Positions 1-64,000 of a stretch of 64,000 bases of DNA are shown one piece after another. The notes under the pieces are model-generated. The model made no database searches. It was not told the DNA's origin and was given only the letters and a program-made list of their open reading frames with translations. This DNA comes from Acidobacteriota bacterium (GTDB lineage Bacteria > Acidobacteriota > UBA6911 > RPQK01 > JAJDTT01). Location: NCBI GenBank assembly GCA_965217775.1, contig CBDCJH010000002.1, positions 1,408,001-1,472,000 on the forward strand, read 5' to 3'. Each line of letters begins with the position of its first letter. Within the stretch, counting starts at the first letter, position 1. Both the position numbers and the translations under genes were made by a program.

Positions 1-2
1 CC

Positions 3-137
3 TCCGAACGAATTTACGAACTGCTGGATCAGGTGCATCGAAACCACGGCCTCACCTCACTGATCGCAACCCACAATGCCACCCTCGCGGGTCTATGCAG
101 CGTCCGTAAGAAGGTCATTCAAGGGAAACTCGTTTAA
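3..137 (+). CDS. lolD: C-terminal fragment of an ABC transporter ATP-binding protein, LolD-like (partial at window edge)
   Basis: My translation is SERIYELLDQVHRNHGLTSLIATHNATLAGLCSVRKKVIQGKLV*. It contains the ABC H-loop (ATHN) and lies upstream of the clpC-bamA block. Confidence 0.6.
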   Translation, partial: SERIYELLDQVHRNHGLTSLIATHNATLAGLCSVRKKVIQGKLV

Positions 138-259
138 CAGTCCGTGGTGAAAGTCTCGCGAGCACCGAGACCGTTCCTGCGCCCGCCGGACAAGGCGCGA
201 TTCCGGGTCCCGGAGCCATCGTTCCGGCGCCGGTTTCCGGCTTTTTCACAATGCGTGTG

Positions 260-265
260 TATAAT
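260..265 (+). promoter_or_regulatory. Possible sigma70 -10 element for clpC
   Basis: Perfect TATAAT ~70 bp upstream of the clpC ATG; no convincing -35. Confidence 0.3.
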
Positions 266-332
266 CGACGGTGTCGGTGAGCCGTTTGCTCGGGCATTTG
301 CGGTTTGCTTAAATTTAGATGGAAATCGCTCC

Positions 333-2774
333 ATGTTTGAGAAGTACACGGAAAAGGCGAGGCGGGTCATTTTCTTTGCCCGTTACGAGGCCAGTCAACT
401 CGGTTCCCGGTCCATCGAAACGGAACACATCCTGCTGGGCCTGCTCCGGGAGGACAAGGGTCTCACCAACCGCTTCTTCCGTAGGAGCGAAGCCACGCTG
501 GAGGCGATTCGCAAGGAGATCGAGGGTCGTTCGGGAGTCCGGGAGAAAGTCTCGACTTCAGTCGAACTTCCTCTTAGCGATGAGTCAAAGCGGGTGCTCA
601 CATTTGCCGCCGAAGAAGCGGAACGCCTGCTTTGCAGCTATATCGGGACCGAGCACATTCTTCTGGGCCTCCTCAGGGAAGACAAGTCGGCGGCTTCGAT
701 GATCCTGACCGAGAAGGGGCTGCATCTGGCGCGGGTTCGGGATGAGCTGTCTGGAAATCCGGGACGTCCCACGCCGCATAAGGTGAAGGAATCTTTGATC
801 CTGACCGAGTTCAGCCGGGATCTGACCGAAGCGGCCATGCGCGGAGACTTGGACCCCCTCATCGGCCGTGAGGCCGAGATCGAGCGTGTCACCCAGATTC
901 TCTGCCGCCGGACCAAGAACAATCCGGCTCTGATCGGTGAGCCGGGAGTGGGAAAAACGGCGATCGTAGAGGGTTTGGCCCAGAGAATCGTCAACGGCGA
1001 CGCTCCCGCCATGCTAATGGACAAACGAATTCTCGCTCTGGACATTTCCTTGATCGTGGCCGGCACCAAATACCGCGGGCAGTTCGAGGAGCGGTTGAAG
1101 TCCATCATGAAGGAGATCATCGAGAATCCCCAATTCGTGATCTTCGTCGATGAGTTGCACACGCTGGTGGGAGCCGGCTCGGCAGAGGGCTCGCTGGATG
1201 CGGCCAATATTCTGAAACCGGCCCTGTCGCGTGGGGATCTCCAGTGCGTGGGGGCGACGACGCCTTACGAATACCGCCGTTTCATCGAGAAGGACCGGGC
1301 TCTTGAACGCCGGTTCCAGTCCGTAAAGGTGGCGGCAACCAACGAAGAAGAGACGATACGGATCATCCACGGCATCAAGGAACGTTACGAGAGTTTCCAC
1401 CGGGTGCAATACGATGACGATTCCATCAAGGCTGCGGTCAGCCATTCCAATCGGTACATTCCCGATCGATTTCTGCCGGACAAGGCAATCGACGTCCTGG
1501 ATGAAGCCGGAGCCAGGGTGAAACTCAACTACACCTCATTTCCCGACGAAGTGACGGTTCTGCAACAGAAGATTCGGGTGACTGTCCGGGAGGTGGACGA
1601 CGCCATCTCCGCCAAGGAATTCGACCGTGCGGCCCAACTCAAGGATCGCGAGGTGGTGGAGCGCGAGAACCTGAAGATCGTCAAGGATCGCTGGAAGCTC
1701 AAGAATCGCATCAATCCGTTGGTAGGCCGGAAACATGTCGAAGAGGTCATCTCCCGCTGGACCGGGATTCCGGTTAGCGCGTTGCGGGAAGAAGAGACAA
1801 AGAAGCTGCTGCGCATGGAGGTGGACCTGCACCGCCGGGTGATCAGCCAGGATACGGCCGTTTCCGCGCTCGCCCGGGCAATTCGCCGGAGCCGGGCCGG
1901 GATGAAGCATCCGAACCGGCCCGTGGGATCATTCCTGTTCCTGGGGCCCACGGGCGTGGGCAAGACCGAGTTGGCCAAGGCGTTGGCCGAGTTCCTGTTC
2001 GGGAGCGAGAAGTCGCTGCTCCGTTTCGACATGTCCGAGTACATGGAGAAACACTCGGTGTCCAAGCTCATCGGTTCTCCCCCTGGGTACGTGGGACACG
2101 AAGAGGGCGGGCAGCTCACCGAACGTGTCCGGCGCAATCCCTATTGCGTGGTCCTTCTGGATGAGGTCGAAAAGGCCCACTTCGACATCTTCAACTTGTT
2201 GCTGCAGGTATTCGAAGACGGCCAGTTGACCGACTCCCATGGGAATACGGTCGATTTCAAGAACAGCATCATCATCATGACCTCCAACATCGGAGCCCGA
2301 TACCTGATGAACAAACCCCAGATGGGGTTCGCGAGCGGAACGGATCAGGGTAGGGATAAGGTGGAAGAGGTCATCATGGAAGAGGTGAAACGCGTCTTCA
2401 ATCCCGAGTTCTTGAATCGGGTGGACGACCTCATCCTGTTCGATTCCCTGACCGAAGAGGATCTGGGAAAGATCGTCGATCTGCTCATCGACAAGGGCAA
2501 CGAGAACCTGTCCCAGAAGCGGATCCGCATATCGTTGGGCAAGAGCGCGAAAAGGTGGATCATAGACAAGACTTGCCGCGACCGTTTCTATGGCGCCCGC
2601 CCCCTGAGGAGAGCCATCCAGAAATATATTGAAGATCCGGTTTCGGAGTTGATCATTCAGGGGAAATTGAAAGAAAAGGAAACTCTCTCCATCTTTATCA
2701 AGGGTGGAGCATTGTACTATCGGGCCAAGGGATCCAAGAGTGCAGGCGTTCCCCTGTCATTCGGGATCGCGTAG
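333..2774 (+). CDS. clpC: ATP-dependent Clp protease ATP-binding subunit ClpC
   Basis: Starts MFEKYTEKARRVIFFA (Clp-N). Two Walker A motifs (GEPGVGKT, GPTGVGKT), UVR-like middle domain, MGF ClpP-docking loop, GARPLRR. The start at 144 in the ORF track is a spurious extension. Confidence 0.95.
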   Translation: MFEKYTEKARRVIFFARYEASQLGSRSIETEHILLGLLREDKGLTNRFFRRSEATLEAIRKEIEGRSGVREKVSTSVELPLSDESKRVLTFAAEEAERLLCSYIGTEHILLGLLREDKSAASMILTEKGLHLARVRDELSGNPGRPTPHKVKESLILTEFSRDLTEAAMRGDLDPLIGREAEIERVTQILCRRTKNNPALIGEPGVGKTAIVEGLAQRIVNGDAPAMLMDKRILALDISLIVAGTKYRGQFEERLKSIMKEIIENPQFVIFVDELHTLVGAGSAEGSLDAANILKPALSRGDLQCVGATTPYEYRRFIEKDRALERRFQSVKVAATNEEETIRIIHGIKERYESFHRVQYDDDSIKAAVSHSNRYIPDRFLPDKAIDVLDEAGARVKLNYTSFPDEVTVLQQKIRVTVREVDDAISAKEFDRAAQLKDREVVERENLKIVKDRWKLKNRINPLVGRKHVEEVISRWTGIPVSALREEETKKLLRMEVDLHRRVISQDTAVSALARAIRRSRAGMKHPNRPVGSFLFLGPTGVGKTELAKALAEFLFGSEKSLLRFDMSEYMEKHSVSKLIGSPPGYVGHEEGGQLTERVRRNPYCVVLLDEVEKAHFDIFNLLLQVFEDGQLTDSHGNTVDFKNSIIIMTSNIGARYLMNKPQMGFASGTDQGRDKVEEVIMEEVKRVFNPEFLNRVDDLILFDSLTEEDLGKIVDLLIDKGNENLSQKRIRISLGKSAKRWIIDKTCRDRFYGARPLRRAIQKYIEDPVSELIIQGKLKEKETLSIFIKGGALYYRAKGSKSAGVPLSFGIA

Positions 2775-2936
2775 CGGCCCGTGGTGTAAGTCCCGCGGAG
2801 GACCTGAAGCGGCGAGCGGTTCGCCGGTAAAGGAGTAACGAGGAAGCATACGGGGAGTATGTAACCGAGGAGCAATACCTTCCGCCGGAAGGCGACCCTG
2901 GTCAGAGGCCACGAAGACTTATGCCGCGGGCTGCAG
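2772..2936 (+). repeat. ~165-bp palindromic intergenic element (MITE or structured-RNA-like)
   Basis: Arms 2774-2792 GCGGCCCGTGGTGTAAGTC and 2916-2934 GACTTATGCCGCGGGCTGC pair over 19 bp, with 4 G-U pairs and no other mismatch. Confidence 0.65.
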
Positions 2937-3027
2937 ATTCACTAATCTCCCAGTCCAGGTCAGAAATCGGGATGGGATCGTCGAGCAAAAATTGTCCTGC
3001 CGGAGGGCACTGGATAGAATCTTGAAG

Positions 3028-5670
3028 ATGGGCAAACCAGATCGTGCTGCTCAGAGACTGAACGCCGTCCGGTTGCGCCGGATCGTGCTTCTGATTCTGG
3101 TGTTTTCCTGGGGAGGCTCCGAGCTTCTCGGCGCCCAGGGCCGCCAGTCGGTCGGCCGCCTGGAGGAAGTCCGCATCCTCGGGAATCGGCGCATCAGCGA
3201 GGACACCATTCGTTTCTACATCCAGAGCCGGCAGGGGGACGTCTACAACGAAGGGCAGGTCCTCCGGGATTACCGGAGTCTCCTCAACACCAACTTCTTC
3301 CTCGATGCCAAGGTGCATACGATAGAGGGAGAGACGGGAACCATCGTCCTGTTCACGGTCAAGGAGCGTCCCCTCATTCGGACCATCGAATACAAGGGCA
3401 TGAAGTCCTTCAAGGAATCGGACGTGCTGGAGCAGTTCCGGGACCTCAAGGTGGGGATGACCGTCGACAACCCCTTCGACGGCGCCAAGCTCCCCAAGGC
3501 GCGGCGGGCCCTGCGGACCTTGCTGGACACGAACGGGCGCCCTCTGGGTCGAGTGGAGGTCACCGTCGAGCCGATCACGTCGTCCGCCGTCAAAGTGGTC
3601 TTCAACATCGACGAAGGGCCCAAGGTGAGGATCGGCAAGATTCAATTCGAGGGCAACACGGTCTTTTCGGACGGGGAACTGCGGGGGGGCTTGAAGCTGA
3701 CCAAGGAGCGGGGGCCCATCACCCTGTTCAAGGGTCTCGACAAGTACATCAAGGACAAGGTCGAACACGATCTCCACGTCAACATGATGGACAAGTACCG
3801 GGAGCGGGGGTACATGGAGGCCCGGCTCGGCGAGCCCAAGGTGGAGATCGTGGAGGCCGGCAGAGGCCTTCTGTTCGGCTTTCGCAAGACCAAGCAACAG
3901 TACTTCATCACCGTGCCCATCGACGAGGGGCCTCAGTTCAGGTTCGGCGAATTCAAGCTGGAGGGCATCAAGAACTTCGACTCCGAAGTACTGACCCGCG
4001 CCTACAACATTCAGCAGGGCGAAGTCTTCAACTGGGTCCTACTGCAGAAGGCCAACGATGACCTGAAGAAACTCTACGCCCGGTACGGCTACCTGGACAT
4101 GGAGGCGATTCCCGAAATCGACAAGGGCGAAAACGAAAATGTCATGAACGTCGCGATCCGCGTGGAGGAAGGGAAGCAGTACCTGGTGAAGCGGATCAAC
4201 TTCCTGGGGAATACCAAGACCCGCGACAAGGTTCTCCGGCGTGAGTTTCTGCTGGAGGAGCAGCGTCAGTTCAACGGCGACCTGTTGGACATTTCCGTCA
4301 TTCGTCTCAATCAGTTGGGGTTCTTCGACAAGATCGAGGAGGAGGATTACGAGGTCGTCAAGCGCCCGGATCTGGCCGAGGTGGACGTTCTGGTCACGGT
4401 CAAGGAGCAGAGCCAACAGTCCATCGGTCTGACCGGCGGCGTGAGCGGCATCAGCGGCAAGTTCATCGGGCTCAGTTATTCGACCAACAACTTCCGGGGA
4501 TTGGGTCAGCAAATCTACGTCCAGGCGGTCACCGGGACTCGAACTCAGCAGTACAATTTCTCGTTCCAAGAACCGTATTTTCTGGATACACGCCTGTCCC
4601 TGGGGTTCTCCATCTTCAGCCAGCGCTTCCGTTACGATACCTATACGGCCTTCTATGGTCTGTTCCTGCCCGAGAACAACGTCAACCTTTTTACCCGGAG
4701 CAGTACCGGGTTCAGTGTGCAGACAGCCTATCCCCTGTGGCGATGGGTGCGGGTGGGACTCTCTTATCAGCTCCAGAGGATCAGCATCACGGACGTGGCA
4801 GAATCCTTCGGCGATTTTGCCTTGAGTCAGCTGACCGGGTTCACTCCCGGCGGCAGCCGCGAAGATGCCCAGGAAGGCATCATCCGGAGCGAGGTCACGC
4901 CCAGTTGGACCTACAACAGCAAGAACGCGTTTTTCGGCGCCACCCGGGGATCCATGTTGCGGCTCCAGGTGCCCTTTGCCGGGGGGCCTTTGGGGGGGAC
5001 CTACAACGTCATTTCTCCCATACTCGAATATCAGAAATTCATGGAAGACCGCTGGTTGAGCGGCGGCCGCAACAGTATCGGGTTCCGGGCCCAGTTCCTG
5101 CACCTGCTGCCCTACGGAAAGCTACCCAACGGCGGCCCCATGACGGTGCCTTTCTTCGAACGGATCTATCGAGGCGGGGAGTTCGACTTTCGTGGATTCG
5201 ATCTGAGGTCGGTGACGCCATGGGCCAAGACTCGATCCCCCCTGAGGGACGGGTCGGGAAATCCAATCATCGACAAACGTACGGGACTTCCGGCCCTGAG
5301 CGAGAATTTGGTTCCGGCCGGTGGAGACACCTCTTTACTGATTACGGGCGAGTATCGAATTCCCGTGGCCGGGCCCATTCATTTGGCCGCATTCGCGGAT
5401 TTCGGGATCAACACGGTGCTGAAGAGGAACAAGTTGGTTCTGTTCGGGCCGAACACGGCGATTGACCTGTTGGAGAACACCAACGACGTTTGGCGAATGT
5501 CGACAGGAATGGAGTTCCAGTTCGTCATGCCTATGCTCAACCAACCATTTCGCCTCATATTCGCTTATAATCCCATGGTTATGGATACCACGGTGACGGT
5601 GAACGGGATCCGCTATCCGATGCAGGAACGTCGCAAGAACATTCGATTTACGGTAGGATATACCTTCTAG
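3028..5670 (+). CDS. bamA: Outer membrane protein assembly factor BamA
   Basis: Signal peptide, five POTRA repeats, beta-barrel with FRGF loop motif, C-terminal aromatic residue (GYTF). Start position approximate. Confidence 0.95.
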   Translation: MGKPDRAAQRLNAVRLRRIVLLILVFSWGGSELLGAQGRQSVGRLEEVRILGNRRISEDTIRFYIQSRQGDVYNEGQVLRDYRSLLNTNFFLDAKVHTIEGETGTIVLFTVKERPLIRTIEYKGMKSFKESDVLEQFRDLKVGMTVDNPFDGAKLPKARRALRTLLDTNGRPLGRVEVTVEPITSSAVKVVFNIDEGPKVRIGKIQFEGNTVFSDGELRGGLKLTKERGPITLFKGLDKYIKDKVEHDLHVNMMDKYRERGYMEARLGEPKVEIVEAGRGLLFGFRKTKQQYFITVPIDEGPQFRFGEFKLEGIKNFDSEVLTRAYNIQQGEVFNWVLLQKANDDLKKLYARYGYLDMEAIPEIDKGENENVMNVAIRVEEGKQYLVKRINFLGNTKTRDKVLRREFLLEEQRQFNGDLLDISVIRLNQLGFFDKIEEEDYEVVKRPDLAEVDVLVTVKEQSQQSIGLTGGVSGISGKFIGLSYSTNNFRGLGQQIYVQAVTGTRTQQYNFSFQEPYFLDTRLSLGFSIFSQRFRYDTYTAFYGLFLPENNVNLFTRSSTGFSVQTAYPLWRWVRVGLSYQLQRISITDVAESFGDFALSQLTGFTPGGSREDAQEGIIRSEVTPSWTYNSKNAFFGATRGSMLRLQVPFAGGPLGGTYNVISPILEYQKFMEDRWLSGGRNSIGFRAQFLHLLPYGKLPNGGPMTVPFFERIYRGGEFDFRGFDLRSVTPWAKTRSPLRDGSGNPIIDKRTGLPALSENLVPAGGDTSLLITGEYRIPVAGPIHLAAFADFGINTVLKRNKLVLFGPNTAIDLLENTNDVWRMSTGMEFQFVMPMLNQPFRLIFAYNPMVMDTTVTVNGIRYPMQERRKNIRFTVGYTF

Positions 5671-5689
5671 GAAAGGAATTGGGGGGATC

Positions 5690-6274
5690 ATGTTCACGAG
5701 ATCTCGAAGATGTTTGGTCTTGATTGCCGGCCTTGCCGGTGTGATGGCCGCGGCGCCCTGGGCCATGTCACAGGGTCTGACCGCCGGCGGGCTCAAATTT
5801 GGATTTGTCAATTCGGTTGAAGTTCTGCAGGGGACCGACGAGGGCAGGCAGAAGCTGGCCGAGTTTCAGCAGTGGGCCGAGTCAAGACAAAAGGAACTGC
5901 AGCAGGACAAGACCGAGCTGGATCGGTTGCGCGAACAGTTCGCCGCCCAGGAACGGACACTGAATCCGGATACCCGGACAGAAATGATGAGGACCATCGA
6001 GGATCGGGACCGGAGGCTGCGCCGGAAACAGGAAGACAGCCAGTTGGAGTCCGAGGCCAGAAACCGTCAGATGCTGGAACAGGTCGGAACCAATATCCAG
6101 ACGATCATCAACGAGTACGCCCAGCAGAACGGTTATTCCGTCATCTTCTTGCGCAACGAGAGCCAGAGCTATGTAGATCCCTCCTTGGACATCACCAAGG
6201 AACTCGTCTCCATCTACAATCAACGTCATCCGGTGGCTTCCGCCCAGGCTTCGTCCGCTCCGGCCCAGCCTTAG
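5690..6274 (+). CDS. skp: OmpH/Skp periplasmic chaperone
   Basis: Signal peptide, KFGFVN start, coiled-coil core, DIT C-terminal motif; located between bamA and lpxD. Confidence 0.9.
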   Translation: MFTRSRRCLVLIAGLAGVMAAAPWAMSQGLTAGGLKFGFVNSVEVLQGTDEGRQKLAEFQQWAESRQKELQQDKTELDRLREQFAAQERTLNPDTRTEMMRTIEDRDRRLRRKQEDSQLESEARNRQMLEQVGTNIQTIINEYAQQNGYSVIFLRNESQSYVDPSLDITKELVSIYNQRHPVASAQASSAPAQP

Positions 6275-6324
6275 CGCCCGGGCGGGAATCCCGTCGCGGC
6301 AGGATTGATCCTGGATTGGCGGTC

Positions 6325-6370
6325 CTAGGAGTCTGCGCAGTAGATCAATTTCTGCGGCGCAGGCTCCTAG
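6325..6370 (+). repeat. 46-bp internally deleted copy of the palindromic element at 24078-24243
   Basis: Identical to the first 14 nt plus the last 32 nt of the 24078-24243 element. Confidence 0.85.
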
Positions 6371-6449
6371 TCCCGCTTCCCTCCGATTCCGATGATGCGC
6401 CCGGCGAAATGGTCGCCGGCGGCGCGTCGATGCCCGTAAGGGAACGACC

Positions 6450-7457
6450 GTGCTCTATCGTCTGCGACGGCTGGCGGAACGCGTGGGTGGAGAGGTCGCG
6501 GGAGATCCGGACACTCCCATCAAGCGGTTGAGACCCTTCGAGACGGCTGGCCCGGGCGATTTGACGTTGGCGGCGGAGAAACGGTACGCGGAGCGGATTC
6601 AGGAAACCGGCGCGTCGGCCGTCATCGTATCCAAGGGGTTGCCGTTTCGGAGCCGTCCCTTGCTTCGCGTCGACAACCCGCGGTTGGCTTTCGCCCGCCT
6701 CTTGCAATTCATCCATAGGACGCCCTTTGTACCGACCGGCGTCTCACCTCACGCCACGGTGGGCCGGGGTTGCTCAATCCCCGAGAGGGTGTCCATCTAT
6801 CCCCAGGCCCATGTCGGAGACGGAGTCACTCTGGGTGAAGAGGTGACCCTCCATCCCGGGGTCCATGTGGGGAATGGGTGCACCATCGGTGACGGCACCA
6901 TTCTCCATCCGAACGTGACCGTCTACGGCGGAATTCGCATCGGTGCCCGCGTCATTCTCCACAGCGGCGCCGTGATCGGTGCCGATGGATTCGGCTATGT
7001 TTTCGACGGGGAACGGCAGGTCAAGATCCCCCAGCGGGGAACGGTCGTGATCGAGGACGACGTGGAGATCGGCGCCAACAGCTGCGTGGACCGGGCCACC
7101 TTCGGTCAGACCACCATTGGCAGGGGCGTCAAGCTGGACGACCACGTGCAGATCGGTCACAACTGCACCATCGGCGAGAACACCGTCATGGTCGGGCAGG
7201 TGGGTGTCTCCGGTAGTGTCACCGTGGGCCGGAACTGCATTCTGGCGGGGCAGTCGGGAGTCGTCGACCACGTCCGAATCGGCGATGGCGTCAAGGTCCT
7301 GGCCAAGACTGCGGTGACCAAGGACATCCCGGATGGGATGACGGTGTCCGGACAACCGGCCAGAGAACACCGGACGACGGTGAAGATTCAGGCCCTGACG
7401 CGGCGCCTTCCTCAACTGATGGCGGAATGGCGCGCGTGGAAGAAGCGGCAGCCTTGA
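6450..7457 (+). CDS. lpxD: UDP-3-O-acyl-glucosamine N-acyltransferase LpxD
   Basis: Hexapeptide repeats, IGADGFGY, EIGANSCVDRA, QIGHNC motifs. Confidence 0.95.
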   Translation: MLYRLRRLAERVGGEVAGDPDTPIKRLRPFETAGPGDLTLAAEKRYAERIQETGASAVIVSKGLPFRSRPLLRVDNPRLAFARLLQFIHRTPFVPTGVSPHATVGRGCSIPERVSIYPQAHVGDGVTLGEEVTLHPGVHVGNGCTIGDGTILHPNVTVYGGIRIGARVILHSGAVIGADGFGYVFDGERQVKIPQRGTVVIEDDVEIGANSCVDRATFGQTTIGRGVKLDDHVQIGHNCTIGENTVMVGQVGVSGSVTVGRNCILAGQSGVVDHVRIGDGVKVLAKTAVTKDIPDGMTVSGQPAREHRTTVKIQALTRRLPQLMAEWRAWKKRQP

Positions 7458-7514
7458 AACGCCTTTCCGGTGGTGGGTAGGATACTGCTTTTGAAAGAAG
7501 GGCAGGAACGCGGC

Positions 7515-7970
7515 ATGTTCGACATTCAGGAGATCATGGATCTCCTCCCCCATCGCTATCCCATGCTCCTGGTTGACCGGGTGATCGAATACCAGGAGGG
7601 CGAACGGATCGTGGCCATCAAGAACGTCACCATCAACGAGCCGTTCTTTCAGGGCCACTTCTCCGGGGCGCCCATCATGCCGGGAGTTCTGATCATCGAG
7701 TCGATGGCACAAGCCGGCGGCTTTCTGGTGTTCAAGTCTCTCCCGAATCGGGAATCCAAGCTGGTATTTCTCATGGGTATCGAGAAGGCGCGGTTTCGCC
7801 GGCCGGTCAGGCCGGGAGATCAATTGAGGCTCGAAATGGTCGTCGTCCGGATCAGGGGCCGGGCGGGCAAACTTCGGGGCCAAGCTTTTGTCGGAGACGA
7901 GCGTGCGGCAGAAGCGCAGATCCTGTTCTCTCTGGTGGACCGTTCCTCGGTCGTTTCCGGCCGAGGTTGA
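7515..7970 (+). CDS. fabZ: 3-hydroxyacyl-ACP dehydratase FabZ
   Basis: LPHRYPMLLVDRV, NEPFFQGHF, MPGVLIIESMAQ motifs. Confidence 0.96.
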   Translation: MFDIQEIMDLLPHRYPMLLVDRVIEYQEGERIVAIKNVTINEPFFQGHFSGAPIMPGVLIIESMAQAGGFLVFKSLPNRESKLVFLMGIEKARFRRPVRPGDQLRLEMVVVRIRGRAGKLRGQAFVGDERAAEAQILFSLVDRSSVVSGRG

Positions 7971-7974
7971 CGCC

Positions 7975-8772
7975 ATGCCCGTCGCCGATACCGCCCAGAT
8001 TCATCCCACGGCACAGGTGTCTTCCGGCGCGCGATTGGGGCGCGGAGTGACCGTCGGTCCCTTTGTCATCATTGGGGACGGAGTCGTGATCGGTGAAGAG
8101 ACCGCGGTCGGTCCCCACGCTGTCCTGAAAGGTCCCGCCTGTTTGGGCAAACGAAATCGAATCCTGGGGCAAAGCGCCATCGGGACGGATCCCCAGGACC
8201 TGAAGTACCAGGGCGAGGAGACCTCCCTTCACATCGGCGACGAGAACATCATCCGCGAGTTCGTCACCATCAACCGGGGTACGGCTCAGGGTGGGGCCAA
8301 GACCACGATCGGGAGTCGCAACCTGTTCATGACGGGAGTGCATGTGGCGCACGATTGCCATCTGGGGCACGATGGCATTCTCGCGAATGCGGCGACGCTG
8401 GCCGGCCATGTGGAGATCGAGAATGGTGCTACGGTCGGTGCGTTCACCGGCGTTCACCAGTTTTGCCGGGTGGGACGCCACGCCTTCATCGGCGGCTACT
8501 CCGTGATCACCCGGGACGCGCCGCCATTCATCAAGACGGTGGGACATCGCAATCAGGCCCGGACCTACGGAATCAATGGAATCGGTCTCTCCCGCAAGGG
8601 ATTCTCGGAGGAACGGATTCGGGCGTTGAGGAAGGCCTACCGGTGGATTTTTCGAAAGGGTCTCACCCTGCCCCATGCTCGGGACCGCATCCTGCAGGAG
8701 GATTTGGAAACACCCGATGTCGAAACCCTGCTGCAGTTCCTGGAGACCTCGAGCCGGGGGGTTATTCGGTAG
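7975..8772 (+). CDS. lpxA: Acyl-ACP--UDP-N-acetylglucosamine O-acyltransferase LpxA
   Basis: IHPTA start, PQDLKY, IREFVTINRGT, HVAHDC, LAGHV, HQFCRVG motifs. Confidence 0.96.
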   Translation: MPVADTAQIHPTAQVSSGARLGRGVTVGPFVIIGDGVVIGEETAVGPHAVLKGPACLGKRNRILGQSAIGTDPQDLKYQGEETSLHIGDENIIREFVTINRGTAQGGAKTTIGSRNLFMTGVHVAHDCHLGHDGILANAATLAGHVEIENGATVGAFTGVHQFCRVGRHAFIGGYSVITRDAPPFIKTVGHRNQARTYGINGIGLSRKGFSEERIRALRKAYRWIFRKGLTLPHARDRILQEDLETPDVETLLQFLETSSRGVIR

Positions 8773-8859
8773 GCGCCTCGCGCCGAATGCTCCGGAGCCA
8801 AGCGTAAGATCGGTGCAGGTTGCTGTGCGAGCACCCCTGGGGACCGGAGAGAGGGATCG

Positions 8860-9717
8860 TTGGAAGTCGAAAAACTCGGATTGATCGCTGGAAACGGACG
8901 GTTTCCGTTCCTGGTGCTGGACGAAGCCCGAAATCGACGGTTGCCGCTGGTCGTGGCAGCCATTCGAGAAGAAGCGGGTCCCCAGTTGGAAGAGATGTCG
9001 GGTCAGCTCTCCAGCGGCTCGTCGTTCCACTGGATCGGGTTGGGCCAGTTGGGGAAGTTGATCCGCGTGTTCAAGAACGCGGGGATACGGCACGCCGTCA
9101 TGGCCGGCCAGGTGAAGCACATCCGCATATTCGCAGCCGGTCTTCGGACGCCGGCGGGAATCCTGTCCGCGCTGCCCGACGGCAGGATGTTGCGCATGCT
9201 GGCGTCACTGCGCCGACGCAATACGCGGTCGCTGATCGAAGGCGTCATCGGAGTCCTGCGGGCCGAGGGGATCGAGGTCCTGGACTCGACCTGGCTGCTG
9301 GCCGATCTGATCCCGGGCCCGGGTGTGCTCACTCGCCGCAAGCCCAACGACCGGGAAAAACGGGACATCGATTATGGCCTGGAAGTGGCCAAGGAGTTGT
9401 CCAGACTCGATCTGGGCCAGACCGTGGTCGTCAAGGATCGAGCCGTGGTGGCGGTGGAGGCCATGGAGGGGACCGATGCCACCATCCGGAGAGCGGCCGG
9501 ATTGGTTGCGGGGAGCCGTCTTACGGTGGTCAAAGCCGGTCGTGCCCGCGACGAGATGAGATACGACGTTCCCGTCATCGGATCGGAGACCTTGAAGGTT
9601 TTGAGAGAGTGCCGGGTCTCAGCTCTCTCCATCGATTCCGGCCTAACCCTGATCCTGGACCGGGACCACTTCGTCCGGGGCGCCGACGATTCGAGAATAG
9701 CGGTGGTCTGCCAATGA
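8860..9717 (+). CDS. lpxI: UDP-2,3-diacylglucosamine diphosphatase LpxI
   Basis: LGLIAGNGRFP, DLGQTVVV, AVEAMEGTDATIRRA, RYDVPVIG motifs; follows lpxA. Confidence 0.92.
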   Translation: MEVEKLGLIAGNGRFPFLVLDEARNRRLPLVVAAIREEAGPQLEEMSGQLSSGSSFHWIGLGQLGKLIRVFKNAGIRHAVMAGQVKHIRIFAAGLRTPAGILSALPDGRMLRMLASLRRRNTRSLIEGVIGVLRAEGIEVLDSTWLLADLIPGPGVLTRRKPNDREKRDIDYGLEVAKELSRLDLGQTVVVKDRAVVAVEAMEGTDATIRRAAGLVAGSRLTVVKAGRARDEMRYDVPVIGSETLKVLRECRVSALSIDSGLTLILDRDHFVRGADDSRIAVVCQ

Positions 9718-10706
9718 GTGGCAAAGACAGGGTCCGGGTCGGCGTGGTCGGCGTTGGCGTATTGGGGAGTCACCATACCCGCATTTACAGCAGTCTCCCG
9801 GAAGTGGAGCTCGTGGGCGTGGTGGATCCGATCGGAGAAAGGCGGCGGGAGATGGCCTCCCGGTATGACTGCCGATCCTGGCCGGACCACGGTCCCCTGT
9901 TGGATCGGGTAGACGCCGTCAGCGTGGCCGTTCCCACCTCTTTCCACGCTGCCGTCGCCCTTCCGTTCCTGAAGCGGGGAATCCACGTTCTGGTGGAGAA
10001 ACCCATCGCCGAAGACCTGGAATCCGCTCGGCGCATGGTGGATGAGTCCCCAGGGACGGTTCTCCATGTGGGTCACTCCGAGCGGTTCAATCCCGCGGTG
10101 CTGGCAATACGGCCCTTCATCAAGACTCCCCGGTTCTTCGAGGTCCACCGGCTCAGCGTGCTGACGCCACGCAGTCTTGACGTGGATGTGGTTTTGGACC
10201 TGATGATTCATGATCTGGATCTCGTCACCGAGATGGTCCGGAGCCCCATCACGGAGATTCGAGCCGTGGGGATTCCGGTGCTCACCCCCCGGATCGACAT
10301 CGCCAATGCCCGTCTGGAATTCGAGGACGGATGTGTCGCCAATCTCACCTCGAGCCGGGTCTCGAAGCAGAAGATGAGAAAGTTGAGGTTCTTCCAAGCG
10401 GACGACTACATCTCCCTCGACCTGGACCGTCAGGTGGCTGAGGTTTCGAGCATGGTGGAGGTGAATGGGACCAAGCGCATCGTCAACCGGTCTCCGGAGG
10501 TGACGCGCGAAGAACCTCTCAAGATGGAGATTATGGCGTTCCTGGAGCAGGTTGCGAGGAAGCACGGCCAGGAGCGAAAAGTCCGGCGCGGATGTAGCGG
10601 AGGGGAAGGCGCCCGGGTCCTGGAGCTGGCTCTGGAGATCCTGGATCGGATGACCGTAGCCGGTCAGACAGGACCGGCGTTTTCCGTCCCGGACCACGCC
10701 GGTTGA
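9714..10706 (+). CDS. Gfo/Idh/MocA oxidoreductase, probable GnnA-like UDP-GlcNAc 3-dehydrogenase
   Basis: VGVGVLG Rossmann motif, EKP, GHSERFNP, DLMIHDLD. ATGA overlap with the lpxI stop. Confidence 0.8.
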   Translation: MSGKDRVRVGVVGVGVLGSHHTRIYSSLPEVELVGVVDPIGERRREMASRYDCRSWPDHGPLLDRVDAVSVAVPTSFHAAVALPFLKRGIHVLVEKPIAEDLESARRMVDESPGTVLHVGHSERFNPAVLAIRPFIKTPRFFEVHRLSVLTPRSLDVDVVLDLMIHDLDLVTEMVRSPITEIRAVGIPVLTPRIDIANARLEFEDGCVANLTSSRVSKQKMRKLRFFQADDYISLDLDRQVAEVSSMVEVNGTKRIVNRSPEVTREEPLKMEIMAFLEQVARKHGQERKVRRGCSGGEGARVLELALEILDRMTVAGQTGPAFSVPDHAG

Positions 10707-11698
10707 TGGGAAAGGCAAATACCGGTGGAGTGGGAAGGTTTTCGTTGAAGACGCCGTCGCCGTCCCCCGAAGATCCCCTACTGATTGCTATCGCCGGTCC
10801 AACGGCCTCCGGCAAGAGCGCGCTGGCGGTCCAGGCGGCTCTCCGGCTGGACGGGGAGATCATCAACTGCGATTCACTCCAGTTGTACCGCGAACTCCGG
10901 ATCGGCACCGGGAAACCGTCGCCCCGGGAAACCGAGTCGGTGCCCCATCATCTGTACGACTTTCTGAAACCGGACGAGATCTACAGTGCAGGGCGATATA
11001 TGGTGGAGGCCAGGAAAGTCTGTCATCAGGTCCGGGATCGGGGAAAGATTCCGTTCGTCGTGGGAGGCACCGGACTCTATCTCAGGGCTCTGCTGCAGGG
11101 AGTCTTCGATGGACCCTCCCGCTGTGAAATCCTTCGGGATCGCTTGGAGAAGATGGTGCAACGCCGCGGTCAGGAGAGATTGCATAGCCTCTTGGCCCGG
11201 AAGGACCCGGAGACGGCCCGGAAGATCGGCGTGGGGGACCGGAGGCGCCTGATACGAGCGCTGGAGGTCTACTTCCTGACAGGGACTCCCATCAGCCGGC
11301 TTCAGGAGCGCCGAACACCGATCGCCGGCTACCGCATTCTGAAGATCGGACTGAACCTGTGCCGTACGCTCCTCTTTCGCAGGATCGAATCTCGAGTCCG
11401 GGAAATGTTTCGCAGTGGCCTTCTGGACGAAGTGGATCGACTACTCGGGAACGGGTACGATGAGCGGTGCAAGGCCTTTGAGGCGTTGGGTTACCGGTAC
11501 GCCGTGCAGACCCTTCGGGGTGAGTTGAAACTGGAGGACGCCATCGAGCTGACGAGCCGGGACACCCGCCGCTACGCCAAACGGCAGATGACCTGGTTTC
11601 GCCGGGAGGACGGCATGCAGTGGATCCCGGCGCCTGGAGAGTCGGAAACGGCGTTGAAGCAGCTTCTGGAGATTGCCCGATGCAGTACGAGCCGGTAA
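10706..11698 (+). CDS. miaA: tRNA dimethylallyltransferase MiaA
   Basis: GPTASGKS, DSLQLY, VGGTGLY, TRRYAKRQMTWFR motifs. Start approximate. Confidence 0.95.
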   Translation: MGKANTGGVGRFSLKTPSPSPEDPLLIAIAGPTASGKSALAVQAALRLDGEIINCDSLQLYRELRIGTGKPSPRETESVPHHLYDFLKPDEIYSAGRYMVEARKVCHQVRDRGKIPFVVGGTGLYLRALLQGVFDGPSRCEILRDRLEKMVQRRGQERLHSLLARKDPETARKIGVGDRRRLIRALEVYFLTGTPISRLQERRTPIAGYRILKIGLNLCRTLLFRRIESRVREMFRSGLLDEVDRLLGNGYDERCKAFEALGYRYAVQTLRGELKLEDAIELTSRDTRRYAKRQMTWFRREDGMQWIPAPGESETALKQLLEIARCSTSR

Positions 11699-13137
11699 TC
11701 GGTCTCGAAGTCCACGCTCAACTGCGCACCCGGAGCAAGGTGTTCTGTGGTTGCAGCACCCGGTTCGGAGCTCCCCCGAATTCCCAGACATGTCCGGTCT
11801 GTCTGGGTCTTCCCGGCTCGCTTCCGGTGGTCAACGGGCATGCCGTGGAGATGGCGGTCACGGCCGGACTGGCCCTGGGCTGCCGCATCAATCGGCGTTC
11901 ACTTCTCGCCAGAAAGAACTATTTCTACCCTGACCTTCCCAAGGGTTACCAGATCTCCCAATATGAAGAACCCGTGGCGGTCGACGGCCGGGTACGGCTT
12001 GTGACGATGGATCGCGGGACTCCGGGGAATCGGGGAACCCTGCGCGAACTCAGCGTGGGGATCATTCGTGTCCATCTGGAAGAGGACGCCGGCAAGTCGA
12101 TTCATGCCGCGAGGCAGGACACTCAGGTCAATTTGAATCGATGCGGGGTCCCGTTGATGGAGATCGTCACCCGCCCCGACCTGAGGTCCGGCCGGGAGGC
12201 CAGAAATTTTCTGGACTACCTGAGAAGAGTCCTGCTCTATCTGGCGCTGTGTGACGGGAACATGGAGGAAGGAAGTCTCCGCTGCGATGCCAATGTCTCG
12301 GTCCGGCCATTGGGGGAGACTTCACTCGGGACCAAGACTGAAATCAAGAATCTGAACTCCTTCCGTTTTCTGAACAAGGCTCTGGACTACGAGATCCGGA
12401 GGCAGATTCGAGTCTTGGAGTCGGGGCGGCAAGTGGTTCAGGAAACGCGGCTCTGGAAAGAGGATCTGGAAGAGACCCGTCCCATGAGAAGCAAGGAAGA
12501 AGCCCATGACTACCGGTACTTTCCGGATCCCGATCTGCTTCCGGTCGTGATCTCGGCTGAGCGGCTGGACCAGCTCAGGAACAATTTGCCGGAGCTTCCG
12601 GGAGAACGCGCGCGCCGGTTCGGTTCCCAGTACGGTCTCGATCAGAGCGACGCCCTCGTGGCCACCCGGACGCCCGAGTTTGCCGATTACTTCGAAACAT
12701 CCGCAAAAAGTGCCGGCAGCGCCAAGACGGTTCTGAACTGGATGGTCGGGGATGTGACCCATCGTCTGAAGAGAGATGGGCTGGGACTCCGCGAATCTCC
12801 CGTCGAGGCCGCGGATCTCGGGGAGTTGATCCGGCTCTTGGACGACGGAGCCATCAGCGGCAAGATGGCCAAGGGCGTCTTCGATCGAATGTATGAGACG
12901 GGTAAGTCGCCGCGGACGATCGTCAGGGAACAGAACCTGTCCCAGATCAGTGACCGGAGCGAATTGGAAACCATTGTTTCCGGGATTCTGGAGTCGCATG
13001 TCGACGCCGTGGAACGTTATCGGAATGGGAAGCAGGGCCTGCTGGGATTCTTCGTGGGACAGGTGATGCGGCAGACCCGCGGGCAGGCCAACCCGAAGCT
13101 GGTCAACGAACTGCTCAGAAGGATGTTGGACCGGTGA
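11680..13137 (+). CDS. gatB: Asp/Glu-tRNA(Asn/Gln) amidotransferase subunit B
   Basis: YEPVIGLEVHAQL, RKNYFYPDLPKGYQISQ, EEGSLRCDANVS, DYRYFPDPDL motifs. Confidence 0.97.
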   Translation: MQYEPVIGLEVHAQLRTRSKVFCGCSTRFGAPPNSQTCPVCLGLPGSLPVVNGHAVEMAVTAGLALGCRINRRSLLARKNYFYPDLPKGYQISQYEEPVAVDGRVRLVTMDRGTPGNRGTLRELSVGIIRVHLEEDAGKSIHAARQDTQVNLNRCGVPLMEIVTRPDLRSGREARNFLDYLRRVLLYLALCDGNMEEGSLRCDANVSVRPLGETSLGTKTEIKNLNSFRFLNKALDYEIRRQIRVLESGRQVVQETRLWKEDLEETRPMRSKEEAHDYRYFPDPDLLPVVISAERLDQLRNNLPELPGERARRFGSQYGLDQSDALVATRTPEFADYFETSAKSAGSAKTVLNWMVGDVTHRLKRDGLGLRESPVEAADLGELIRLLDDGAISGKMAKGVFDRMYETGKSPRTIVREQNLSQISDRSELETIVSGILESHVDAVERYRNGKQGLLGFFVGQVMRQTRGQANPKLVNELLRRMLDR

Positions 13138-13538
13138 GGCGCCGCCGCGCTCGGGGTCCGACTCCGGATTCGAAACGGTTGGCCGTGATCGAGGAGATAG
13201 CCGACGATATCTACTCGGTTCAATTCGTGTTGCAGAGTCTCGGTTTCCGGACGCGGTCGTTCTCGCCCCGGTCCTCCATCGCCGATTTGATGGCCTTCGA
13301 CCCGGAATTGATCATCGTGGACATGATGATCTCCGGCGGAGGCGGATACCGCGTCATCCGTCAGATTCGCAGGGCCGGGAACTTGGCTCGGGTGCCGATC
13401 CTGGCCATCGCCGCCGCGGCCATGGAGGGAAGCGCCGAAGAAATTCTGGCCGCGGGGGGTCAGGACGTGTTGACCAAGCCCTACAACATGGCGGAACTCA
13501 AAGAAAAGCTGGGCCGTTTCGTTCCGAAGACGAAATGA
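13134..13538 (+). CDS. Single-domain response regulator (receiver), atypical
   Basis: PELIIVDMM with the phosphoacceptor Asp, KP motif, no output domain; GTGA overlap with gatB. Confidence 0.8.
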   Translation: MRRRRARGPTPDSKRLAVIEEIADDIYSVQFVLQSLGFRTRSFSPRSSIADLMAFDPELIIVDMMISGGGGYRVIRQIRRAGNLARVPILAIAAAAMEGSAEEILAAGGQDVLTKPYNMAELKEKLGRFVPKTK

Positions 13539-13615
13539 GAAGCGTCGTTTCCCAACAGCTTCTCCGCTACGTGAACGCCTCTCTTTACTGAGGATTTCGG
13601 AATCTCTCGGAAGGG

Positions 13616-13703
13616 TGGTGCCGGAGGGGAGACTCGAACTCCCACGGGCGTCTAGCCCACTGCGTCCTGAACGCAGCGCGTCTGCCAATTCCACCACTCC
13701 GGC
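13616..13703 (-). tRNA. tRNA-Leu (anticodon CAG)
   Basis: Reverse complement is GCCGGAGTGGTGGAATTGGCAGACGCGCTGCGTTCAGGACGCAG...GTTCGAGTC...CCGGCACCA. It has an anticodon stem CTGCG/CGCAG, a long variable arm and an encoded CCA. Confidence 0.95.
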
Positions 13704-13747
13704 GACCTGACGATGAGTTTACACCACAACAGGACGCGAGTGCGACC

Positions 13748-13765
13748 GTAGGGGCGACCCTCGTG
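13748..13765 (+). repeat. Left half of a GTAG-type REP palindrome split by IS insertion
   Basis: GTAGGGGCGACCCTCGTG here and CCTCGTGGTCGCCC at 18989 reconstitute GTAG-GGGCGACC-CTCGT-GGTCGCCC. Confidence 0.8.
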
Positions 13766-13856
13766 TGTACGGTATCAGGACATCGTTTACAGTTTGTATC
13801 AGGACATCCTTTACACATCAGGGTGAGAAGTAGCCTTCTTTGGGTAGGAGGTGAAG

Positions 13857-15008
13857 ATGCCCTGGAAAGTGACGAATGTGATGGATCAGAAGATCCGTTT
13901 CGTACTTCGGGCCGTGCAGCCTGGGGCCAACATGAGCGCCCTGTGTCGGGAGTTTCAGATCAGTCGGCCGACAGGTTACAAGTGGCTGAAGAGGTATCGG
14001 GAAGCCCACAGCGTGACCGGACTGGAGGAGCGCTCCCGGCGGCCCCGGCACAGTCCGGCGAGAACGGCGGCGGCGGTGGAAGCTCGGGTGGTGGAACTGC
14101 GGCGGCAATACGGGTGGGGAGGCAAGAAGCTGCAGGTGCTGCTGGAGCGCGAAGGCGTGTCCTTGAGTGTCCCGACGGTGAATCGGATTCTGCGGCGGCA
14201 GGGCGAGTTGGGGGAATACCAGGCGCAACGGCCGGCACCGCAACGATTCGAACGATCCCAGCCCAACGAGTTGTGGCAAATGGACTTCAAGGGGCCGTTT
14301 CAGGGCCCCGAAGGGCCGTGTCATCCGCTCTCGATCCTGGACGACTGCTCGCGGTATTCGGTGGGGTTGTATGGTTTGCCGACCACGCAAATGGATCCGG
14401 TGCAAACCTGTCTACGAAGGACCTTTGAGGGCTACGGAGTGCCGGAGGCCATGCTGATGGACCATGGGGCCCCTTGGTGGAGTACCAGCAATGGATGGGG
14501 GCTGACGCGATTGAGCGTGGAATTGATCAAGCAAGGGATCGACCTGATCTACGGGCGAGTCCGGCACCCGCAGACGCAGGGGAAGGTGGAACGATTTCAT
14601 CGCACTTTGAGCGACTCGGTGGCGCACCGGGGGCGACCGCAACGGTGGCAGGAGTGGGAGCGATTTCTGCAGGACTTTCGCCAGGAATACAATCAGGTTC
14701 GACCCCATGAGTCGCTGCGGATGGAGGTCCCGGCCCAACACTACCGTCGCAGTACGCGTGGCTACGATCGGGACCCGGCTCCCTGGGAGTATCCCCGGGG
14801 GCTGCAGGTGAAACGGCTCAATCGCCGGGGGTGTTTGAGCGCGGGCGGGGACCGTTACTTTGTGTGTGAGTCCTTGGCGGAGGAGTGGGTGGGCGTGGAA
14901 GAGTTGGAAGACAAGCTGCTGGTCCGCTACCGGCACCTGTACATCCGTGAAGTCCACTTGCAGACCCGGCAGACGCGAGCTCTGGTCTGGCGGGTGGGGC
15001 AGGACTGA
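13857..15008 (+). CDS. IS481-family DDE transposase
   Basis: MPWK start with GGAGG RBS, N-terminal HTH, WQMDFKG, ILDDCSRY, PQTQGKVERFHRTL, YNQVRPHESL. Confidence 0.93.
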   Translation: MPWKVTNVMDQKIRFVLRAVQPGANMSALCREFQISRPTGYKWLKRYREAHSVTGLEERSRRPRHSPARTAAAVEARVVELRRQYGWGGKKLQVLLEREGVSLSVPTVNRILRRQGELGEYQAQRPAPQRFERSQPNELWQMDFKGPFQGPEGPCHPLSILDDCSRYSVGLYGLPTTQMDPVQTCLRRTFEGYGVPEAMLMDHGAPWWSTSNGWGLTRLSVELIKQGIDLIYGRVRHPQTQGKVERFHRTLSDSVAHRGRPQRWQEWERFLQDFRQEYNQVRPHESLRMEVPAQHYRRSTRGYDRDPAPWEYPRGLQVKRLNRRGCLSAGGDRYFVCESLAEEWVGVEELEDKLLVRYRHLYIREVHLQTRQTRALVWRVGQD

Positions 15009-15724
15009 AGGGTGTGGGCGGCGCGGGAGGAGGGCACCGAAGTGGCCGTCGAGAACGGTCCCCTTCCGGTTCCTGGCGAGGCCGTTCGGGGGGGGAGCCA
15101 CAAGGAGGGGTTCGAGAGATTCGCCGAGGGGCCGGGATGGGGCTGCGGAGCGTCTGGAGGACCCGCAGGAGACGCCCGGTTGGGGAGCGACGAGAGGGGG
15201 CTGGTGCGAGACGATCGGGGACGGGGGAGGCGCCAGGCCGCGATCGCATGGCCGTGGGGAGTCCGCCGCCGGCCGGTCGGTCACTGGATCAAGCCGCCTG
15301 GGGGTCACCCGCCCGGTGTGGCCGCAGCGGATTTCCGGTTGCCGTGGGGCCAGCCGTCGGTGCTCATGGAGGTGATGGGGGACCTGAATGTCAATGGCCA
15401 CTGAACATTGCACACATCGCTGGAGACCCCGTGGCGGTCGCGGCCGCGACCGCCACGGGGTCTCCAGCGGCCGGATCTGGTCCCTTCATGCCTCCCTCCT
15501 TTCGGCTCCGGATTCCTGTGCGCCGACCGCTCGGGCGGCGGTCGGATGGATCGCCCTGGAGAGCTCGGCGTGGCGGAGCGGCCGGGGGGCCGGTTCGAAC
15601 GGGAGCGGGAATGGCGAACTGCTGGGGCATCTTGGCCGGACTCAGGTTCGTTTCACTGCCGGAGCCGAGGGCGTTCCCGTCACCGGCGACGAAGCGGCCG
15701 AGGAGGGTGGACGCGAAACGCCGT

Positions 15725-16100
15725 CCCCGGACTTCGACTTCAGCCTCCAGCGATCGATTCAGCGGGAGCCGATCGACTCGCTCGACGAGCTGGGCTTCGT
15801 GGAGCGAAGGGAGAACCTCGTCTTGCGGGGTCCGCCCGGGGTGGGCCCAACGTCTCGAGCCCTCCGCGGGGCCAACGTCCAAGACCCGGATCCGTCCGGC
15901 ACCCCTGGAGGGGGAGGAGATCGGCACCCTTAGGGTCCGCCCGAGCGGCGCGGTTCGGTTGGTCCAACGGGGGAACCGGCGTGACGAGCCGACCTCGACG
16001 GAGTTGACCTGGAACCCGGCTCTTGAGCCCTGGGGCCAGATCCTGGGAGAGCAGGTGATGGCGGTGCTGGTGAACCGGGTTCGGCCCTGCGGCCACAGCG
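15725..16100 (+). pseudogene. istB: Frameshifted IS21 IstB helper ATPase remnant
   Basis: DFDFSLQRSIQREPIDSLDELGFVERRENLVLRGPPGVG (Walker A region) in one frame and STELTWNPALEPWGQILGEQVMAVLVNRV in another; both resemble IstB. Confidence 0.7.
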
Positions 16101-16716
16101 ACCGGCGGCGCCGTGCCGCCGAGCTCTCCAAGGGGGCGCCATCCGGGCGCCCTCCGAAGATGGGGTGAAGCTCTCGCCGTCGGAGCAACCGTGTCCTGAA
16201 GGCCGTCCCTTCTCAATGGCCATGGACACGGTCCGCCCAGGGCTGCGGGAGCGGGAAGGAGGGGGGCATGACGGGACCCCGGCCGGCTACGGGGTCTCCC
16301 GCGATGGATGCCATTTTTGCGGCCGATTGACAGGGCCGGGATTCCGGCCTGTCCCCAGCGTCCGGAACCGTCACGCCGGCCGTCGGTGCGATTCGGAGCG
16401 AGCCTGGGGCGCCGGGTGCACCCGGCGCCCCAGGCTCGCTGTTGCAGACCCCCGCCGGCTCTGTTTTGCATGGACGTGATCCCGCCCTTGGCTGCAACCG
16501 GCAGCCGCCCTGCCTCCCCCTGACCGAAGCGGAATGACCACCGAGACCCACTTGAACCAGATGACCCAACCGTCCACCCAAACGCGATCCCTTCAACCTA
16601 CCGGTCCGCCCGAGCGGCGCGGTTCGGTTGGTCCAACGGGGGAACCGGCGTGACGAGCCGACCTCGACGGAGCTGACCTGGAACCCGGGTCTTGCGCCCT
16701 GGGACCAGATCCTGGG
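15934..16716 (+). repeat. 114-bp near-identical direct repeat (15934-16047 and 16603-16716)
   Basis: GGTCCGCCCGAGCGGCGCGGTTCGGTTGGTCCAACGG...CCAGATCCTGGG occurs twice with few substitutions; it corresponds to the istB 3' remnant. Confidence 0.9.
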
Positions 16717-16943
16717 GGGTGGTGGCGGCCCTTCTGGACCGAGACTTGTCCTGCGGCCACAGCGACCGGCGACGCCGCCCCGCGGAACGCTCCAGGACGA
16801 TCCATCCGACGACCGCGCGAGCGGTTCGCCCAGAGGACTCCGGACCGAGAAGGCGGGGCTCCTGCGATGTATGCAGTTCTCGATGGCCCGAAGTGTGCAA
16901 TTTTCGATGGTCATTGACACAACGGCCATGGACCAGCTGTAAA

Positions 16944-18939
16944 CCCAGATTATTCATGGGACATGTTGATAAGGGCTTCCAGCCCGGCGTTTTCTGGCGG
17001 TCGGAGCCCAGTTTCTCTCGAACCTCTGTCGATTCGACTGAATCGGCTCAAAAACAGGACGATTGAACCACTCATAAACCGTTTACCGGCCAGGGGGACC
17101 GTCATCCGCCGACAGGTTGACTTTCCGGTGAGAAATTCCCACCGTTTCGGTCCCTTCCACGGGCCCGATGCCTCCTCCGTCCACTATCCCGGCGCCCAGG
17201 ACACCCGCGCCAGACTCTTCCACAACCGCTTCCAGTCCGTCGCCCCTTGACTGATGACGAAAATCAATCGCCTCCCCTGACGCAACGCCCGAGACGCCAC
17301 TCGCAACACCCGCTCGCGAAAACGACGCAGACTCCAGCCCCGACGCGTCGCCTGCTCCATCAGCACCCGACCCAGGTGCAGGATCTCGTACCCCAGCAGA
17401 TTCAGCAGGAACAAGACTTCGTTGTGGGGTCGAACCCCGGCCTCCGTCGTCGCTTCCGGCTTGGTTCCCGGCTTCAGCGGTTTGCCCCGATAGTGCGTCT
17501 TGGGCCGGCTCGCGGAGGACAAGGCCGGATCGAACACGTCCATCAACTCCCCCATGTGCCCTTCCGCCTTCCCCCGCTTGCGATACTTTGCCAGCAACGC
17601 TTCCGCCTCATAACGCTTCCGGCTCAGGCTCGTCAGCAACCAGAAATGATCCGGATACAACTCCCCCGGTCGCTCCCGCACCACCAGCACCACCCGGCGC
17701 GCCCGATCCCAACTCTCCGCCTGGTAGGTCAGATCATGGAACCAGAGCCTCGGCGGTGCTTTCGGGGATCGCCCCGCTGGTTGGGTCAAGTAGGGCTTCG
17801 CCATCCGGTTCAGGACCTCATTCTTGCGGATTCGAGCGATATAGGGCACGCTTCTCGACTCCAGCCCCTGCAGCAGCCCCGGCTCCGGGAACCCCGCATC
17901 CATCCGCACGATCATCGAGCCGCACAGACGCCCCCGACAGCGGTCCACCACCCGGAGCGTCAACTTCAGCGCCTTCTTCCCCAGGTAGCTGGCTCCCGGA
18001 AAAATCTCCCCGTCGATCAGGTCCCCCGTCTCGGCACAACTCGCCACCAACCCGTGGTACATCCGCTGGCGATAGTATCCGTTCCATTCGCTTCCCGGGG
18101 GATGCCCATGGACCTCCACCGGGAGACCGTCCACGTCCAGGTACATCGTCTTTTTCCGTCTCTTCTTCCGTGGGGTCTTTTTCCCCCGTTTTCGCCGCCG
18201 GCCTGCGATCATCTCGATCCGACGGCACGCCAGCTCCGTCACCGCCTGGTGCAGGACCGGAAGGTTCTCCTCCCGGCTGAGTGTGTCCAGCAGTCGGGAC
18301 AAGGTCGGCTGCGACGCCAGCCCCTGGCCCTCCTCCAAGGCCGCCGTGCCCCGACGGGTCTGGCTCGCCACCCGCAAGCTCGGATCGTGACGCAGGCGGT
18401 CGGCGTCGGACTGGTCGCGCCAGCCCTGCCCCAACAGCAGGAGTCGAGTCCGCAGCAGATCCGACAGCGGATAGCGGATCGAACTCGGGTGTCGCGGATC
18501 GTGCAACCGCTCGGTCAACCAGTCGATGAGGCCGCTACGATCCATCATCTCCCGCTGCACCAGGGCTCCCGTGTCCGCACTGAGCAACTCGGGGGGGGTC
18601 TGGAGGCGGAGGGATCGGTTGAATGAGGGCCGGATCTGCGGTATCGTCTCAGGCATGGCGTGCTCCGTTCTTTGTTGTTGTTTCTTAGCACTATAATCAT
18701 ACCACAAATGACGGGCACGCCGCCTCTTTTTGCCGCCCATGGAAGGGGAGAAAACCTTGGAAATGCGAGGGTTTCGGACCCCTCTGAACCCAAAGATTAA
18801 GGCGGAGTCGAAAACCACGATAGCGTTTCACCCACGGCGGCTCTCGACCTTTTTCTGTGGGTATCCCGTAACCCTCTGATCCGACTCGACATGGCGGGAA
18901 CGCTTTCCCATTTTATGTTTGCGTGATGAATAATCTGGG
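16944..18939 (-). mobile_element. IS1380-family insertion sequence
   Basis: Perfect 14-bp IR CCCAGATTATTCAT / ATGAATAATCTGGG, with 5-bp target duplication GTAAA (16939-16943, 18940-18944). Confidence 0.9.
17184..18656 (-). CDS. IS1380-family transposase
   Basis: LSADTGAL, DADRLRHDP, LASQPTLSRL, LDVD, VRMDAGF, YRKRGKAE motifs typical of IS1380 transposases. Confidence 0.9.
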   Translation of the reverse strand: MPETIPQIRPSFNRSLRLQTPPELLSADTGALVQREMMDRSGLIDWLTERLHDPRHPSSIRYPLSDLLRTRLLLLGQGWRDQSDADRLRHDPSLRVASQTRRGTAALEEGQGLASQPTLSRLLDTLSREENLPVLHQAVTELACRRIEMIAGRRRKRGKKTPRKKRRKKTMYLDVDGLPVEVHGHPPGSEWNGYYRQRMYHGLVASCAETGDLIDGEIFPGASYLGKKALKLTLRVVDRCRGRLCGSMIVRMDAGFPEPGLLQGLESRSVPYIARIRKNEVLNRMAKPYLTQPAGRSPKAPPRLWFHDLTYQAESWDRARRVVLVVRERPGELYPDHFWLLTSLSRKRYEAEALLAKYRKRGKAEGHMGELMDVFDPALSSASRPKTHYRGKPLKPGTKPEATTEAGVRPHNEVLFLLNLLGYEILHLGRVLMEQATRRGWSLRRFRERVLRVASRALRQGRRLIFVISQGATDWKRLWKSLARVSWAPG

Positions 18940-18988
18940 GTAAAGGATGTCCTGATACAACTTGTAAAGGATGTCTTGATACCAAACA

Positions 18989-19058
18989 CCTCGTGGTCGC
19001 CCTCCCCGGGGCCGATCGGTGAGGGCCGACGGCAGGCACCCACAAGGGGTGCCCCTAC
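18989..19058. repeat. Right half of the interrupted REP plus an inverted partner REP
   Basis: CCTCGTGGTCGCCC, then GGCACCCACAAGGGGTGCCCCTAC (reverse complement GTAGGGGCACCCCTTGTGGGTGCC). Confidence 0.75.
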
Positions 19059-19196
19059 GTCGCGATCATCGTTCACACCTGCTTCCGCTGTTCTCCCGAA
19101 CCCCCGGAAAAATGAGGATGGTCCCGCAGTGGGAGGTTTGTTTTATCAGGGGTGGTAGGTTAGACTTTGCGGCGTCGAATTGAAGGGAAATCCCAA

Positions 19197-20171
19197 ATGT
19201 CCCAGCTCCATCGGCGAGCGTTTTTCAAGTCCATTCCAGTAGCAGCAGCGACGCTGATGCCCACGGTTTCGGCATTGGGCTCCGGACACAAACCGAAACT
19301 GGGAATCGGACTGGGCTGGAGTCTCTACAACAACCGTACACTCCGGACGCCGGACGCGATGCGCATGGCCAGTGAGGTGGGTTACGACGATGTGGAACCG
19401 GCTATTTATCCCGGTTGGCAGGACGATCCCAAGATCCTCACCCGGTCCGCGCGGCGGGAGTTGGCCAGTCTATTCGGCGAGTTGGGATTGGGCCTGAGCG
19501 GCTTGGACGAGGACCTGAGATTGCTGGTGGGTCCGGAGGCCCACCGGGAGAACCTGGAGCGGATCAAACGAGCAGCGCAGCTCTGGCGTGACATCTATCC
19601 GTTCAACGTCAGGACTCCAGCCCGGCGGCACCGCCGTCCCGTTCTGGTCCTGACCTTGGGAGGGAAGACCGCCGAGTGGGATCAGGCAAAGAAAGCCATG
19701 GCGGAGCGGCTCCGGGAATGGGCGGAAGTAGGACGTTCCCATGAGATCCTGTTGGCCATCAAACCGCACGTGGGAAGCGCCCTGCACAGTCCCGAGGGAG
19801 CGCTCTGGTTGATGCAACAGGCCGACAGTCCCTGGGTGCGGGTGACGTACGACTACAGCCACTTCCGGGCCCTGAATTTCGACATGGTGGACTCGATTCG
19901 GCTTCTCGGCTCTCATGCGGTCTTCGCACACGCCAAAGATGCGACGATCACTGAGGATGGAAAGACACGGTTCTTGATGCCGGGTGATGGAGATACCGAT
20001 TACGTGACCTACCTCAAGGAACTTCAGGCCCAGGGTTATCGGGGATCCATCGTCCTTGAGGTCAGTGGTCAGATTCACAGGAAACCGGGTTATGATCCGG
20101 TTGCCGCAGCTACACATTGCTATCAGAAGATGTCCCGGGCTTTTGAGGAGGCCGGGGTTCCCAGGAGCTGA
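19197..20171 (+). CDS. Tat-exported sugar phosphate isomerase/epimerase (xylose-isomerase-like TIM barrel)
   Basis: HRRAFFK twin-Arg signal; KPH, YDYSHF, HAKD, PGDG, VLE motifs. Confidence 0.8.
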   Translation: MSQLHRRAFFKSIPVAAATLMPTVSALGSGHKPKLGIGLGWSLYNNRTLRTPDAMRMASEVGYDDVEPAIYPGWQDDPKILTRSARRELASLFGELGLGLSGLDEDLRLLVGPEAHRENLERIKRAAQLWRDIYPFNVRTPARRHRRPVLVLTLGGKTAEWDQAKKAMAERLREWAEVGRSHEILLAIKPHVGSALHSPEGALWLMQQADSPWVRVTYDYSHFRALNFDMVDSIRLLGSHAVFAHAKDATITEDGKTRFLMPGDGDTDYVTYLKELQAQGYRGSIVLEVSGQIHRKPGYDPVAAATHCYQKMSRAFEEAGVPRS

Positions 20172-20240
20172 ACTCTCCGGATGCTGGCCCAAGGGAGCAA
20201 CACTCGCCTGGAGTTTTCCAAAACGTAAGGAGATCAGGAA

Positions 20241-21560
20241 ATGACCAAGGAATTGAATCGTCGCAGCTTCATGGGAGCCACCGCCGGCGCGGGCGCGGTG
20301 ATGACCGGCCTGTCGGGGTCCCTTCTGGCCAAGCGCCGCAGCCTCAACGACACCCTCCAGGTGGCGGTGCTGGGTCCGGGCGGCCGGGGCATGTTCCTGC
20401 TGAGGAAGTGCCTGGAACACGCCGATGCCTACAACGCACGGATCACCGCGGTGTGCGAAATCTGGAAGCGGAACCAGAAAATCGCCACCAATCACCTCCG
20501 TGAGCACTACGGCAGCGAGCCCAAGCTCTACCACCACATCGACGACCTTCTGGCCGATGACGGGATCGACGCCGTCATCATCGCCACCGCCGACCACCAG
20601 CACGGCAAGATGTTGAAGATGGTCGTGGAAGCGGGCAAGGATGCCTATTGCGAAAAGCCCATGGCCAACGTTCTTTCCGAGGCGAACGACGCCTTGGCTG
20701 CCTGCAAGAAGGCCGGCACCGTGGTTCAGATCGGCACCCAGGGCAGAAGCCATCCCAAGTGCATCGCCGCTCGCCGGATCATGAAGCACAATCTCATCGG
20801 AGATATCGTCCGAGTCACGCTGGTCGAGAACGAGTACAGTCCTCACCGGTGGCGCCGCTCGCCGGAGGCACTGGCCGAGTGCCGGGAAGAAGATCTGAAC
20901 TGGAAGGAGTTTTTGCTGGGTAAGCCGTATCGGCCTTTCGATCCCAGAATCTACCGTTCATTCCGGCTGTTCAAGGACTTCTCAAGCGGAATCTACGACC
21001 AGTGGATGAGCCACGACATCGACACTCTGCACTATCTCACCGGGGAACCTTACCCCATGAGCGCTCGCGCCGAAGGTGGAATCTACCGCTACAAGGACTA
21101 CCGGGAGAATCCGGACACCACGGAGGCCATTTTCGAATACGGGACGGGCGACAAGAAATTCCTGGCCAGCTACGGCTGCTGCCTGATCAACGGCGCCGGA
21201 ACCGGCTATACCTTCCAGGGAACCAAGGGAACCCTCTCGTTCGAGAAGTCGCCGCTCTTCAACGAAGTGCCCTGGCGGGTTTCCGGAGACGGCATTCGCG
21301 GCGATCAGGCCCTGAAGCCAGGCGCCAAGCAGATGCAGGGTGAATACATCGCCGGCGAGCCGGGGGCGATGCCCAATCATCGCTTCCCTCACATGGCCAA
21401 CTGGCTCGACTGCGTCCGGCGGCGCGATGTAGACGGAATTTCCTGTCCGGTCGAAGCGGGTTACGGACATTCCATCGCCTGCATCATGGCTGTGGACTCC
21501 TTGTGGAGCGGTCGAAAGATGATCTTCGACCCCGACAAGCGGACCATCACGCCTGCGTAA
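20241..21560 (+). CDS. Tat-exported Gfo/Idh/MocA oxidoreductase
   Basis: NRRSFM twin-Arg signal; GPGGRG, IATADHQH, YCEKP, QIGTQGRS, HDID motifs. Confidence 0.88.
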   Translation: MTKELNRRSFMGATAGAGAVMTGLSGSLLAKRRSLNDTLQVAVLGPGGRGMFLLRKCLEHADAYNARITAVCEIWKRNQKIATNHLREHYGSEPKLYHHIDDLLADDGIDAVIIATADHQHGKMLKMVVEAGKDAYCEKPMANVLSEANDALAACKKAGTVVQIGTQGRSHPKCIAARRIMKHNLIGDIVRVTLVENEYSPHRWRRSPEALAECREEDLNWKEFLLGKPYRPFDPRIYRSFRLFKDFSSGIYDQWMSHDIDTLHYLTGEPYPMSARAEGGIYRYKDYRENPDTTEAIFEYGTGDKKFLASYGCCLINGAGTGYTFQGTKGTLSFEKSPLFNEVPWRVSGDGIRGDQALKPGAKQMQGEYIAGEPGAMPNHRFPHMANWLDCVRRRDVDGISCPVEAGYGHSIACIMAVDSLWSGRKMIFDPDKRTITPA

Positions 21561-21595
21561 ACGGGTGTCGTGACGAGAGAGTAGGAGGACCGGCC

Positions 21596-22882
21596 ATGGC
21601 ACAAACCGAAATGACCACTGCCGCCGCCGCGAGTATCTCGGGTGCGGATACTGCGTGGCTGCTGGTTTCTTGTGCCCTGGTTCTCCTCATGACCCCGGGG
21701 CTGGCCTTTTTTTACGGCGGCTTGGTCAGGTCCAAGAACATCCTCAACACCATGATGATGAGCTTCGCCTCCCTGGGCGTGACCGCATTGGTCTGGGTCC
21801 TGGCCGCTTACAGTCTGGCCTTCGCTCCGGGAAGCGACGCCATGCAACCCTGGGTGGGCGGCTTGGGACATCTCTTTCTGCAGGGCGTGAACCTGGAAGC
21901 CAACGGCAGCATTCCCCACCTCCTTTTCGCGGCGTATCAGGGAGCCTTTGCCATTATTACGGCGGCGCTTATCTCCGGAGCCGTGGTGGAGCGAATCCGC
22001 TTCGGGCCTTACCTGGTCTTCATCTGTGGCTGGGTACTGCTCGTTTATGCGCCCGTCTGCCACTGGGTCTGGGGTGGAGGATGGCTGGGTGAACTCGGCG
22101 CCCTGGATTTTGCAGGCGGAACAGTGGTCCACGTGACGGCGGGAACGGCAGCAGTCGTGGCCGCCTGGCAGGTGGGACCCCGGAGCGATTTCGGGCGCCA
22201 GGCGATCATTCCCCACAATGTGCCTTTCGTCTTGTTGGGCGCCGGGCTGCTCTGGTTCGGCTGGTTCGGATTCAACGGCGGCAGCGCCCTGGCGGCCGAC
22301 GGTTCCGCGACTCTGGCCTTCGTCAATACCTTGCTGGCCCCGGCGACCGCGTTGACCGTTTGGATGATTCTGGATGCCGTCCGGGACCGGATGGCGACGG
22401 CAGTGGGAGCCGCCACCGGCATCGTCGTCGGACTCGTCGCCGTGACACCCGCGGCGGGTTTCGTGAGCCCCCTGGGAGCCGTGGCCATCGGCGCCATCGC
22501 CACCTTTCCCTGCTACTATGCGATCCTCTTTCGATCCCGGTCCGGTCTGGATGATTCGCTGGACGTGGCGGCGGCCCACGGAATGGGCGGATTGAGCGGC
22601 GCCATCCTGACGGGTGTCTTCGCGCATGCGGTCTGGGGTGGAGCCGATGGTCTGCTGTACGGAAACCCGATGCAGGTCGTCATCCAGGCTGTGGGCGTGC
22701 TCGCCACGATCGTCTATTGCGGCGTCGTCACCTGGGTGCTGCTGAAGGTCATCTCGCTGTTCGGGACCCTGAGGCCGCTTCAGAATGAAGAAAGGACCGG
22801 ACTGGACATTCTGGAGCATGGTGAAGACGCGTATGGCCGGGGCGAAGGCGCGACCATGATTCCCCCTGGTTCTACAGTCTGA
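21596..22882 (+). CDS. amtB: Ammonium transporter
   Basis: LMTPGLAFFYGGLVRSKN, DFAGGTVVH, LLWFGWFGFNGGS, DDSLDVAAAHG; AGGAGG RBS. Confidence 0.95.
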   Translation: MAQTEMTTAAAASISGADTAWLLVSCALVLLMTPGLAFFYGGLVRSKNILNTMMMSFASLGVTALVWVLAAYSLAFAPGSDAMQPWVGGLGHLFLQGVNLEANGSIPHLLFAAYQGAFAIITAALISGAVVERIRFGPYLVFICGWVLLVYAPVCHWVWGGGWLGELGALDFAGGTVVHVTAGTAAVVAAWQVGPRSDFGRQAIIPHNVPFVLLGAGLLWFGWFGFNGGSALAADGSATLAFVNTLLAPATALTVWMILDAVRDRMATAVGAATGIVVGLVAVTPAAGFVSPLGAVAIGAIATFPCYYAILFRSRSGLDDSLDVAAAHGMGGLSGAILTGVFAHAVWGGADGLLYGNPMQVVIQAVGVLATIVYCGVVTWVLLKVISLFGTLRPLQNEERTGLDILEHGEDAYGRGEGATMIPPGSTV

Positions 22883-23034
22883 ACGCCTCACGACTCCGTT
22901 CGCTCCCGTCCGGAAGGTTGAATCCGGTGGAGCGGGCCGTGAGTTTCATCCAGCAGGCCGTCCGCGTTGCCGTCCAAACTGTTGGAGCCGAAATTCATCG
23001 ATTTCCGGCGGTCCCCTTGCCGTAGAATCGATCG

Positions 23035-24027
23035 ATGATCGGACCCTACACCCACCAGATCGATCCGATTCTCTTTGACGTGGCCGGAGTGCACCTCTGG
23101 TGGTACGGGCTCGGCTTCGCTCTCGGGTTCTTGCATCTCCACCTCTCGATCCGGCGGGCCGGGCGAGGCCTGGAGTTGTCCGGCCGGGAGGTCTGGAGCC
23201 TGAGTCTGTTCATCGTCATCGGGGTTCTGGCCGGAGGCCGCACCGTCGAGATCGCTTTCGATGAATGGCCCTTCTACAGCCGGCACCCAGGGCTGATCCC
23301 GGCATTCTGGCTCGGGGGCATGGCCACCCACGGCGTCATGTTGGGTGCCGGACTCGGCCTGGTGCTCTTTGCGCGCCTGTACCGGAAACCTCTCCTGCCG
23401 CTCGCCGACATGCTGGTTATTCCGGCGGCGTTTCTCATGGGCACCGCACGGATCGGGAACTTCATCGACGGCCAGATCGTCGGCACCGTCACCGATGCCT
23501 GGTGGGGGGTGAAGTTCCCCGACGCGGACGGTTTTCGCCATCCGGTCGTGCTCTATGACGGAGCCAAGAATCTGCTGTTGATGGGGTATCTGCTCTGGGT
23601 CAGGCGGTCCAACCAGACCCCCGGCGCCGTGGCGGCGCGCTTCGTCTTCTGGTACGCGCTACCTCGGTTCGTCATCGATATTTTCCGAGACTATCCGACC
23701 CACCGTCTTCCCATCGGGACGGGTCAGACCTTGAACATCCTGATGACCCTGCTGGGGGGGATCCTGCTCTATCGATCTCGTCTGCGGCGGCAGGGACGTC
23801 TCCGGAGTGATCCAACTCCTGCTCCGCAGCCGGTTCGGGCCAAGTCTGCCTTGGTCTCCCAGCGGATCGTCTTCGCCTGTTTGTTGCTGTTCTGCCTGAC
23901 CATCCCCAGCAACTGGACCCAGGATGTGCCTGTCCGTTACGGCCAACGGCACCCGGGGCTGACCCACTCCTGGTTGTATCCCGGAATCGATACCGCTCCA
24001 CCTCCGGAACCGGTGCGGCCGGAGTGA
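23035..24027 (+). CDS. lgt: Prolipoprotein diacylglyceryl transferase family protein (divergent, C-terminally extended)
   Basis: IDPILF, WYG, GGMATHG, RIGNFIDGQ, RHPVVLYD, RFVIDIFR motifs. Confidence 0.78.
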   Translation: MIGPYTHQIDPILFDVAGVHLWWYGLGFALGFLHLHLSIRRAGRGLELSGREVWSLSLFIVIGVLAGGRTVEIAFDEWPFYSRHPGLIPAFWLGGMATHGVMLGAGLGLVLFARLYRKPLLPLADMLVIPAAFLMGTARIGNFIDGQIVGTVTDAWWGVKFPDADGFRHPVVLYDGAKNLLLMGYLLWVRRSNQTPGAVAARFVFWYALPRFVIDIFRDYPTHRLPIGTGQTLNILMTLLGGILLYRSRLRRQGRLRSDPTPAPQPVRAKSALVSQRIVFACLLLFCLTIPSNWTQDVPVRYGQRHPGLTHSWLYPGIDTAPPPEPVRPE

Positions 24028-24077
24028 CGGCGAGTGACCCGTTCAAACTGAGAAAACCGTCCGGATCACTACACTCC

Positions 24078-24243
24078 CTAGGAGTCTGCGCCGTAGGAAT
24101 GATCGTAGCGAGAAAGTGGGGAATCGAGGCCAGATTTTCTCGATTTGGAGGTGCATAGTCGTTCTATTCGCCGAGAAATCGAGGAAATATGGACCGATTC
24201 ACCGCTTTCGCAGTAGATCAATTTCTGCGGCGCAGGCTCCTAG
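24078..24243 (+). repeat. 166-bp palindromic MITE-like element with CTAG ends
   Basis: CTAGGAGTCTGCGCCGTAGGAATGATC ... GATCAATTTCTGCGGCGCAGGCTCCTAG; ~27-bp arms with 3 G-U pairs and one bulge. Confidence 0.85.
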
Positions 24244-24256
24244 TCTGGATCATCCT

Positions 24257-24931
24257 ATGAAGCTGCTGCTCACAACCGCCAGGAATCGGCTTGCCCAGCA
24301 TCTGGCTCAAGCTCTTGCAACACGGCACCGAGTCGTTCTCACCGACACTCTGCCGGTCCGGAACCGGCATCGGTTCGTTTCGTGCGGCTTGAGTCACGAC
24401 GCCGAGATACGTTCGTTGGTCGAGGGAATGGACGCCATCATCTGGTCGGGCTGGACGGATCCCTCCGAGGACGTCTCGGTGCGAGTCGACCGGCAGACGC
24501 GCTGTCTGTACAACCTGCTCCGGGTGGCTGGGGAGGCCGGCGTTCCCCGTGTGGTCCAATTGAGTTCCCTCTCCGTCATGGATCAGTATTCCGCCGATCT
24601 GCGGGTCACCGAGAGATGGTCGCCCTGGCCGGCCACGGAACCGCCGACTCTTACCTATCGCCTGGGAGAGATCCTTTGCCGCGAGTTCGCCCGGGAGGAA
24701 AGACTCCAGGTCGTCTGTCTCAGGCTGGGTTCGATCCTGTGGAGCCCGGAGCATTCCTGCATCGATGGTGTCACCGTCCAAGACGCTGTCGCGGCAGTAG
24801 AACGATCACTCACGGCAGATTTGCCTCCGTATTCAGTGTTCCACATCCAGTCCAACGTACCCGGACAGCGATACGGCACCGAACGGGCGCAACGGCTTCT
24901 GGGATTCGAGTCAGCGTGGAGTAAGGCGTGA
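24257..24931 (+). CDS. NAD-dependent epimerase/dehydrogenase-fold protein with degenerate motifs
   Basis: Aligns by eye with the downstream paralog (GMDAII, YNLL..A...GV.R, E.LCR.F) but lacks GxxGxxG and YxxxK. Confidence 0.7.
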   Translation: MKLLLTTARNRLAQHLAQALATRHRVVLTDTLPVRNRHRFVSCGLSHDAEIRSLVEGMDAIIWSGWTDPSEDVSVRVDRQTRCLYNLLRVAGEAGVPRVVQLSSLSVMDQYSADLRVTERWSPWPATEPPTLTYRLGEILCREFAREERLQVVCLRLGSILWSPEHSCIDGVTVQDAVAAVERSLTADLPPYSVFHIQSNVPGQRYGTERAQRLLGFESAWSKA

Positions 24932-25656
24932 AGGTCCTGATTCTGGGTGCCGCCGGATTCCTGGGTCCCCATGTGGTCCGGGCGTTGGAGGGTCGGCACG
25001 AGCTGAGGCTGACCGACATCAAGGAGTCCGGTGACGGGTGCCACGAATACCGGCACGTCGACGTCTCCGATTTGGAACAGGTGTTGGACGCAGCACAGGG
25101 AATGGACACCATCATCAACCTGTCCGTATTGCGGCATGACCGGCGCCTCGCCTTCGACGTCAACACCCGCGGCGCATACAATGCGTTGGTGGCGGCCTGC
25201 AGGCATGGGATCCAAAGGTTCATCCAGACGGGTCCTTTCTATGCGGTCACGGGACCTGCGACATGTGAACCCTATGACTTCGCCATGCATCCCGACGTCA
25301 CGCCCCGGCCGGGAACCCATCTGTATGCCCTGACCAAGGGACTGGCCGAGGAGATCTGCCGGATCTTCACTCGCAATCACGATCTCTATGTCAGCTCCTT
25401 CCTCTTCTACCACTTCCGGGACACGCGGCCGCGCCCCGACGACGAGCCTACGTTCGTGCCGTTCACCGTAACTTGGAAGGATGCAGCGGCCCTGTTTCCC
25501 CTGGCCTTGGACATTCCGTTGGAGCGATTGCCGTCGCGCTACGAGGCCTACTTCGTCTCCGCCGATTTTCCCCACGGTCAGTTCTCCAATGAAAAGGTCA
25601 AACGAGTCTTTGGCTGGCGGCCGACTTATGGTTTCGAAAGCTTTTGGAAACGGTGA
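24928..25656 (+). CDS. NAD-dependent epimerase/dehydratase (uronate-dehydrogenase-like extended SDR)
   Basis: ILGAAGFLG and YALTK motifs; 4-bp overlap with the upstream gene. Confidence 0.85.
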   Translation: MKVLILGAAGFLGPHVVRALEGRHELRLTDIKESGDGCHEYRHVDVSDLEQVLDAAQGMDTIINLSVLRHDRRLAFDVNTRGAYNALVAACRHGIQRFIQTGPFYAVTGPATCEPYDFAMHPDVTPRPGTHLYALTKGLAEEICRIFTRNHDLYVSSFLFYHFRDTRPRPDDEPTFVPFTVTWKDAAALFPLALDIPLERLPSRYEAYFVSADFPHGQFSNEKVKRVFGWRPTYGFESFWKR

Positions 25657-25738
25657 CGTCCCCGTAGGATGGATGCCGAGAGGGAGCATTGATGAAGCAT
25701 CAAGATAGCCGGGCAGCTTGCGGACGGAGGATGTCTCC

Positions 25739-26524
25739 GTGACAGGCCAATTGGAATCGGGACGACTGGCGGGGAAGCGGGCGCTGGTCACCGGAGCCGC
25801 AGCCGGCCTCGGGGAGGCCATCGCCCGCCGTTTCGCCGGGGAGGGGGCGCGGGTCGTCGTCGTCGATATCCAGGAGCGGGCTTCACACCAGGTCGTCGAA
25901 TCGATTCGCGAACAGGGCGGGGAAGCTCATACGGTGGTGGGTGACGTGGGATCGTCGATCCAGGTGGAGCGCGTCGTATCCGCGGCCCACGCTCTGCTGG
26001 AGGGCATCGACATCCTGGTCAACAACGCGGGAGTCATCCCTTCTCGCGAAACCGTGCTCGACACCCGGGAGGAGGATTGGGACGAGACCCTCCGCGTCAA
26101 TGCCAAGGGCGTCTTCCTCATGAGCCGGGCCATCATTCCGGGAATGATCCGGCAGGGTGGAGGCGCCATCGTCAACATGTCGTCGGTGGCAGGTCTGGTC
26201 GGCCTGCCGATCCGACCGGCGTACGGAGCGTCGAAAGGAGCCGTCTCCATCCTGACCCGGCAAATGGCCGTCGATTTCGGCAAGCACAACATCCGGGTCA
26301 ATGCCATCAATCCCTCCTTCGTGATCACCGACATCAACCGGGAGATGTTTCGCCGTCTCAAGGAGGACACGGCCGCGTGGACGGAAATGATTCAGCAGCA
26401 CCCTCTGGGACGGCTGGGCGAACCGGGAGACGTGGCCGATGCCGCCGTCTACCTGGCCTCGGACGAAGCCCGTTGGGTCACCGGAGTCCTGCTCCCGGTG
26501 GACGGAGGGTTCACCGCGCGCTGA
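25739..26524 (+). CDS. Classical SDR oxidoreductase
   Basis: TGAAAGLG, NNAG, YGASK, IRVNAINP, VDGG motifs; GGAGGA RBS before the GTG. Confidence 0.92.
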   Translation: MTGQLESGRLAGKRALVTGAAAGLGEAIARRFAGEGARVVVVDIQERASHQVVESIREQGGEAHTVVGDVGSSIQVERVVSAAHALLEGIDILVNNAGVIPSRETVLDTREEDWDETLRVNAKGVFLMSRAIIPGMIRQGGGAIVNMSSVAGLVGLPIRPAYGASKGAVSILTRQMAVDFGKHNIRVNAINPSFVITDINREMFRRLKEDTAAWTEMIQQHPLGRLGEPGDVADAAVYLASDEARWVTGVLLPVDGGFTAR

Positions 26525-26561
26525 CGAGGACCATTCAACCACCTTGCCAGGAGAAGTAAAG

Positions 26562-27587
26562 ATGCAAGTCGTCGATGTCGAAACCAGGCTGGAGAGCTAC
26601 CGGCGTTCCTGCCGGAAGGGCGCCGATTGGATGTTGGAACGCTTCAATCCGGACGGATCCCTGGGGAACGTTACGGAGCGCAACTACTACTATCGCGTCC
26701 CTTGGGCATTGGCCCTCATGGGTGAGACCGGGGCGGGTCACCGGTTGCTGGACTGGGTCGATCGCAACCGGATCACGCCGGATGGCGCCTTGGACGAGAG
26801 TGCCACCAGTGCAGGACCACAGCTCCGCTACGGCTCATACCCTCTGGCGTGTCTGATCTACGGCGCCAGCCTCCTGGGCCGACTGGATCTGGTGCGGCGT
26901 TGCACCGGGAGTCTGCTCACCTGGCAGGATCCGGAGACCGGCGGTTTTTTCGCCAACTCGCAAGAGGGCGTCAAAGGGGACCAGGAACTGTTCCCCACGT
27001 CCCAAGCCGCCATGACTCTTTCCCTGGTGGGCCGGATTCCCGAGGCGGTGGAGGCCGGCCGCTGGCTCCGGCGCCTCTGGGAACTGCAACCCGACCCGGC
27101 GCACCGCCTTTACGCCGTCTACAGGCGCTCCCAGGGACTGGTTCGCGACTACGATCCAGCGGAGTCGGCGTTCTACGTGACCCTCAAGGACGAGCCCTGG
27201 CAACACCACTTCAACGGCGGAATCGCCGCCGCAGGTCTGCTCCACATCCATGAGGCCACGGGAGAGGACCGTTGGCTCCGGCTGGCCCGCGAATACGAAC
27301 GATTCTCCATGAGCACGGAGGACATCCAGTTCCGCTCCAAGCAGGTGTGCAAGTCGGGCTGGGGTTCAGGCCTGCTGTACGTCGCGACGCGGGAGAACGG
27401 CTATCGGACCTGGACCATGCGCATGGGAGACTGGTTCGTGGAACACCAGTTCGACGACGGCCACTGGGAGAACACCAAGTTCTGGACCCCCAATCCGACG
27501 CTGGGCGACAAGATCATGATCACGGCCGAATTCGTCATGCATCTGGCCAATATAGTTGCCTACCTCTCGGTCAGCCCCGAGCCGTGA
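26562..27587 (+). CDS. Hypothetical protein, probable (alpha/alpha)-toroid fold
   Basis: Coding-like codon usage and AGGAG RBS. Repeats such as WQDPETGGF, HQFDDGHW, ATGEDRWL resemble the QW repeats of six-hairpin glycosidase/prenyltransferase folds. Confidence 0.6.
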   Translation: MQVVDVETRLESYRRSCRKGADWMLERFNPDGSLGNVTERNYYYRVPWALALMGETGAGHRLLDWVDRNRITPDGALDESATSAGPQLRYGSYPLACLIYGASLLGRLDLVRRCTGSLLTWQDPETGGFFANSQEGVKGDQELFPTSQAAMTLSLVGRIPEAVEAGRWLRRLWELQPDPAHRLYAVYRRSQGLVRDYDPAESAFYVTLKDEPWQHHFNGGIAAAGLLHIHEATGEDRWLRLAREYERFSMSTEDIQFRSKQVCKSGWGSGLLYVATRENGYRTWTMRMGDWFVEHQFDDGHWENTKFWTPNPTLGDKIMITAEFVMHLANIVAYLSVSPEP

Positions 27588-27616
27588 CGGAGATTTCACC
27601 TGATCCTTCGCCGTCG

Positions 27617-29275
27617 TCACGGGCGCCGAAACTGGAACGCATAGAGGTCCAGATCGCGTAACTCGAAATGGAGCCGGACCGAACGGCCCGCCAGCGAACC
27701 CAGGTCAGATTCGCCGTTCCAGGAAACCTGCCGGTCGATCCGGTTGGTGGTGTGGATCCGGTCGCAGTCTTCCAGGGAGTAGCCTTCCAGGGGCCTGAAG
27801 TCCGAATCCAGGATCGCCACCCGAGCGATACCGGCGGCGGAAGTGTTCAGGTTCAGGACCAGTTCGCTGCCCTGGAACTTCAACAACGGGGTCGTGAATT
27901 CGCCGCCCGAGTAGTCGGCTTGGACGGAGATGAATCCCTCCCGGCGCAGCACCAACCGGCTGATGGCGCTCTTCTCACGAGTGGGAGCCAGATCCGCCTT
28001 TCGGATCAGTCGATTTTCTCGCTCGGTCCAACCCCAGGCGTGCAACATGTCCTTGCCGGAGTAGTAGAGGTACATCTCGCGGCCGTTCAGGGCCGGCACG
28101 ACGCCGTGGACCATGTAGCTGTCCCGAGTGTCGAACTCTCCATCCATCCCCAACTCCACAAAAGGGCGCCGGTCGTAGCGATGCCAGGCGATCCCGTCCC
28201 GGCTGGCGGCAAAGCGGATGTCGTTGGCCCCGGTGTTATGGGGCGTCTTCTCCGTGAACTCGCGCAGGAAACGCCCGTCGTAGTGATAGTAGAGAGAAGG
28301 AAAAGCGTAGTAGGCGTCCTGTGCCCAAGGGTATTTCACGACGATGCTGGTGTAGAAATCGACCACCGGGACCTCGGTCCCGGAGCTGGGGTCGGGGTGG
28401 TGCAGGTCCAGCCGGTCGGTGGACAGCGAGAGGGCCGAATCATCGACGTCGGGAAACAGATCGAGGCGGTGAGACTCGCTGCGGGCGTTGGTCCGGTGTT
28501 GTCCGGGCCCCGGAGTGTTCCGTCTCACATAGGCGACGTACTTTCGGATTCGATCGTCCCAGAAGATGATGTTGTAGGTGTCCAAATGGTGTCTGCGGTC
28601 GTCCCGGTAGCTCAGGACTCGCTCGTAGGTCGGCCGAAAGTGGATCCCATCGGGGGCCGAGTAGACGTTGAGCTGGTTGCGCCCGTTTCCGCGCAACCGG
28701 ACCACCAGACGGAAGCGTTCCCCGGGCGGAGCGTTGGGGTCCAGAAAGACCATCCCGTAGGCCTGCTTCTCGATTCCGGCGGCGCCATGGCCGGCCACGA
28801 TGTTGTTCTTCCGGCTGCCATCGAATTCGACCAGCCCCAGGTTCGGCTTCTCCCAGGTGATCCCATCGCTTGAGCGTGCGTAGCACATGTAGCGGCGCCA
28901 GTCGCTCCGGTCCCTCTCCAGCATCAGGGTATGATGGCCCTTCTCGTCACGGTCGAAATTGGCCAGAGACTCGTACCACATGTGGTGAGTCTCGCCTACT
29001 TTCAGAACCGTGCCGTACAAGCCCACTCGCCGGCTTTCCCACGGGTGTTCCTGGGCGATGGTCATCTCGCCCGTCTTTCGAGGAGGATGAACGCGCAAAC
29101 GAACGCCCTGGGAGGATTCCAGAAATCGATGGTCGATGAAGACCTGGCGGCGGTCACCGATGTCGAGCGCGGATGCGGACTCTCCCCAAGCCGGCGGGGC
29201 CATGAGCAGGAACAACGTCAGGGTGGTGAGCGGACCTCGCAACTCTGATTTCTGAAGCCACTCGAAAGTTGTCAT
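27617..29275 (-). CDS. Secreted beta-propeller glycoside-hydrolase-like protein (paralog 1)
   Basis: Signal peptide; SSDGITW and SRDGIAW Asp-box-like motifs; C-terminal LRREGFIS...LYAFQF domain shared with 39132 and 51151. Confidence 0.7.
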   Translation of the reverse strand: MTTFEWLQKSELRGPLTTLTLFLLMAPPAWGESASALDIGDRRQVFIDHRFLESSQGVRLRVHPPRKTGEMTIAQEHPWESRRVGLYGTVLKVGETHHMWYESLANFDRDEKGHHTLMLERDRSDWRRYMCYARSSDGITWEKPNLGLVEFDGSRKNNIVAGHGAAGIEKQAYGMVFLDPNAPPGERFRLVVRLRGNGRNQLNVYSAPDGIHFRPTYERVLSYRDDRRHHLDTYNIIFWDDRIRKYVAYVRRNTPGPGQHRTNARSESHRLDLFPDVDDSALSLSTDRLDLHHPDPSSGTEVPVVDFYTSIVVKYPWAQDAYYAFPSLYYHYDGRFLREFTEKTPHNTGANDIRFAASRDGIAWHRYDRRPFVELGMDGEFDTRDSYMVHGVVPALNGREMYLYYSGKDMLHAWGWTERENRLIRKADLAPTREKSAISRLVLRREGFISVQADYSGGEFTTPLLKFQGSELVLNLNTSAAGIARVAILDSDFRPLEGYSLEDCDRIHTTNRIDRQVSWNGESDLGSLAGRSVRLHFELRDLDLYAFQFRRP

Positions 29276-29302
29276 ATGGGTCCTTTCTGCCGGATTCGCA
29301 GA

Positions 29303-30265
29303 TCAGTTCGACGACGTGGCGCTCAGAATGCGCCAGCGGCCGTTCGCGTCACAGGCCTCGTAGAAGAGCCGAAAGCGGCCATCGTCCAAGTCGATGACAC
29401 ACGGTTCGGAGGCGTGTATCTGGTCCCAGGGACCGCCGATGTCGAGACAGGGCTCCGGGTCCTTGGCCCAGTGCAGTCCGTCGCGGGAGACAGCCGCAAA
29501 AATCCGTCCGTGCATGGGATCGTGGGTCCAGGCGGCGTAGTACATTCGATAGATGCCGCCGGCCAGACGGATCACTTCCGGCGCATACACGGCATAGTCC
29601 TCGAAACGGGTCTCCTGCGGAATGCGCACTCCCGGTTCCAGCTCGAAACGGAGTCCATCTTTCGAGGTGGCGCTCACGATATGGTTCCGGGATCTCAGAC
29701 CCGGCTTCAGAGGATGAGAGTAATGGTGGCAATAGATCCGGTACCGGAGGCCGCCGTTCGAATCCCGGAAATAGAGGCACCGTGGCGAGCCATAGGACCA
29801 CCGGCCGTCGGCGACTCGAATCCCCGGCTCCGGGTCCCAGTCGAGTCCATTTCCCGAGACGGCGCTCAGGACGCTGGTGGGGCCGGACGCGGCCCTGGCC
29901 TCATAGTACATTCGGTACCGTCCGTCCGGCAGCGGAATGACGTCCGGGCAGAGCACCCTGCGGTTCGCGTGAGGAGAGTGGACGTCCAATCGAATCCCCG
30001 GATCCTTGACCCATACCTGGGCGTCATCGGAGCTGGCGCTCAGAATGTAACCTTCGGACTCGGCGACGGGCCGGCCCAGTCCCAGACCCGTGTAGTACAT
30101 GCGGTAGCGTCCATCGGGAAGCCGAATCACGTTGGGCGTGAGAATCTTGGTGGAATCCAAAGGCGTGTCCTGATCCACGGCGATGTGCGCATCCTTGACC
30201 CAGTTGCGCCCCGGATCACGCTCCGCAAAATGCACCGACCGAATGATCTCGGAGATTTGGGCCAT
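29303..30265 (-). CDS. Five-bladed beta-propeller protein (GH32/43/130 superfamily-like)
   Basis: Five repeats of P.V..LPDGRYRMYY...SA.S.DG..W..PG.R; no signal peptide evident. Confidence 0.7.
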   Translation of the reverse strand: MAQISEIIRSVHFAERDPGRNWVKDAHIAVDQDTPLDSTKILTPNVIRLPDGRYRMYYTGLGLGRPVAESEGYILSASSDDAQVWVKDPGIRLDVHSPHANRRVLCPDVIPLPDGRYRMYYEARAASGPTSVLSAVSGNGLDWDPEPGIRVADGRWSYGSPRCLYFRDSNGGLRYRIYCHHYSHPLKPGLRSRNHIVSATSKDGLRFELEPGVRIPQETRFEDYAVYAPEVIRLAGGIYRMYYAAWTHDPMHGRIFAAVSRDGLHWAKDPEPCLDIGGPWDQIHASEPCVIDLDDGRFRLFYEACDANGRWRILSATSSN

Positions 30266-30388
30266 TTGCGCCTCTTGGGCAAGCAGTATTCGCCGGGACG
30301 TGGCAGCGTTCGCCACGAAAGGTCTCCGGGAGGCTACTGAAGCGGGAGCCGTTCTTCAAGCCGATTGCCGGCGCAACGGAATGGGGGG

Positions 30389-31678
30389 CTACCCTTGCGC
30401 GTGACGCCACAACCAGAAACGCCATAACCCGGCGGGAACCAGCGTCAGGACACACATCGCCGCCAGGATTTCCGACACCTTCAGGGACGAGTCCAGAGCC
30501 AGGCCTGTCGCCGTCACGCCGAACGTGGACAGCAGGGTGAAGATGGCGTACTCCGTGGCGAAGACTCGTCCCCGTACTTTTCCCGGGACGGATTGGAGCA
30601 GGAGCTGAGTGGAAAAGACCCAGATGATTCCCCCGCCGATCCCAGCCCAGAGGCCTCCCAGGAGCACGGTTTCCAGGTTGATGAGAAGAGACGAGATCCC
30701 CAGGCCCAGAGCACTCAGGAGATAGCCTGCGAACAGGGCCCGACGCAGCCGGTCAGGCCGGTCCCCGGCCCAGAGGCGGGCAGCGATGGGACCGATTCCC
30801 GTCCCCAGGCCGGCGGCGGAGAAGAGCAGTCCCAGGCTGATTCCGCCGGCTTTGCCCAAGGGAAACAGGCTCCGGCCGATGACCACCTTGACGACCTGGT
30901 ATCCCTGGGAGAAGACCAGCGCCGTGACTCCCTTGTGGAGGGCCGTGACCAGGATCTGCCGGTTGTTCCGAAGGTAGGCGAGACCCTCCAGGTACTGGAC
31001 GGCGGCGGTCTCGAACAAGCCGCGGCCGGAGGAAGAGAGCGCTTCGGGTGTCTTCCGGTACTGTACTCCCAAGAGAATGAGGGCGGAAACCACGAAGCTG
31101 AAGGCATCGATGATGAAGGCGGGATAGATACCCCAAGTCCCGGCAACGAGCCCTCCCAGTGCCGCTCCGAACGCGAGCATCACCGACCAGGTGGTCGCGT
31201 TGATGGCGTTGGCCGTTCCCAGTTCCCTGGAAGAGACGATGTCGGGGAGGATGGCGTTGCGAGCCGGGAAAAAGAAACCACCCAAGGCCAGTTGAATGGC
31301 CGTCAGTGTGTACAGGAGCCAGACGTCCTGCGGATCCCGGACCAGCAGGAAGCCGCACACGGTGACGGCGCGAAACAGGTCGCTCAGGATCAGAACGTGC
31401 TTGCGATTGCATCGGTCGGCGACGACGCCGGCCAACGGGCTGATGAGAAACGGAGCGAGCATTCGTACCGCAAACAGGCCTCCAACCGCGAATCCGGAGC
31501 CGGTGAGCTGGGCCAAAAGGGCAGCCGAGGCGATCAGATTGAACCAGTCGCCCAGCAGGCTCACGATCTGCCCGAACCAGAGATAACGGAAACTGGCGTT
31601 GCCCCGCACCAGTTCCCAATAGCCGCTCGAGGATGTGGAATTGTCCGGCCCGGTCCGAGTCTTCAATCGAGCCGCCAT
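30389..31678 (-). CDS. MFS transporter
   Basis: LWFGQIVSLLGDWF, GVVADRCNRK (motif A), ~12 hydrophobic segments, RGRVFA. Confidence 0.9.
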   Translation of the reverse strand: MAARLKTRTGPDNSTSSSGYWELVRGNASFRYLWFGQIVSLLGDWFNLIASAALLAQLTGSGFAVGGLFAVRMLAPFLISPLAGVVADRCNRKHVLILSDLFRAVTVCGFLLVRDPQDVWLLYTLTAIQLALGGFFFPARNAILPDIVSSRELGTANAINATTWSVMLAFGAALGGLVAGTWGIYPAFIIDAFSFVVSALILLGVQYRKTPEALSSSGRGLFETAAVQYLEGLAYLRNNRQILVTALHKGVTALVFSQGYQVVKVVIGRSLFPLGKAGGISLGLLFSAAGLGTGIGPIAARLWAGDRPDRLRRALFAGYLLSALGLGISSLLINLETVLLGGLWAGIGGGIIWVFSTQLLLQSVPGKVRGRVFATEYAIFTLLSTFGVTATGLALDSSLKVSEILAAMCVLTLVPAGLWRFWLWRHAQG

Positions 31679-32889
31679 GGATCACGCTCGAACAATTCCC
31701 GCCGGTCTCGCACCAAACCCACGCGAACGGAACGGACATCCTGTGCTGGAGGCCGGCTCCGGGTCCAACCCGCTTTGCGCATCTCATCCAGGATCCGTCC
31801 GGCGACATGGGCGTGCCCGTCCGGGCTGAAATGGCTGTCGGTGAGAAAGAACTCCTCAACCGGCATCGTACTGGATTCGATGCTCCGGCGAACCGAGATC
31901 ACGGTCGCTCCCAGATCCTCCAAAACTCCTTCAACCCGGTTTGTTCCATAACCAGGATCCAATTCTTCGGGTTTCCCGCGCGAGTATTGGGGCCAGAGCT
32001 TCGCCAGTGTCCATTTGTAGGGAATGACCAGGGCGATGAGGGGAATCTCCTGCTGTTCGAGAAGCTTCTTCAACCGGTTCAGAGCCTCTACGGTATCCCC
32101 CCAGGATCTCCGCAATGGTGGAGACTGTCGATCTTCGGGGAGAAGGGAAGCCAGAGCTCCGTCCACCGAGAGTCCGGCCTGCCGCGCATGCCGCAGGAAA
32201 TAGCGCCGAGTCGAGCCGGGTTCGCCGGGTCTGATCTCCTGGAACCAGAGCGAGGCCCGAACCGCCCGTTCCTCCACCAGGCCGAAGCTCCGGAAACGCC
32301 CGCGCAATTCGGCTCTGACGGGATTCAGAAAGACAGGTTGCAGGTCCGGAACGCCGGGGTCCAGATAGGGACGAAACAGGTCCTGCATGCTGCAGGTATG
32401 GGCGAGTTCGACGCTGTTGTTGCAGAGATCGTTGAACGGAAAAACCTGGAGGACAACCACGTCCGGCTTCAGTTCCAGCCCCAGCGTCTGTAACGCGATC
32501 AATTGCTGGTTGGTGCCCCAGTCTCCGACGGCCAGGTTGATGACCTCCCAGGACTCGCCCTCCCGGCTGAGCCAGTCCGCAAGCAGACCCGGGTACGTCT
32601 GTTCGTAGGCCACGTTCATCCCTGCCGAGAACGAATCTCCCAGGTTCACCAGCCGCCGAGTTCCTTCCGGCTTGACCCGGCTCACCTGCGGGTAGCGGAA
32701 ACCTCTGGAGTTCAGCCCGCCCACGCGCCGGTGAACCGGGTCCAACGTCCAGCCCAGATCCGGGTCGAAGCGATACCAGGGACTGGTGTTGGGATCATAG
32801 TCAGAGACCCGCAATCCCATCTCGACGATCGCCAACACCACCGTTGTGGACGCCAGACCCAACAGGAGCTTGATCAATATGCTCTTCAT
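31663..32889 (-). CDS. Membrane-anchored SGNH/GDSL hydrolase family protein
   Basis: N-terminal TM segment; LGDSF, INLAVGDWG, FNDL, DSHF catalytic blocks. Confidence 0.85.
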   Translation of the reverse strand: MKSILIKLLLGLASTTVVLAIVEMGLRVSDYDPNTSPWYRFDPDLGWTLDPVHRRVGGLNSRGFRYPQVSRVKPEGTRRLVNLGDSFSAGMNVAYEQTYPGLLADWLSREGESWEVINLAVGDWGTNQQLIALQTLGLELKPDVVVLQVFPFNDLCNNSVELAHTCSMQDLFRPYLDPGVPDLQPVFLNPVRAELRGRFRSFGLVEERAVRASLWFQEIRPGEPGSTRRYFLRHARQAGLSVDGALASLLPEDRQSPPLRRSWGDTVEALNRLKKLLEQQEIPLIALVIPYKWTLAKLWPQYSRGKPEELDPGYGTNRVEGVLEDLGATVISVRRSIESSTMPVEEFFLTDSHFSPDGHAHVAGRILDEMRKAGWTRSRPPAQDVRSVRVGLVRDRRELFERDPWRLD

Positions 32890-32918
32890 CGGAAAAGGTA
32901 TCCTGAGCCGATGCCCGA

Positions 32919-35843
32919 TCAGGGCTCGCACTCCAGGGTGACCTCAGTCAGGATCGGTGAGTTCCCACCGTCGGGAGAAACCAGCAGCACCCGGTACTGG
33001 AGCCAAGAATGGCTTTCGGGAATCTGCTTCAGGGGATCTCCGGACGTCGAATAGAAAGAGCTGGAACCCTCGGGCCCCCTCCACGGAGAAGTTTCCAGAC
33101 CATCCTGCTGGGCAGCAGTGCGGACCTGGAACTCGAGTCCTGTCCCCAGTGGTGTCTGGCCAGACCAGAACAGGCGCTTGAAACGGGTTCCCGCAGGCGC
33201 CTCGACCGGGACGGAAATGAATTCCCACTTCGGTTCCCGGTCATAGACGTTGCCGGCATCGACCATGGCGTCCAGATGGACCCCCACGGTCGGCAGATGG
33301 GATCGATTGGAAGCGTTGAAGCCCTTTTCCGAACCCCAATAGATGTTGGTCCCTGCTGCATGATCGAAGAAGGTCTGATGGTTGGAAACCACCAGATCCA
33401 CCCATCCGTCCCGGTCCAGATCCAGAGAGTCCACCGCCGATGAGGAGGCGGCCTTTACCAGGGTCCGCCGAGCTCTCGAGTAGTTGCGGCTCCCGTCCCC
33501 CCAATAGACGAATGCGGGAATCTCCCGCGTCGTGGCCGACTTGTAGTTGGTGAGCGCGATATCCAGATGCCCGTCTTCATTGAAATCGGCGACGGAGGCG
33601 TCCAGGCTCGTGAATCCTTCCAGCGGAGTCGGTGGGGCCGAGGTGAGTCCGCCGGGACCTCCCCAGTAGATGAGAGCCGGCCCGTCCATGTCCCGGTACC
33701 GGGGACTGGCGCTGCTGGTGAACAGAACGTCGAGCCATCCGTCCCGGTCCAGGTCGGCGGGCACGGCATGGGCGGCGCCATGGGCGTCCAGCAGGAGATG
33801 GTTCTCCTTTCCGTATCCGCCGGGGCCGCCCCAGACGATCTCCGACTGGTCCCCATAGCTCATGGGAAAGATGAGGTCCAAGTGGCCGTCCCGATTGAGA
33901 TCGGCGATGGCGGAGGCCTCCAGCAAATTGTCGTGAAGGTCCCATTGGGTCGTGCGGGGCGATTCGAACCGGCCCGCGTCACCCCAGACGATGGTGGCCG
34001 CTTCGATGTCCTTGCGGCCGGAGCGGCCGGGGCCGGTAAAGAGGAGGTCCAGGTAACCGTCCCGGTTCAGATCGGCAATGTTGTTGCTGCTGGGACGTTG
34101 GACCTGCAGCCGGGTGCGGCGGTTGGCGTCGTAGCCTTCGGGCCCGCCCCACCAGATGGCCGGCCCCTCGCGATGAACCAGGAGCAGGTCTGGAAAGTCG
34201 TCATCGTCCAGATCGGCGATGCTGTACTCCATCATTCCACCCGGCCTCAAAAGCGTGAGCGAGGAATCCCCGTATTGGCGCCGGGATTCGCCCCAGAAGA
34301 TGGCCGTGGGAAGGATATCGGTGTGACTGCTCAAATGGTTGACCAGCAGGATGTCCGGCCAACCGTTTCCGTCCAGGTCGGCGACCCCTGAACCGGCGAC
34401 GCCGAAACCCAGGAGCTTCGTGCGCCGGTGTTGGGAGAAGCCCTGGCCGCTTCCCCAGTAGACGAAGGAGGGGGCGTCGGCAGTGGATTGGCCCCGGCTG
34501 TTGCCGAACAGGAGATCGGGAAAGCCGTCAAGGTTCAGATCGGCCGCTTGAACCGTAGTCGCGGCCAAAGTGGGGAGGGGCGTGCGTTCCCCGGGGCTGA
34601 ATCCCGCTTCCGTGCCCCAGAAAATCTCCGACGCCGGCGGCGATTCCCGGCGTCCTCCCTGGTTGGCGAAAACCAGATCGATCCTGCCGTCGTCGTTGAG
34701 ATCCACGGCGGCCAGCCCCTGACAAGAATCTGCCGGGAGCCGGATCGAGTTCCGGGTGTCGAGACCACTGGAGGATCCGAAAAACACCACGCCGTTGGAA
34801 CTGCCGGCGGCGACCAGGTCGTCGGTGCCGTCTCCATTCAGATCCGTAGCCAGGAGCGTGCTCATTCCGTCGTGTAGCCGCTTGCCCTCCTTCACTCCTT
34901 CCTCCAGGTAGAGGTCTTCGCGATCGAGGATCTGACGCCGCTCGGGCACGAAGAGTCCCTCACCGTCTCCCCAATAGACAAAACCGTTCCGGACCTGGCT
35001 GTTGTGGTTGGCGAAAGCCAGGTCCGGGGAGCCGTCGCCGTTGAAATCTCCGACGGCTACATCCTGCGCGGTAATGCTGGGAACCGAACTGCGGCGATCC
35101 GGATGGAAGCCAGTGACGCTCCCCCAGTAGATGTACGATTCCAGGTGCATGCGTAGCCCGAGCGATTCTCCGAGTTCATCTCCCCGATTGGCCACGACCA
35201 GGTCAGGGAAACCGTCCCCGTTCAGGTCTCCCGACGCCACACCGCCCGCCCGGTAGGCCGGCAACTGCGTGTGACTCCCGAGACCGTATCCGGACGGTCC
35301 TCCCCAGTAGATGTCCACGTCCTGGTCCGGCCGGTAGTTGTGCATGAAATTGGCGATGACGATGTCGGGGAACCCATCCAGATTCAGGTCCGAAATCAAG
35401 CCGCGGCCACCTCCCTGGGTGGGCAGCCGGCTGAAATGGGAGGCGGCATCGTCCAGATACTTCAAGATGGAGAAGGGGGCTCGGAGCTCCCACAAATCGG
35501 GCATCAGCGACCGGAAGCCCTCGGGTCCTCCCCAGTAGATGAGGGAGTCGGGATTGTAGACGCTGTTGTGGTCCTGCGTGAAGACCAGGTCCAACTCGCC
35601 ATCCCGGTTCAGATCGAGCCGGTTGACGGTCTGGAGTCGCCCCTTACGGGAAATGTAGGTGTTCGCCCCCGCGTCTCCGAGACTCCCCCTGCTCAAGAGT
35701 TCGAAACCTTCGTGGCGGATCCGGTGGATCCCGGACTCGGAATGCAGGTTCAAGGAGAATGCCGCCGTCATAACCAGCGCCAGCCGGAATCCTGAAGCTG
35801 ACGAGAAGTGTTTCCAGCAGTGGCGAAGCGGCCGCAATCCCAT
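32919..35843 (-). CDS. Large secreted FG-GAP/VCBS repeat protein
   Basis: Many DLNxDGxxDL motifs, typically followed by I(Y/F/W)WG; signal-peptide-like N-terminus. Start uncertain. Confidence 0.85.
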   Translation of the reverse strand: MGLRPLRHCWKHFSSASGFRLALVMTAAFSLNLHSESGIHRIRHEGFELLSRGSLGDAGANTYISRKGRLQTVNRLDLNRDGELDLVFTQDHNSVYNPDSLIYWGGPEGFRSLMPDLWELRAPFSILKYLDDAASHFSRLPTQGGGRGLISDLNLDGFPDIVIANFMHNYRPDQDVDIYWGGPSGYGLGSHTQLPAYRAGGVASGDLNGDGFPDLVVANRGDELGESLGLRMHLESYIYWGSVTGFHPDRRSSVPSITAQDVAVGDFNGDGSPDLAFANHNSQVRNGFVYWGDGEGLFVPERRQILDREDLYLEEGVKEGKRLHDGMSTLLATDLNGDGTDDLVAAGSSNGVVFFGSSSGLDTRNSIRLPADSCQGLAAVDLNDDGRIDLVFANQGGRRESPPASEIFWGTEAGFSPGERTPLPTLAATTVQAADLNLDGFPDLLFGNSRGQSTADAPSFVYWGSGQGFSQHRRTKLLGFGVAGSGVADLDGNGWPDILLVNHLSSHTDILPTAIFWGESRRQYGDSSLTLLRPGGMMEYSIADLDDDDFPDLLLVHREGPAIWWGGPEGYDANRRTRLQVQRPSSNNIADLNRDGYLDLLFTGPGRSGRKDIEAATIVWGDAGRFESPRTTQWDLHDNLLEASAIADLNRDGHLDLIFPMSYGDQSEIVWGGPGGYGKENHLLLDAHGAAHAVPADLDRDGWLDVLFTSSASPRYRDMDGPALIYWGGPGGLTSAPPTPLEGFTSLDASVADFNEDGHLDIALTNYKSATTREIPAFVYWGDGSRNYSRARRTLVKAASSSAVDSLDLDRDGWVDLVVSNHQTFFDHAAGTNIYWGSEKGFNASNRSHLPTVGVHLDAMVDAGNVYDREPKWEFISVPVEAPAGTRFKRLFWSGQTPLGTGLEFQVRTAAQQDGLETSPWRGPEGSSSFYSTSGDPLKQIPESHSWLQYRVLLVSPDGGNSPILTEVTLECEP

Positions 35844-35975
35844 TGTCTCTCTCCCCTCCGTCGGGTTCTGCGATAGTTCCGCACTTGTTTAACAGATCCC
35901 GGTTGGCGGGGGAACGAAAACAGCGAATTATCAACAGGAACAGACAGCCGGGTCAGAGAAGAGAGTTGGAAGGAT

Positions 35976-36003
35976 GTAGGGGCCGGTCGGATGACCGGCC
36001 CCT
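35976..36003. repeat. GTAG-type REP-like hairpin downstream of the Cys-rich peptide gene
   Basis: GTAG-GGGCCGGTC-GGAT-GACCGGCCC; perfect stem. Confidence 0.65.
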
Positions 36004-36019
36004 TGGGATGGGATTCGAA

Positions 36020-36274
36020 CTATCTACACCAGCGCATGCAGGAGCTGTATTGCCGGTTGCAAATCCTCTTCTGGAATTCAAGGACAAACTGGCATTGTGC
36101 TTCTTCCCCGAATCGTTTGCACCTTCGATAGGCTTCATGAGCCGCGGATGAACACCACTCGTAGCGGGCCCAGCAGACGACTTTACAGGCCCATGTGCCC
36201 GCATCTGCGGGTAGGGTTGCAACCGATGCTTGTAGAATGAACAACGTGATCATGAGTGTGGCAATGAGTTTCAT
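36020..36274 (-). CDS. Secreted 84-aa cysteine-rich peptide
   Basis: AGAGGA RBS, Sec-type signal peptide ending in ADA, 8 Cys with symmetric spacing; 18 bp downstream of the ankyrin gene. Confidence 0.8.
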   Translation of the reverse strand: MKLIATLMITLFILQASVATLPADAGTWACKVVCWARYEWCSSAAHEAYRRCKRFGEEAQCQFVLEFQKRICNRQYSSCMRWCR

Positions 36275-36292
36275 TGATTTTCCTTCTTTCTG

Positions 36293-37141
36293 TTATTCAG
36301 TTTGTTGCCGGCGGATCTCGGAGGCGAACTCCGGCCCCACGGTCGCCTCTAGCAGTGTCGCTCGAATTTGAGCGTCCATGAGATGGTGCTCCATGAAACT
36401 GTCCAGTAGATCCTTAGCTCGTGGATGAGCAGCCAGATAGTCGTCCACCGAGACACCTAATTCGTTCGCTGCTCGAGCAATGTCGTTATAGGTGTCGAGG
36501 TGGGAGGTGGCTACCGAGGATCGGAGGCGGACATACTTCCAAGGCGGCAGGCCATCTTCAGTTTCTGCTTGGAGGTCGGCTCCGGCTTCCAACAACGTTT
36601 TGACGATCTCCAGGTTCTCGGCAGAGGGCCGGGGAACAATGCTCTGCAGGTGCAATGGCGTGGCGCCATAATCATCCGTGGCATTGACGTCCGCTCCCGC
36701 GTCCAACAGTGCCCGAACCTGATCCGGGGTGTGGGCCATATGCAGAGGCGTCTTGCCTTCACAGCCCCCGAGCCGGCTCGTATCCGGCTTGGGATTGCCG
36801 TCAAGTGCGGCCTTGAACAGCAGGCCGTAACAACCCCCGATCTCACCTGCGACGGAGTAGAGTGCAGTCTTCACCTGTTCGCCGAAGTCTTCGTCTTCCC
36901 CGTCGCGTTTCAGACCCTCCAATCTCGCAAGGTCGGGACAGCCTTCGCATTCCTCGACCGGCAAGGGGAGGGGTCTCCGCTTTGGTTGGGTGGAAGGGGC
37001 GGAACTCTCGGACTGCCCCTTCAGGGGTTGTTGTGGAGGATCACCTACCGGTACTGGCTCGGTGTCCTCCCAACCCCACCAGAGAATCAACAGCAGGGGA
37101 ATGAGCACAATCATTCCCAGTTTCCAATGCTTTGTGGTCAT
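36293..37141 (-). CDS. Membrane-anchored ankyrin repeat protein
   Basis: AAGGAG RBS, N-terminal TM, Pro-rich linker, GKTPLH...LLDAGADVNATDDYGATPLH...LLEAGAD. Confidence 0.88.
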   Translation of the reverse strand: MTTKHWKLGMIVLIPLLLILWWGWEDTEPVPVGDPPQQPLKGQSESSAPSTQPKRRPLPLPVEECEGCPDLARLEGLKRDGEDEDFGEQVKTALYSVAGEIGGCYGLLFKAALDGNPKPDTSRLGGCEGKTPLHMAHTPDQVRALLDAGADVNATDDYGATPLHLQSIVPRPSAENLEIVKTLLEAGADLQAETEDGLPPWKYVRLRSSVATSHLDTYNDIARAANELGVSVDDYLAAHPRAKDLLDSFMEHHLMDAQIRATLLEATVGPEFASEIRRQQTE

Positions 37142-37252
37142 GGATCGGAACTCCTTTCGTTAGGAAGGGCGTCCTGAGCAGATAAGATCGAGGCTGGATA
37201 AGTATAATGTCGCAAGATTAGCTCCTCCTTCTACACAGGACGAGTTGGTTTA

Positions 37253-37286
37253 GAGCCTGTCGAATGTAGCCCCATTCGACAGGCTC
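37253..37286. repeat. Perfect 14-bp-stem hairpin (REP- or terminator-like)
   Basis: GAGCCTGTCGAATG-TAGCCC-CATTCGACAGGCTC. Confidence 0.65.
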
Positions 37287-37369
37287 GAATCAGAAGCGGA
37301 AAACCTTAGCAAGGTGAGTAGAGACTCGCGATACTATTGTGAGCCTCATCCGCTTCCTGGAAATTCAAC

Positions 37370-37474
37370 TTAGTGTCTCCAAGCACCCATTTGTCTCCGC
37401 ACGGGAATTCTGTGGAGACACCATATGGCCGGGAAAAATGACAGGGTGACGAGCCGTTTTGATTTGATTTTCAT
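37370..37474 (-). CDS. 34-aa small ORF or truncated secreted-protein gene (not in the ORF track)
   Basis: GGGAGG RBS then ATG; MKIKSKRLVTLSFFPAIWCLHRIPVRRQMGAWRH*. Confidence 0.35.
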   Translation of the reverse strand: MKIKSKRLVTLSFFPAIWCLHRIPVRRQMGAWRH

Positions 37475-37773
37475 AGTTCCTCCCTTGTAGAACGATGCCT
37501 TCGGCGTACCCCGATGCGAGACTGCCGGGAAACCCGTCGGCGATCGCTCGGGATTTTCCGAGCGTCATATAGGAACTAACGAGCAAGCAGAAAAATGCGT
37601 GAGAGAAGTTTCGACAGTGGCTTTCCAGATACCCGATACCGGAGATGGAATGGTAAGTGGGGAATGGGGGACAAGACTGTCCCCCCTCCAGTCGCCCTCT
37701 CCAAAAGACGAGAGAGCACCCACGAGGAGCGCGCCTGCAAATTTCTATGAAATCCGCGGGAGTTTCGGAACGG

Positions 37774-39036
37774 CTATACGGCCACGGCCTCCAGGTTGCC
37801 GTGCCCGTCGAAGGCCATGGCGTCGGGCCCCGAGAGCACTTCCAAATCGGAGCGTTCCTGGACCTCGGGGGTGTACTTTTCGCTGACCAGGACCTCGCCC
37901 AGCTTCAACGTGTTGGCAATCTGGATGATCCCCGAATCGGCCGGGTCGACCAGGCCCACGGTCTCCAGGATGGCGAGCATGGCTTCCTGATCCGTATCGA
38001 AGGCGATGGGAACCGCGGCGGCGGACGGGTGTCCTCCGGTGAGAGCGTTGATCCGGGTCGCCACCAGATTCGCCTGGTCCACGGTCCTCTGGTTGGTCAC
38101 CTCGGCCATGCCGATGCCGCAGGCGTTGCCATGGGTCTCCGGAGTCAGCCCCCGTATGAAGATGCGCTTGCAATTGACCGTATCGTCTTCCGTGGCTCCG
38201 TGGTCGTTGAACTTGCGCCCCACGACGTTGGTGTCCATGCCGGAGCCGGAGATGTTCTTGCCGATCTGGTCGATCACCAGAAGATCCACTTCGGGGAAGG
38301 GAAGACGGGGCATCCACTGCTGGGCCAGCTTGAGAAGCTCCTTTTCCCGTTCGAAGAATCGATCCGGGGCAACCGCCTCGATGAGAGCTGTCTCATCGTA
38401 GGCGTTCTCCACGATGGCCAGTCCAGCAGCGACGCGGCACTTGGCCAGGATGACGTCGGCGACGGCCAGGATGATCTCCAGAAAGCTGAAGTCCTTGATG
38501 GCCCGATGGTAGATCTTGGCGCCCCGGTGTTTGCCCAGGCCGATGAGCATCATCTTGTGAAGCCCCGACTCGATGGGACCCACGAACCCGGTATGGGGCT
38601 TGACCCGGCCGCAGACGATGACGTGGTCGGCCTCGTAGGCATGGCGGTCGAAATGGACGGGAATGCCCTGGGGAGTCGTGTCCACGATGACCGTCTCCAT
38701 GGAGGAGCGGATCGGGGCTCCGGTGTATTCCTCGGTGACACCGTAGCTGTGAAGAATCTCCTGTTGTCCTTCGGCGGTGCCGCCGCCATGACTGCCCATG
38801 GCCGGAACCACGAACGGTTCTGCTCCGATCTCCTTGAGCTGCCGGGTAGCCGCCTTGACGATAGAGGCGATATTGGCGATACCGCGGCTGCCGGCCGTGA
38901 TGGCCACGCTTTCCCCGGGACGAATCTTGTTCCCGAGTTCAAGTGCGGCCAACTGTGAGCAGGTCTCATGCTCCACGTCGGCGAGCTCCGGCCCTTCGAA
39001 CTTCTGACTCAAACGCAACATTCTGGGAAACGACAT
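37774..39036 (-). CDS. Lactate racemase (LarA)-domain protein
   Basis: AITAGSRGI, VPAMGSHGGGTAEGQ, RVKPHT, ESGLHKMMLIGLGK, GKNISGSGMDTNV motifs. Confidence 0.8.
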   Translation of the reverse strand: MSFPRMLRLSQKFEGPELADVEHETCSQLAALELGNKIRPGESVAITAGSRGIANIASIVKAATRQLKEIGAEPFVVPAMGSHGGGTAEGQQEILHSYGVTEEYTGAPIRSSMETVIVDTTPQGIPVHFDRHAYEADHVIVCGRVKPHTGFVGPIESGLHKMMLIGLGKHRGAKIYHRAIKDFSFLEIILAVADVILAKCRVAAGLAIVENAYDETALIEAVAPDRFFEREKELLKLAQQWMPRLPFPEVDLLVIDQIGKNISGSGMDTNVVGRKFNDHGATEDDTVNCKRIFIRGLTPETHGNACGIGMAEVTNQRTVDQANLVATRINALTGGHPSAAAVPIAFDTDQEAMLAILETVGLVDPADSGIIQIANTLKLGEVLVSEKYTPEVQERSDLEVLSGPDAMAFDGHGNLEAVAV

Positions 39037-39131
39037 CTGGAACTCCCTTCAGGCCGTCCGCGCCGTCCATGGATCGGAAACTGAACTTCCACCTGATATA
39101 TCACTCCCGGGGCCAATTTCAAACCATCAGG

Positions 39132-40706
39132 CTAACGAACGAACTGGAAGGCGTAGAGCTTGGAGTTTCTGAATTTGATGTGCAGCCGGACTTCCCGGCC
39201 GGCCAAGCCCGACACGTCCGTCCGTCCCTTCCACGAAACCGGGAAAGCGACGTCGTTCCCGTTCATGGGGTCGGCGTCCTCCAATGCGAACCCTGGAATT
39301 GGCCGGCCCTGAGGGTCCCGGATCTCCACCAGCGCTTCGCCACCCGCGCTCGTATCCAGGTTCAACTCCAGCTTGCTGCCGCCAAAGCGGATGAGGGGAG
39401 TCGAGAGCCAACCTCCCCGGTAGCCGGCGTCCGCAGAGACGAACCCGTCGAGGCGGAGGATGGCTCGGGAGACGGCCGACCGGTGCCCGCCGGGATCGGG
39501 GTCGACGCGGTCGGCGTGGTCCCAGTTGGTCCCCACGTAGTAGATCCAGATCTCGTTGCCCATGCGGATGGGCCGCGGCATTCCCCACACCCACTTGGAT
39601 CCGAAGCTGCCGGCGTGACCCAGGCGCAGAAACGACTGGCGCTCCCCCAAGCGTTGGAAATTCCGGCCGTCGCGGCTCACCGCCAGTTGGACGTCCGCCG
39701 TTGTGGGATGGAGATGCCGGTAGTGATAGTAGATGGGAATCATGGCGAAGTAGGCATCCTGGGCCTCCGCGTAGCGAAAGACACCCGTCCCGTAAAAGTC
39801 CAACGACAGAGGACCGACGACGGTGTAGCCGGGTCCGAAAACGGTCTCGACCTGCTGGGCCTTCTCGGAGGCGCGCGACTGTTGGCGCCGGGGCAGGAAA
39901 TCGACCAGGGGCGCCAAGTCCCGGGCATCGGGCAAGAGGACGATTTCGAAGTTCTCCCAGTGGGTCATGTCGTCCGACTCGTTGTACCCGATCATCCGGG
40001 GATGGACTTCCCGGCTGTAGCCCCGATAGCGTCCGATGGTGGGGTCCCAAAACCAGGTGGGCTGCGTATCGGCAGCCCGCAGTCCCGTGGGGAGCGTCTC
40101 CTCCAGATGCCATCGAAGCCCGTCCGCCGAGTACCAGAAGGCGTTCCCCCCCTTGCGCGTTCCCGGAATGGTGTAGAGCTTGGACCAGGACCGGTACCGT
40201 TTTTCGGCCGGCGTGCCGGGATTGTCGTCCCTGCCGACCGACCCACCGCCCACGGTCATCACCGAAAGGTCGGTGGGCATGACCAGGTTGTTCTCCCGGG
40301 ATCCGTCCTTCTCCACCAGACCCAACACCGGCTTCCTGAACCGGATGCCGTCGGTCGACTCGGCGTAGCAGAGGGCACGGAAACCCTGGCGGGGCCGGCC
40401 TGCACCCGTATACAGATCGTACCAGAGGCGAATCCGGACGCCCTCCGGCCCTTCTTCCTTCATCACGCTGCAATAGACGTGGATCTTCGCACCCTCTTCC
40501 CACGGCTGGTCCACCACGACCAGAGGTTCACCCGTCTGGTAAGGGGGATTCATGCGGAGGGTGATTCCGTCGCTGGATTCGATGAAGCGATGGTCGACGA
40601 AGAGTTGCTTCTGGTCTCCGACCTCCAACGCCTGACCCGCCAGGGGTGGGACAAGAGATCCGGCCAAGAGGAGCAGGCCGTTGAGAACGGCGATAGGGTT
40701 AGTCAT
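39132..40706 (-). CDS. Secreted beta-propeller glycoside-hydrolase-like protein (paralog 2)
   Basis: Signal peptide; QLFVDHRFI, ESTDGIRFRKP, SRDGRNF, LRLDGFVS, LYAFQF. Confidence 0.7.
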   Translation of the reverse strand: MTNPIAVLNGLLLLAGSLVPPLAGQALEVGDQKQLFVDHRFIESSDGITLRMNPPYQTGEPLVVVDQPWEEGAKIHVYCSVMKEEGPEGVRIRLWYDLYTGAGRPRQGFRALCYAESTDGIRFRKPVLGLVEKDGSRENNLVMPTDLSVMTVGGGSVGRDDNPGTPAEKRYRSWSKLYTIPGTRKGGNAFWYSADGLRWHLEETLPTGLRAADTQPTWFWDPTIGRYRGYSREVHPRMIGYNESDDMTHWENFEIVLLPDARDLAPLVDFLPRRQQSRASEKAQQVETVFGPGYTVVGPLSLDFYGTGVFRYAEAQDAYFAMIPIYYHYRHLHPTTADVQLAVSRDGRNFQRLGERQSFLRLGHAGSFGSKWVWGMPRPIRMGNEIWIYYVGTNWDHADRVDPDPGGHRSAVSRAILRLDGFVSADAGYRGGWLSTPLIRFGGSKLELNLDTSAGGEALVEIRDPQGRPIPGFALEDADPMNGNDVAFPVSWKGRTDVSGLAGREVRLHIKFRNSKLYAFQFVR

Positions 40707-40769
40707 AGTACAGCTCTCGGTAGCGGAGAAACGCAGCCTCGACAATAAGGGGAATAAGGAAAACATGGA

Positions 40770-41084
40770 ATGATCGCTCTTCTGGTCACGATCCGGATTC
40801 AGCCTCCCCATCGGGAGGCTTTCATGGAGGCCATGCTAGACGATGCCAGCCACTCGGTCCAGGATGAGCCCGGCTGCCTGAGATTCGACGTGCTGGAGGA
40901 TGTGGACGACCCGAACCGGATCTTTCTCTACGAAGTCTATCGGGACGAGGAGGCACTGGAAGCCCATCGCCAAGCGCCCCATTTCCTGCGCTGGAAACAC
41001 ACGACTCGCAACTGGTTCGACGGTGAGCTGGTAGTGGAACAGGCCACGCCGGTGTATCCGGCTGCCGAGGACTGGGACGGTTGA
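40770..41084 (+). CDS. ABM-domain putative quinol monooxygenase (LsrG/YgiN-like)
   Basis: EPGCLRFDV, LYEVY, AHRQAPHF motifs. Confidence 0.85.
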   Translation: MIALLVTIRIQPPHREAFMEAMLDDASHSVQDEPGCLRFDVLEDVDDPNRIFLYEVYRDEEALEAHRQAPHFLRWKHTTRNWFDGELVVEQATPVYPAAEDWDG

Positions 41085-41125
41085 CCACTACTTGGAGGAC
41101 ATCGTTCCCGAGCGGCCGGCGCGGC

Positions 41126-42328
41126 TCAACCGAGGAACCGTTCCAGCCGGTCCAAGCCCTTCTGAATCACCTCCATGCCGGTGGCGAAGCTGAGCCGCAC
41201 ACAGTTGTCCAGGCCGAAAGCAGCACCGGGTACAACAGCGAGATGGGCTTCCCCCAGAAGCCGCGTGGTCCATTCGACCGAACCCGAAACCCCCAAGCGG
41301 GAGTACGTCGCCGAGACATCGGGAAACACATAGAAAGCACCGGCAGGTTCGGGACAGACCACGCCAGGAATGGCGTTGAGCCGGCCGTGCAGGACCTTGG
41401 CGCGCCGGGCGAACTCGGAACGCATCTCTTCGACGCAGTCCTGACTTCCGGTGAGAGCCGCAGCCATGGCATGCATGGTGAACGTCGCGGCGCCGCTGGT
41501 GGTCTGGGACTGGAGCTTCCCCATGTTGCGGATCACGTCCTGGGGACCTGCCACGTAGCCAATGCGCCATCCGGTCATGGAATAGCTCTTGGACATCGAG
41601 TTGAAGGTCAGGGTCCGTTCATAGGCGTGAGAGGACGTCGCGGCGAAGCTCTTGTAGGTCCGGCCGCCGTATAGAAGCCGATCGTAGATCTCGTCGCTGA
41701 TGATTGCCACGTCATCCCGTTCGGCCAGAACCTCGGCCAACGCGTCTGTCTCCTCGGGAGAGTAGACGGTCCCGCTGGGATTGCTCGGAGAGTTGAAGAT
41801 GAACGCCGCGGTTCGAGGCGTCAGCGCCTCCCGGAGCTGCTGCGGGGTGATCTTGAAATCGGCATCGACGGTCGCGCTCACGAACACGGGCACCCCGCCG
41901 GCGATCTTCACCTGTTCCGGATACGAAACCCAGTAGGGCGCGGGGATGATGACCTCGTCTCCAGGGTCCAGGAGGGTGGCGAAGGCGAGCCAGAGACCCT
42001 CCTTGCCGCCGACGGTGACCAGAATCTGGGAGGGAGAATACTTCAGCGAGTTCTCACGGCGAAGCTTCTCGGCGGCGGCGGCCTTGGCCTCGGGAACTCC
42101 CGACGCGGGTTTGGCGTACTTGGTTTCTCCCGCCTCGATGCAATCCAGAGCATGTTTTCGAATGTGAGCCGGCGTCGGAAAATCGGGTTCTCCCGCCCCC
42201 AGGCTCACCACGTCGACGCCGGCTCGCCGCAACTCGGCCGCCCGGTTGCTGACGGCGATGGTCGCCGACTCCTGAAGCTGCATGAGCCGCTGTGAAATCT
42301 TCAATCCCGTTTGCTCTTGAACACTCAT
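41126..42328 (-). CDS. PLP-dependent class I/II (aspartate) aminotransferase
   Basis: GEPDFPTP, PYWVSY, NSPSNPSG, SDEIY, SKSYSMTGWRIG (PLP lysine). Confidence 0.93.
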   Translation of the reverse strand: MSVQEQTGLKISQRLMQLQESATIAVSNRAAELRRAGVDVVSLGAGEPDFPTPAHIRKHALDCIEAGETKYAKPASGVPEAKAAAAEKLRRENSLKYSPSQILVTVGGKEGLWLAFATLLDPGDEVIIPAPYWVSYPEQVKIAGGVPVFVSATVDADFKITPQQLREALTPRTAAFIFNSPSNPSGTVYSPEETDALAEVLAERDDVAIISDEIYDRLLYGGRTYKSFAATSSHAYERTLTFNSMSKSYSMTGWRIGYVAGPQDVIRNMGKLQSQTTSGAATFTMHAMAAALTGSQDCVEEMRSEFARRAKVLHGRLNAIPGVVCPEPAGAFYVFPDVSATYSRLGVSGSVEWTTRLLGEAHLAVVPGAAFGLDNCVRLSFATGMEVIQKGLDRLERFLG

Positions 42329-42459
42329 GGCCGGGAGTTTAGTCGGGGGGTCAGACACTGTCAATCGGACAGCCTGGACCATAATCGAGTCGGAAGCCGT
42401 TGACCCTCAAGGGGGCTTCTGTAAGGCTTCTAGGAGATGAAGACGACGGGGATTGGTGT

Positions 42460-43809
42460 ATGAAACCGTTGGCGGCGGCGTTGCTTCTGCTGGTGGGCCT
42501 TGCGACCGGTTGGGCCGTCGCCACTTGGGACTCGACGCCTCCCGAAGTTCTATGGATCGATCCGCCCGAGATAGTCGGACCCAAGACCGAGTTCCAGGTG
42601 GAGATCAGAGACAAAGGCCGGGGACTCAAGTCCCTGCGGCTCCTGCTGCGCCAGCAGCGAGGAGAACGGGTGGTGCACGAAGAGAGCTTCGACGAGGCCG
42701 GATTTCTCTGGACGGACGGGACTCTCCAGCGCCGGCTGGAGCTACTACCGTCAGAACTGGCCCCGCCTGACGAACTGGCGGAGGGCCAGTTCACACTGGA
42801 GATACAGGTTCAGGACCACGCGAGTCTGGGACTCTGGTCACGGGAAACAGTCGAGGAGCAGACCTTCCGGCTGGACCGCACCCCTCCTCGAATCGAAGTT
42901 CTCTCCAACCAGCACTATATCCGGCAGGGTGGATCCGCCGCCGTCCGATACAGATTGTCCGAACCGGTCCATTCCAGCGGAATCCAAGTGGGGGACCGGA
43001 TCTACGCGGGGTACCCCGTCCCCTCCAAAGAAGAAGGCGTCTACATCTGTCTTTTCGCCCTGGGACACGATCAGAACAGAGATACCCCCATGACGGTATG
43101 GGCCCAGGACGCAGCCGGTAACCGAGGCCGAGAAAACTTTTGGAAAAAAGTATTTCCGGGACGTTTCCGAACGCGAAACATCAATATACCGGACCGCTTC
43201 ATAGAGCGGGTTCTGCCCCCCATCGTGGAGCGCAGCGACCAGGTCCGCGCAACCTCCGATCCACTGGAGACGTTCCTCGAAGTGAACGGATCCTTGCGCC
43301 GGGTCAACAACCGGCAGATTGCCGAAATGGCGGCCCAGACCGCCGCGACTCCCCTCTGGACCGAGGAGTTTCTGCAGTTGAGCAATTCCCAAGTTGAGTC
43401 CTCCTTCGCCGATTTCCGCACCTACCTTTACCGGGGGAAGAAGGTCGATGAGCAGACCCATCTGGGATTCGACCTCGCTTCACTGGCCCAGGCCCCCGTG
43501 GAGTGTTCCAACGACGGTGTCGTCATCTTTGCCGATTATCTGGGGATCTACGGCAACACCGTGGTCGTGGATCACGGACTTGGCCTCCAGTCGCTGTATG
43601 CTCACCTGAGCCGCTTCGACGTGAAGGTGGGAGAAGAAGTCCGGAAAGGGCAATCACTGGGGCGCACCGGTCAGACCGGCTTGGCAGGTGGAGACCACCT
43701 GCACTTCACCATGGTCCTCCACGGCACCCAGGTCAACCCCATCGAGTGGTGGGACCCCGCCTGGGTCCGAAAACGAGTCCTATCGAGGTTGGAAACTCCG
43801 GGGGAATGA
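42460..43809 (+). CDS. M23 family metallopeptidase
   Basis: Signal/TM segment, HLGFD, YGNTVVVDHG, YAHL, HLHF motifs. Confidence 0.9.
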   Translation: MKPLAAALLLLVGLATGWAVATWDSTPPEVLWIDPPEIVGPKTEFQVEIRDKGRGLKSLRLLLRQQRGERVVHEESFDEAGFLWTDGTLQRRLELLPSELAPPDELAEGQFTLEIQVQDHASLGLWSRETVEEQTFRLDRTPPRIEVLSNQHYIRQGGSAAVRYRLSEPVHSSGIQVGDRIYAGYPVPSKEEGVYICLFALGHDQNRDTPMTVWAQDAAGNRGRENFWKKVFPGRFRTRNINIPDRFIERVLPPIVERSDQVRATSDPLETFLEVNGSLRRVNNRQIAEMAAQTAATPLWTEEFLQLSNSQVESSFADFRTYLYRGKKVDEQTHLGFDLASLAQAPVECSNDGVVIFADYLGIYGNTVVVDHGLGLQSLYAHLSRFDVKVGEEVRKGQSLGRTGQTGLAGGDHLHFTMVLHGTQVNPIEWWDPAWVRKRVLSRLETPGE

Positions 43810-43813
43810 GACA

Positions 43814-43979
43814 GGAGGGGCGATTTCCAATCGCCCACCGGGAGGGGCGATTTCCAGTCGCCCTGTCTTCCCGGGATCGGTGAATGATAGTTGTCCGCTT
43901 CTTAGTCGGCGGAAGAAAAGCGCAAAGTGGGACTCCGTCCCCCCTTGCCCCCCAATCGGCGATTGGAAATCGCCGCTCC
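43814..43979. repeat. GGAG-type REP cluster (two direct copies and one inverted copy)
   Basis: GGAGGGGCGATTTCCA(A/G)TCGCCC at 43814 and 43841, and GGCGATTGGAAATCGCCGCTCC at 43958; lies between convergent genes. Confidence 0.8.
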
Positions 43980-43985
43980 GCTCTC

Positions 43986-44924
43986 CTACTCGGCGTAAAC
44001 CGGGTGGCTCAGATAGCGTTCGCCCAGGTCGCAGACCATGGTGACGACCCGGGCGCCTTTCCCCAGCCTACGCGCGATCTGGAGCGCGGCCCAGCAGTTG
44101 GACCCGGATGAGATGCCCGCGAAGATGCCTTCTTTCCGAGCCAGATTCCGGGTGACCCGGCGGGCGTCCTCTACCTGGACGTGGACGATCTCGTCGATGA
44201 CGCTGCGATTCAGGACCGATGGGACGAAACCCGCTCCGATCCCCTGAATCTCGTGGGGCCCCGGCTCTCCTCCCGCCAGCACCGGCGACTCGGCTGGTTC
44301 AACGGCAACGATCAGGACGTCTCCCAATTCCTGTTTCAGGATCTCACCCACACCGGTGATGGTGCCCCCCGTTCCTACGCCGGCCACGAACGCATCCAAT
44401 CGTCCGTCCGTTGCCTCCAGGATCTCCAGGGCCGTGGTCTGACGGTGAACCCGGGGATTGGCCGGATTGTTGAACTGCTGCGGCATGTAGGCGTCGGGAA
44501 GCCGATTCACCAGTTCTTCCGCCTTGTCGATGGCGGCGGTCATTCCGCGGATCTCGGGGGTCAGGACCAGTTCCGCGCCCATGGCCTGAAGGACGCGCCT
44601 GCGTTCCATGGACATGGTATCGGGCATGGTCAGGATCAGGCGGTACCCCATGACGGCCGCCGCCATGGCCAGACCGATGCCGGTGTTCCCGCTGGTGGGC
44701 TCGACGATGACCGTCTTTCCCGGGTGGATCCTGCCCTCGTCCTGCGCCTGTTTCAGCATGGCGTAGGCGATCCTGTCCTTGACGCTGAAGGAGGGGTTCA
44801 GGGACTCCAACTTCAGCAGGACCTCGGCCGATCCGGGACGGGTCAGGCGCTGAACCCGGACCAACGGCGTGTTGCCGATCAGCTCCAGGATGTTGTTTGC
44901 CAGTAGAGGGCGATGGTGGGGCAT
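43986..44924 (-). CDS. cysK: Cysteine synthase A
   Basis: IGNTPLV, SVKDRIA, EPTSGNTGIGLA, QQFNNPAN, GVGTGGT motifs. Confidence 0.95.
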   Translation of the reverse strand: MPHHRPLLANNILELIGNTPLVRVQRLTRPGSAEVLLKLESLNPSFSVKDRIAYAMLKQAQDEGRIHPGKTVIVEPTSGNTGIGLAMAAAVMGYRLILTMPDTMSMERRRVLQAMGAELVLTPEIRGMTAAIDKAEELVNRLPDAYMPQQFNNPANPRVHRQTTALEILEATDGRLDAFVAGVGTGGTITGVGEILKQELGDVLIVAVEPAESPVLAGGEPGPHEIQGIGAGFVPSVLNRSVIDEIVHVQVEDARRVTRNLARKEGIFAGISSGSNCWAALQIARRLGKGARVVTMVCDLGERYLSHPVYAE

Positions 44925-44963
44925 GGGCAAAGTTGGATGACGGCCAACCGGACAGCCCCGACG

Positions 44964-46385
44964 TCAGGCCAGGATTTCGTGGACTACGCGGCCGTGGACG
45001 TCGGTCAGACTCTCGTCGCGGCCCCCGAAACGATAGACCAGGCGCTCATGGTCCAGCCCCAGCAGATGCAGGATGGTGGCGTGCAGGTCGTGGACGGTGG
45101 TCTTGTTCTCCACCACGGTCTTGCCGATCTCGTCGGTCCGGCCGTACAGCGTCCCGCCCTTGACTCCCCCTCCGGCCATCCAGATGGTGAACGCCGTCTC
45201 CAGATGGTCGCGCCCGTCTCCGTTTCCGGTGTCCGGCGTGCGGCCGAACTCGGTGCCCCAGATGACCAGCGTCTCTTCCAGCATTCCTCTGGACTTGAGG
45301 TCCTTGATCAGGGCGGCCACCGCCTGATCCGCCACCAGGGCGTTCCCCTCGTGTCCCTTCTTCAGGATCGTGTGCTGGTCCCAGGTGCCGTTCGTGGCTC
45401 CGAACAGGACGGGTGGAGTCACCTCGACGAATCGGACGCCGGACTCGATCAGGCGCCGCGCCCGCAGGCATTGCAGTGCATAGTTCCGCTGGTCCTTATT
45501 GGACGTGTCCAGCCCGTAGAGCCGCTTGGTGGCTTCGGTCTCGCGAGACAGGTCCAGCACATCGGGGACCAGCGACTGCATCCGGTAGGCCATTTCGTAG
45601 TTGCGGATGGCCGACTCGATGGCGTCGTTTCTTCCGGCTTCGGCCAGAAACTCCCGATCCTGGTCCAGCAGTGCCGACAATTTGGTGTTCTGGATGGCGC
45701 TCTCGTCCGCCGGGACCAGGTTTTCGATCGGCGTCCCCTCCGCCTTCACCGGCAACGCCTGGTGGGTTGCGGGGAGGAAACCATTGGAGAAGTTCTCCAA
45801 TCCTCCCGGCGGGATCGACGTGCTCTCCGGATGGAGCAGGACATACCCGGGCAGGTTCTTGTTCTCGCTTCCCAGGGCGTAGGTGATCCAGGATCCCAGG
45901 CTGGGGTAACCCCCGACGTTGCGGCCCGTGTGGAACAAAATGTTGCCGCGCGGGTGCAGTGGGAAGTTGGAGACCATGGAACGAACGATCGCAAGGTCGT
46001 CCACGCAGGTGGCGATGTGCGGGAAGAGCTCACTGACCGCGAAACCCGCCTGGCCGTATTTCTTGAAGGTCCAGGGACAGCCCTGATAGGTGCGGATCCC
46101 GTCTCCCGAGAGCTGGCCGTGCAACTCGTTGAGCTTGGGTTTGGGATCGAAGGTGTCCATGTGGGAGACGCCGCCCGGCATGAAGCAGAGGATGACGTTC
46201 TTGACCTTGGGTCGAAAATGCGTGGGTGGCGTCGGAACCAGGCCCGCGTAGGCGTCTTCAGCCATGAGGGCGGACAGGGCGGTCAGTCCAAACCCGTTGG
46301 CGCTCAGCGAAAGCATCTGGCGTCGACTGAGCGGAGCGCCGATGCAACCCGGACACCCGTCTTGTTCCTTGATTCGCTGGGTCAT
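44964..46385 (-). CDS. DUF1501 family protein (Tat signal)
   Basis: SRRQML; [48 protein letters not shown]. Confidence 0.9.
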   Translation of the reverse strand: MTQRIKEQDGCPGCIGAPLSRRQMLSLSANGFGLTALSALMAEDAYAGLVPTPPTHFRPKVKNVILCFMPGGVSHMDTFDPKPKLNELHGQLSGDGIRTYQGCPWTFKKYGQAGFAVSELFPHIATCVDDLAIVRSMVSNFPLHPRGNILFHTGRNVGGYPSLGSWITYALGSENKNLPGYVLLHPESTSIPPGGLENFSNGFLPATHQALPVKAEGTPIENLVPADESAIQNTKLSALLDQDREFLAEAGRNDAIESAIRNYEMAYRMQSLVPDVLDLSRETEATKRLYGLDTSNKDQRNYALQCLRARRLIESGVRFVEVTPPVLFGATNGTWDQHTILKKGHEGNALVADQAVAALIKDLKSRGMLEETLVIWGTEFGRTPDTGNGDGRDHLETAFTIWMAGGGVKGGTLYGRTDEIGKTVVENKTTVHDLHATILHLLGLDHERLVYRFGGRDESLTDVHGRVVHEILA

Positions 46386-46389
46386 GACA

Positions 46390-49300
46390 TCACCTCAGAT
46401 AGATGAATTCCTTGGTGTTGAAGAGACTGTGGGCCACGTCCTTCCAGATCTCTTTGCTGGCCAGGATATGCTCTTGCGGGACTTGATACAAGCGTCCCAG
46501 CTTCCGGGTCAGGTCGCCAAACCGGGCCACCTCGTCGGGGCTCGGGGGCCGAGCGAACGCCCGGTTGAACATACGCCCCAAGCGCTCCCGGAGCGTCTCC
46601 CCCTCCCGTTCCAGCAGCCGGTCCGCCCAGTAGTCCGCCTGTTGGATCACGAAGGGGTCGTTGAGCATGGCCAGTGCTTGGGAGGGGACGTTGGTCACGT
46701 CCCGGCGCCCTCGGGAAACGGAGGGGACGGGGAAATCGAAAAGCTCCAGGAAACGGGCGCCCTCCATGCGGGTCACGCGCAGGTAGACACTCCGGCGCCC
46801 GTGGCCGTCCAATGGACCCGCGTGAAGCTTCCGGTATTCCTTGGTCTTCAGCCGATAGGGTTCGACGCTGGGACCGTAACGCAACGGATCGAGACGGCCC
46901 GAAGTGGCCAGGATCGAGTCGCGGATGGCTTCGGCCTCCAGCCGCCGGACCGGGTAGTGGTGCAGAAGCCGGTTCTCCGGGTCGATCCGGGAGGCTTCCT
47001 CGGTGGTTCGGCTCGACTGCTGGAAGGCTCGAGTGAGAACCAGCCGCCGGACCAGCCGCTTCAGGGACCAGCCGTCGGCGATGAACTGCCGGGCCAGATG
47101 GTCCAGAAGCAGGCCGTGGGAGGGTCTCTCGCCGAAGTTGCCGAAGTCGTTGATGGTGCCCACCAGACCTCGGCCGAAGAGGTAGTTCCAGACCCGGTTC
47201 ACCATGACCCGGGCGGTGAGGGGGTTTCGGGGGGAGGCAATGAGCTCCGCCAACTCCTGCCGGCCGCTGCCGTTGGTCTCCAGGGGCTGGCCGCCGGTGA
47301 GCACGGTCAGGTAGCGGCGAGGCACGGGATCGCCCGGCTTCTTGGCGTCTCCGTTCTGCAGCAGCGAATAGTCCCGTCCCGTCCCCATGTCCAGCAACGA
47401 GTTGATGGTCTGGGGCCGCGAGAGCCCGGATTCGATGGCTCTGTACTCGGAAATCAGTGCCGACAGCTTGGGAGTGAGATCGATGGAATTGTCCACGAGA
47501 TGGTTGGTGACGAGCCAGTGGACCCAGCGGACGTCGTTCTCGGTGGGCCTTCCCTGGGACCAGGCCTCCATGGCCTGACGGCTCCGCTCGGCATAACGCC
47601 GGGAGGCTTCCCGGGGATTTTGGGGCGCCGGGTCCCGAAACAAGGGCAACAAATGGGAAAGGTCGTTGTGAGGAGGATCATCCACGTCGTGGAGCATCGC
47701 CCGGGCGATGCCGAAATAGGATCCGGGCGCTTCCATCTTCTCCTCGGTGAAGCCCTTGATTCTCTTGGGCCGATCCGGGAGCCGTGGGTTGTTGGTCTTG
47801 GTGACCAACTCGACGTAGACGGCGTATCGCTCTTTGTCCTGAAGAGTCGAAACCTTCTGCCAGTTGAGATCGGAGCTGTCGAAGACTTCGATGCCCTCGC
47901 CCAGCATGCAGTTGTCCACGACCGCCCGGCGCCCTCCCAGCATTCCTCCCATGACCTGAAGGCTGAGAAACTTCTTTTCCTTGGTCAGGTAGGGGGAGCG
48001 GAGAGCCCCGTTGAGCCGTTCCGAAAGGGCGTGGGTGTAGATTCCCGCGGGATAGACACCGTTGACCGCCACCGGCCCCTCACGAGCCAGAGTGAATTCT
48101 CCGGACTGCGACCGGCCTTCGAGCAGTCCCACACCTTCGGGGTACCAGTCGCTCAGTGGAAGTGAAGTGAAGTTCTCCTGGTTGTATGCCTGGCGTTCCC
48201 GGATCTCTTTCAAGTGTTCCGGCGCCGCTTGCTCCCACAGTTCCCGGAATCGTTCCGGCCCCAGACCCACCTCGCAGGTGACCGTCGACCAGGGATAGAG
48301 GAAGCTCTCGGGGTCGACGCTCTCCTTCTGGAGCGCCTGGACCCACCGTTCCAAGCGTTGGGACCGGAGGCTTGGGCCGGCATCCGCCGCCCTTGGATCG
48401 ACCGGGGCCTGTGCGGCCAGGAGATAAGCCGGAATCTCTTCAACCTGTGTCAACCAGGCGGCGGCCAGTTCCGAACGAATCTGCGGCTTGAGGGCCCGCA
48501 ATCGCTGCATCAGGGGAGACTGGGATCCACCCGTGTCCAGGGTGCCGGTGACCGGCCGGGCACTGTTCAGAATTCCGTACAGGGCATAGTAGTCCTCGAT
48601 GGGAATAGGATCCAGCTTGTGATCGTGGCAGCGGGCGCAGGCGACGGAAAGCCCCTGGAAGGCCCGGGTGAGGGTGTCGATCTGGTCGTCCACCACATCG
48701 GTGCGAATTTCGCGGAACTCGATGCAGTCGTCGTGCCCCATCTCGCCCATGAGAAGGAATGCGGAACCGGTGGCCGACTCGTTGATGCCCAGCGGGACGT
48801 TGACTCGGGGACTCTCCAGCAGGTCGCCGGCGATATGTTCCCGGATCAGGTGATCGTAGGGAACGTCCTGGTTGAAGGCGCGGATCAGATAGTCCCGGTA
48901 GCGCCAGGCTCCCTTGACGATGTAGTTCCACTCGTAACCGTAGGTCTCGGCGAAACGCACCACGTCCATCCAGTGACGGGCCCAGTGTTCACCGAAATGG
49001 GGAGAATCCAGGAGGCGGTCCACGAAGTTGGCGTAGGCCTGCCCGGACGGATCCCGGAGCAACTCGTCCACACTGGCCGGATCCGGCGGCAGTCCCACAA
49101 CCGAAAAACTGAGGCGCCGGGCCAGGGTGCGGACATCGGTCCGCTCCGCCGGCTCCAACCCCTCCCTGCGGAGCGCCGCGAGGAGGAAGCGATCGACCGG
49201 GGTTCGAGACCAACTCTCATGATTCACCTGGGGTGGATCGGGATCGGCAACCGGCTGGAAGGCCCAGTGCTCCCGGGTCAGACGGGCGTAAAAATCGGGC

Positions 49301-49815
49301 TCTTCCGTGAGGTCCGGGCCTGCGGGCCACGGAGCCCCCATTTGGACCCAGCTCTCCAGATGATCGATCTCGGTGTCGGCCAGCATGCGGCCCAGAGGCA
49401 TCTTCAGATCCTGGTGCCGGACGGCCTGGATGATCAGGCTTTGGTCCGGGTCGCCGGGAACCAGTGCGGACCCTCGAAGGCCGCCTTTCAGGAGGGCCTC
49501 ACGAGAATCGACTCTGAGGGAGGAGAGCTGCTGCTCGGCGCCATGGCAGGAGTAACAGTTTTCGACCAACAGTGGGCGAACCTTCGTTTCGAAGAAGTCC
49601 ATGGCCTCGCGGTCGACTTTGGCGGCGGGTGGCGCCGAGAGAAGGAGCCGGCCACCGGAAAGGACCAGGAAGGGCAATAGAAGGAGACCAGCCGACAGGC
49701 TGCGCCTGACGTTCGGAGTCGCGATGGTACAGCGAAAAAGCACGTTCCTACCCGTGCCCAAACGATAGCATATCTTCCTGTCTTTGATGCACTTTTCTGA
49801 CGTTGGGTCAGTCAC
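46390..49815 (-). CDS. Planctomycete-type cytochrome c / DUF1549 / DUF1553 (PSD1) protein
   Basis: FFETKVRPLL..CYSCH, HWAF, GEHWARHWMD, CARCHDHK, NPLTARVMVNRVW, RRLEAEAIRD. True start probably lies downstream of 49815. Confidence 0.9.
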   Translation of the reverse strand: MTDPTSEKCIKDRKICYRLGTGRNVLFRCTIATPNVRRSLSAGLLLLPFLVLSGGRLLLSAPPAAKVDREAMDFFETKVRPLLVENCYSCHGAEQQLSSLRVDSREALLKGGLRGSALVPGDPDQSLIIQAVRHQDLKMPLGRMLADTEIDHLESWVQMGAPWPAGPDLTEEPDFYARLTREHWAFQPVADPDPPQVNHESWSRTPVDRFLLAALRREGLEPAERTDVRTLARRLSFSVVGLPPDPASVDELLRDPSGQAYANFVDRLLDSPHFGEHWARHWMDVVRFAETYGYEWNYIVKGAWRYRDYLIRAFNQDVPYDHLIREHIAGDLLESPRVNVPLGINESATGSAFLLMGEMGHDDCIEFREIRTDVVDDQIDTLTRAFQGLSVACARCHDHKLDPIPIEDYYALYGILNSARPVTGTLDTGGSQSPLMQRLRALKPQIRSELAAAWLTQVEEIPAYLLAAQAPVDPRAADAGPSLRSQRLERWVQALQKESVDPESFLYPWSTVTCEVGLGPERFRELWEQAAPEHLKEIRERQAYNQENFTSLPLSDWYPEGVGLLEGRSQSGEFTLAREGPVAVNGVYPAGIYTHALSERLNGALRSPYLTKEKKFLSLQVMGGMLGGRRAVVDNCMLGEGIEVFDSSDLNWQKVSTLQDKERYAVYVELVTKTNNPRLPDRPKRIKGFTEEKMEAPGSYFGIARAMLHDVDDPPHNDLSHLLPLFRDPAPQNPREASRRYAERSRQAMEAWSQGRPTENDVRWVHWLVTNHLVDNSIDLTPKLSALISEYRAIESGLSRPQTINSLLDMGTGRDYSLLQNGDAKKPGDPVPRRYLTVLTGGQPLETNGSGRQELAELIASPRNPLTARVMVNRVWNYLFGRGLVGTINDFGNFGERPSHGLLLDHLARQFIADGWSLKRLVRRLVLTRAFQQSSRTTEEASRIDPENRLLHHYPVRRLEAEAIRDSILATSGRLDPLRYGPSVEPYRLKTKEYRKLHAGPLDGHGRRSVYLRVTRMEGARFLELFDFPVPSVSRGRRDVTNVPSQALAMLNDPFVIQQADYWADRLLEREGETLRERLGRMFNRAFARPPSPDEVARFGDLTRKLGRLYQVPQEHILASKEIWKDVAHSLFNTKEFIYLR

Positions 49816-49934
49816 TTACACGGGATCTCGGCACTACTGATTTGCGCTGTCGCTGGTGTTCGGTTAGGGTCTCGATACTGTCTGGCCGAACCATTTGGGA
49901 AGGGATTTTGTCGGGGACTTGCGGGGAGGGAAGT

Positions 49935-51137
49935 ATGAATGCCATCAAGGGCGGATGTTGCTCAGTGATCGCACGTGTATTCTTTCTGGCGGTCCTTGCC
50001 GGGACCCTTTCCTGCGGCCCCCCGACGGATGGATCGAAGGAAAACATGGAGTCTGAAAAACTCTTCTCCCCCAACCTATCTTCTGCAGACTTCGGAACCA
50101 CACCTGAAGGCGAGACCGTCCGGATCCATACCCTGACGAATTCTGCCGGCCTCGAGGTCCGAGTCATCACCTACGGCGGCATCATCGTCTCGCTCCGGAC
50201 CCCGGACCGGGACGGCAATTTCGACGACATCGTCCTGGGATTCGACTCATTGGAAGGCTATCTCGCCAAGCATCCCTATTTCGGCACCCTGGTGGGACGC
50301 TATGCCAACCGCATTTCCAACGGCCGTTTCACACTGGACGGGGTCGAGTACAAATTGGCCCGGAACAACGGCGACAACCACATCCACGGAGGGATCAAGG
50401 GATTCGACAAGGTGGTCTGGCGGGACCGGCCGTTGGAGGACGATAACGGAGTCGGCATCGTCCTCGAGTACACGAGCGCGGACGGAGAGGAAGGGTACCC
50501 CGGCAAGCTGGACGTCCAGGTGACCTACACCCTGAACGGAAACAACGAACTGGTCTGCGACTATCGCGCCACCACGGATCGAGCCACGCCCATCAACCTG
50601 ACCCAACATTCGTACTTCAACCTGGCGGGGCAGGGGACGGGAAACGTTCTGAGGCATATCCTGGAGTTGAACGCTGCGGCATTCACTCCCAACGACGCCG
50701 AACTCATCCCTACGGGCGAGATCCGGCCGGTGGAAGGGACGCCTTTCGACTTCAGGACGGAGATGCCCATCGGAGCGCGAATCAATTCCCAAGATGAACA
50801 AATCCAACTGGGCGGCGGGTACGACCACAATTTCGTCGTGAACCAAACGGGCGAAGGTCCGTCTCTGGCGGCGAGAGTTCGAGAACCGATGTCGGGACGC
50901 GTCATGGAAGTGCACACGACGGAGCCCGGAGTCCAGCTCTATACCGGCAACTTCCTGGACGGGACTCTGACCGGCAAGGGTGGACGCGTCTACCAGCACC
51001 GCTTCGGCTTCTGCCTGGAAACCCAGCACTACCCGGATTCACCCAACCGGCCCGAGTTCCCCTCGACGATCCTGAGGCCGAGTGAGACCTACGAATCCCG
51101 GACCGTATTCAAATTCCCCGACGTCCGGGGAACCTGA
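49935..51137 (+). CDS. galM: Aldose 1-epimerase (galactose mutarotase) with a lipoprotein-like signal
   Basis: GRYANRI, HIHGG, EEGYPG, NLTQHSYFNL, GYDHNF, CLETQHYPD; LSC lipobox-like motif. Confidence 0.92.
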   Translation: MNAIKGGCCSVIARVFFLAVLAGTLSCGPPTDGSKENMESEKLFSPNLSSADFGTTPEGETVRIHTLTNSAGLEVRVITYGGIIVSLRTPDRDGNFDDIVLGFDSLEGYLAKHPYFGTLVGRYANRISNGRFTLDGVEYKLARNNGDNHIHGGIKGFDKVVWRDRPLEDDNGVGIVLEYTSADGEEGYPGKLDVQVTYTLNGNNELVCDYRATTDRATPINLTQHSYFNLAGQGTGNVLRHILELNAAAFTPNDAELIPTGEIRPVEGTPFDFRTEMPIGARINSQDEQIQLGGGYDHNFVVNQTGEGPSLAARVREPMSGRVMEVHTTEPGVQLYTGNFLDGTLTGKGGRVYQHRFGFCLETQHYPDSPNRPEFPSTILRPSETYESRTVFKFPDVRGT

Positions 51138-51150
51138 TTCGTCGCCGCTC

Positions 51151-52827
51151 TTACCGGGCCTTCCGACCGCCGACCGAACCGCCGGTGGCGTCCGTCACAA
51201 GAAACTCAAACGAATAGAGGCTGGCCTCTTCGAGGTAAAAACGCAGCCGGATCGGCTTTCCGGCCAGGGAGGTGACGGCGGAGCGCCCATTCCAGGTCAC
51301 GGTCTGGCGGAGAGCGTCTTGCCGAAGGGGATCACAATCCTCCCGGGTGTAGCCGTGAACGGGGTCCCCCCCTTGGTCCAGAACCTCCACCAAGAAACGA
51401 CCGTCCTCGGCATCGGCGTTGACGACCAGTTCATCTCCGGTGAAGGTGAAGCTCCTGGTGGTCAGGCTTCCACCCGGCTTGCCCGCTTGGACCGATACGA
51501 AGCCATCCAACCGCAGCTTCGCCAATCCGATGCCGTTGGGGAATCCGTCGACCCCGGGAGGACGGGTGTGATTGTGATCGACACCCACAGCAGAGTAGTA
51601 GATCCGGATTTCGTCGCCGTGGACCAAGGGGCCCTGCAAGGGATGGATGGCGCCCCAGTCGAAATCGCCGGGCTGAGTGGAAAGCGGAATGAAGACGTTC
51701 CGGTTCCCAGCGCGGTCCCAAGTCCGTCCGTCCCGGCTGGAAGTCAACTGCACCGCGCCTCGGCAATAGTCGGGGTCGTAGCTGAAGACCGTGACGAGGC
51801 CGATGCGAAGGCCCTCATAGGTCATGACCTCCATGTTGTAGAACTGGTCCCGATTGAAAGGATCTTCCGCGTCCGGCCCCACGATGACCCGATAATCATT
51901 CCAGTGAACGAAATCGCGGCTTATGATCTGGCTGACCCGCCGGATGCTGTGGTTCTCGGGAGCGCGGTTCCTCTGCGGGTCCCAGTGCCGCCGCCAACCC
52001 GCCCGAGCCTCAGGGTCGCTCACCAGGCGCGGCCGCACCTGGGAGATCCTGCCGGTGCGATCCCGGATGATCCCGACGTAAAGGCCGAGGGCTTCGTCCC
52101 AGTAGGCGACCATCTGGCTGTCGTGGCCGGGAGGTTCGAAAAAGACGGCCTTGCCGTCGTTGTACGGAGTCCAGTCCAGGCCGTCCGCCGAATGGGAGGC
52201 GTAGATCTTGTAGTCTCCCCGCATGTGCAGCATCTTGAAACGCTGGGACGAGTCCGCCTCGTGGAGGTCCAGGAAGACGCCGCTGGCCAAGCCGCCGTGA
52301 GGCACGACGATGTTGTTTTCCATCGTTCCCCGGTACCGGAACTTTCCCAGCCTGGGCTTGTCCCAACGGATGCCGTCGCTGCTCTTGGCGAAGCAGAGGA
52401 CCGCCTCTTCGTCCCCTCCGCTGCCGGCGTGCAGGCTGTACCAGAGCTTGAAGAGTCCGTCCGCTGGATCATGGAGAACGCTTGAAAACGCGATGGGCAT
52501 GCCCGCCTCCCACGCCTCCTCTCCTTCGGGAACTCTGGACAGGACCGGGTTGCCCTCGTACTTCCGCGGCTGGTTCAACCTCCGCTCCACACCTTCCGAT
52601 TCGGAGATGAGGAAGTCGTCGACGAAGAGCTGCCGGTGGCTCTCCAGAGCGATCGGCGCCTCCTCGGATCGTGCCGAAACCGGAGCCGTAGCCCTCAGAA
52701 CGGAGATTAAGGCCTCCGGGAGGTACGGCAACTCGATCCGGGCCAGGGGACCCGTTCCGCCCGTGGCCAGGACCAACTCCGCGGTCATTTGAATCGTTAC
52801 CAAGACGACCGTCCATGTTTTCGTCAT
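51151..52827 (-). CDS. Secreted beta-propeller glycoside-hydrolase-like protein (paralog 3)
   Basis: AGGAG RBS; RQLFVDDFLI, SSDGIRWDKP, SRDGRTW, LRLDGFVS, LYSFEF. Confidence 0.7.
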   Translation of the reverse strand: MTKTWTVVLVTIQMTAELVLATGGTGPLARIELPYLPEALISVLRATAPVSARSEEAPIALESHRQLFVDDFLISESEGVERRLNQPRKYEGNPVLSRVPEGEEAWEAGMPIAFSSVLHDPADGLFKLWYSLHAGSGGDEEAVLCFAKSSDGIRWDKPRLGKFRYRGTMENNIVVPHGGLASGVFLDLHEADSSQRFKMLHMRGDYKIYASHSADGLDWTPYNDGKAVFFEPPGHDSQMVAYWDEALGLYVGIIRDRTGRISQVRPRLVSDPEARAGWRRHWDPQRNRAPENHSIRRVSQIISRDFVHWNDYRVIVGPDAEDPFNRDQFYNMEVMTYEGLRIGLVTVFSYDPDYCRGAVQLTSSRDGRTWDRAGNRNVFIPLSTQPGDFDWGAIHPLQGPLVHGDEIRIYYSAVGVDHNHTRPPGVDGFPNGIGLAKLRLDGFVSVQAGKPGGSLTTRSFTFTGDELVVNADAEDGRFLVEVLDQGGDPVHGYTREDCDPLRQDALRQTVTWNGRSAVTSLAGKPIRLRFYLEEASLYSFEFLVTDATGGSVGGRKAR

Positions 52828-53086
52828 CGCAGACTCCTGGTTGGACCGGGGAAGTGGCGACATTATATCAACCGAATGACAGGAAATAAGAAGCAAGCCA
52901 CCTGGAGAGAGGACTCGAAGCCGAGGATAGGAGAACTCTTCGTCCGCTTCGACCGGGTTTTTTGCCTGACACCCCGCACCGTGGTCGGCAATCGACTGAT
53001 CCTGCTCGCCCACTCCGCCGGCATCCGTCATTTCGACGGTCAGACGAAGTTGGCCCGCCTTACGCTGCGGCAGTACTATTGACGGA

Positions 53087-55963
53087 GTGGAATTTTTCCA
53101 AGAGTTGTTCGGGACCTTTCTAATCGCCCTTGCGGTCTTTTTCATGGCTGGGGTGATCCTGACTCTTGTTACTGCCGTCCTTGGTTGGTCGCTCTATAAA
53201 GCTCGGCGACGGATAGACCAGCTTGTCACTCGCGCCACCAGCCTGGCGACCACGCTTGCCTTCAAGACGCCCTCGTCTCCGGAGGACGAGTCCGCTTGGG
53301 AGCCCGGTCCTGCCGGGTCCGAACGGACCGAATCACGACGCCCCTTTCGCTTCCGTGACCACCCCATCCTGACCATCGCTCTAGTTGCCGGTGTGTTCAT
53401 GATCTTCTTCGGAGGGTTACTGATCCCCTTTCTGCTTCTGGCCGCCTTTCCCGTGGTTCCAGTCGTCCTTGGAGTGTTGCGGTATAGAGCTCAACGGCGG
53501 ATACGGGCACTGACCGCTCGAATCAACGCCTTGGAAGAGAAGTTGGCCGCCGGATCGCCCTCGTCCCCGCCGTCCGCTGTCGCAGAACCGAGCTCGCCAG
53601 CAGCAGCGGCGGCAAAGAGGCCGGTGGAAGCAACGGAGGGGGTGGCCAATCCCGATCGGGAGCCGGATCCTGCGAAGCCGGCGTGGACCGATGCGCTGCA
53701 CTCGTTTCTCTTCGGCGGCAACACCCTCACGCGGGTCGGCGTCATCCTCCTATTCTTCGGCTTCGCTTTCTTTCTGAGCTACGCGGCCGAACAGGGCTGG
53801 TTCTCGATCCAGTTCCGCCTGGGTGTCGCCGCGGCCGCCGGCGTTGCCCTGTTGACGCTTGGATGGCTCCTGCGGGACTTGCGCCGAGAATATGCGCTTG
53901 CGCTGCAAGGCGGCGGCGCAGGCATCGCGTACCTCACCGCCTTTGCGGCCGTCAATTTCTACGACGTGATCGGTCCCGCGGCCGGGTTGTCAGCCATGAT
54001 CCTGCTGGTCGCGGTCACCGGGGCTCTGGCATTGAGGCAGGACGCGCCGAGTCTGGCTTTATTGTCTTCCCTGGGAGGATTCCTGGGTCCGGTCCTGGTC
54101 ACCCGCGACGCCAGCCACGTGGCTCTCTTTTCCTACTATGCCGTTCTCGACGTCGGAATCGTGGCCGTGGCATGGTTCCGGGCCTGGCGCCTTCTGAGCC
54201 TGCTGGGGTTCGTGTTCACGTTCCTGGTCGGCGCCTTATGGGGTGCTGCGTATTATCAACCTCAGCATTTCTCCACGACTCAACCGTTCCTGGCGCTGTT
54301 TCTGGCAATTTTCGTCGCGGTTCCAATACTGCATGCGTGGCGCCAGCCGCCGCGGCTTGTGGGGTTCATCGATGGCACCCTCGTCTTTGGAGTGCCGCTC
54401 GCGGCTTTCATCCTGCAGTATCGGCTCGCAAGCGGATTCGAATACGGTCCCGCCTTCAGTGCTCTCGCCTTTTGCGTTTTCTACGCCGTCGCGGCCGGCC
54501 TGGTCAGCGGACGCGGTCGAGATTCATTGCGGCCGCTGGTGGAATCGTTCGTCGCCCTGTCGGTCGTCTTCGGGATACTCGCAATCCCTCTCGCGGGTGA
54601 CGCGCACTGGGTCTCCATCGCGCTGGCTCTTGCGGGCGCGGCGATCGTCCGGATCAGTACGCGCCAAAATCGCCGTTTACTCCAGTTGTCGGGACTGGGA
54701 ATTCAGTTCCTGGCGGGCCTTATTGCAATCAGCGGGCATTCATCGAGTGCACCAGCGGTATTGGACATGGGGCACCTGACGGTGACGTTGGCCGGCATGT
54801 TTTCGGCCTGGTGCCTCCGTCGACGCCGGGTGGAGGGCGCGGATTCTCGTCTCGTGTCGGTTGTGGCGCTAGCTTGGGGATCGCTCTGGTGGTTTGGAAC
54901 CGGCGTCAACGAAATCTCACGGCATCTGTCTTCGCTCGACCAGGATTGTGCAAATCTTGGGTTTGTCGCCATCAGCGCCGCAGTATTCGCCCTGCTCCGG
55001 ACCCGGCTCGACTGGAAGGACTTGGCGTACCCGCCATTGCTCCTGCTGCCCGCGATGGTCCTCCTGACCATCGACTGGATCTTCACGACCTCCCATCCGC
55101 TCGTCGGCTGGGGCGCCCTCGCCTGGCCGGCCGCGTTCCTGATTCAGTATTGGCTGCTGTGGCGTTGCGAGACCGACTGGTCAAGAGCGACGCCCTGGGT
55201 CCACTGCGGCACGCTGTGGCTCGGCGTGTTTCTGGTTTGGCGGGAAGCCGTGTGGATCAGCGGGCAGATCGCCTCTGACGATCCAAGGTGGCCGTTCGTG
55301 ATGTGGGCCCTGGTTCCAGCTGTTTTCCTCTGTTCGCTTATGACGTTTCGGACTTTTCTTTCCTGGCCGATCGAACGCTTTCGGCAGATCTATCTCGACG
55401 TCGGGCAACTCCCCCTGGTGATCACCGTCTCGGTCTGGATGCTGGTTGCCAGCTTCCATGCGGGGGCTTCCCATCCGCAGAGCTATATTCCGCTCCTGAA
55501 TCCTGTCGAGTTCGTACAGTTGTTCTCCCTGGGTGTGCTGTTCCAGTGGTCCAGGGTGGACGCCGGCAGGAGGATAAGCGCGATACGGTGGCCGACTCTT
55601 GGATTCATTTCGTTCGTGGCGCTGAACGGGGCTCTCGCCCGCACGGCCTGCCGCTTCCTCGAGTTGCCGTTCGAGGCCCGCGCGCTCCTTTCCTCCGGGG
55701 TGTTTCAGGTCATCCTGTCTGTCGTCTGGACGACCGTTGCCCTGGTCATCATGCTCCTTGCAACCCGGGTGAGGCGGCGTCCCGCCTGGCAAGTCGGCGC
55801 CGCCCTGCTCGTGGTGACCGTGATCAAGCTGCTCTTGTTCGACCTCGCCGATACCGGCACGCTGACGCGGATCGTGTCCTTCATTGTCGTGGGCGGTCTC
55901 ATCCTCGTCGTCGGCTACTTCTCACCGTTGCCGCCCAAAGACGCGGAATCGAAAAATGACTAG
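53087..55963 (+). CDS. DUF2339 family integral membrane protein
   Basis: GGNTLTRVGVILLFFG, YALALQGGG, C-terminal KLLLFDL...RIVSFIVVG...GYFSPLPP; many TM segments. Confidence 0.85.
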   Translation: MEFFQELFGTFLIALAVFFMAGVILTLVTAVLGWSLYKARRRIDQLVTRATSLATTLAFKTPSSPEDESAWEPGPAGSERTESRRPFRFRDHPILTIALVAGVFMIFFGGLLIPFLLLAAFPVVPVVLGVLRYRAQRRIRALTARINALEEKLAAGSPSSPPSAVAEPSSPAAAAAKRPVEATEGVANPDREPDPAKPAWTDALHSFLFGGNTLTRVGVILLFFGFAFFLSYAAEQGWFSIQFRLGVAAAAGVALLTLGWLLRDLRREYALALQGGGAGIAYLTAFAAVNFYDVIGPAAGLSAMILLVAVTGALALRQDAPSLALLSSLGGFLGPVLVTRDASHVALFSYYAVLDVGIVAVAWFRAWRLLSLLGFVFTFLVGALWGAAYYQPQHFSTTQPFLALFLAIFVAVPILHAWRQPPRLVGFIDGTLVFGVPLAAFILQYRLASGFEYGPAFSALAFCVFYAVAAGLVSGRGRDSLRPLVESFVALSVVFGILAIPLAGDAHWVSIALALAGAAIVRISTRQNRRLLQLSGLGIQFLAGLIAISGHSSSAPAVLDMGHLTVTLAGMFSAWCLRRRRVEGADSRLVSVVALAWGSLWWFGTGVNEISRHLSSLDQDCANLGFVAISAAVFALLRTRLDWKDLAYPPLLLLPAMVLLTIDWIFTTSHPLVGWGALAWPAAFLIQYWLLWRCETDWSRATPWVHCGTLWLGVFLVWREAVWISGQIASDDPRWPFVMWALVPAVFLCSLMTFRTFLSWPIERFRQIYLDVGQLPLVITVSVWMLVASFHAGASHPQSYIPLLNPVEFVQLFSLGVLFQWSRVDAGRRISAIRWPTLGFISFVALNGALARTACRFLELPFEARALLSSGVFQVILSVVWTTVALVIMLLATRVRRRPAWQVGAALLVVTVIKLLLFDLADTGTLTRIVSFIVVGGLILVVGYFSPLPPKDAESKND

Positions 55964-56122
55964 AGATCTGACAGTCCTGGACGGACATGGAGGCGAAAGA
56001 ATACGCGCCGAAGAGATGGGACCTGCCGTATCGAAACCCGACGGGGATCTATGGCCTGCCGGACGATGCTTTCGATTGACCGTCAGGAAATCCCGACCTG
56101 ACCGAGAGATTCAGGCGCTGTA

Positions 56123-56794
56123 TCACTTGCGCCCGACCAGCACCGAAATCGGAGTTTGGCTCCAAATGCGCATGGCGTCGAAGCCCGCCCGGGTCATCGC
56201 CTCCAGCTCCCGTTCCAGTGGGAAATACGTGTCTTCATCCGACCATTCGTCGAAGTGCCGGTAGGCGCGCTCTTCAGGGATCCCGCGCGAGACCATGTGC
56301 GCCGCCCAAGCCGCGAAGTCCGCAGCTTTGCGAGAGACATCGTCCGGCATGGTCGCGTCGCCGTTGACGAACACGCCTCCCGGGGTCAGCACCTTGTGGA
56401 CCCGTTGATAGAGTTGGGCTTTGGAGTTCAGATCCGGTACGTGATGCATCGCCAAAGAGGCGGCAACGGCGTCGCAACGGGGAAGGGCGTCATGGAATGA
56501 TTGCCTTCTCAGGCCTACTCGCTCGCCGAACCGGTGCAGTCGCATTTGGGCGCAGACCAACATTTCGTCGTCGACGTCGATCAACTCGACGACGCACTGG
56601 CCGCACTTCTCCAGGATCGCCTCGGAAAGAGCCCCAGTTCCGGCGCCCAAGTCGAGCACCTTCTTGGGCTGGCTGAAGGCGACCGCCCGGGCAACCTGCT
56701 CCAGCATTCGATCGTAGCCGGGAATGAACTGCCGGATGATCTCGTCGTATTCATCGATGTCGAGATGCAGGTGCCGGCGAACGGAGTGGCTCAT
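56123..56794 (-). CDS. Class I SAM-dependent methyltransferase
   Basis: FIPGYD, VLDLGAGTG, SLAMHH, LTPGGVFVNGD motifs. Confidence 0.9.
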   Translation of the reverse strand: MSHSVRRHLHLDIDEYDEIIRQFIPGYDRMLEQVARAVAFSQPKKVLDLGAGTGALSEAILEKCGQCVVELIDVDDEMLVCAQMRLHRFGERVGLRRQSFHDALPRCDAVAASLAMHHVPDLNSKAQLYQRVHKVLTPGGVFVNGDATMPDDVSRKAADFAAWAAHMVSRGIPEERAYRHFDEWSDEDTYFPLERELEAMTRAGFDAMRIWSQTPISVLVGRK

Positions 56795-56889
56795 GAGACC
56801 AAGTAACCATCGACAGGCCGGGCGGGCGAAGGCGGAGCTACGATCGCAACTTTTCTTTCAATCTCGTGACGGCTCTCACCACGAAACGT

Positions 56890-57228
56890 TCAGCCTTCGC
56901 GCCGGAGTTCGTGGAGCATGATGCCGCGCCCCGCCAGTCTGGCTTCAAGCCACCGCTTGAGGGATGCCTGACTCTCTCGGGACCGGCGACCGGCGAGCAG
57001 ACCCTCCACGCTGATGTCCTCGTCGAGGTCCTCCCAATGAATGTGCTGGCTGCCGGCGTACAGCTCCCAGTTATTTCGTTCGTCCTCAGTCGCATGGGCA
57101 AGCCTTGGATACCAAGCCAGTGGAACCGAAATTATTCGTCCGTCAGCCAGCTCGGCCGTCAGCAGATCATCTGTCACTGTGATCCTCGTGGCTCCCGGCA
57201 CTTCCAATTCAACCGTCGAAGTAGTCAA
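56890..57228 (-). CDS. DUF2442 domain protein (putative antitoxin)
   Basis: LADGRIISVPLAWYPRL, IHWEDLDEDISVEGLL; TTG start with GGAGG RBS, overlapping the upstream gene. Confidence 0.85.
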   Translation of the reverse strand: MTTSTVELEVPGATRITVTDDLLTAELADGRIISVPLAWYPRLAHATEDERNNWELYAGSQHIHWEDLDEDISVEGLLAGRRSRESQASLKRWLEARLAGRGIMLHELRREG

Positions 57229-57445
57229 GCCAAGCCTCCACGAATGCTTTGCTGTTTTGTTTGACAATTCTCTCAATCCGGCGAAGTTCGGTCCGACCAA
57301 TGCGACCACTTCTCTGCAGTACTACCGGGTCGAGCCAGAACTTGGCAAATCCACCATTGGTCCGGACATGTATATGCGGTGGCTCATCTCGATCACTTGA
57401 GACAAAGTAGAAACGATACGGGCCATCGCGAAGCACCGTCGGCAT
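57209..57445 (-). CDS. DUF4160 domain protein (putative toxin)
   Basis: MPTVLRDGPYRFYF..DRDEPPHIHV...AKFWL...EAW..YF. Confidence 0.85.
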   Translation of the reverse strand: MPTVLRDGPYRFYFVSSDRDEPPHIHVRTNGGFAKFWLDPVVLQRSGRIGRTELRRIERIVKQNSKAFVEAWLDYFDG

Positions 57446-57752
57446 GTTATCACCTTCGTATCCGATATCCGGAAACCCAACCACGCCGGCAGGCAGCGAA
57501 TGGGGAGCACCTTCTCACCGATGTTGCCGATCTCACTTTGGCCTCGGGACACGTGGGGCGTAGGTGTCCCCATTCGGACTTCTGAGCGCGTCACTTTTCC
57601 AAACGGCTTGGCAACGATAGACGCGATAATTCTTCCAGCTTCTCGGAAGGTTCGGTTAGAAACCACGCAACGTGCTCACTTCGGGGTCGGCCCAATCTTC
57701 AGGCAGACTCTAGCCAGAAGTCACGCCTCGTAATCGGGCTTCGGGTTTCGGA

Positions 57753-57758
57753 TATAAT
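57753..57758 (+). promoter_or_regulatory. Possible -10 element for the FG-GAP/UnbV/thioredoxin gene
   Basis: TATAAT 30 bp upstream of the TTG start; GAGGA RBS at 57774-57778. Confidence 0.35.
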
Positions 57759-57788
57759 GGCGGCTCTTACAGCGAGGACAGACTCGAT

Positions 57789-59498
57789 TTGAAGCAAAAT
57801 TCACGACAGAAAACGGTTCAGGACATTTCCTCGACTTTTGGGCGAGGGGGATGGATCGCCACTGTTCTTCTGGTGAGTCTTCTCTTTTCTCCCCATGCCG
57901 CAGGGGAAACCGAGTTGGACAAAGTTGAGCTGAACCAGATCGAGGAGCGCTCCGAATCCCTGGCCAACTCCCTTCTGGAATTCTCGGTGACGGTCCGGGA
58001 GCGGGACATGGTTCGGATCAGCAAGTTCTTCGTGTCGCCGGCCAGGGTGACGCCGTGGCCGTCTCTCTCCGGCGCACCGGCTACGGAGTTCAAGTGGATC
58101 TCGACGGCCGCGCCCCGAATTGCACGGAAGCGTCCGAAGAAGATGCCCCGGACTGAACTGATGAAGAGCTGGGACAAGCTTCTGGGAACCTTCTCCTCCG
58201 TGGAGGATGCCCGATTCCAGGTCAAGGGGGCCCGCTTCAGCCAACGGAAGGGGAGAGTCGAGGGCAAGGGGGATCTCAAATTCTTCCTGATCGGACGTGA
58301 CGGCAAGAACCATCGATTCTGGGTGAAGGGAACGGGACGGCTGGTCGCGGTCCAGACGGGAGAGGAAAGCTGGCGGATCTCCGAATTCCGGGTGGACGAG
58401 GTCAGGACCATGCGGGCGGCTATGGACCTCTTCTCCGAGATCTGCATTCCGGCGGGCGTCTCTAATTCGCTGCCCCGATACGGAGAGCCGGGGAACGACG
58501 ATTTCGTCTATCACGGCGCCGCTGCGGGAGACCTGGACGGGGACGGGCTACAGGATCTGGTGGTTACGGGCATCAATCGAAACTACCTGTACCTGAACCA
58601 GGGTGGCCGGTTTCAAGACGTGGCCGACAGGGCGGGAATCTCGATAACGCCTCCTGGAACGGCCCCTCTCCTCCTCGACTACGACAACGATGGAGACCTG
58701 GACGTCTTCATGGCCTCGGTGGGAGAGCAGATGCTGTTCGAGAACCGTCTGGTCCCCTCCGGAAAGCTGCTCTTCTTCGACATCTCGCAAGAAGTCGGCA
58801 TAGCGGTGAACGCCATCGGTTTCAGCGCCACCGCCGGTGACGTGAACAAGGACGGATGGACTGACGTCTACGTCGCCTCCTACAACCGCTATGGCCGAGT
58901 CATGCCCGACTCCTGGCGCCGCGCCTCCAACGGGACTCCGAACCTGCTCTTTCTGAATCAAGGCGATGGGAGCTTCCGCGAAGCGGGGGCCGATTGGGGC
59001 GTCCGCGACCAGCGCTGGAGCTACGCCGCCCAGTTTGCCGACATCAACGGAGATGGACGGCTGGACCTCTACGTGGCCAACGACTTCGGCGAGAACGGCT
59101 ACTACGTCAACCTGGGGGACCGGTTCGAGGACCGGGCCACCAGCCTGGGGCTTCTGGACCCCGGCAACGGCATGGGCGTCTCCTTCGGGGACTTCAACAA
59201 CGACGGGCGGATCGACCTCTACGTCACCAACATGTCCTCCACCGCCGGGAACCGGATCCTGGACCGGTTGTTTCCGCAGGGAAGGGGAGACCGTAGTGGA
59301 CTCAAGAAGCTGGCGGCGGGAAACACTCTGTTCGAAGGCGTGGACGAGGGTGGTTTCCGCGACGTGAGCGCGAAGTTCGGACCCTTCGTCGCCGGATGGG
59401 CCTGGGGAGGAGTCTTCGTGGACTTCGACAACGACGGTTGGGAGGACCTCTACTCTCCCAACGGGTTCATCAGCGGCAAGTCCATGAAAGACACATGA
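57789..59498 (+). CDS. FG-GAP/CRTAC1-like protein, N-terminal part (ends at a possibly recoded TGA)
   Basis: Hydrophobic signal segment, uncharacterised N-terminal domain, six DxDxDGxxDL repeats, ending WAWG...DFDNDGWEDLYSPNGFISGKSMKDT-TGA. Confidence 0.85.
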   Translation: MKQNSRQKTVQDISSTFGRGGWIATVLLVSLLFSPHAAGETELDKVELNQIEERSESLANSLLEFSVTVRERDMVRISKFFVSPARVTPWPSLSGAPATEFKWISTAAPRIARKRPKKMPRTELMKSWDKLLGTFSSVEDARFQVKGARFSQRKGRVEGKGDLKFFLIGRDGKNHRFWVKGTGRLVAVQTGEESWRISEFRVDEVRTMRAAMDLFSEICIPAGVSNSLPRYGEPGNDDFVYHGAAAGDLDGDGLQDLVVTGINRNYLYLNQGGRFQDVADRAGISITPPGTAPLLLDYDNDGDLDVFMASVGEQMLFENRLVPSGKLLFFDISQEVGIAVNAIGFSATAGDVNKDGWTDVYVASYNRYGRVMPDSWRRASNGTPNLLFLNQGDGSFREAGADWGVRDQRWSYAAQFADINGDGRLDLYVANDFGENGYYVNLGDRFEDRATSLGLLDPGNGMGVSFGDFNNDGRIDLYVTNMSSTAGNRILDRLFPQGRGDRSGLKKLAAGNTLFEGVDEGGFRDVSAKFGPFVAGWAWGGVFVDFDNDGWEDLYSPNGFISGKSMKDT

Positions 59499-60593
59499 AG
59501 CTTCTTCTGGCGCCACGTCGTGGCGTCCACGGTCGGCGACGAGAAGGCCGGCAACCAGGACTACCAGAAGAACCACATGGCTCTGCTCTTCGAGCAGGGA
59601 CTGTCCTTCAGCGGATTCGAACGGGACGCCCTTTTCCTGAATCGGGAGGGAAGACGGTTCCAGGATATCTCAGGGGTCTCGGGCATCGACTCCATCTCCG
59701 ACGGACGTTCGGCCGTCACCGTCGACCTGGACAATGACGGCGATCTGGACATCTTTCTCACCACCATCCAGGGAGAAGGACATCTCCTGTTCCGGAACAA
59801 CGTGGGCCAGGACAAGGGCTTCATCCGGGTCGAGCTGGAGGGCACGAAGAGCGGCAAGGATGCCTTCGGCGCCCAGGTCCGCGTCAAGACTCCCTTCGGC
59901 GTCCAGACCCGGATCCTCTCGGGAGGCAGCGGTTTCATGGCTCAGCCCGACCGGCGGCTCCTGTTCGGTCTGGGGGAATCCCGGGAGGCCGAATGGATGG
60001 AGGTCACCTGGCCCTCCGGTGTCCGCCAGCGGCTCGGTCCCATTCCCGCCGGCGTCTCCTTGAAGCTGGTGGAGGAACAACCCGACTACCAGACCCTGTC
60101 TCTGCCGTCGGCCGCTCTACCCGATCCCCTGGAGGAGGAACAGGTCCTCTGGAGCAAGCTGCAGATCAAACGGGGCCTACCCATGCCTGAATTGGCGCTG
60201 AAGACGCTTCCGGACGGGGAGGAGATCTCGCTTCCGCTGGAAAAGGGAACGTCCTATCTGGTGAATCTCTGGGCCACCTGGTGCGGGCCCTGCCGGAGGG
60301 AGATGCCTGAATTGGAAGCCGCCCAGGCCAAATTGGAAGAGAACGGGATCCGGGTGATCGGTCTCAGTCTGGACCAGGGGGTTCCCCTCGCCGACGTGGA
60401 ATCGTATGCCCGGGGCCTGGGGGTGTCGTATCCGATCTACCTGCTGGAGCAGGAGGATCTGAAGAAGATCTTCGCCGGAGACGAAAGGTTCGTCCCCTTC
60501 TCGATCCTGGTGGACGAGGAAGGCCGGGTCGCCGACAGCCATGCCGGTTGGGGCGAAAAGGCCAAGCGGAAGCTGGATCGCCTTTGCCGGTAG
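59499..60593 (+). CDS. FG-GAP + ASPIC/UnbV + TlpA-like thioredoxin domains, in-frame continuation of the upstream ORF
   Basis: SFFWRHVVAS...SFSGFERD...DLDNDGDLD; DAFGAQV...GSGFMAQ..RLLFGLG...VTWPSG (UnbV); NLWATWCGPCRREMP (TlpA). Confidence 0.85.
   Translation, partial: SFFWRHVVASTVGDEKAGNQDYQKNHMALLFEQGLSFSGFERDALFLNREGRRFQDISGVSGIDSISDGRSAVTVDLDNDGDLDIFLTTIQGEGHLLFRNNVGQDKGFIRVELEGTKSGKDAFGAQVRVKTPFGVQTRILSGGSGFMAQPDRRLLFGLGESREAEWMEVTWPSGVRQRLGPIPAGVSLKLVEEQPDYQTLSLPSAALPDPLEEEQVLWSKLQIKRGLPMPELALKTLPDGEEISLPLEKGTSYLVNLWATWCGPCRREMPELEAAQAKLEENGIRVIGLSLDQGVPLADVESYARGLGVSYPIYLLEQEDLKKIFAGDERFVPFSILVDEEGRVADSHAGWGEKAKRKLDRLCR
59508..59529 (+). promoter_or_regulatory. Candidate bacterial SECIS hairpin
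   Basis: TGG-CGCCAC-[GTC]-GTGGCG-(T)-CCA, with 9 nt between the TGA (59496-59498) and the stem; the apical loop starts with G. Confidence 0.55.
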
Positions 60594-60707
60594 GGAATGG
60601 GCGACCTGGGAGGGGACATTCCCCTCTGCCTCCCATCAGATGCGGCCTGATCTAGTCCGTAATTCCTCTCAGGGGTATCAGAAATCGGGACCGGGAGCAG
60701 GAATAGG

Positions 60708-62039
60708 ATGGAATTCTCCAGACGTAGTTTCTTTCGAACGGCAGGACACCTGCATCTCCTGCTGCCGCTCCTGTGTTGCATCCATCAGAGCGCTCAGGCG
60801 GAGCAATCGCTCTTCCGGAGCTCCGACATGACCCTGGTGCAGATGAATGGTGTGCGGCTCCGGTTGGGCAAGCCGGTCCAGGTCACGGAGAGCCACGGTT
60901 ACGCCTATGTGCCCACCCTGGCAAGGTTTCCCGGGGGTGAGCTTCTGGTCACCTATTCGCTGGTTCCCGACACCAACGAGAACCCGTCCAACGTGGGAGC
61001 GTTCCAGATCTCCCGGGATGGAGGAAGGACCTGGGGCCACCGATACGAGGTGCTGCCCGAGCACCACCCCCTGATCTATGTGCCCCAGGAGGACGGCTCC
61101 CTGGTGGCCATACCGTCCCACCTGTTTCCCGTTTCCCCTGGAGACAGGCACAATTTCCGGGCTGCCTATCTCCGCTTCGAGCCGGGCGCGCGCCGCATGA
61201 TCCTGGAGCCGGATGGGGTAAGGGTCGTGGACTGGCCCTGGCCCGTGAACGTGGTGCCCCGTCCCGTGCCGAAGTCGAACTGGTACGTGAGAATGGCCTT
61301 CGACGGAATCGCCCTGAAGCTGGAGGACAGATGGCTGGCCACCGCCTACTCCCGGAGGGGAGATGAGCCAATGCAGCTCAACGTCGTCCTTGTCTCCCGG
61401 GACCAGGGACGAACCTGGCGCTACCTCTCCACTATCGCGGACGCGGCGATTTTGCCCACTCCACCCCGAAAGTGGGCCGGCGGCCCCAGCGAGACGGCCC
61501 TGGTCCGACTCGCCGACGGGGAGTTGATGGCGGTCTTTCGGGTGGGAAACGGACGGGACTGGAACCTGCGCCGGGCCTACAGCAAGGATGGTGGGACGAC
61601 CTGGTCCCAAGCCGACGTGATCCCGGCCTACAGCGTGGCGCCCAGCATGGTTCGCACCCGAGGCGGCACCATCGTCCTCTCCACGGGCCGGCCAGGAATA
61701 TCGCTCTGGTTCTCTACCGACGGGAGGGGACGCCGGTGGCAGGAGGTGGACGTGGTGAAACACCACAACCTCCACGTCCCAGATGAAACCTACCGCATCC
61801 TGCCCTATCCGTTTGACAATCCCCGGGAGATGAACACCTGGTCCTACACGGAGCTGGTGGAAGTCGCCCCCAACCGCCTCCTCCTGGTGTACGACAGAGT
61901 GCCGCCCGACCCCAGAATCGTTGCCTATGGAACCGATCCCCGTAGCACCGCGGCGGAGCGCCTGAGCTGGAGGCCCAGTCTCGACTCCGGAGAGCGGTTC
62001 CGCATCTTCCTGCTGCCCATCGAGGTCGAGGGGAACTGA
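60708..62039 (+). CDS. Sialidase/BNR (Asp-box) repeat family exported protein
   Basis: SRRSFF twin-Arg-like signal; SRDGGRTW, SRDQGRTW, SKDGGTTW, STDGRGRRW Asp boxes. Confidence 0.8.
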   Translation: MEFSRRSFFRTAGHLHLLLPLLCCIHQSAQAEQSLFRSSDMTLVQMNGVRLRLGKPVQVTESHGYAYVPTLARFPGGELLVTYSLVPDTNENPSNVGAFQISRDGGRTWGHRYEVLPEHHPLIYVPQEDGSLVAIPSHLFPVSPGDRHNFRAAYLRFEPGARRMILEPDGVRVVDWPWPVNVVPRPVPKSNWYVRMAFDGIALKLEDRWLATAYSRRGDEPMQLNVVLVSRDQGRTWRYLSTIADAAILPTPPRKWAGGPSETALVRLADGELMAVFRVGNGRDWNLRRAYSKDGGTTWSQADVIPAYSVAPSMVRTRGGTIVLSTGRPGISLWFSTDGRGRRWQEVDVVKHHNLHVPDETYRILPYPFDNPREMNTWSYTELVEVAPNRLLLVYDRVPPDPRIVAYGTDPRSTAAERLSWRPSLDSGERFRIFLLPIEVEGN

Positions 62040-62457
62040 TCTCCACTGGATTGATCGTGCTCACGAGAAACGGCTCCCCTACACCTGCCTGACCCGGAAG
62101 ATCGCCCGACCGGTACCCCTTGGTTCCGGGCAGCGAGCAGGACAACGGCGTGCCCGGCAAGATCATGGCCGACTGAACGGAGGATCTTTTCCGATCTGGC
62201 CACTCAGGCCTGGACCACCCGTCGGGCCGCCGCCTCCGGAAACATCCGGAACTCCTCCAGGGAAACCAGACTGTCCAGGTTCTGGCATTCGATCCGGCAG
62301 GGTAGGGTGTTGCGGTGGGTGAAATATAAGCGGAGACACTGGCGCCACAGCCGGGCAGAGCGGTGGTAGGGGGCCACGATGCCTTCGACATCGTCGTTCC
62401 AGTCGCCCGCAGACTTCTTGGTATCCGCGCACGTGGGAGTTCGGGGGTTGAAAACCC

Positions 62458-63909
62458 CTATGCGAGCAACTTGTCCACCACGTGTCCGCCCACGTCCGTG
62501 AGGCGGAATTGCCTTCCCTGGAACTTGTAGACCAGCCTCGTGTGGTCCAGGCCCAGCAGATGCAGGATGGTGGCGTGCATATCGTGCATGTGGATGGGGT
62601 CTTCCACGATGTCGTAGCCCAGTTCGTCCGTCTTCCCGATGGTGATTCCCGGCTTGGTGCCGCCGCCGGCCAGCCACATGGTGAAGGCGTACGGATGGTG
62701 GTCCCGCCCCGGATACTTTCCAGGATGCTCGTTCATGGGAGTCCGGCCGAACTCGCCGCCCCAGATCACCAGTGTGTCCTCCAGCAGGCCCCGGTCCTTC
62801 AAGTCCTTGATCAGAGCGGCCGAGGCCTGGTCGGTTTCCCGGCAGCGGGTCTGCAAGCCCTCTTTGTGAATGATGGACCCTTGCGCGATCAGTCCGTGGT
62901 GGTCCCACCCGTGGTGATAGAGCTGGACGAAACGGACACCCCGTTCCACCAAGCGCCGGGCCAGGAGGCAGTTGTTGGCGAAGGACTCCTTTCCGGGCTC
63001 GGTCCCGTAGAGACGGTGGATGTGCTCGGGCTCATCGCTGATATCCATCAGTTCGGGGACGCTGGTCTGCATCCGGTAGGCCAACTCGTAGGACGCGATG
63101 CGGGTCAGGATCTCCGGATCGCCCACCGCCTGGTATTGCCGCTGGTTGAGCTTTTTCAAAGCGTCCAGCGACCGGCGGCGCGCCTTTCGGTTCATCCATT
63201 CGGGGTCGGACAGGAACAGAACCGGATCGCCCTGGGACCGGAACTGCACGCCCTGATAGACGGTGGGCAGGAAGGCGGGACCCCAGCACGAATTGCCGGC
63301 GAAGACCTGCACCGGGCCCGATTGCAGGACCACGAAGCCGGGCAGGTCGCGGTTCTCGCTGCCCAGTCCGTAGGTCAGCCACGAGCCCATGCTGGGCCGT
63401 CCGATGAGATGGTGGCCCGTGTTCATGAACAGTTGGGCCGGTGCGTGGTTGAACTGCTCGGCGTGGACGGATTTGACGATGGTGATGTCGTCCACGACGT
63501 TGGCGAGGTGGGGCAGCAGCTTCGAGAGCTCGGCCCCAGACTCACCGTATCGATCATAGGAGTAGGGAGAGGCCAAAGCCTGAGGCGTCCCTCGCAGAAA
63601 GGCGAACCGTTTGCCGTCCAGCGTGCCTTCCGGGACGTTCTGTCCATCCAAGGCCGTGAGCCGCGGCTTGTTCTCGAACATATCGAGCTGAGACGGACCG
63701 CCCGACATGAACAGGAAGATGATGTTCTTGGCCTTGGGTTCGAAGTGCCCCGCCTTGGGCGCCATGGGATGCCGGGCGTCGAGAGCGGGAGCCGCAAAGA
63801 GCCGGTCGTCCATCAGCCCGGCCAGAGCGACGGACCCGATGCTCATCCCTCCCCGGAAGAAGAAATGACGGCGGGTGATGGCTTTCAGCATCTCCTGTTG
63901 GATTTTCAT
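62458..63909 (-). CDS. DUF1501 family protein (Tat signal)
   Basis: TRRHFF; [46 protein letters not shown]. Confidence 0.92.
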
Positions 63910-63927
63910 GAGTGCTCTTCCTCGCGC

Positions 63928-63999
63928 TCAGGGTCGAGAGATGGTTTCGTCCAGATTCAGGAGCACCTGGGCCACGCTGGTCCAAGCCATGAAGTCCTT
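63928..63999 (-). CDS. C-terminus of a DUF1553 (PSD1) protein, partial at window edge
   Basis: My translation is KDFMAWTSVAQVLLNLDETISRP*, the typical DUF1553 terminus, directly upstream of DUF1501. Confidence 0.75.
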   Translation of the reverse strand, partial: KDFMAWTSVAQVLLNLDETISRP

Positions 64000-64000
64000 G

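Follow-up and report, generated by a model that had tools for sequence, protein, structure and literature searches.

The question raised by this locus is whether an in-frame TGA at positions 59496-59498 ends a gene or encodes selenocysteine (Sec) within one. The codon lies in the window, the whole 64,000-nucleotide stretch of acidobacterial DNA that was analysed, and all features described below are on its forward strand. It forms an in-frame join between a 569-aa open reading frame (ORF) with a TTG start (57789..59498) and a 364-aa continuation; the second gene as called is a 357-aa downstream ORF. The downstream frame closes at TAG 60591-60593, and the read-through product has 934 residues with its sole stop at codon 570, in agreement with an earlier note on this DNA that had described the two halves as one unbroken frame. 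By eye, a candidate -10-like hexamer, TATAAT (57753..57758), lies about 30 nt upstream of the start codon, and a Shine-Dalgarno-like GAGGA (57774..57778) lies 10 nt upstream of the TTG. No GGAGG-like motif is visible by eye upstream of GTG 59520, the presumed start of the second half, for which no clear ribosome-binding site had been noticed before either. Orthologs span residues 1-934 at 43-100% identity, each with exactly one TGA, and the locus has the conserved in-frame UGA and the conserved frame on both sides of it that are found in bacterial SelB/SECIS-dependent selenoprotein genes. We consider it very probable that 57789..60593 is a selenoprotein gene of 934 codons plus a TAG stop, read through at the UGA with Sec at codon 570, because the TGA is conserved, a SECIS-like hairpin behind it covaries, the Sec machinery is present, and the S-x-F-W residues that follow are conserved in the manner of codons. 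The earlier proposal of one 934-aa protein with Sec at residue 570 is thus strongly supported.

Conservation of the TGA is the first line of evidence. In a stop-blind context scan of all loci, the in-frame stop is TGA at the same column in 179 of 179 homologous loci that have one. A protein search blind to the type of stop, covering 401 genomes of the phylum, returned 89 matching rows, of which 68 contain one TGA and 21 no stop; TAA or TAG, which the earlier note had named as pointing away from Sec, occurs in none of the 89 and at none of the 179 loci. The ortholog is present in 15 of 15 genomes of the taxonomic family, at 64-100% identity and with exactly one TGA, and the TGA column is identical in 38/38, 10/10 and 20/20 loci examined. 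The TGA had been expected to recur in several lineages if it is functional, and it is found within the genus (8 further genomes), in the sister genus (6 genomes) and across several phyla. It is also bridged by contigs of independent runs, three of which are RNA libraries (two studies); no difference at the TGA is found among the 40 listed of the 81 differences for these contigs, with uncovered parts and joints from other organisms or paralogs (90% likeness) left out. An assembly error, a recent nonsense mutation or a pseudogene, for which nothing speaks except the stop itself, is refuted by this recurrence across genomes, phyla and independent contigs, and its probability is close to nil.

Another possibility is that the TGA is an ordinary stop between two real genes, the second started at GTG 59520 or by re-initiation. 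Gene callers do split the locus, as had been foreseen: 88 of 120 listed database relatives are 510-640 aa long and end at …DT, i.e., at the TGA. Yet the internal stop is invariably TGA, whereas the terminal stop of these genes is not fixed (TAG 29, TGA 7, TAA 2), and among TGA loci the two halves abut with no intervening nucleotides and never differ in frame. An unpaired spacer ahead of any restart codon holds codons 571-574 (S-x-F-W), which change mainly at third positions. Counting the T of TGA as position 1, the base at position 6 is C in 90, T in 58 and G in 7 of 155 distinct sequences, the serine codon being AGC or AGT and in some TCG; codon-like constraint extends over residues 571-576, upstream of the GTG, which lacks a ribosome-binding motif. 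Full-length single-chain relatives with a sense codon at the Sec column exist, and a single fold with pLDDT >90 spans the junction in an AlphaFold2 model. Against this evidence two separate genes are very improbable.

The second line of evidence is the hairpin that follows the TGA. The conserved SECIS core (59510..59526), delimited by comparison of relatives, consists of a six-pair stem (positions 15-20 with 26-31) after an 11-nt spacer and a loop at positions 21-25 (59516-59520) with an invariant G22 (59517) and U23 (59518). In the window sequence C21 and G25 also pair, which leaves a 3-nt GUC loop, and nucleotides 13-34 fold in this form at -12.8 kcal/mol, while the loop region of most relatives reads CA-GGUCG-UG. 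The hairpin first described at 59508-59529, beginning 9 nt past the TGA and with its loop G 18 nt past it, is upheld in its core and not in its outer pairs, since 13-34 and 14-33 are paired in only 85 and 81 of the 155 distinct sequences. Folded alone, a 71-nt segment gives z = -0.52, with 60 of 200 shuffles folding equally well, and is at chance level in G+C-rich DNA; the hairpin gains significance only from comparison with other genomes. G22 is found in 155 of 155 and U23 in 154 of 155 distinct sequences, a set of which about three quarters, as in the covariation set, came from a DNA pattern scan (at least 116 rows) that fixed positions 13-17, 19-20, 22-23 and 25-26; an unbiased subset of 27 sequences agrees, with fewer changes. 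Because the conserved W-R-[HQ]-V-V is encoded by most of the stem, little can be concluded from invariance at those positions, and the independent RNA-level signal is limited to pair 18-28 and wobble positions 27, 30 and 31. Positions 18 and 28 can pair in 145 of 155 sequences, through five pair types (CG 44, GU 42, AU 22, UA 21, GC 16). The fourfold-degenerate third base of Val578, which pairs with C19, is G in 146 of 155, and that of Val577, located in the loop, is C in 104, G in 33 and T in 18. The covariation score over 120 distinct 33-mers is 0.252 against 0.098 +/- 0.009 for shuffled alignments, a value reached by 0 of 500 shuffles, and slid controls score at most 0.090.

The SECIS of Escherichia coli fdhF is a short hairpin 11 nt past the UGA with a small GGUC-type loop in which a G and a U are critical. 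The element described here resembles it in the 11-nt distance, the small loop, and the G and U near positions 22-24, but its loop has one base more (5 nt), or is a 3-nt GUN in His variants like the window sequence, and the conserved bulged U on the 5' arm is absent; SelB is its putative binding partner. The published bacterial SECIS (bSECIS) model specifies a loop of 3-9 nt, a stem of 4-16 bp, a G in the first two loop positions, a UGA-to-loop distance of 16-37 nt, and a minimum free energy (MFE) of -7.5 kcal/mol or lower (PMC13188914, Fig. 2 legend). By these values of the legend, the loop of 3-5 nt with G-U, the stem of 6-7 bp, and the UGA-to-loop distance of 17-18 nt all fall within range, and the MFE is -7.5 kcal/mol or lower in 146 of 155 sequences; with the covariation of pair 18-28, the G-initial hairpin can be read as a bacterial SECIS, as originally suggested. 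An Rfam search of 56000-61000 with permissive filters gave no match.

The host is equipped for Sec insertion. Its own genome contains SelA (443 bits), the SelB wing domain (74.6 bits), SelD (298.5 bits), and a tRNA-Sec (selC, 69 bits) with anticodon TCA, i.e., all four components that the earlier note had listed for checking. Among 44 genomes with an ortholog, SelA is found in 40; in the other 4, SelA was not found and SelB is present. In the mechanism that we propose, the UGA would be decoded as selenocysteine by SelB with Sec-tRNA, and SelB would be recruited by the small mRNA hairpin, from 11 nt downstream, through its six-pair stem and G-U apical loop. Bacterial Sec insertion competes with release factor 2, and the UGA might accordingly serve a dual use in which translation mostly terminates to give a 569-residue fragment and occasionally reads through by Sec or near-cognate decoding, at a ratio set by selenium. 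This is improbable, as the 569-residue product would be an incomplete propeller with the last blade, the UnbV domain, and the thioredoxin domain all past the TGA, and the covariation of the SECIS argues for SelB over near-cognate decoding.

The 934-residue chain that would result from read-through has an AlphaFold2 model of pLDDT 90.8 and pTM 0.90. Residues 1-39 (57789..57905) form a putative N-terminal signal peptide or membrane anchor, with a basic stretch, the hydrophobic WIATVLLVSLLF, and then HAA-G, which suggests that the protein is exported; pLDDT is <50 at residues 1-40. Residues 45-215 (57921..58433) form a domain of helices and a curved sheet that is NTF2/SnoaL-like by its shape in the model and has no Pfam match. 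One source labels the homolog P0034 'ketosteroid isomerase-like'. The central part, residues about 235-690 (58491..59858), is an FG-GAP beta-propeller with calcium-type DxDxDG motifs according to Pfam and Foldseek; FG-GAP_3 scores 139.7 bits over 6 stretches, FG-GAP/FG-GAP_3 repeats are found on either side of the TGA, and the Asp/Gly columns of the propeller are invariant in the alignment of relatives. After blade strand 553-556 the propeller is broken by a helical pair, 570-581 and 590-602, in the model. The UGA (59496..59498), at the column shared by the 179 loci, corresponds to U570, the first residue of helix 570-581; the Sec had previously been placed in a propeller loop, which the model contradicts. 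Beyond it lie the UnbV_ASPIC domain at residues 692-756 (59862..60056; PF07593, 57.5-59.4 bits against a cut-off of 23.4) and a TlpA/ResA-like thioredoxin-fold domain at residues 796-921 (60174..60551; Pfam Redoxin/AhpC-TSA/Thioredoxin, with PDB matches by sequence and fold), whose WCGPC at residues 831-835 includes the CGPC active-site motif (C832, C835; 60282..60293). Pfam thereby bears out the further FG-GAP repeat, UnbV domain, and WCGPC thioredoxin domain first read from the second half. Among 38 Sec-containing relatives, no Cys/Sec position other than U570, C832, and C835 is invariant. From the N-terminus, the order would be signal peptide, NTF2-like domain, CRTAC1/ASPIC-kind calcium-type FG-GAP propeller, Sec570 helix, UnbV/ASPIC, and TlpA/ResA-like CxxC domain, with the Sec570 helix as a probable insertion late in the propeller and Sec at its N-terminal end.

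The protein belongs to the CRTAC1/ASPIC-UnbV group, whose FG-GAP repeats with DxDxDG calcium-type motifs are followed by UnbV_ASPIC in one chain; its Pfam scores are above cut-offs and its fold matches murine CRTAC1 (PDB 9etn), which ranks first in sequence (E 4.5e-23) and in fold comparison (Foldseek E 4.1e-27, TM 0.74 normalised by target length). In contrast to CRTAC1, it has Sec as the first residue of an inserted helix, carries an NTF2-like domain at its N-terminus and a TlpA-like thioredoxin domain at its C-terminus, and lacks the EGF domain. Full-length relatives are named 'CRTAC1 family protein' at NCBI, and a long paralog additionally has TPR repeats. The C-terminal domain shares with TlpA, ResA, and DsbE the thioredoxin fold with W-C-x-P-C and the Pfam Redoxin and AhpC-TSA matches; with PDB matches by sequence and fold to TlpA (1jfu, 4txo) and ResA (1st9, 4nmu) and an active-site CxxC, it is a member of the TlpA/ResA-like thioredoxin superfamily. 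Its NCBIfam scores are far under the cut-offs for TlpA (57.4 vs. 230 bits) and ResA (64.3 vs. 170 bits), and it is thus an ortholog of neither. Whereas TlpA, ResA, and DsbE are free, membrane-anchored proteins, the thioredoxin domain is here fused in cis to its presumed client.

What Sec570 does is a separate question, to which the residues at its column in relatives without TGA are relevant. A non-Cys residue occupies the column in 45 of 49 such homologs: S 13, R 6, E 5, N 5, G 3, A 3, L 3, Q 2, D 2, and V, I, and T 1 each. Cys occurs in the remaining 4 (P0002, P0014, P0016, P0063), known from protein sequence, and 201 genomes of one phylum, searched for the P0016 gene, yielded only TGA-bearing relatives at 45-59% identity. 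A variable residue in homologs, which had been put forward as a reason to doubt Sec, is therefore what is found, but it is outweighed by the remaining evidence for Sec insertion. Non-redox residues at the column of relatives are unusual for a catalytic Sec, and this variability argues that Sec was probably gained within a subfamily at a helix N-cap rather than being an ancestral catalytic residue.

The Sec forms differ from the others in their thioredoxin domain, since CxxC is intact in 150 of 161 evaluable Sec forms vs. 5 of 45 non-Sec, non-Cys forms. In 10 independent pairs drawn from a 205-row tree, CxxC changes in the same direction as Sec in 6.8 on average, in the opposite direction in 0, and shows no difference in 3.2 (sign test, median p 0.0156). 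This co-occurrence suggests a Sec-CxxC redox relay, and it lends weight to the earlier idea that Sec is redox-cycled by the protein's own thioredoxin domain; the relay itself we infer. On balance, we lean toward Sec570 as a redox-active selenolate outside the cytoplasm, resolved by the fused C832/C835 and re-reduced through a shuttle of the CcdA/DsbD kind. The selenolate would attack an oxidised substrate, C832 and, after it, C835 in the fused domain would resolve the selenenic acid or selenenylsulfide, and the C832-C835 disulfide would be re-reduced by a membrane electron shuttle of that kind. In MsrA/MsrB-thioredoxin fusions and in Etrx-MsrAB of the cell envelope, an oxidised catalytic Cys or Sec is regenerated, on the far side of the cytoplasmic membrane, by a fused or dedicated thioredoxin-fold CxxC domain. 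The likeness to these systems would lie in the proposed relay mechanism alone, as the Sec-bearing part is unrelated in sequence or fold. Neither a conserved partner gene nor CcdA/DsbD was seen beside the gene among its window neighbours or, by Pfam, among 81 of 120 candidate flanking ORFs of other loci. The neighbours in the window are DUF2339, a methyltransferase, a BNR protein, and DUF1501.

The relay would not be obligatory, since some Sec forms lack an intact CxxC and some non-Sec forms have one. Sec may instead be inserted for another job, metal or ligand binding or action as a lone nucleophile, with the TlpA-like domain serving a separate client, much as TlpA proteins serve metal-site cysteines of other proteins. 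Consistent with such a division are the 11 of 161 Sec forms in which CxxC is not intact, including a verrucomicrobial group (L118, L201, L215, L221, L227), the five non-Sec forms that keep it (L077, P0004, P0005, P0007, P0038), and the ordinary helix N-cap residues at the column in non-Sec relatives. It is nevertheless rather unlikely, given that Sec and CxxC are gained or lost together and never in opposition in the independent pairs, and that U570, C832, and C835 are the sole invariant Cys/Sec positions.

Bacterial selenoproteins are mostly thioredoxin-fold or metal-cofactor enzymes. The thioredoxin-fold members have a domain of the same superfamily as the present protein and a SECIS just past the UGA (PMC13188914), but there Sec replaces a Cys of the CxxC, whereas here the CxxC is all-Cys and Sec lies about 260 residues upstream in a beta-propeller. 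The model NF041054 (WAxxUGC_long) scores 35 bits against a cut-off of 300, and no NCBIfam selenoprotein model matched above its cut-off. Table 1 of PMC13188914, a 2026 list of 119 prokaryotic selenoprotein families, has no entry with FG-GAP, UnbV/ASPIC, or CRTAC1 domains, although its supplement may list more; the terms FG-GAP, ASPIC, CRTAC, VCBS, and propeller have 0 occurrences in the main texts of PMC13188914 and PMC12013277. A literature search of titles and abstracts found no bacterial selenoprotein with FG-GAP, CRTAC1, UnbV, ASPIC, or VCBS. The earlier impression that this is not an established selenoprotein family fits these searches, and most likely a widespread bacterial family is missing from the list as published in Table 1.

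By the titles of sequence records, members of the family are found in Acidobacteriota, Planctomycetota, Verrucomicrobiota, and Latescibacterota, with up to 8 copies per genome and 4 to 8 in some Planctomycetota and Verrucomicrobiota; the genome of the window has 146 matches to the 934-aa protein. Tentatively, and with somewhat less than an even chance for the whole, we propose the protein as the first representative of a large family of secreted beta-propeller selenoenzymes that spans several phyla, works by an intramolecular Sec-CxxC selenenylsulfide relay, and is systematically split in two by gene callers and missing from inventories. In public protein sets these genes appear as two truncated ORFs, so selenoproteome counts would be too low in all four phyla, by up to 8 genes per genome, and the family, if real, would be one of the commonest selenoprotein families in Planctomycetota and Verrucomicrobiota. 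The family would be easy to detect by its highly regular fdhF-like mini-SECIS, which also recommends it for heterologous expression. A calcium-type beta-propeller as in CRTAC1/ASPIC proteins would be a structural context new for Sec, and redox chemistry would offer an initial clue to what a very large bacterial protein family of no known function does.

The selenoprotein gene of the window (57789..60593, + strand) opens with TTG 57789, reaches an in-frame TGA at 59496-59498 and runs on unbroken in the same frame up to TAG 60591-60593. The earlier note had described a single frame across the TGA, and this holds; with the TGA read as selenocysteine (Sec, U), the product has 934 residues and U is residue 570. 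By eye, GAGGA lies 10 nt and TATAAT ~30 nt 5' of the start on the same strand. Residues 1-39 are signal-peptide-like, with a basic stretch, the hydrophobic segment WIATVLLVSLLF and HAA-G, from which we infer that the read-through protein would be exported. By Pfam, FG-GAP/FG-GAP_3 repeats flank the TGA (139.7 bits, six stretches), UnbV_ASPIC covers residues 692-756 and Redoxin/AhpC-TSA/Thioredoxin residues 796-921, where the WCGPC motif provides C832 and C835. In an AlphaFold2 model built from a 45-row alignment (pLDDT 90.8, pTM 0.90), an N-domain of helix plus sheet (residues 45-215) is followed by the propeller, a helical pair (570-581 and 590-602) is inserted after strand 553-556 with U570 as residue 1 of the first helix, and C-terminal to these helices come the sandwich of the UnbV domain and a thioredoxin fold. 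Foldseek finds murine CRTAC1 (9etn, E 4.1e-27) as the closest fold of the propeller and UnbV part and matches the C-terminus to ResA/TlpA structures; a PDB sequence search concurs on both.

The in-frame TGA is conserved well beyond this assembly. The ortholog surveys searched at protein level, reading through stop codons and recording which stop each one was. At family level, an ortholog with exactly one TGA is present in 15/15 genomes at 64-100% identity, and ten further rows are a paralog, 35-38% identical, that also has one TGA. Across the phylum, sampled evenly with 401 genomes, 75 genomes matched at E <= 1e-80, in 89 rows; 68 rows contain one in-frame stop, TGA every time (one of them from the unpublished genome G063), 21 contain none, and TAA or TAG occurs in 0/89. 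The stop occupies the same alignment column in 38/38, 10/10 and 20/20 fetched loci, in the context …[KNE]D[TL]-TGA-S-x-F-W-R-[HQ]-V-V…, and a scan of all loci by protein context, blind to the stop, yields 179 true cases with TGA in all 179. The true terminal stops of the same 38 genes vary (TAG 29, TGA 7, TAA 2), so these organisms do use TGA as a normal stop, and the internal TGA stays unchanged. The possibility of an assembly error or recent nonsense mutation, raised at the outset, is answered by the 15 family genomes and by occurrence in several phyla, as judged from record titles. Contigs from other public runs also span the TGA (X1 record 4, X9 record 24, X11 record 12, X14 record 16); X9, X11 and X14 are RNA libraries from two studies, and a contig from an RNA library is no proof of transcription. 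None of the 40 contig differences listed, out of 81, falls at 59496-59498. Metatranscriptome runs labelled 'sponge metagenome' (X9-X13) contain sequence near-identical to 58900-60100 of the window (30-37% of sampled words).

The hairpin that the earlier note saw after the TGA exists: with numbering from the T of TGA (position 1), nt 13-34 fold at -12.8 kcal/mol, which on its own is unremarkable in G+C-rich DNA (z -0.52). The stem, set off from the TGA by an 11-nt spacer, joins positions 15-20 to 26-31, and the loop, 21-25, reads N-G-U-N-G; the spacer and CA-GGUC-type loop are very similar to those of the E. coli fdhF mini-SECIS. The two sequence collections overlap, and with duplicates removed they amount to 155 distinct 48-mers and 120 distinct 33-mers. 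Among the 155, most of which came through a pattern that fixes positions 13-17, 19-20, 22-23 and 25-26 and leaves 18, 21, 24 and 27-33 free, G22 is invariant and U23 occurs in 154. Position 27, the fourfold-degenerate third base of Val578, is G in 146/155 and pairs with C19, while the corresponding base of Val577, loop position 24, varies freely (C 104, G 33, T 18). Position 18, the free third base of Arg575, also varies (G 60, C 46, A 25, T 24), and yet pair 18-28 is formed in 145/155 (CG 44, GU 42, AU 22, UA 21, GC 16), against about 45% expected from the base frequencies of the two columns. Position 28 is the first base of codon 579, and since the pair covaries, a silent base ten nt upstream and the identity of residue 579 (Ala, Thr, Ser or Pro) change together. 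In the 120 distinct 33-mers, 91.7% of cells pair, and the covariation score is 0.252 versus 0.098 +/- 0.009 when shuffled (reached by 0/500) and at most 0.090 with slid partners. The subset found by protein search only (n=27) has G27 throughout and no broken 18-28 pair (CG 22, UA 4, AU 1). Five loci (L117, L131, L135, L168, L197) keep a six-pair hairpin, by eye, via a one- to two-base register shift, GGCGAC-AGGUG-GUCGCC. The bSECIS model as set out in PMC13188914 comprises a loop of 3-9 nt, a stem of 4-16 bp, a G in the first two loop positions, a UGA-to-loop distance of 16-37 nt and an MFE <= -7.5 kcal/mol. The family element falls within all four criteria of that source, with a UGA-to-loop distance of 17-18 nt and an MFE <= -7.5 kcal/mol in 146/155 sequences.

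The nine nucleotides directly after the TGA bear on the rival reading, two separately initiated proteins. These positions, 4-12, lie within the unpaired spacer and 5' of any restart codon and encode S-x-F. They vary as codons do: position 6 is C in 90, T in 58 and G in 7, position 12 is C in 128 and T in 25, and Ser571 is AGC or AGT, with TCG in some lineages. Such variation is constraint at the level of the protein, and it acts on residues that would be missing from a second ORF with a start of its own.

The machinery for Sec insertion, whose presence the earlier note had left to be checked, is encoded in the same genome: SelA (443.1 bits), the SelB SECIS-binding wing domain in an 829-codon frame (74.6 bits), SelD (298.5 bits versus a cut-off of 125) and tRNA-Sec (69 bits; anticodon TCA by ARAGORN). 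SelA is common in the phylum (301/401 genomes at E <= 1e-40) and therefore a weak discriminator; it is present in 40/44 ortholog-bearing genomes, and the four in which no true SelA match was found (G003, G325, G095, G263) all have SelB. In another genome, G035, the ortholog (C1:1153716-1156484) lies ~700 nt upstream of selA (1157200-1158285).

U570, C832 and C835 are the only invariant Cys/Sec positions in 38 Sec-bearing relatives. In 228 homologs we recorded which residue occupies the Sec column and which motif stands at the site of the CxxC; 161 Sec forms were evaluable and 18 further ones were not. Of the 161, 150 have an intact CxxC, two a degenerate one (CxxS 1, SxxN 1) and nine no detectable domain; among four Cys forms the motif is intact in two and the domain undetectable in two, none being degenerate; and among 45 with another residue it is intact in five, degenerate in 11 (SxxC 5, AxxC 3, AxxS 3) and without detectable domain in 29. 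A 205-row FastTree tree, built from propeller and UnbV columns only and using neither the thioredoxin domain nor the Sec column, shows at least 11 changes of the Sec/Cys state. Ten phylogenetically independent pairs show the CxxC in the same direction in 6.8 on average, opposite in 0 and no difference in 3.2 (sign test, median p 0.0156); Sec and the fused domain's nucleophilic Cys are thus gained and lost together. The earlier note had suggested that the protein's own thioredoxin domain recycles the Sec. The simplest and best mechanistic reading, which we favour by a modest margin of belief, is such a relay, in which the selenol of Sec570 would be regenerated by C832 and C835. The coupled gain and loss speak for it. 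Evidence against a strict relay comes from five non-Sec forms that keep CxxC and from five loci with Sec but no CxxC (L118, L201, L215, L221, L227; Verrucomicrobiales/Verrucomicrobiaceae per record title), which have ~416-419 residues after the TGA and a thioredoxin domain that is undetectable or degenerate (SxxN).

For the Sec column, the earlier note had counted Cys or Ser in homologs as support and a variable residue as refutation; relatives without TGA carry Cys (4) and Ser (13), and the column is otherwise variable there (R 6, E 5, N 5, G 3, A 3, L 3, Q 2, D 2, V 1, I 1, T 1). Many of these residues are typical of helix N-caps, and so Sec seems to have been acquired at the N-terminal end of a helix, where the helix dipole favours the anion, and not to be the catalytic residue that the superfamily had ancestrally. 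In a 201-genome sample, every closest relative of the Cys form P0016 has the TGA; the Cys forms themselves were read as protein sequences.

The window neighbours are a DUF2339 membrane protein (53087-55963, +), a divergent methyltransferase gene (56123-56794, -), a BNR/Asp-box repeat protein (60708-62039, +) 115 nt past the selenoprotein stop and DUF1501 (62458-63909, -). None of the DUF2339, BNR/Asp-box and DUF1501 genes is kept beside orthologs, no conserved neighbour hinting at a substrate was found among these or among 81 of 120 candidate flanking ORFs of other loci, and the ~1 kb before the start (56795-57788) has ORFs without Pfam match and no Rfam match. In three Pyrinomonadaceae loci, the family gene has a vanadium-haloperoxidase-like gene (DUF6851 + VCPO_2nd + PAP2) beside it, at L140:4022-5581, L149:2708-4321 and L151:6236-7825; these loci are related and thus count as one observation, a possible hint at oxidant chemistry.

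A DNA junction pattern (GAY NNN TGA, two free codons, YTN TGG CGN CAN GTN GT; one genome per species) matched at least 116 stretches. Among the 116 listed, 112 are true homologs by protein context; L187, L211 and L217 did not pass that filter, and L123 is a chance match. By record title, the matches listed comprise 45 loci in Acidobacteriota (Pyrinomonadaceae, Blastocatellia, Vicinamibacteria, Bryobacterales, Holophagales, Thermoanaerobaculia, Terriglobia, Chloracidobacterium), 41 in Planctomycetota (L123 counted in), 23 in Verrucomicrobiota, two each in Latescibacterota and 'Candidatus Multivorans', one in a Flavobacteriaceae bin and two unclassified. Single genomes hold several one-TGA matches, with seven, eight and four in those of L115 (G408), L113 (G410) and L130 (G409). 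The genome of the window has a second copy at G000:C2:5609672-5612182 (L015, TGA L015:2896-2898), a long form of about 1366 codons with six FG-GAP repeats, U, UnbV_ASPIC, AhpC/Redoxin with WCPPC and C-terminal TPR repeats, and this form has one TGA in 9/9 genus genomes searched. The query protein has 146 matches in its own genome, which points to dozens of FG-GAP/UnbV paralogs, most apparently without an in-frame stop.

No fitting selenoprotein model exists in NCBIfam, and FG-GAP, UnbV/ASPIC or CRTAC1 domains appear in none of the 119 prokaryotic selenoprotein families listed with domain identifiers in Table 1 of a 2026 review (PMC13188914), in agreement with the earlier view that this is not an established family. 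The main texts of that review and of the deep-Sep paper (PMC12013277) make no mention of FG-GAP, ASPIC, CRTAC, VCBS or propeller. Full-text searches of the open literature that paired selenoprotein or selenocysteine with FG-GAP, CRTAC1, UnbV, ASPIC or VCBS yielded no paper that was relevant as judged from its title or abstract.

The conserved TGA, the covarying SECIS, the Sec machinery and the constraint across the junction together bear out one read-through Sec protein, and we hold it highly probable that this is a genuine selenoprotein gene. Judged by the main texts and open literature covered, it represents a new family within the bacterial SECIS-dependent selenoproteins. As had been foreseen, gene callers split it at the TGA: among 120 database relatives listed, 88 break off at …DT after 510-640 aa, and those from NCBI stop at the TGA under the names 'VCBS repeat-containing' or 'FG-GAP-like repeat-containing protein'. 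The family is widespread and multi-copy, and the public protein sets examined carry its gene as two pieces.
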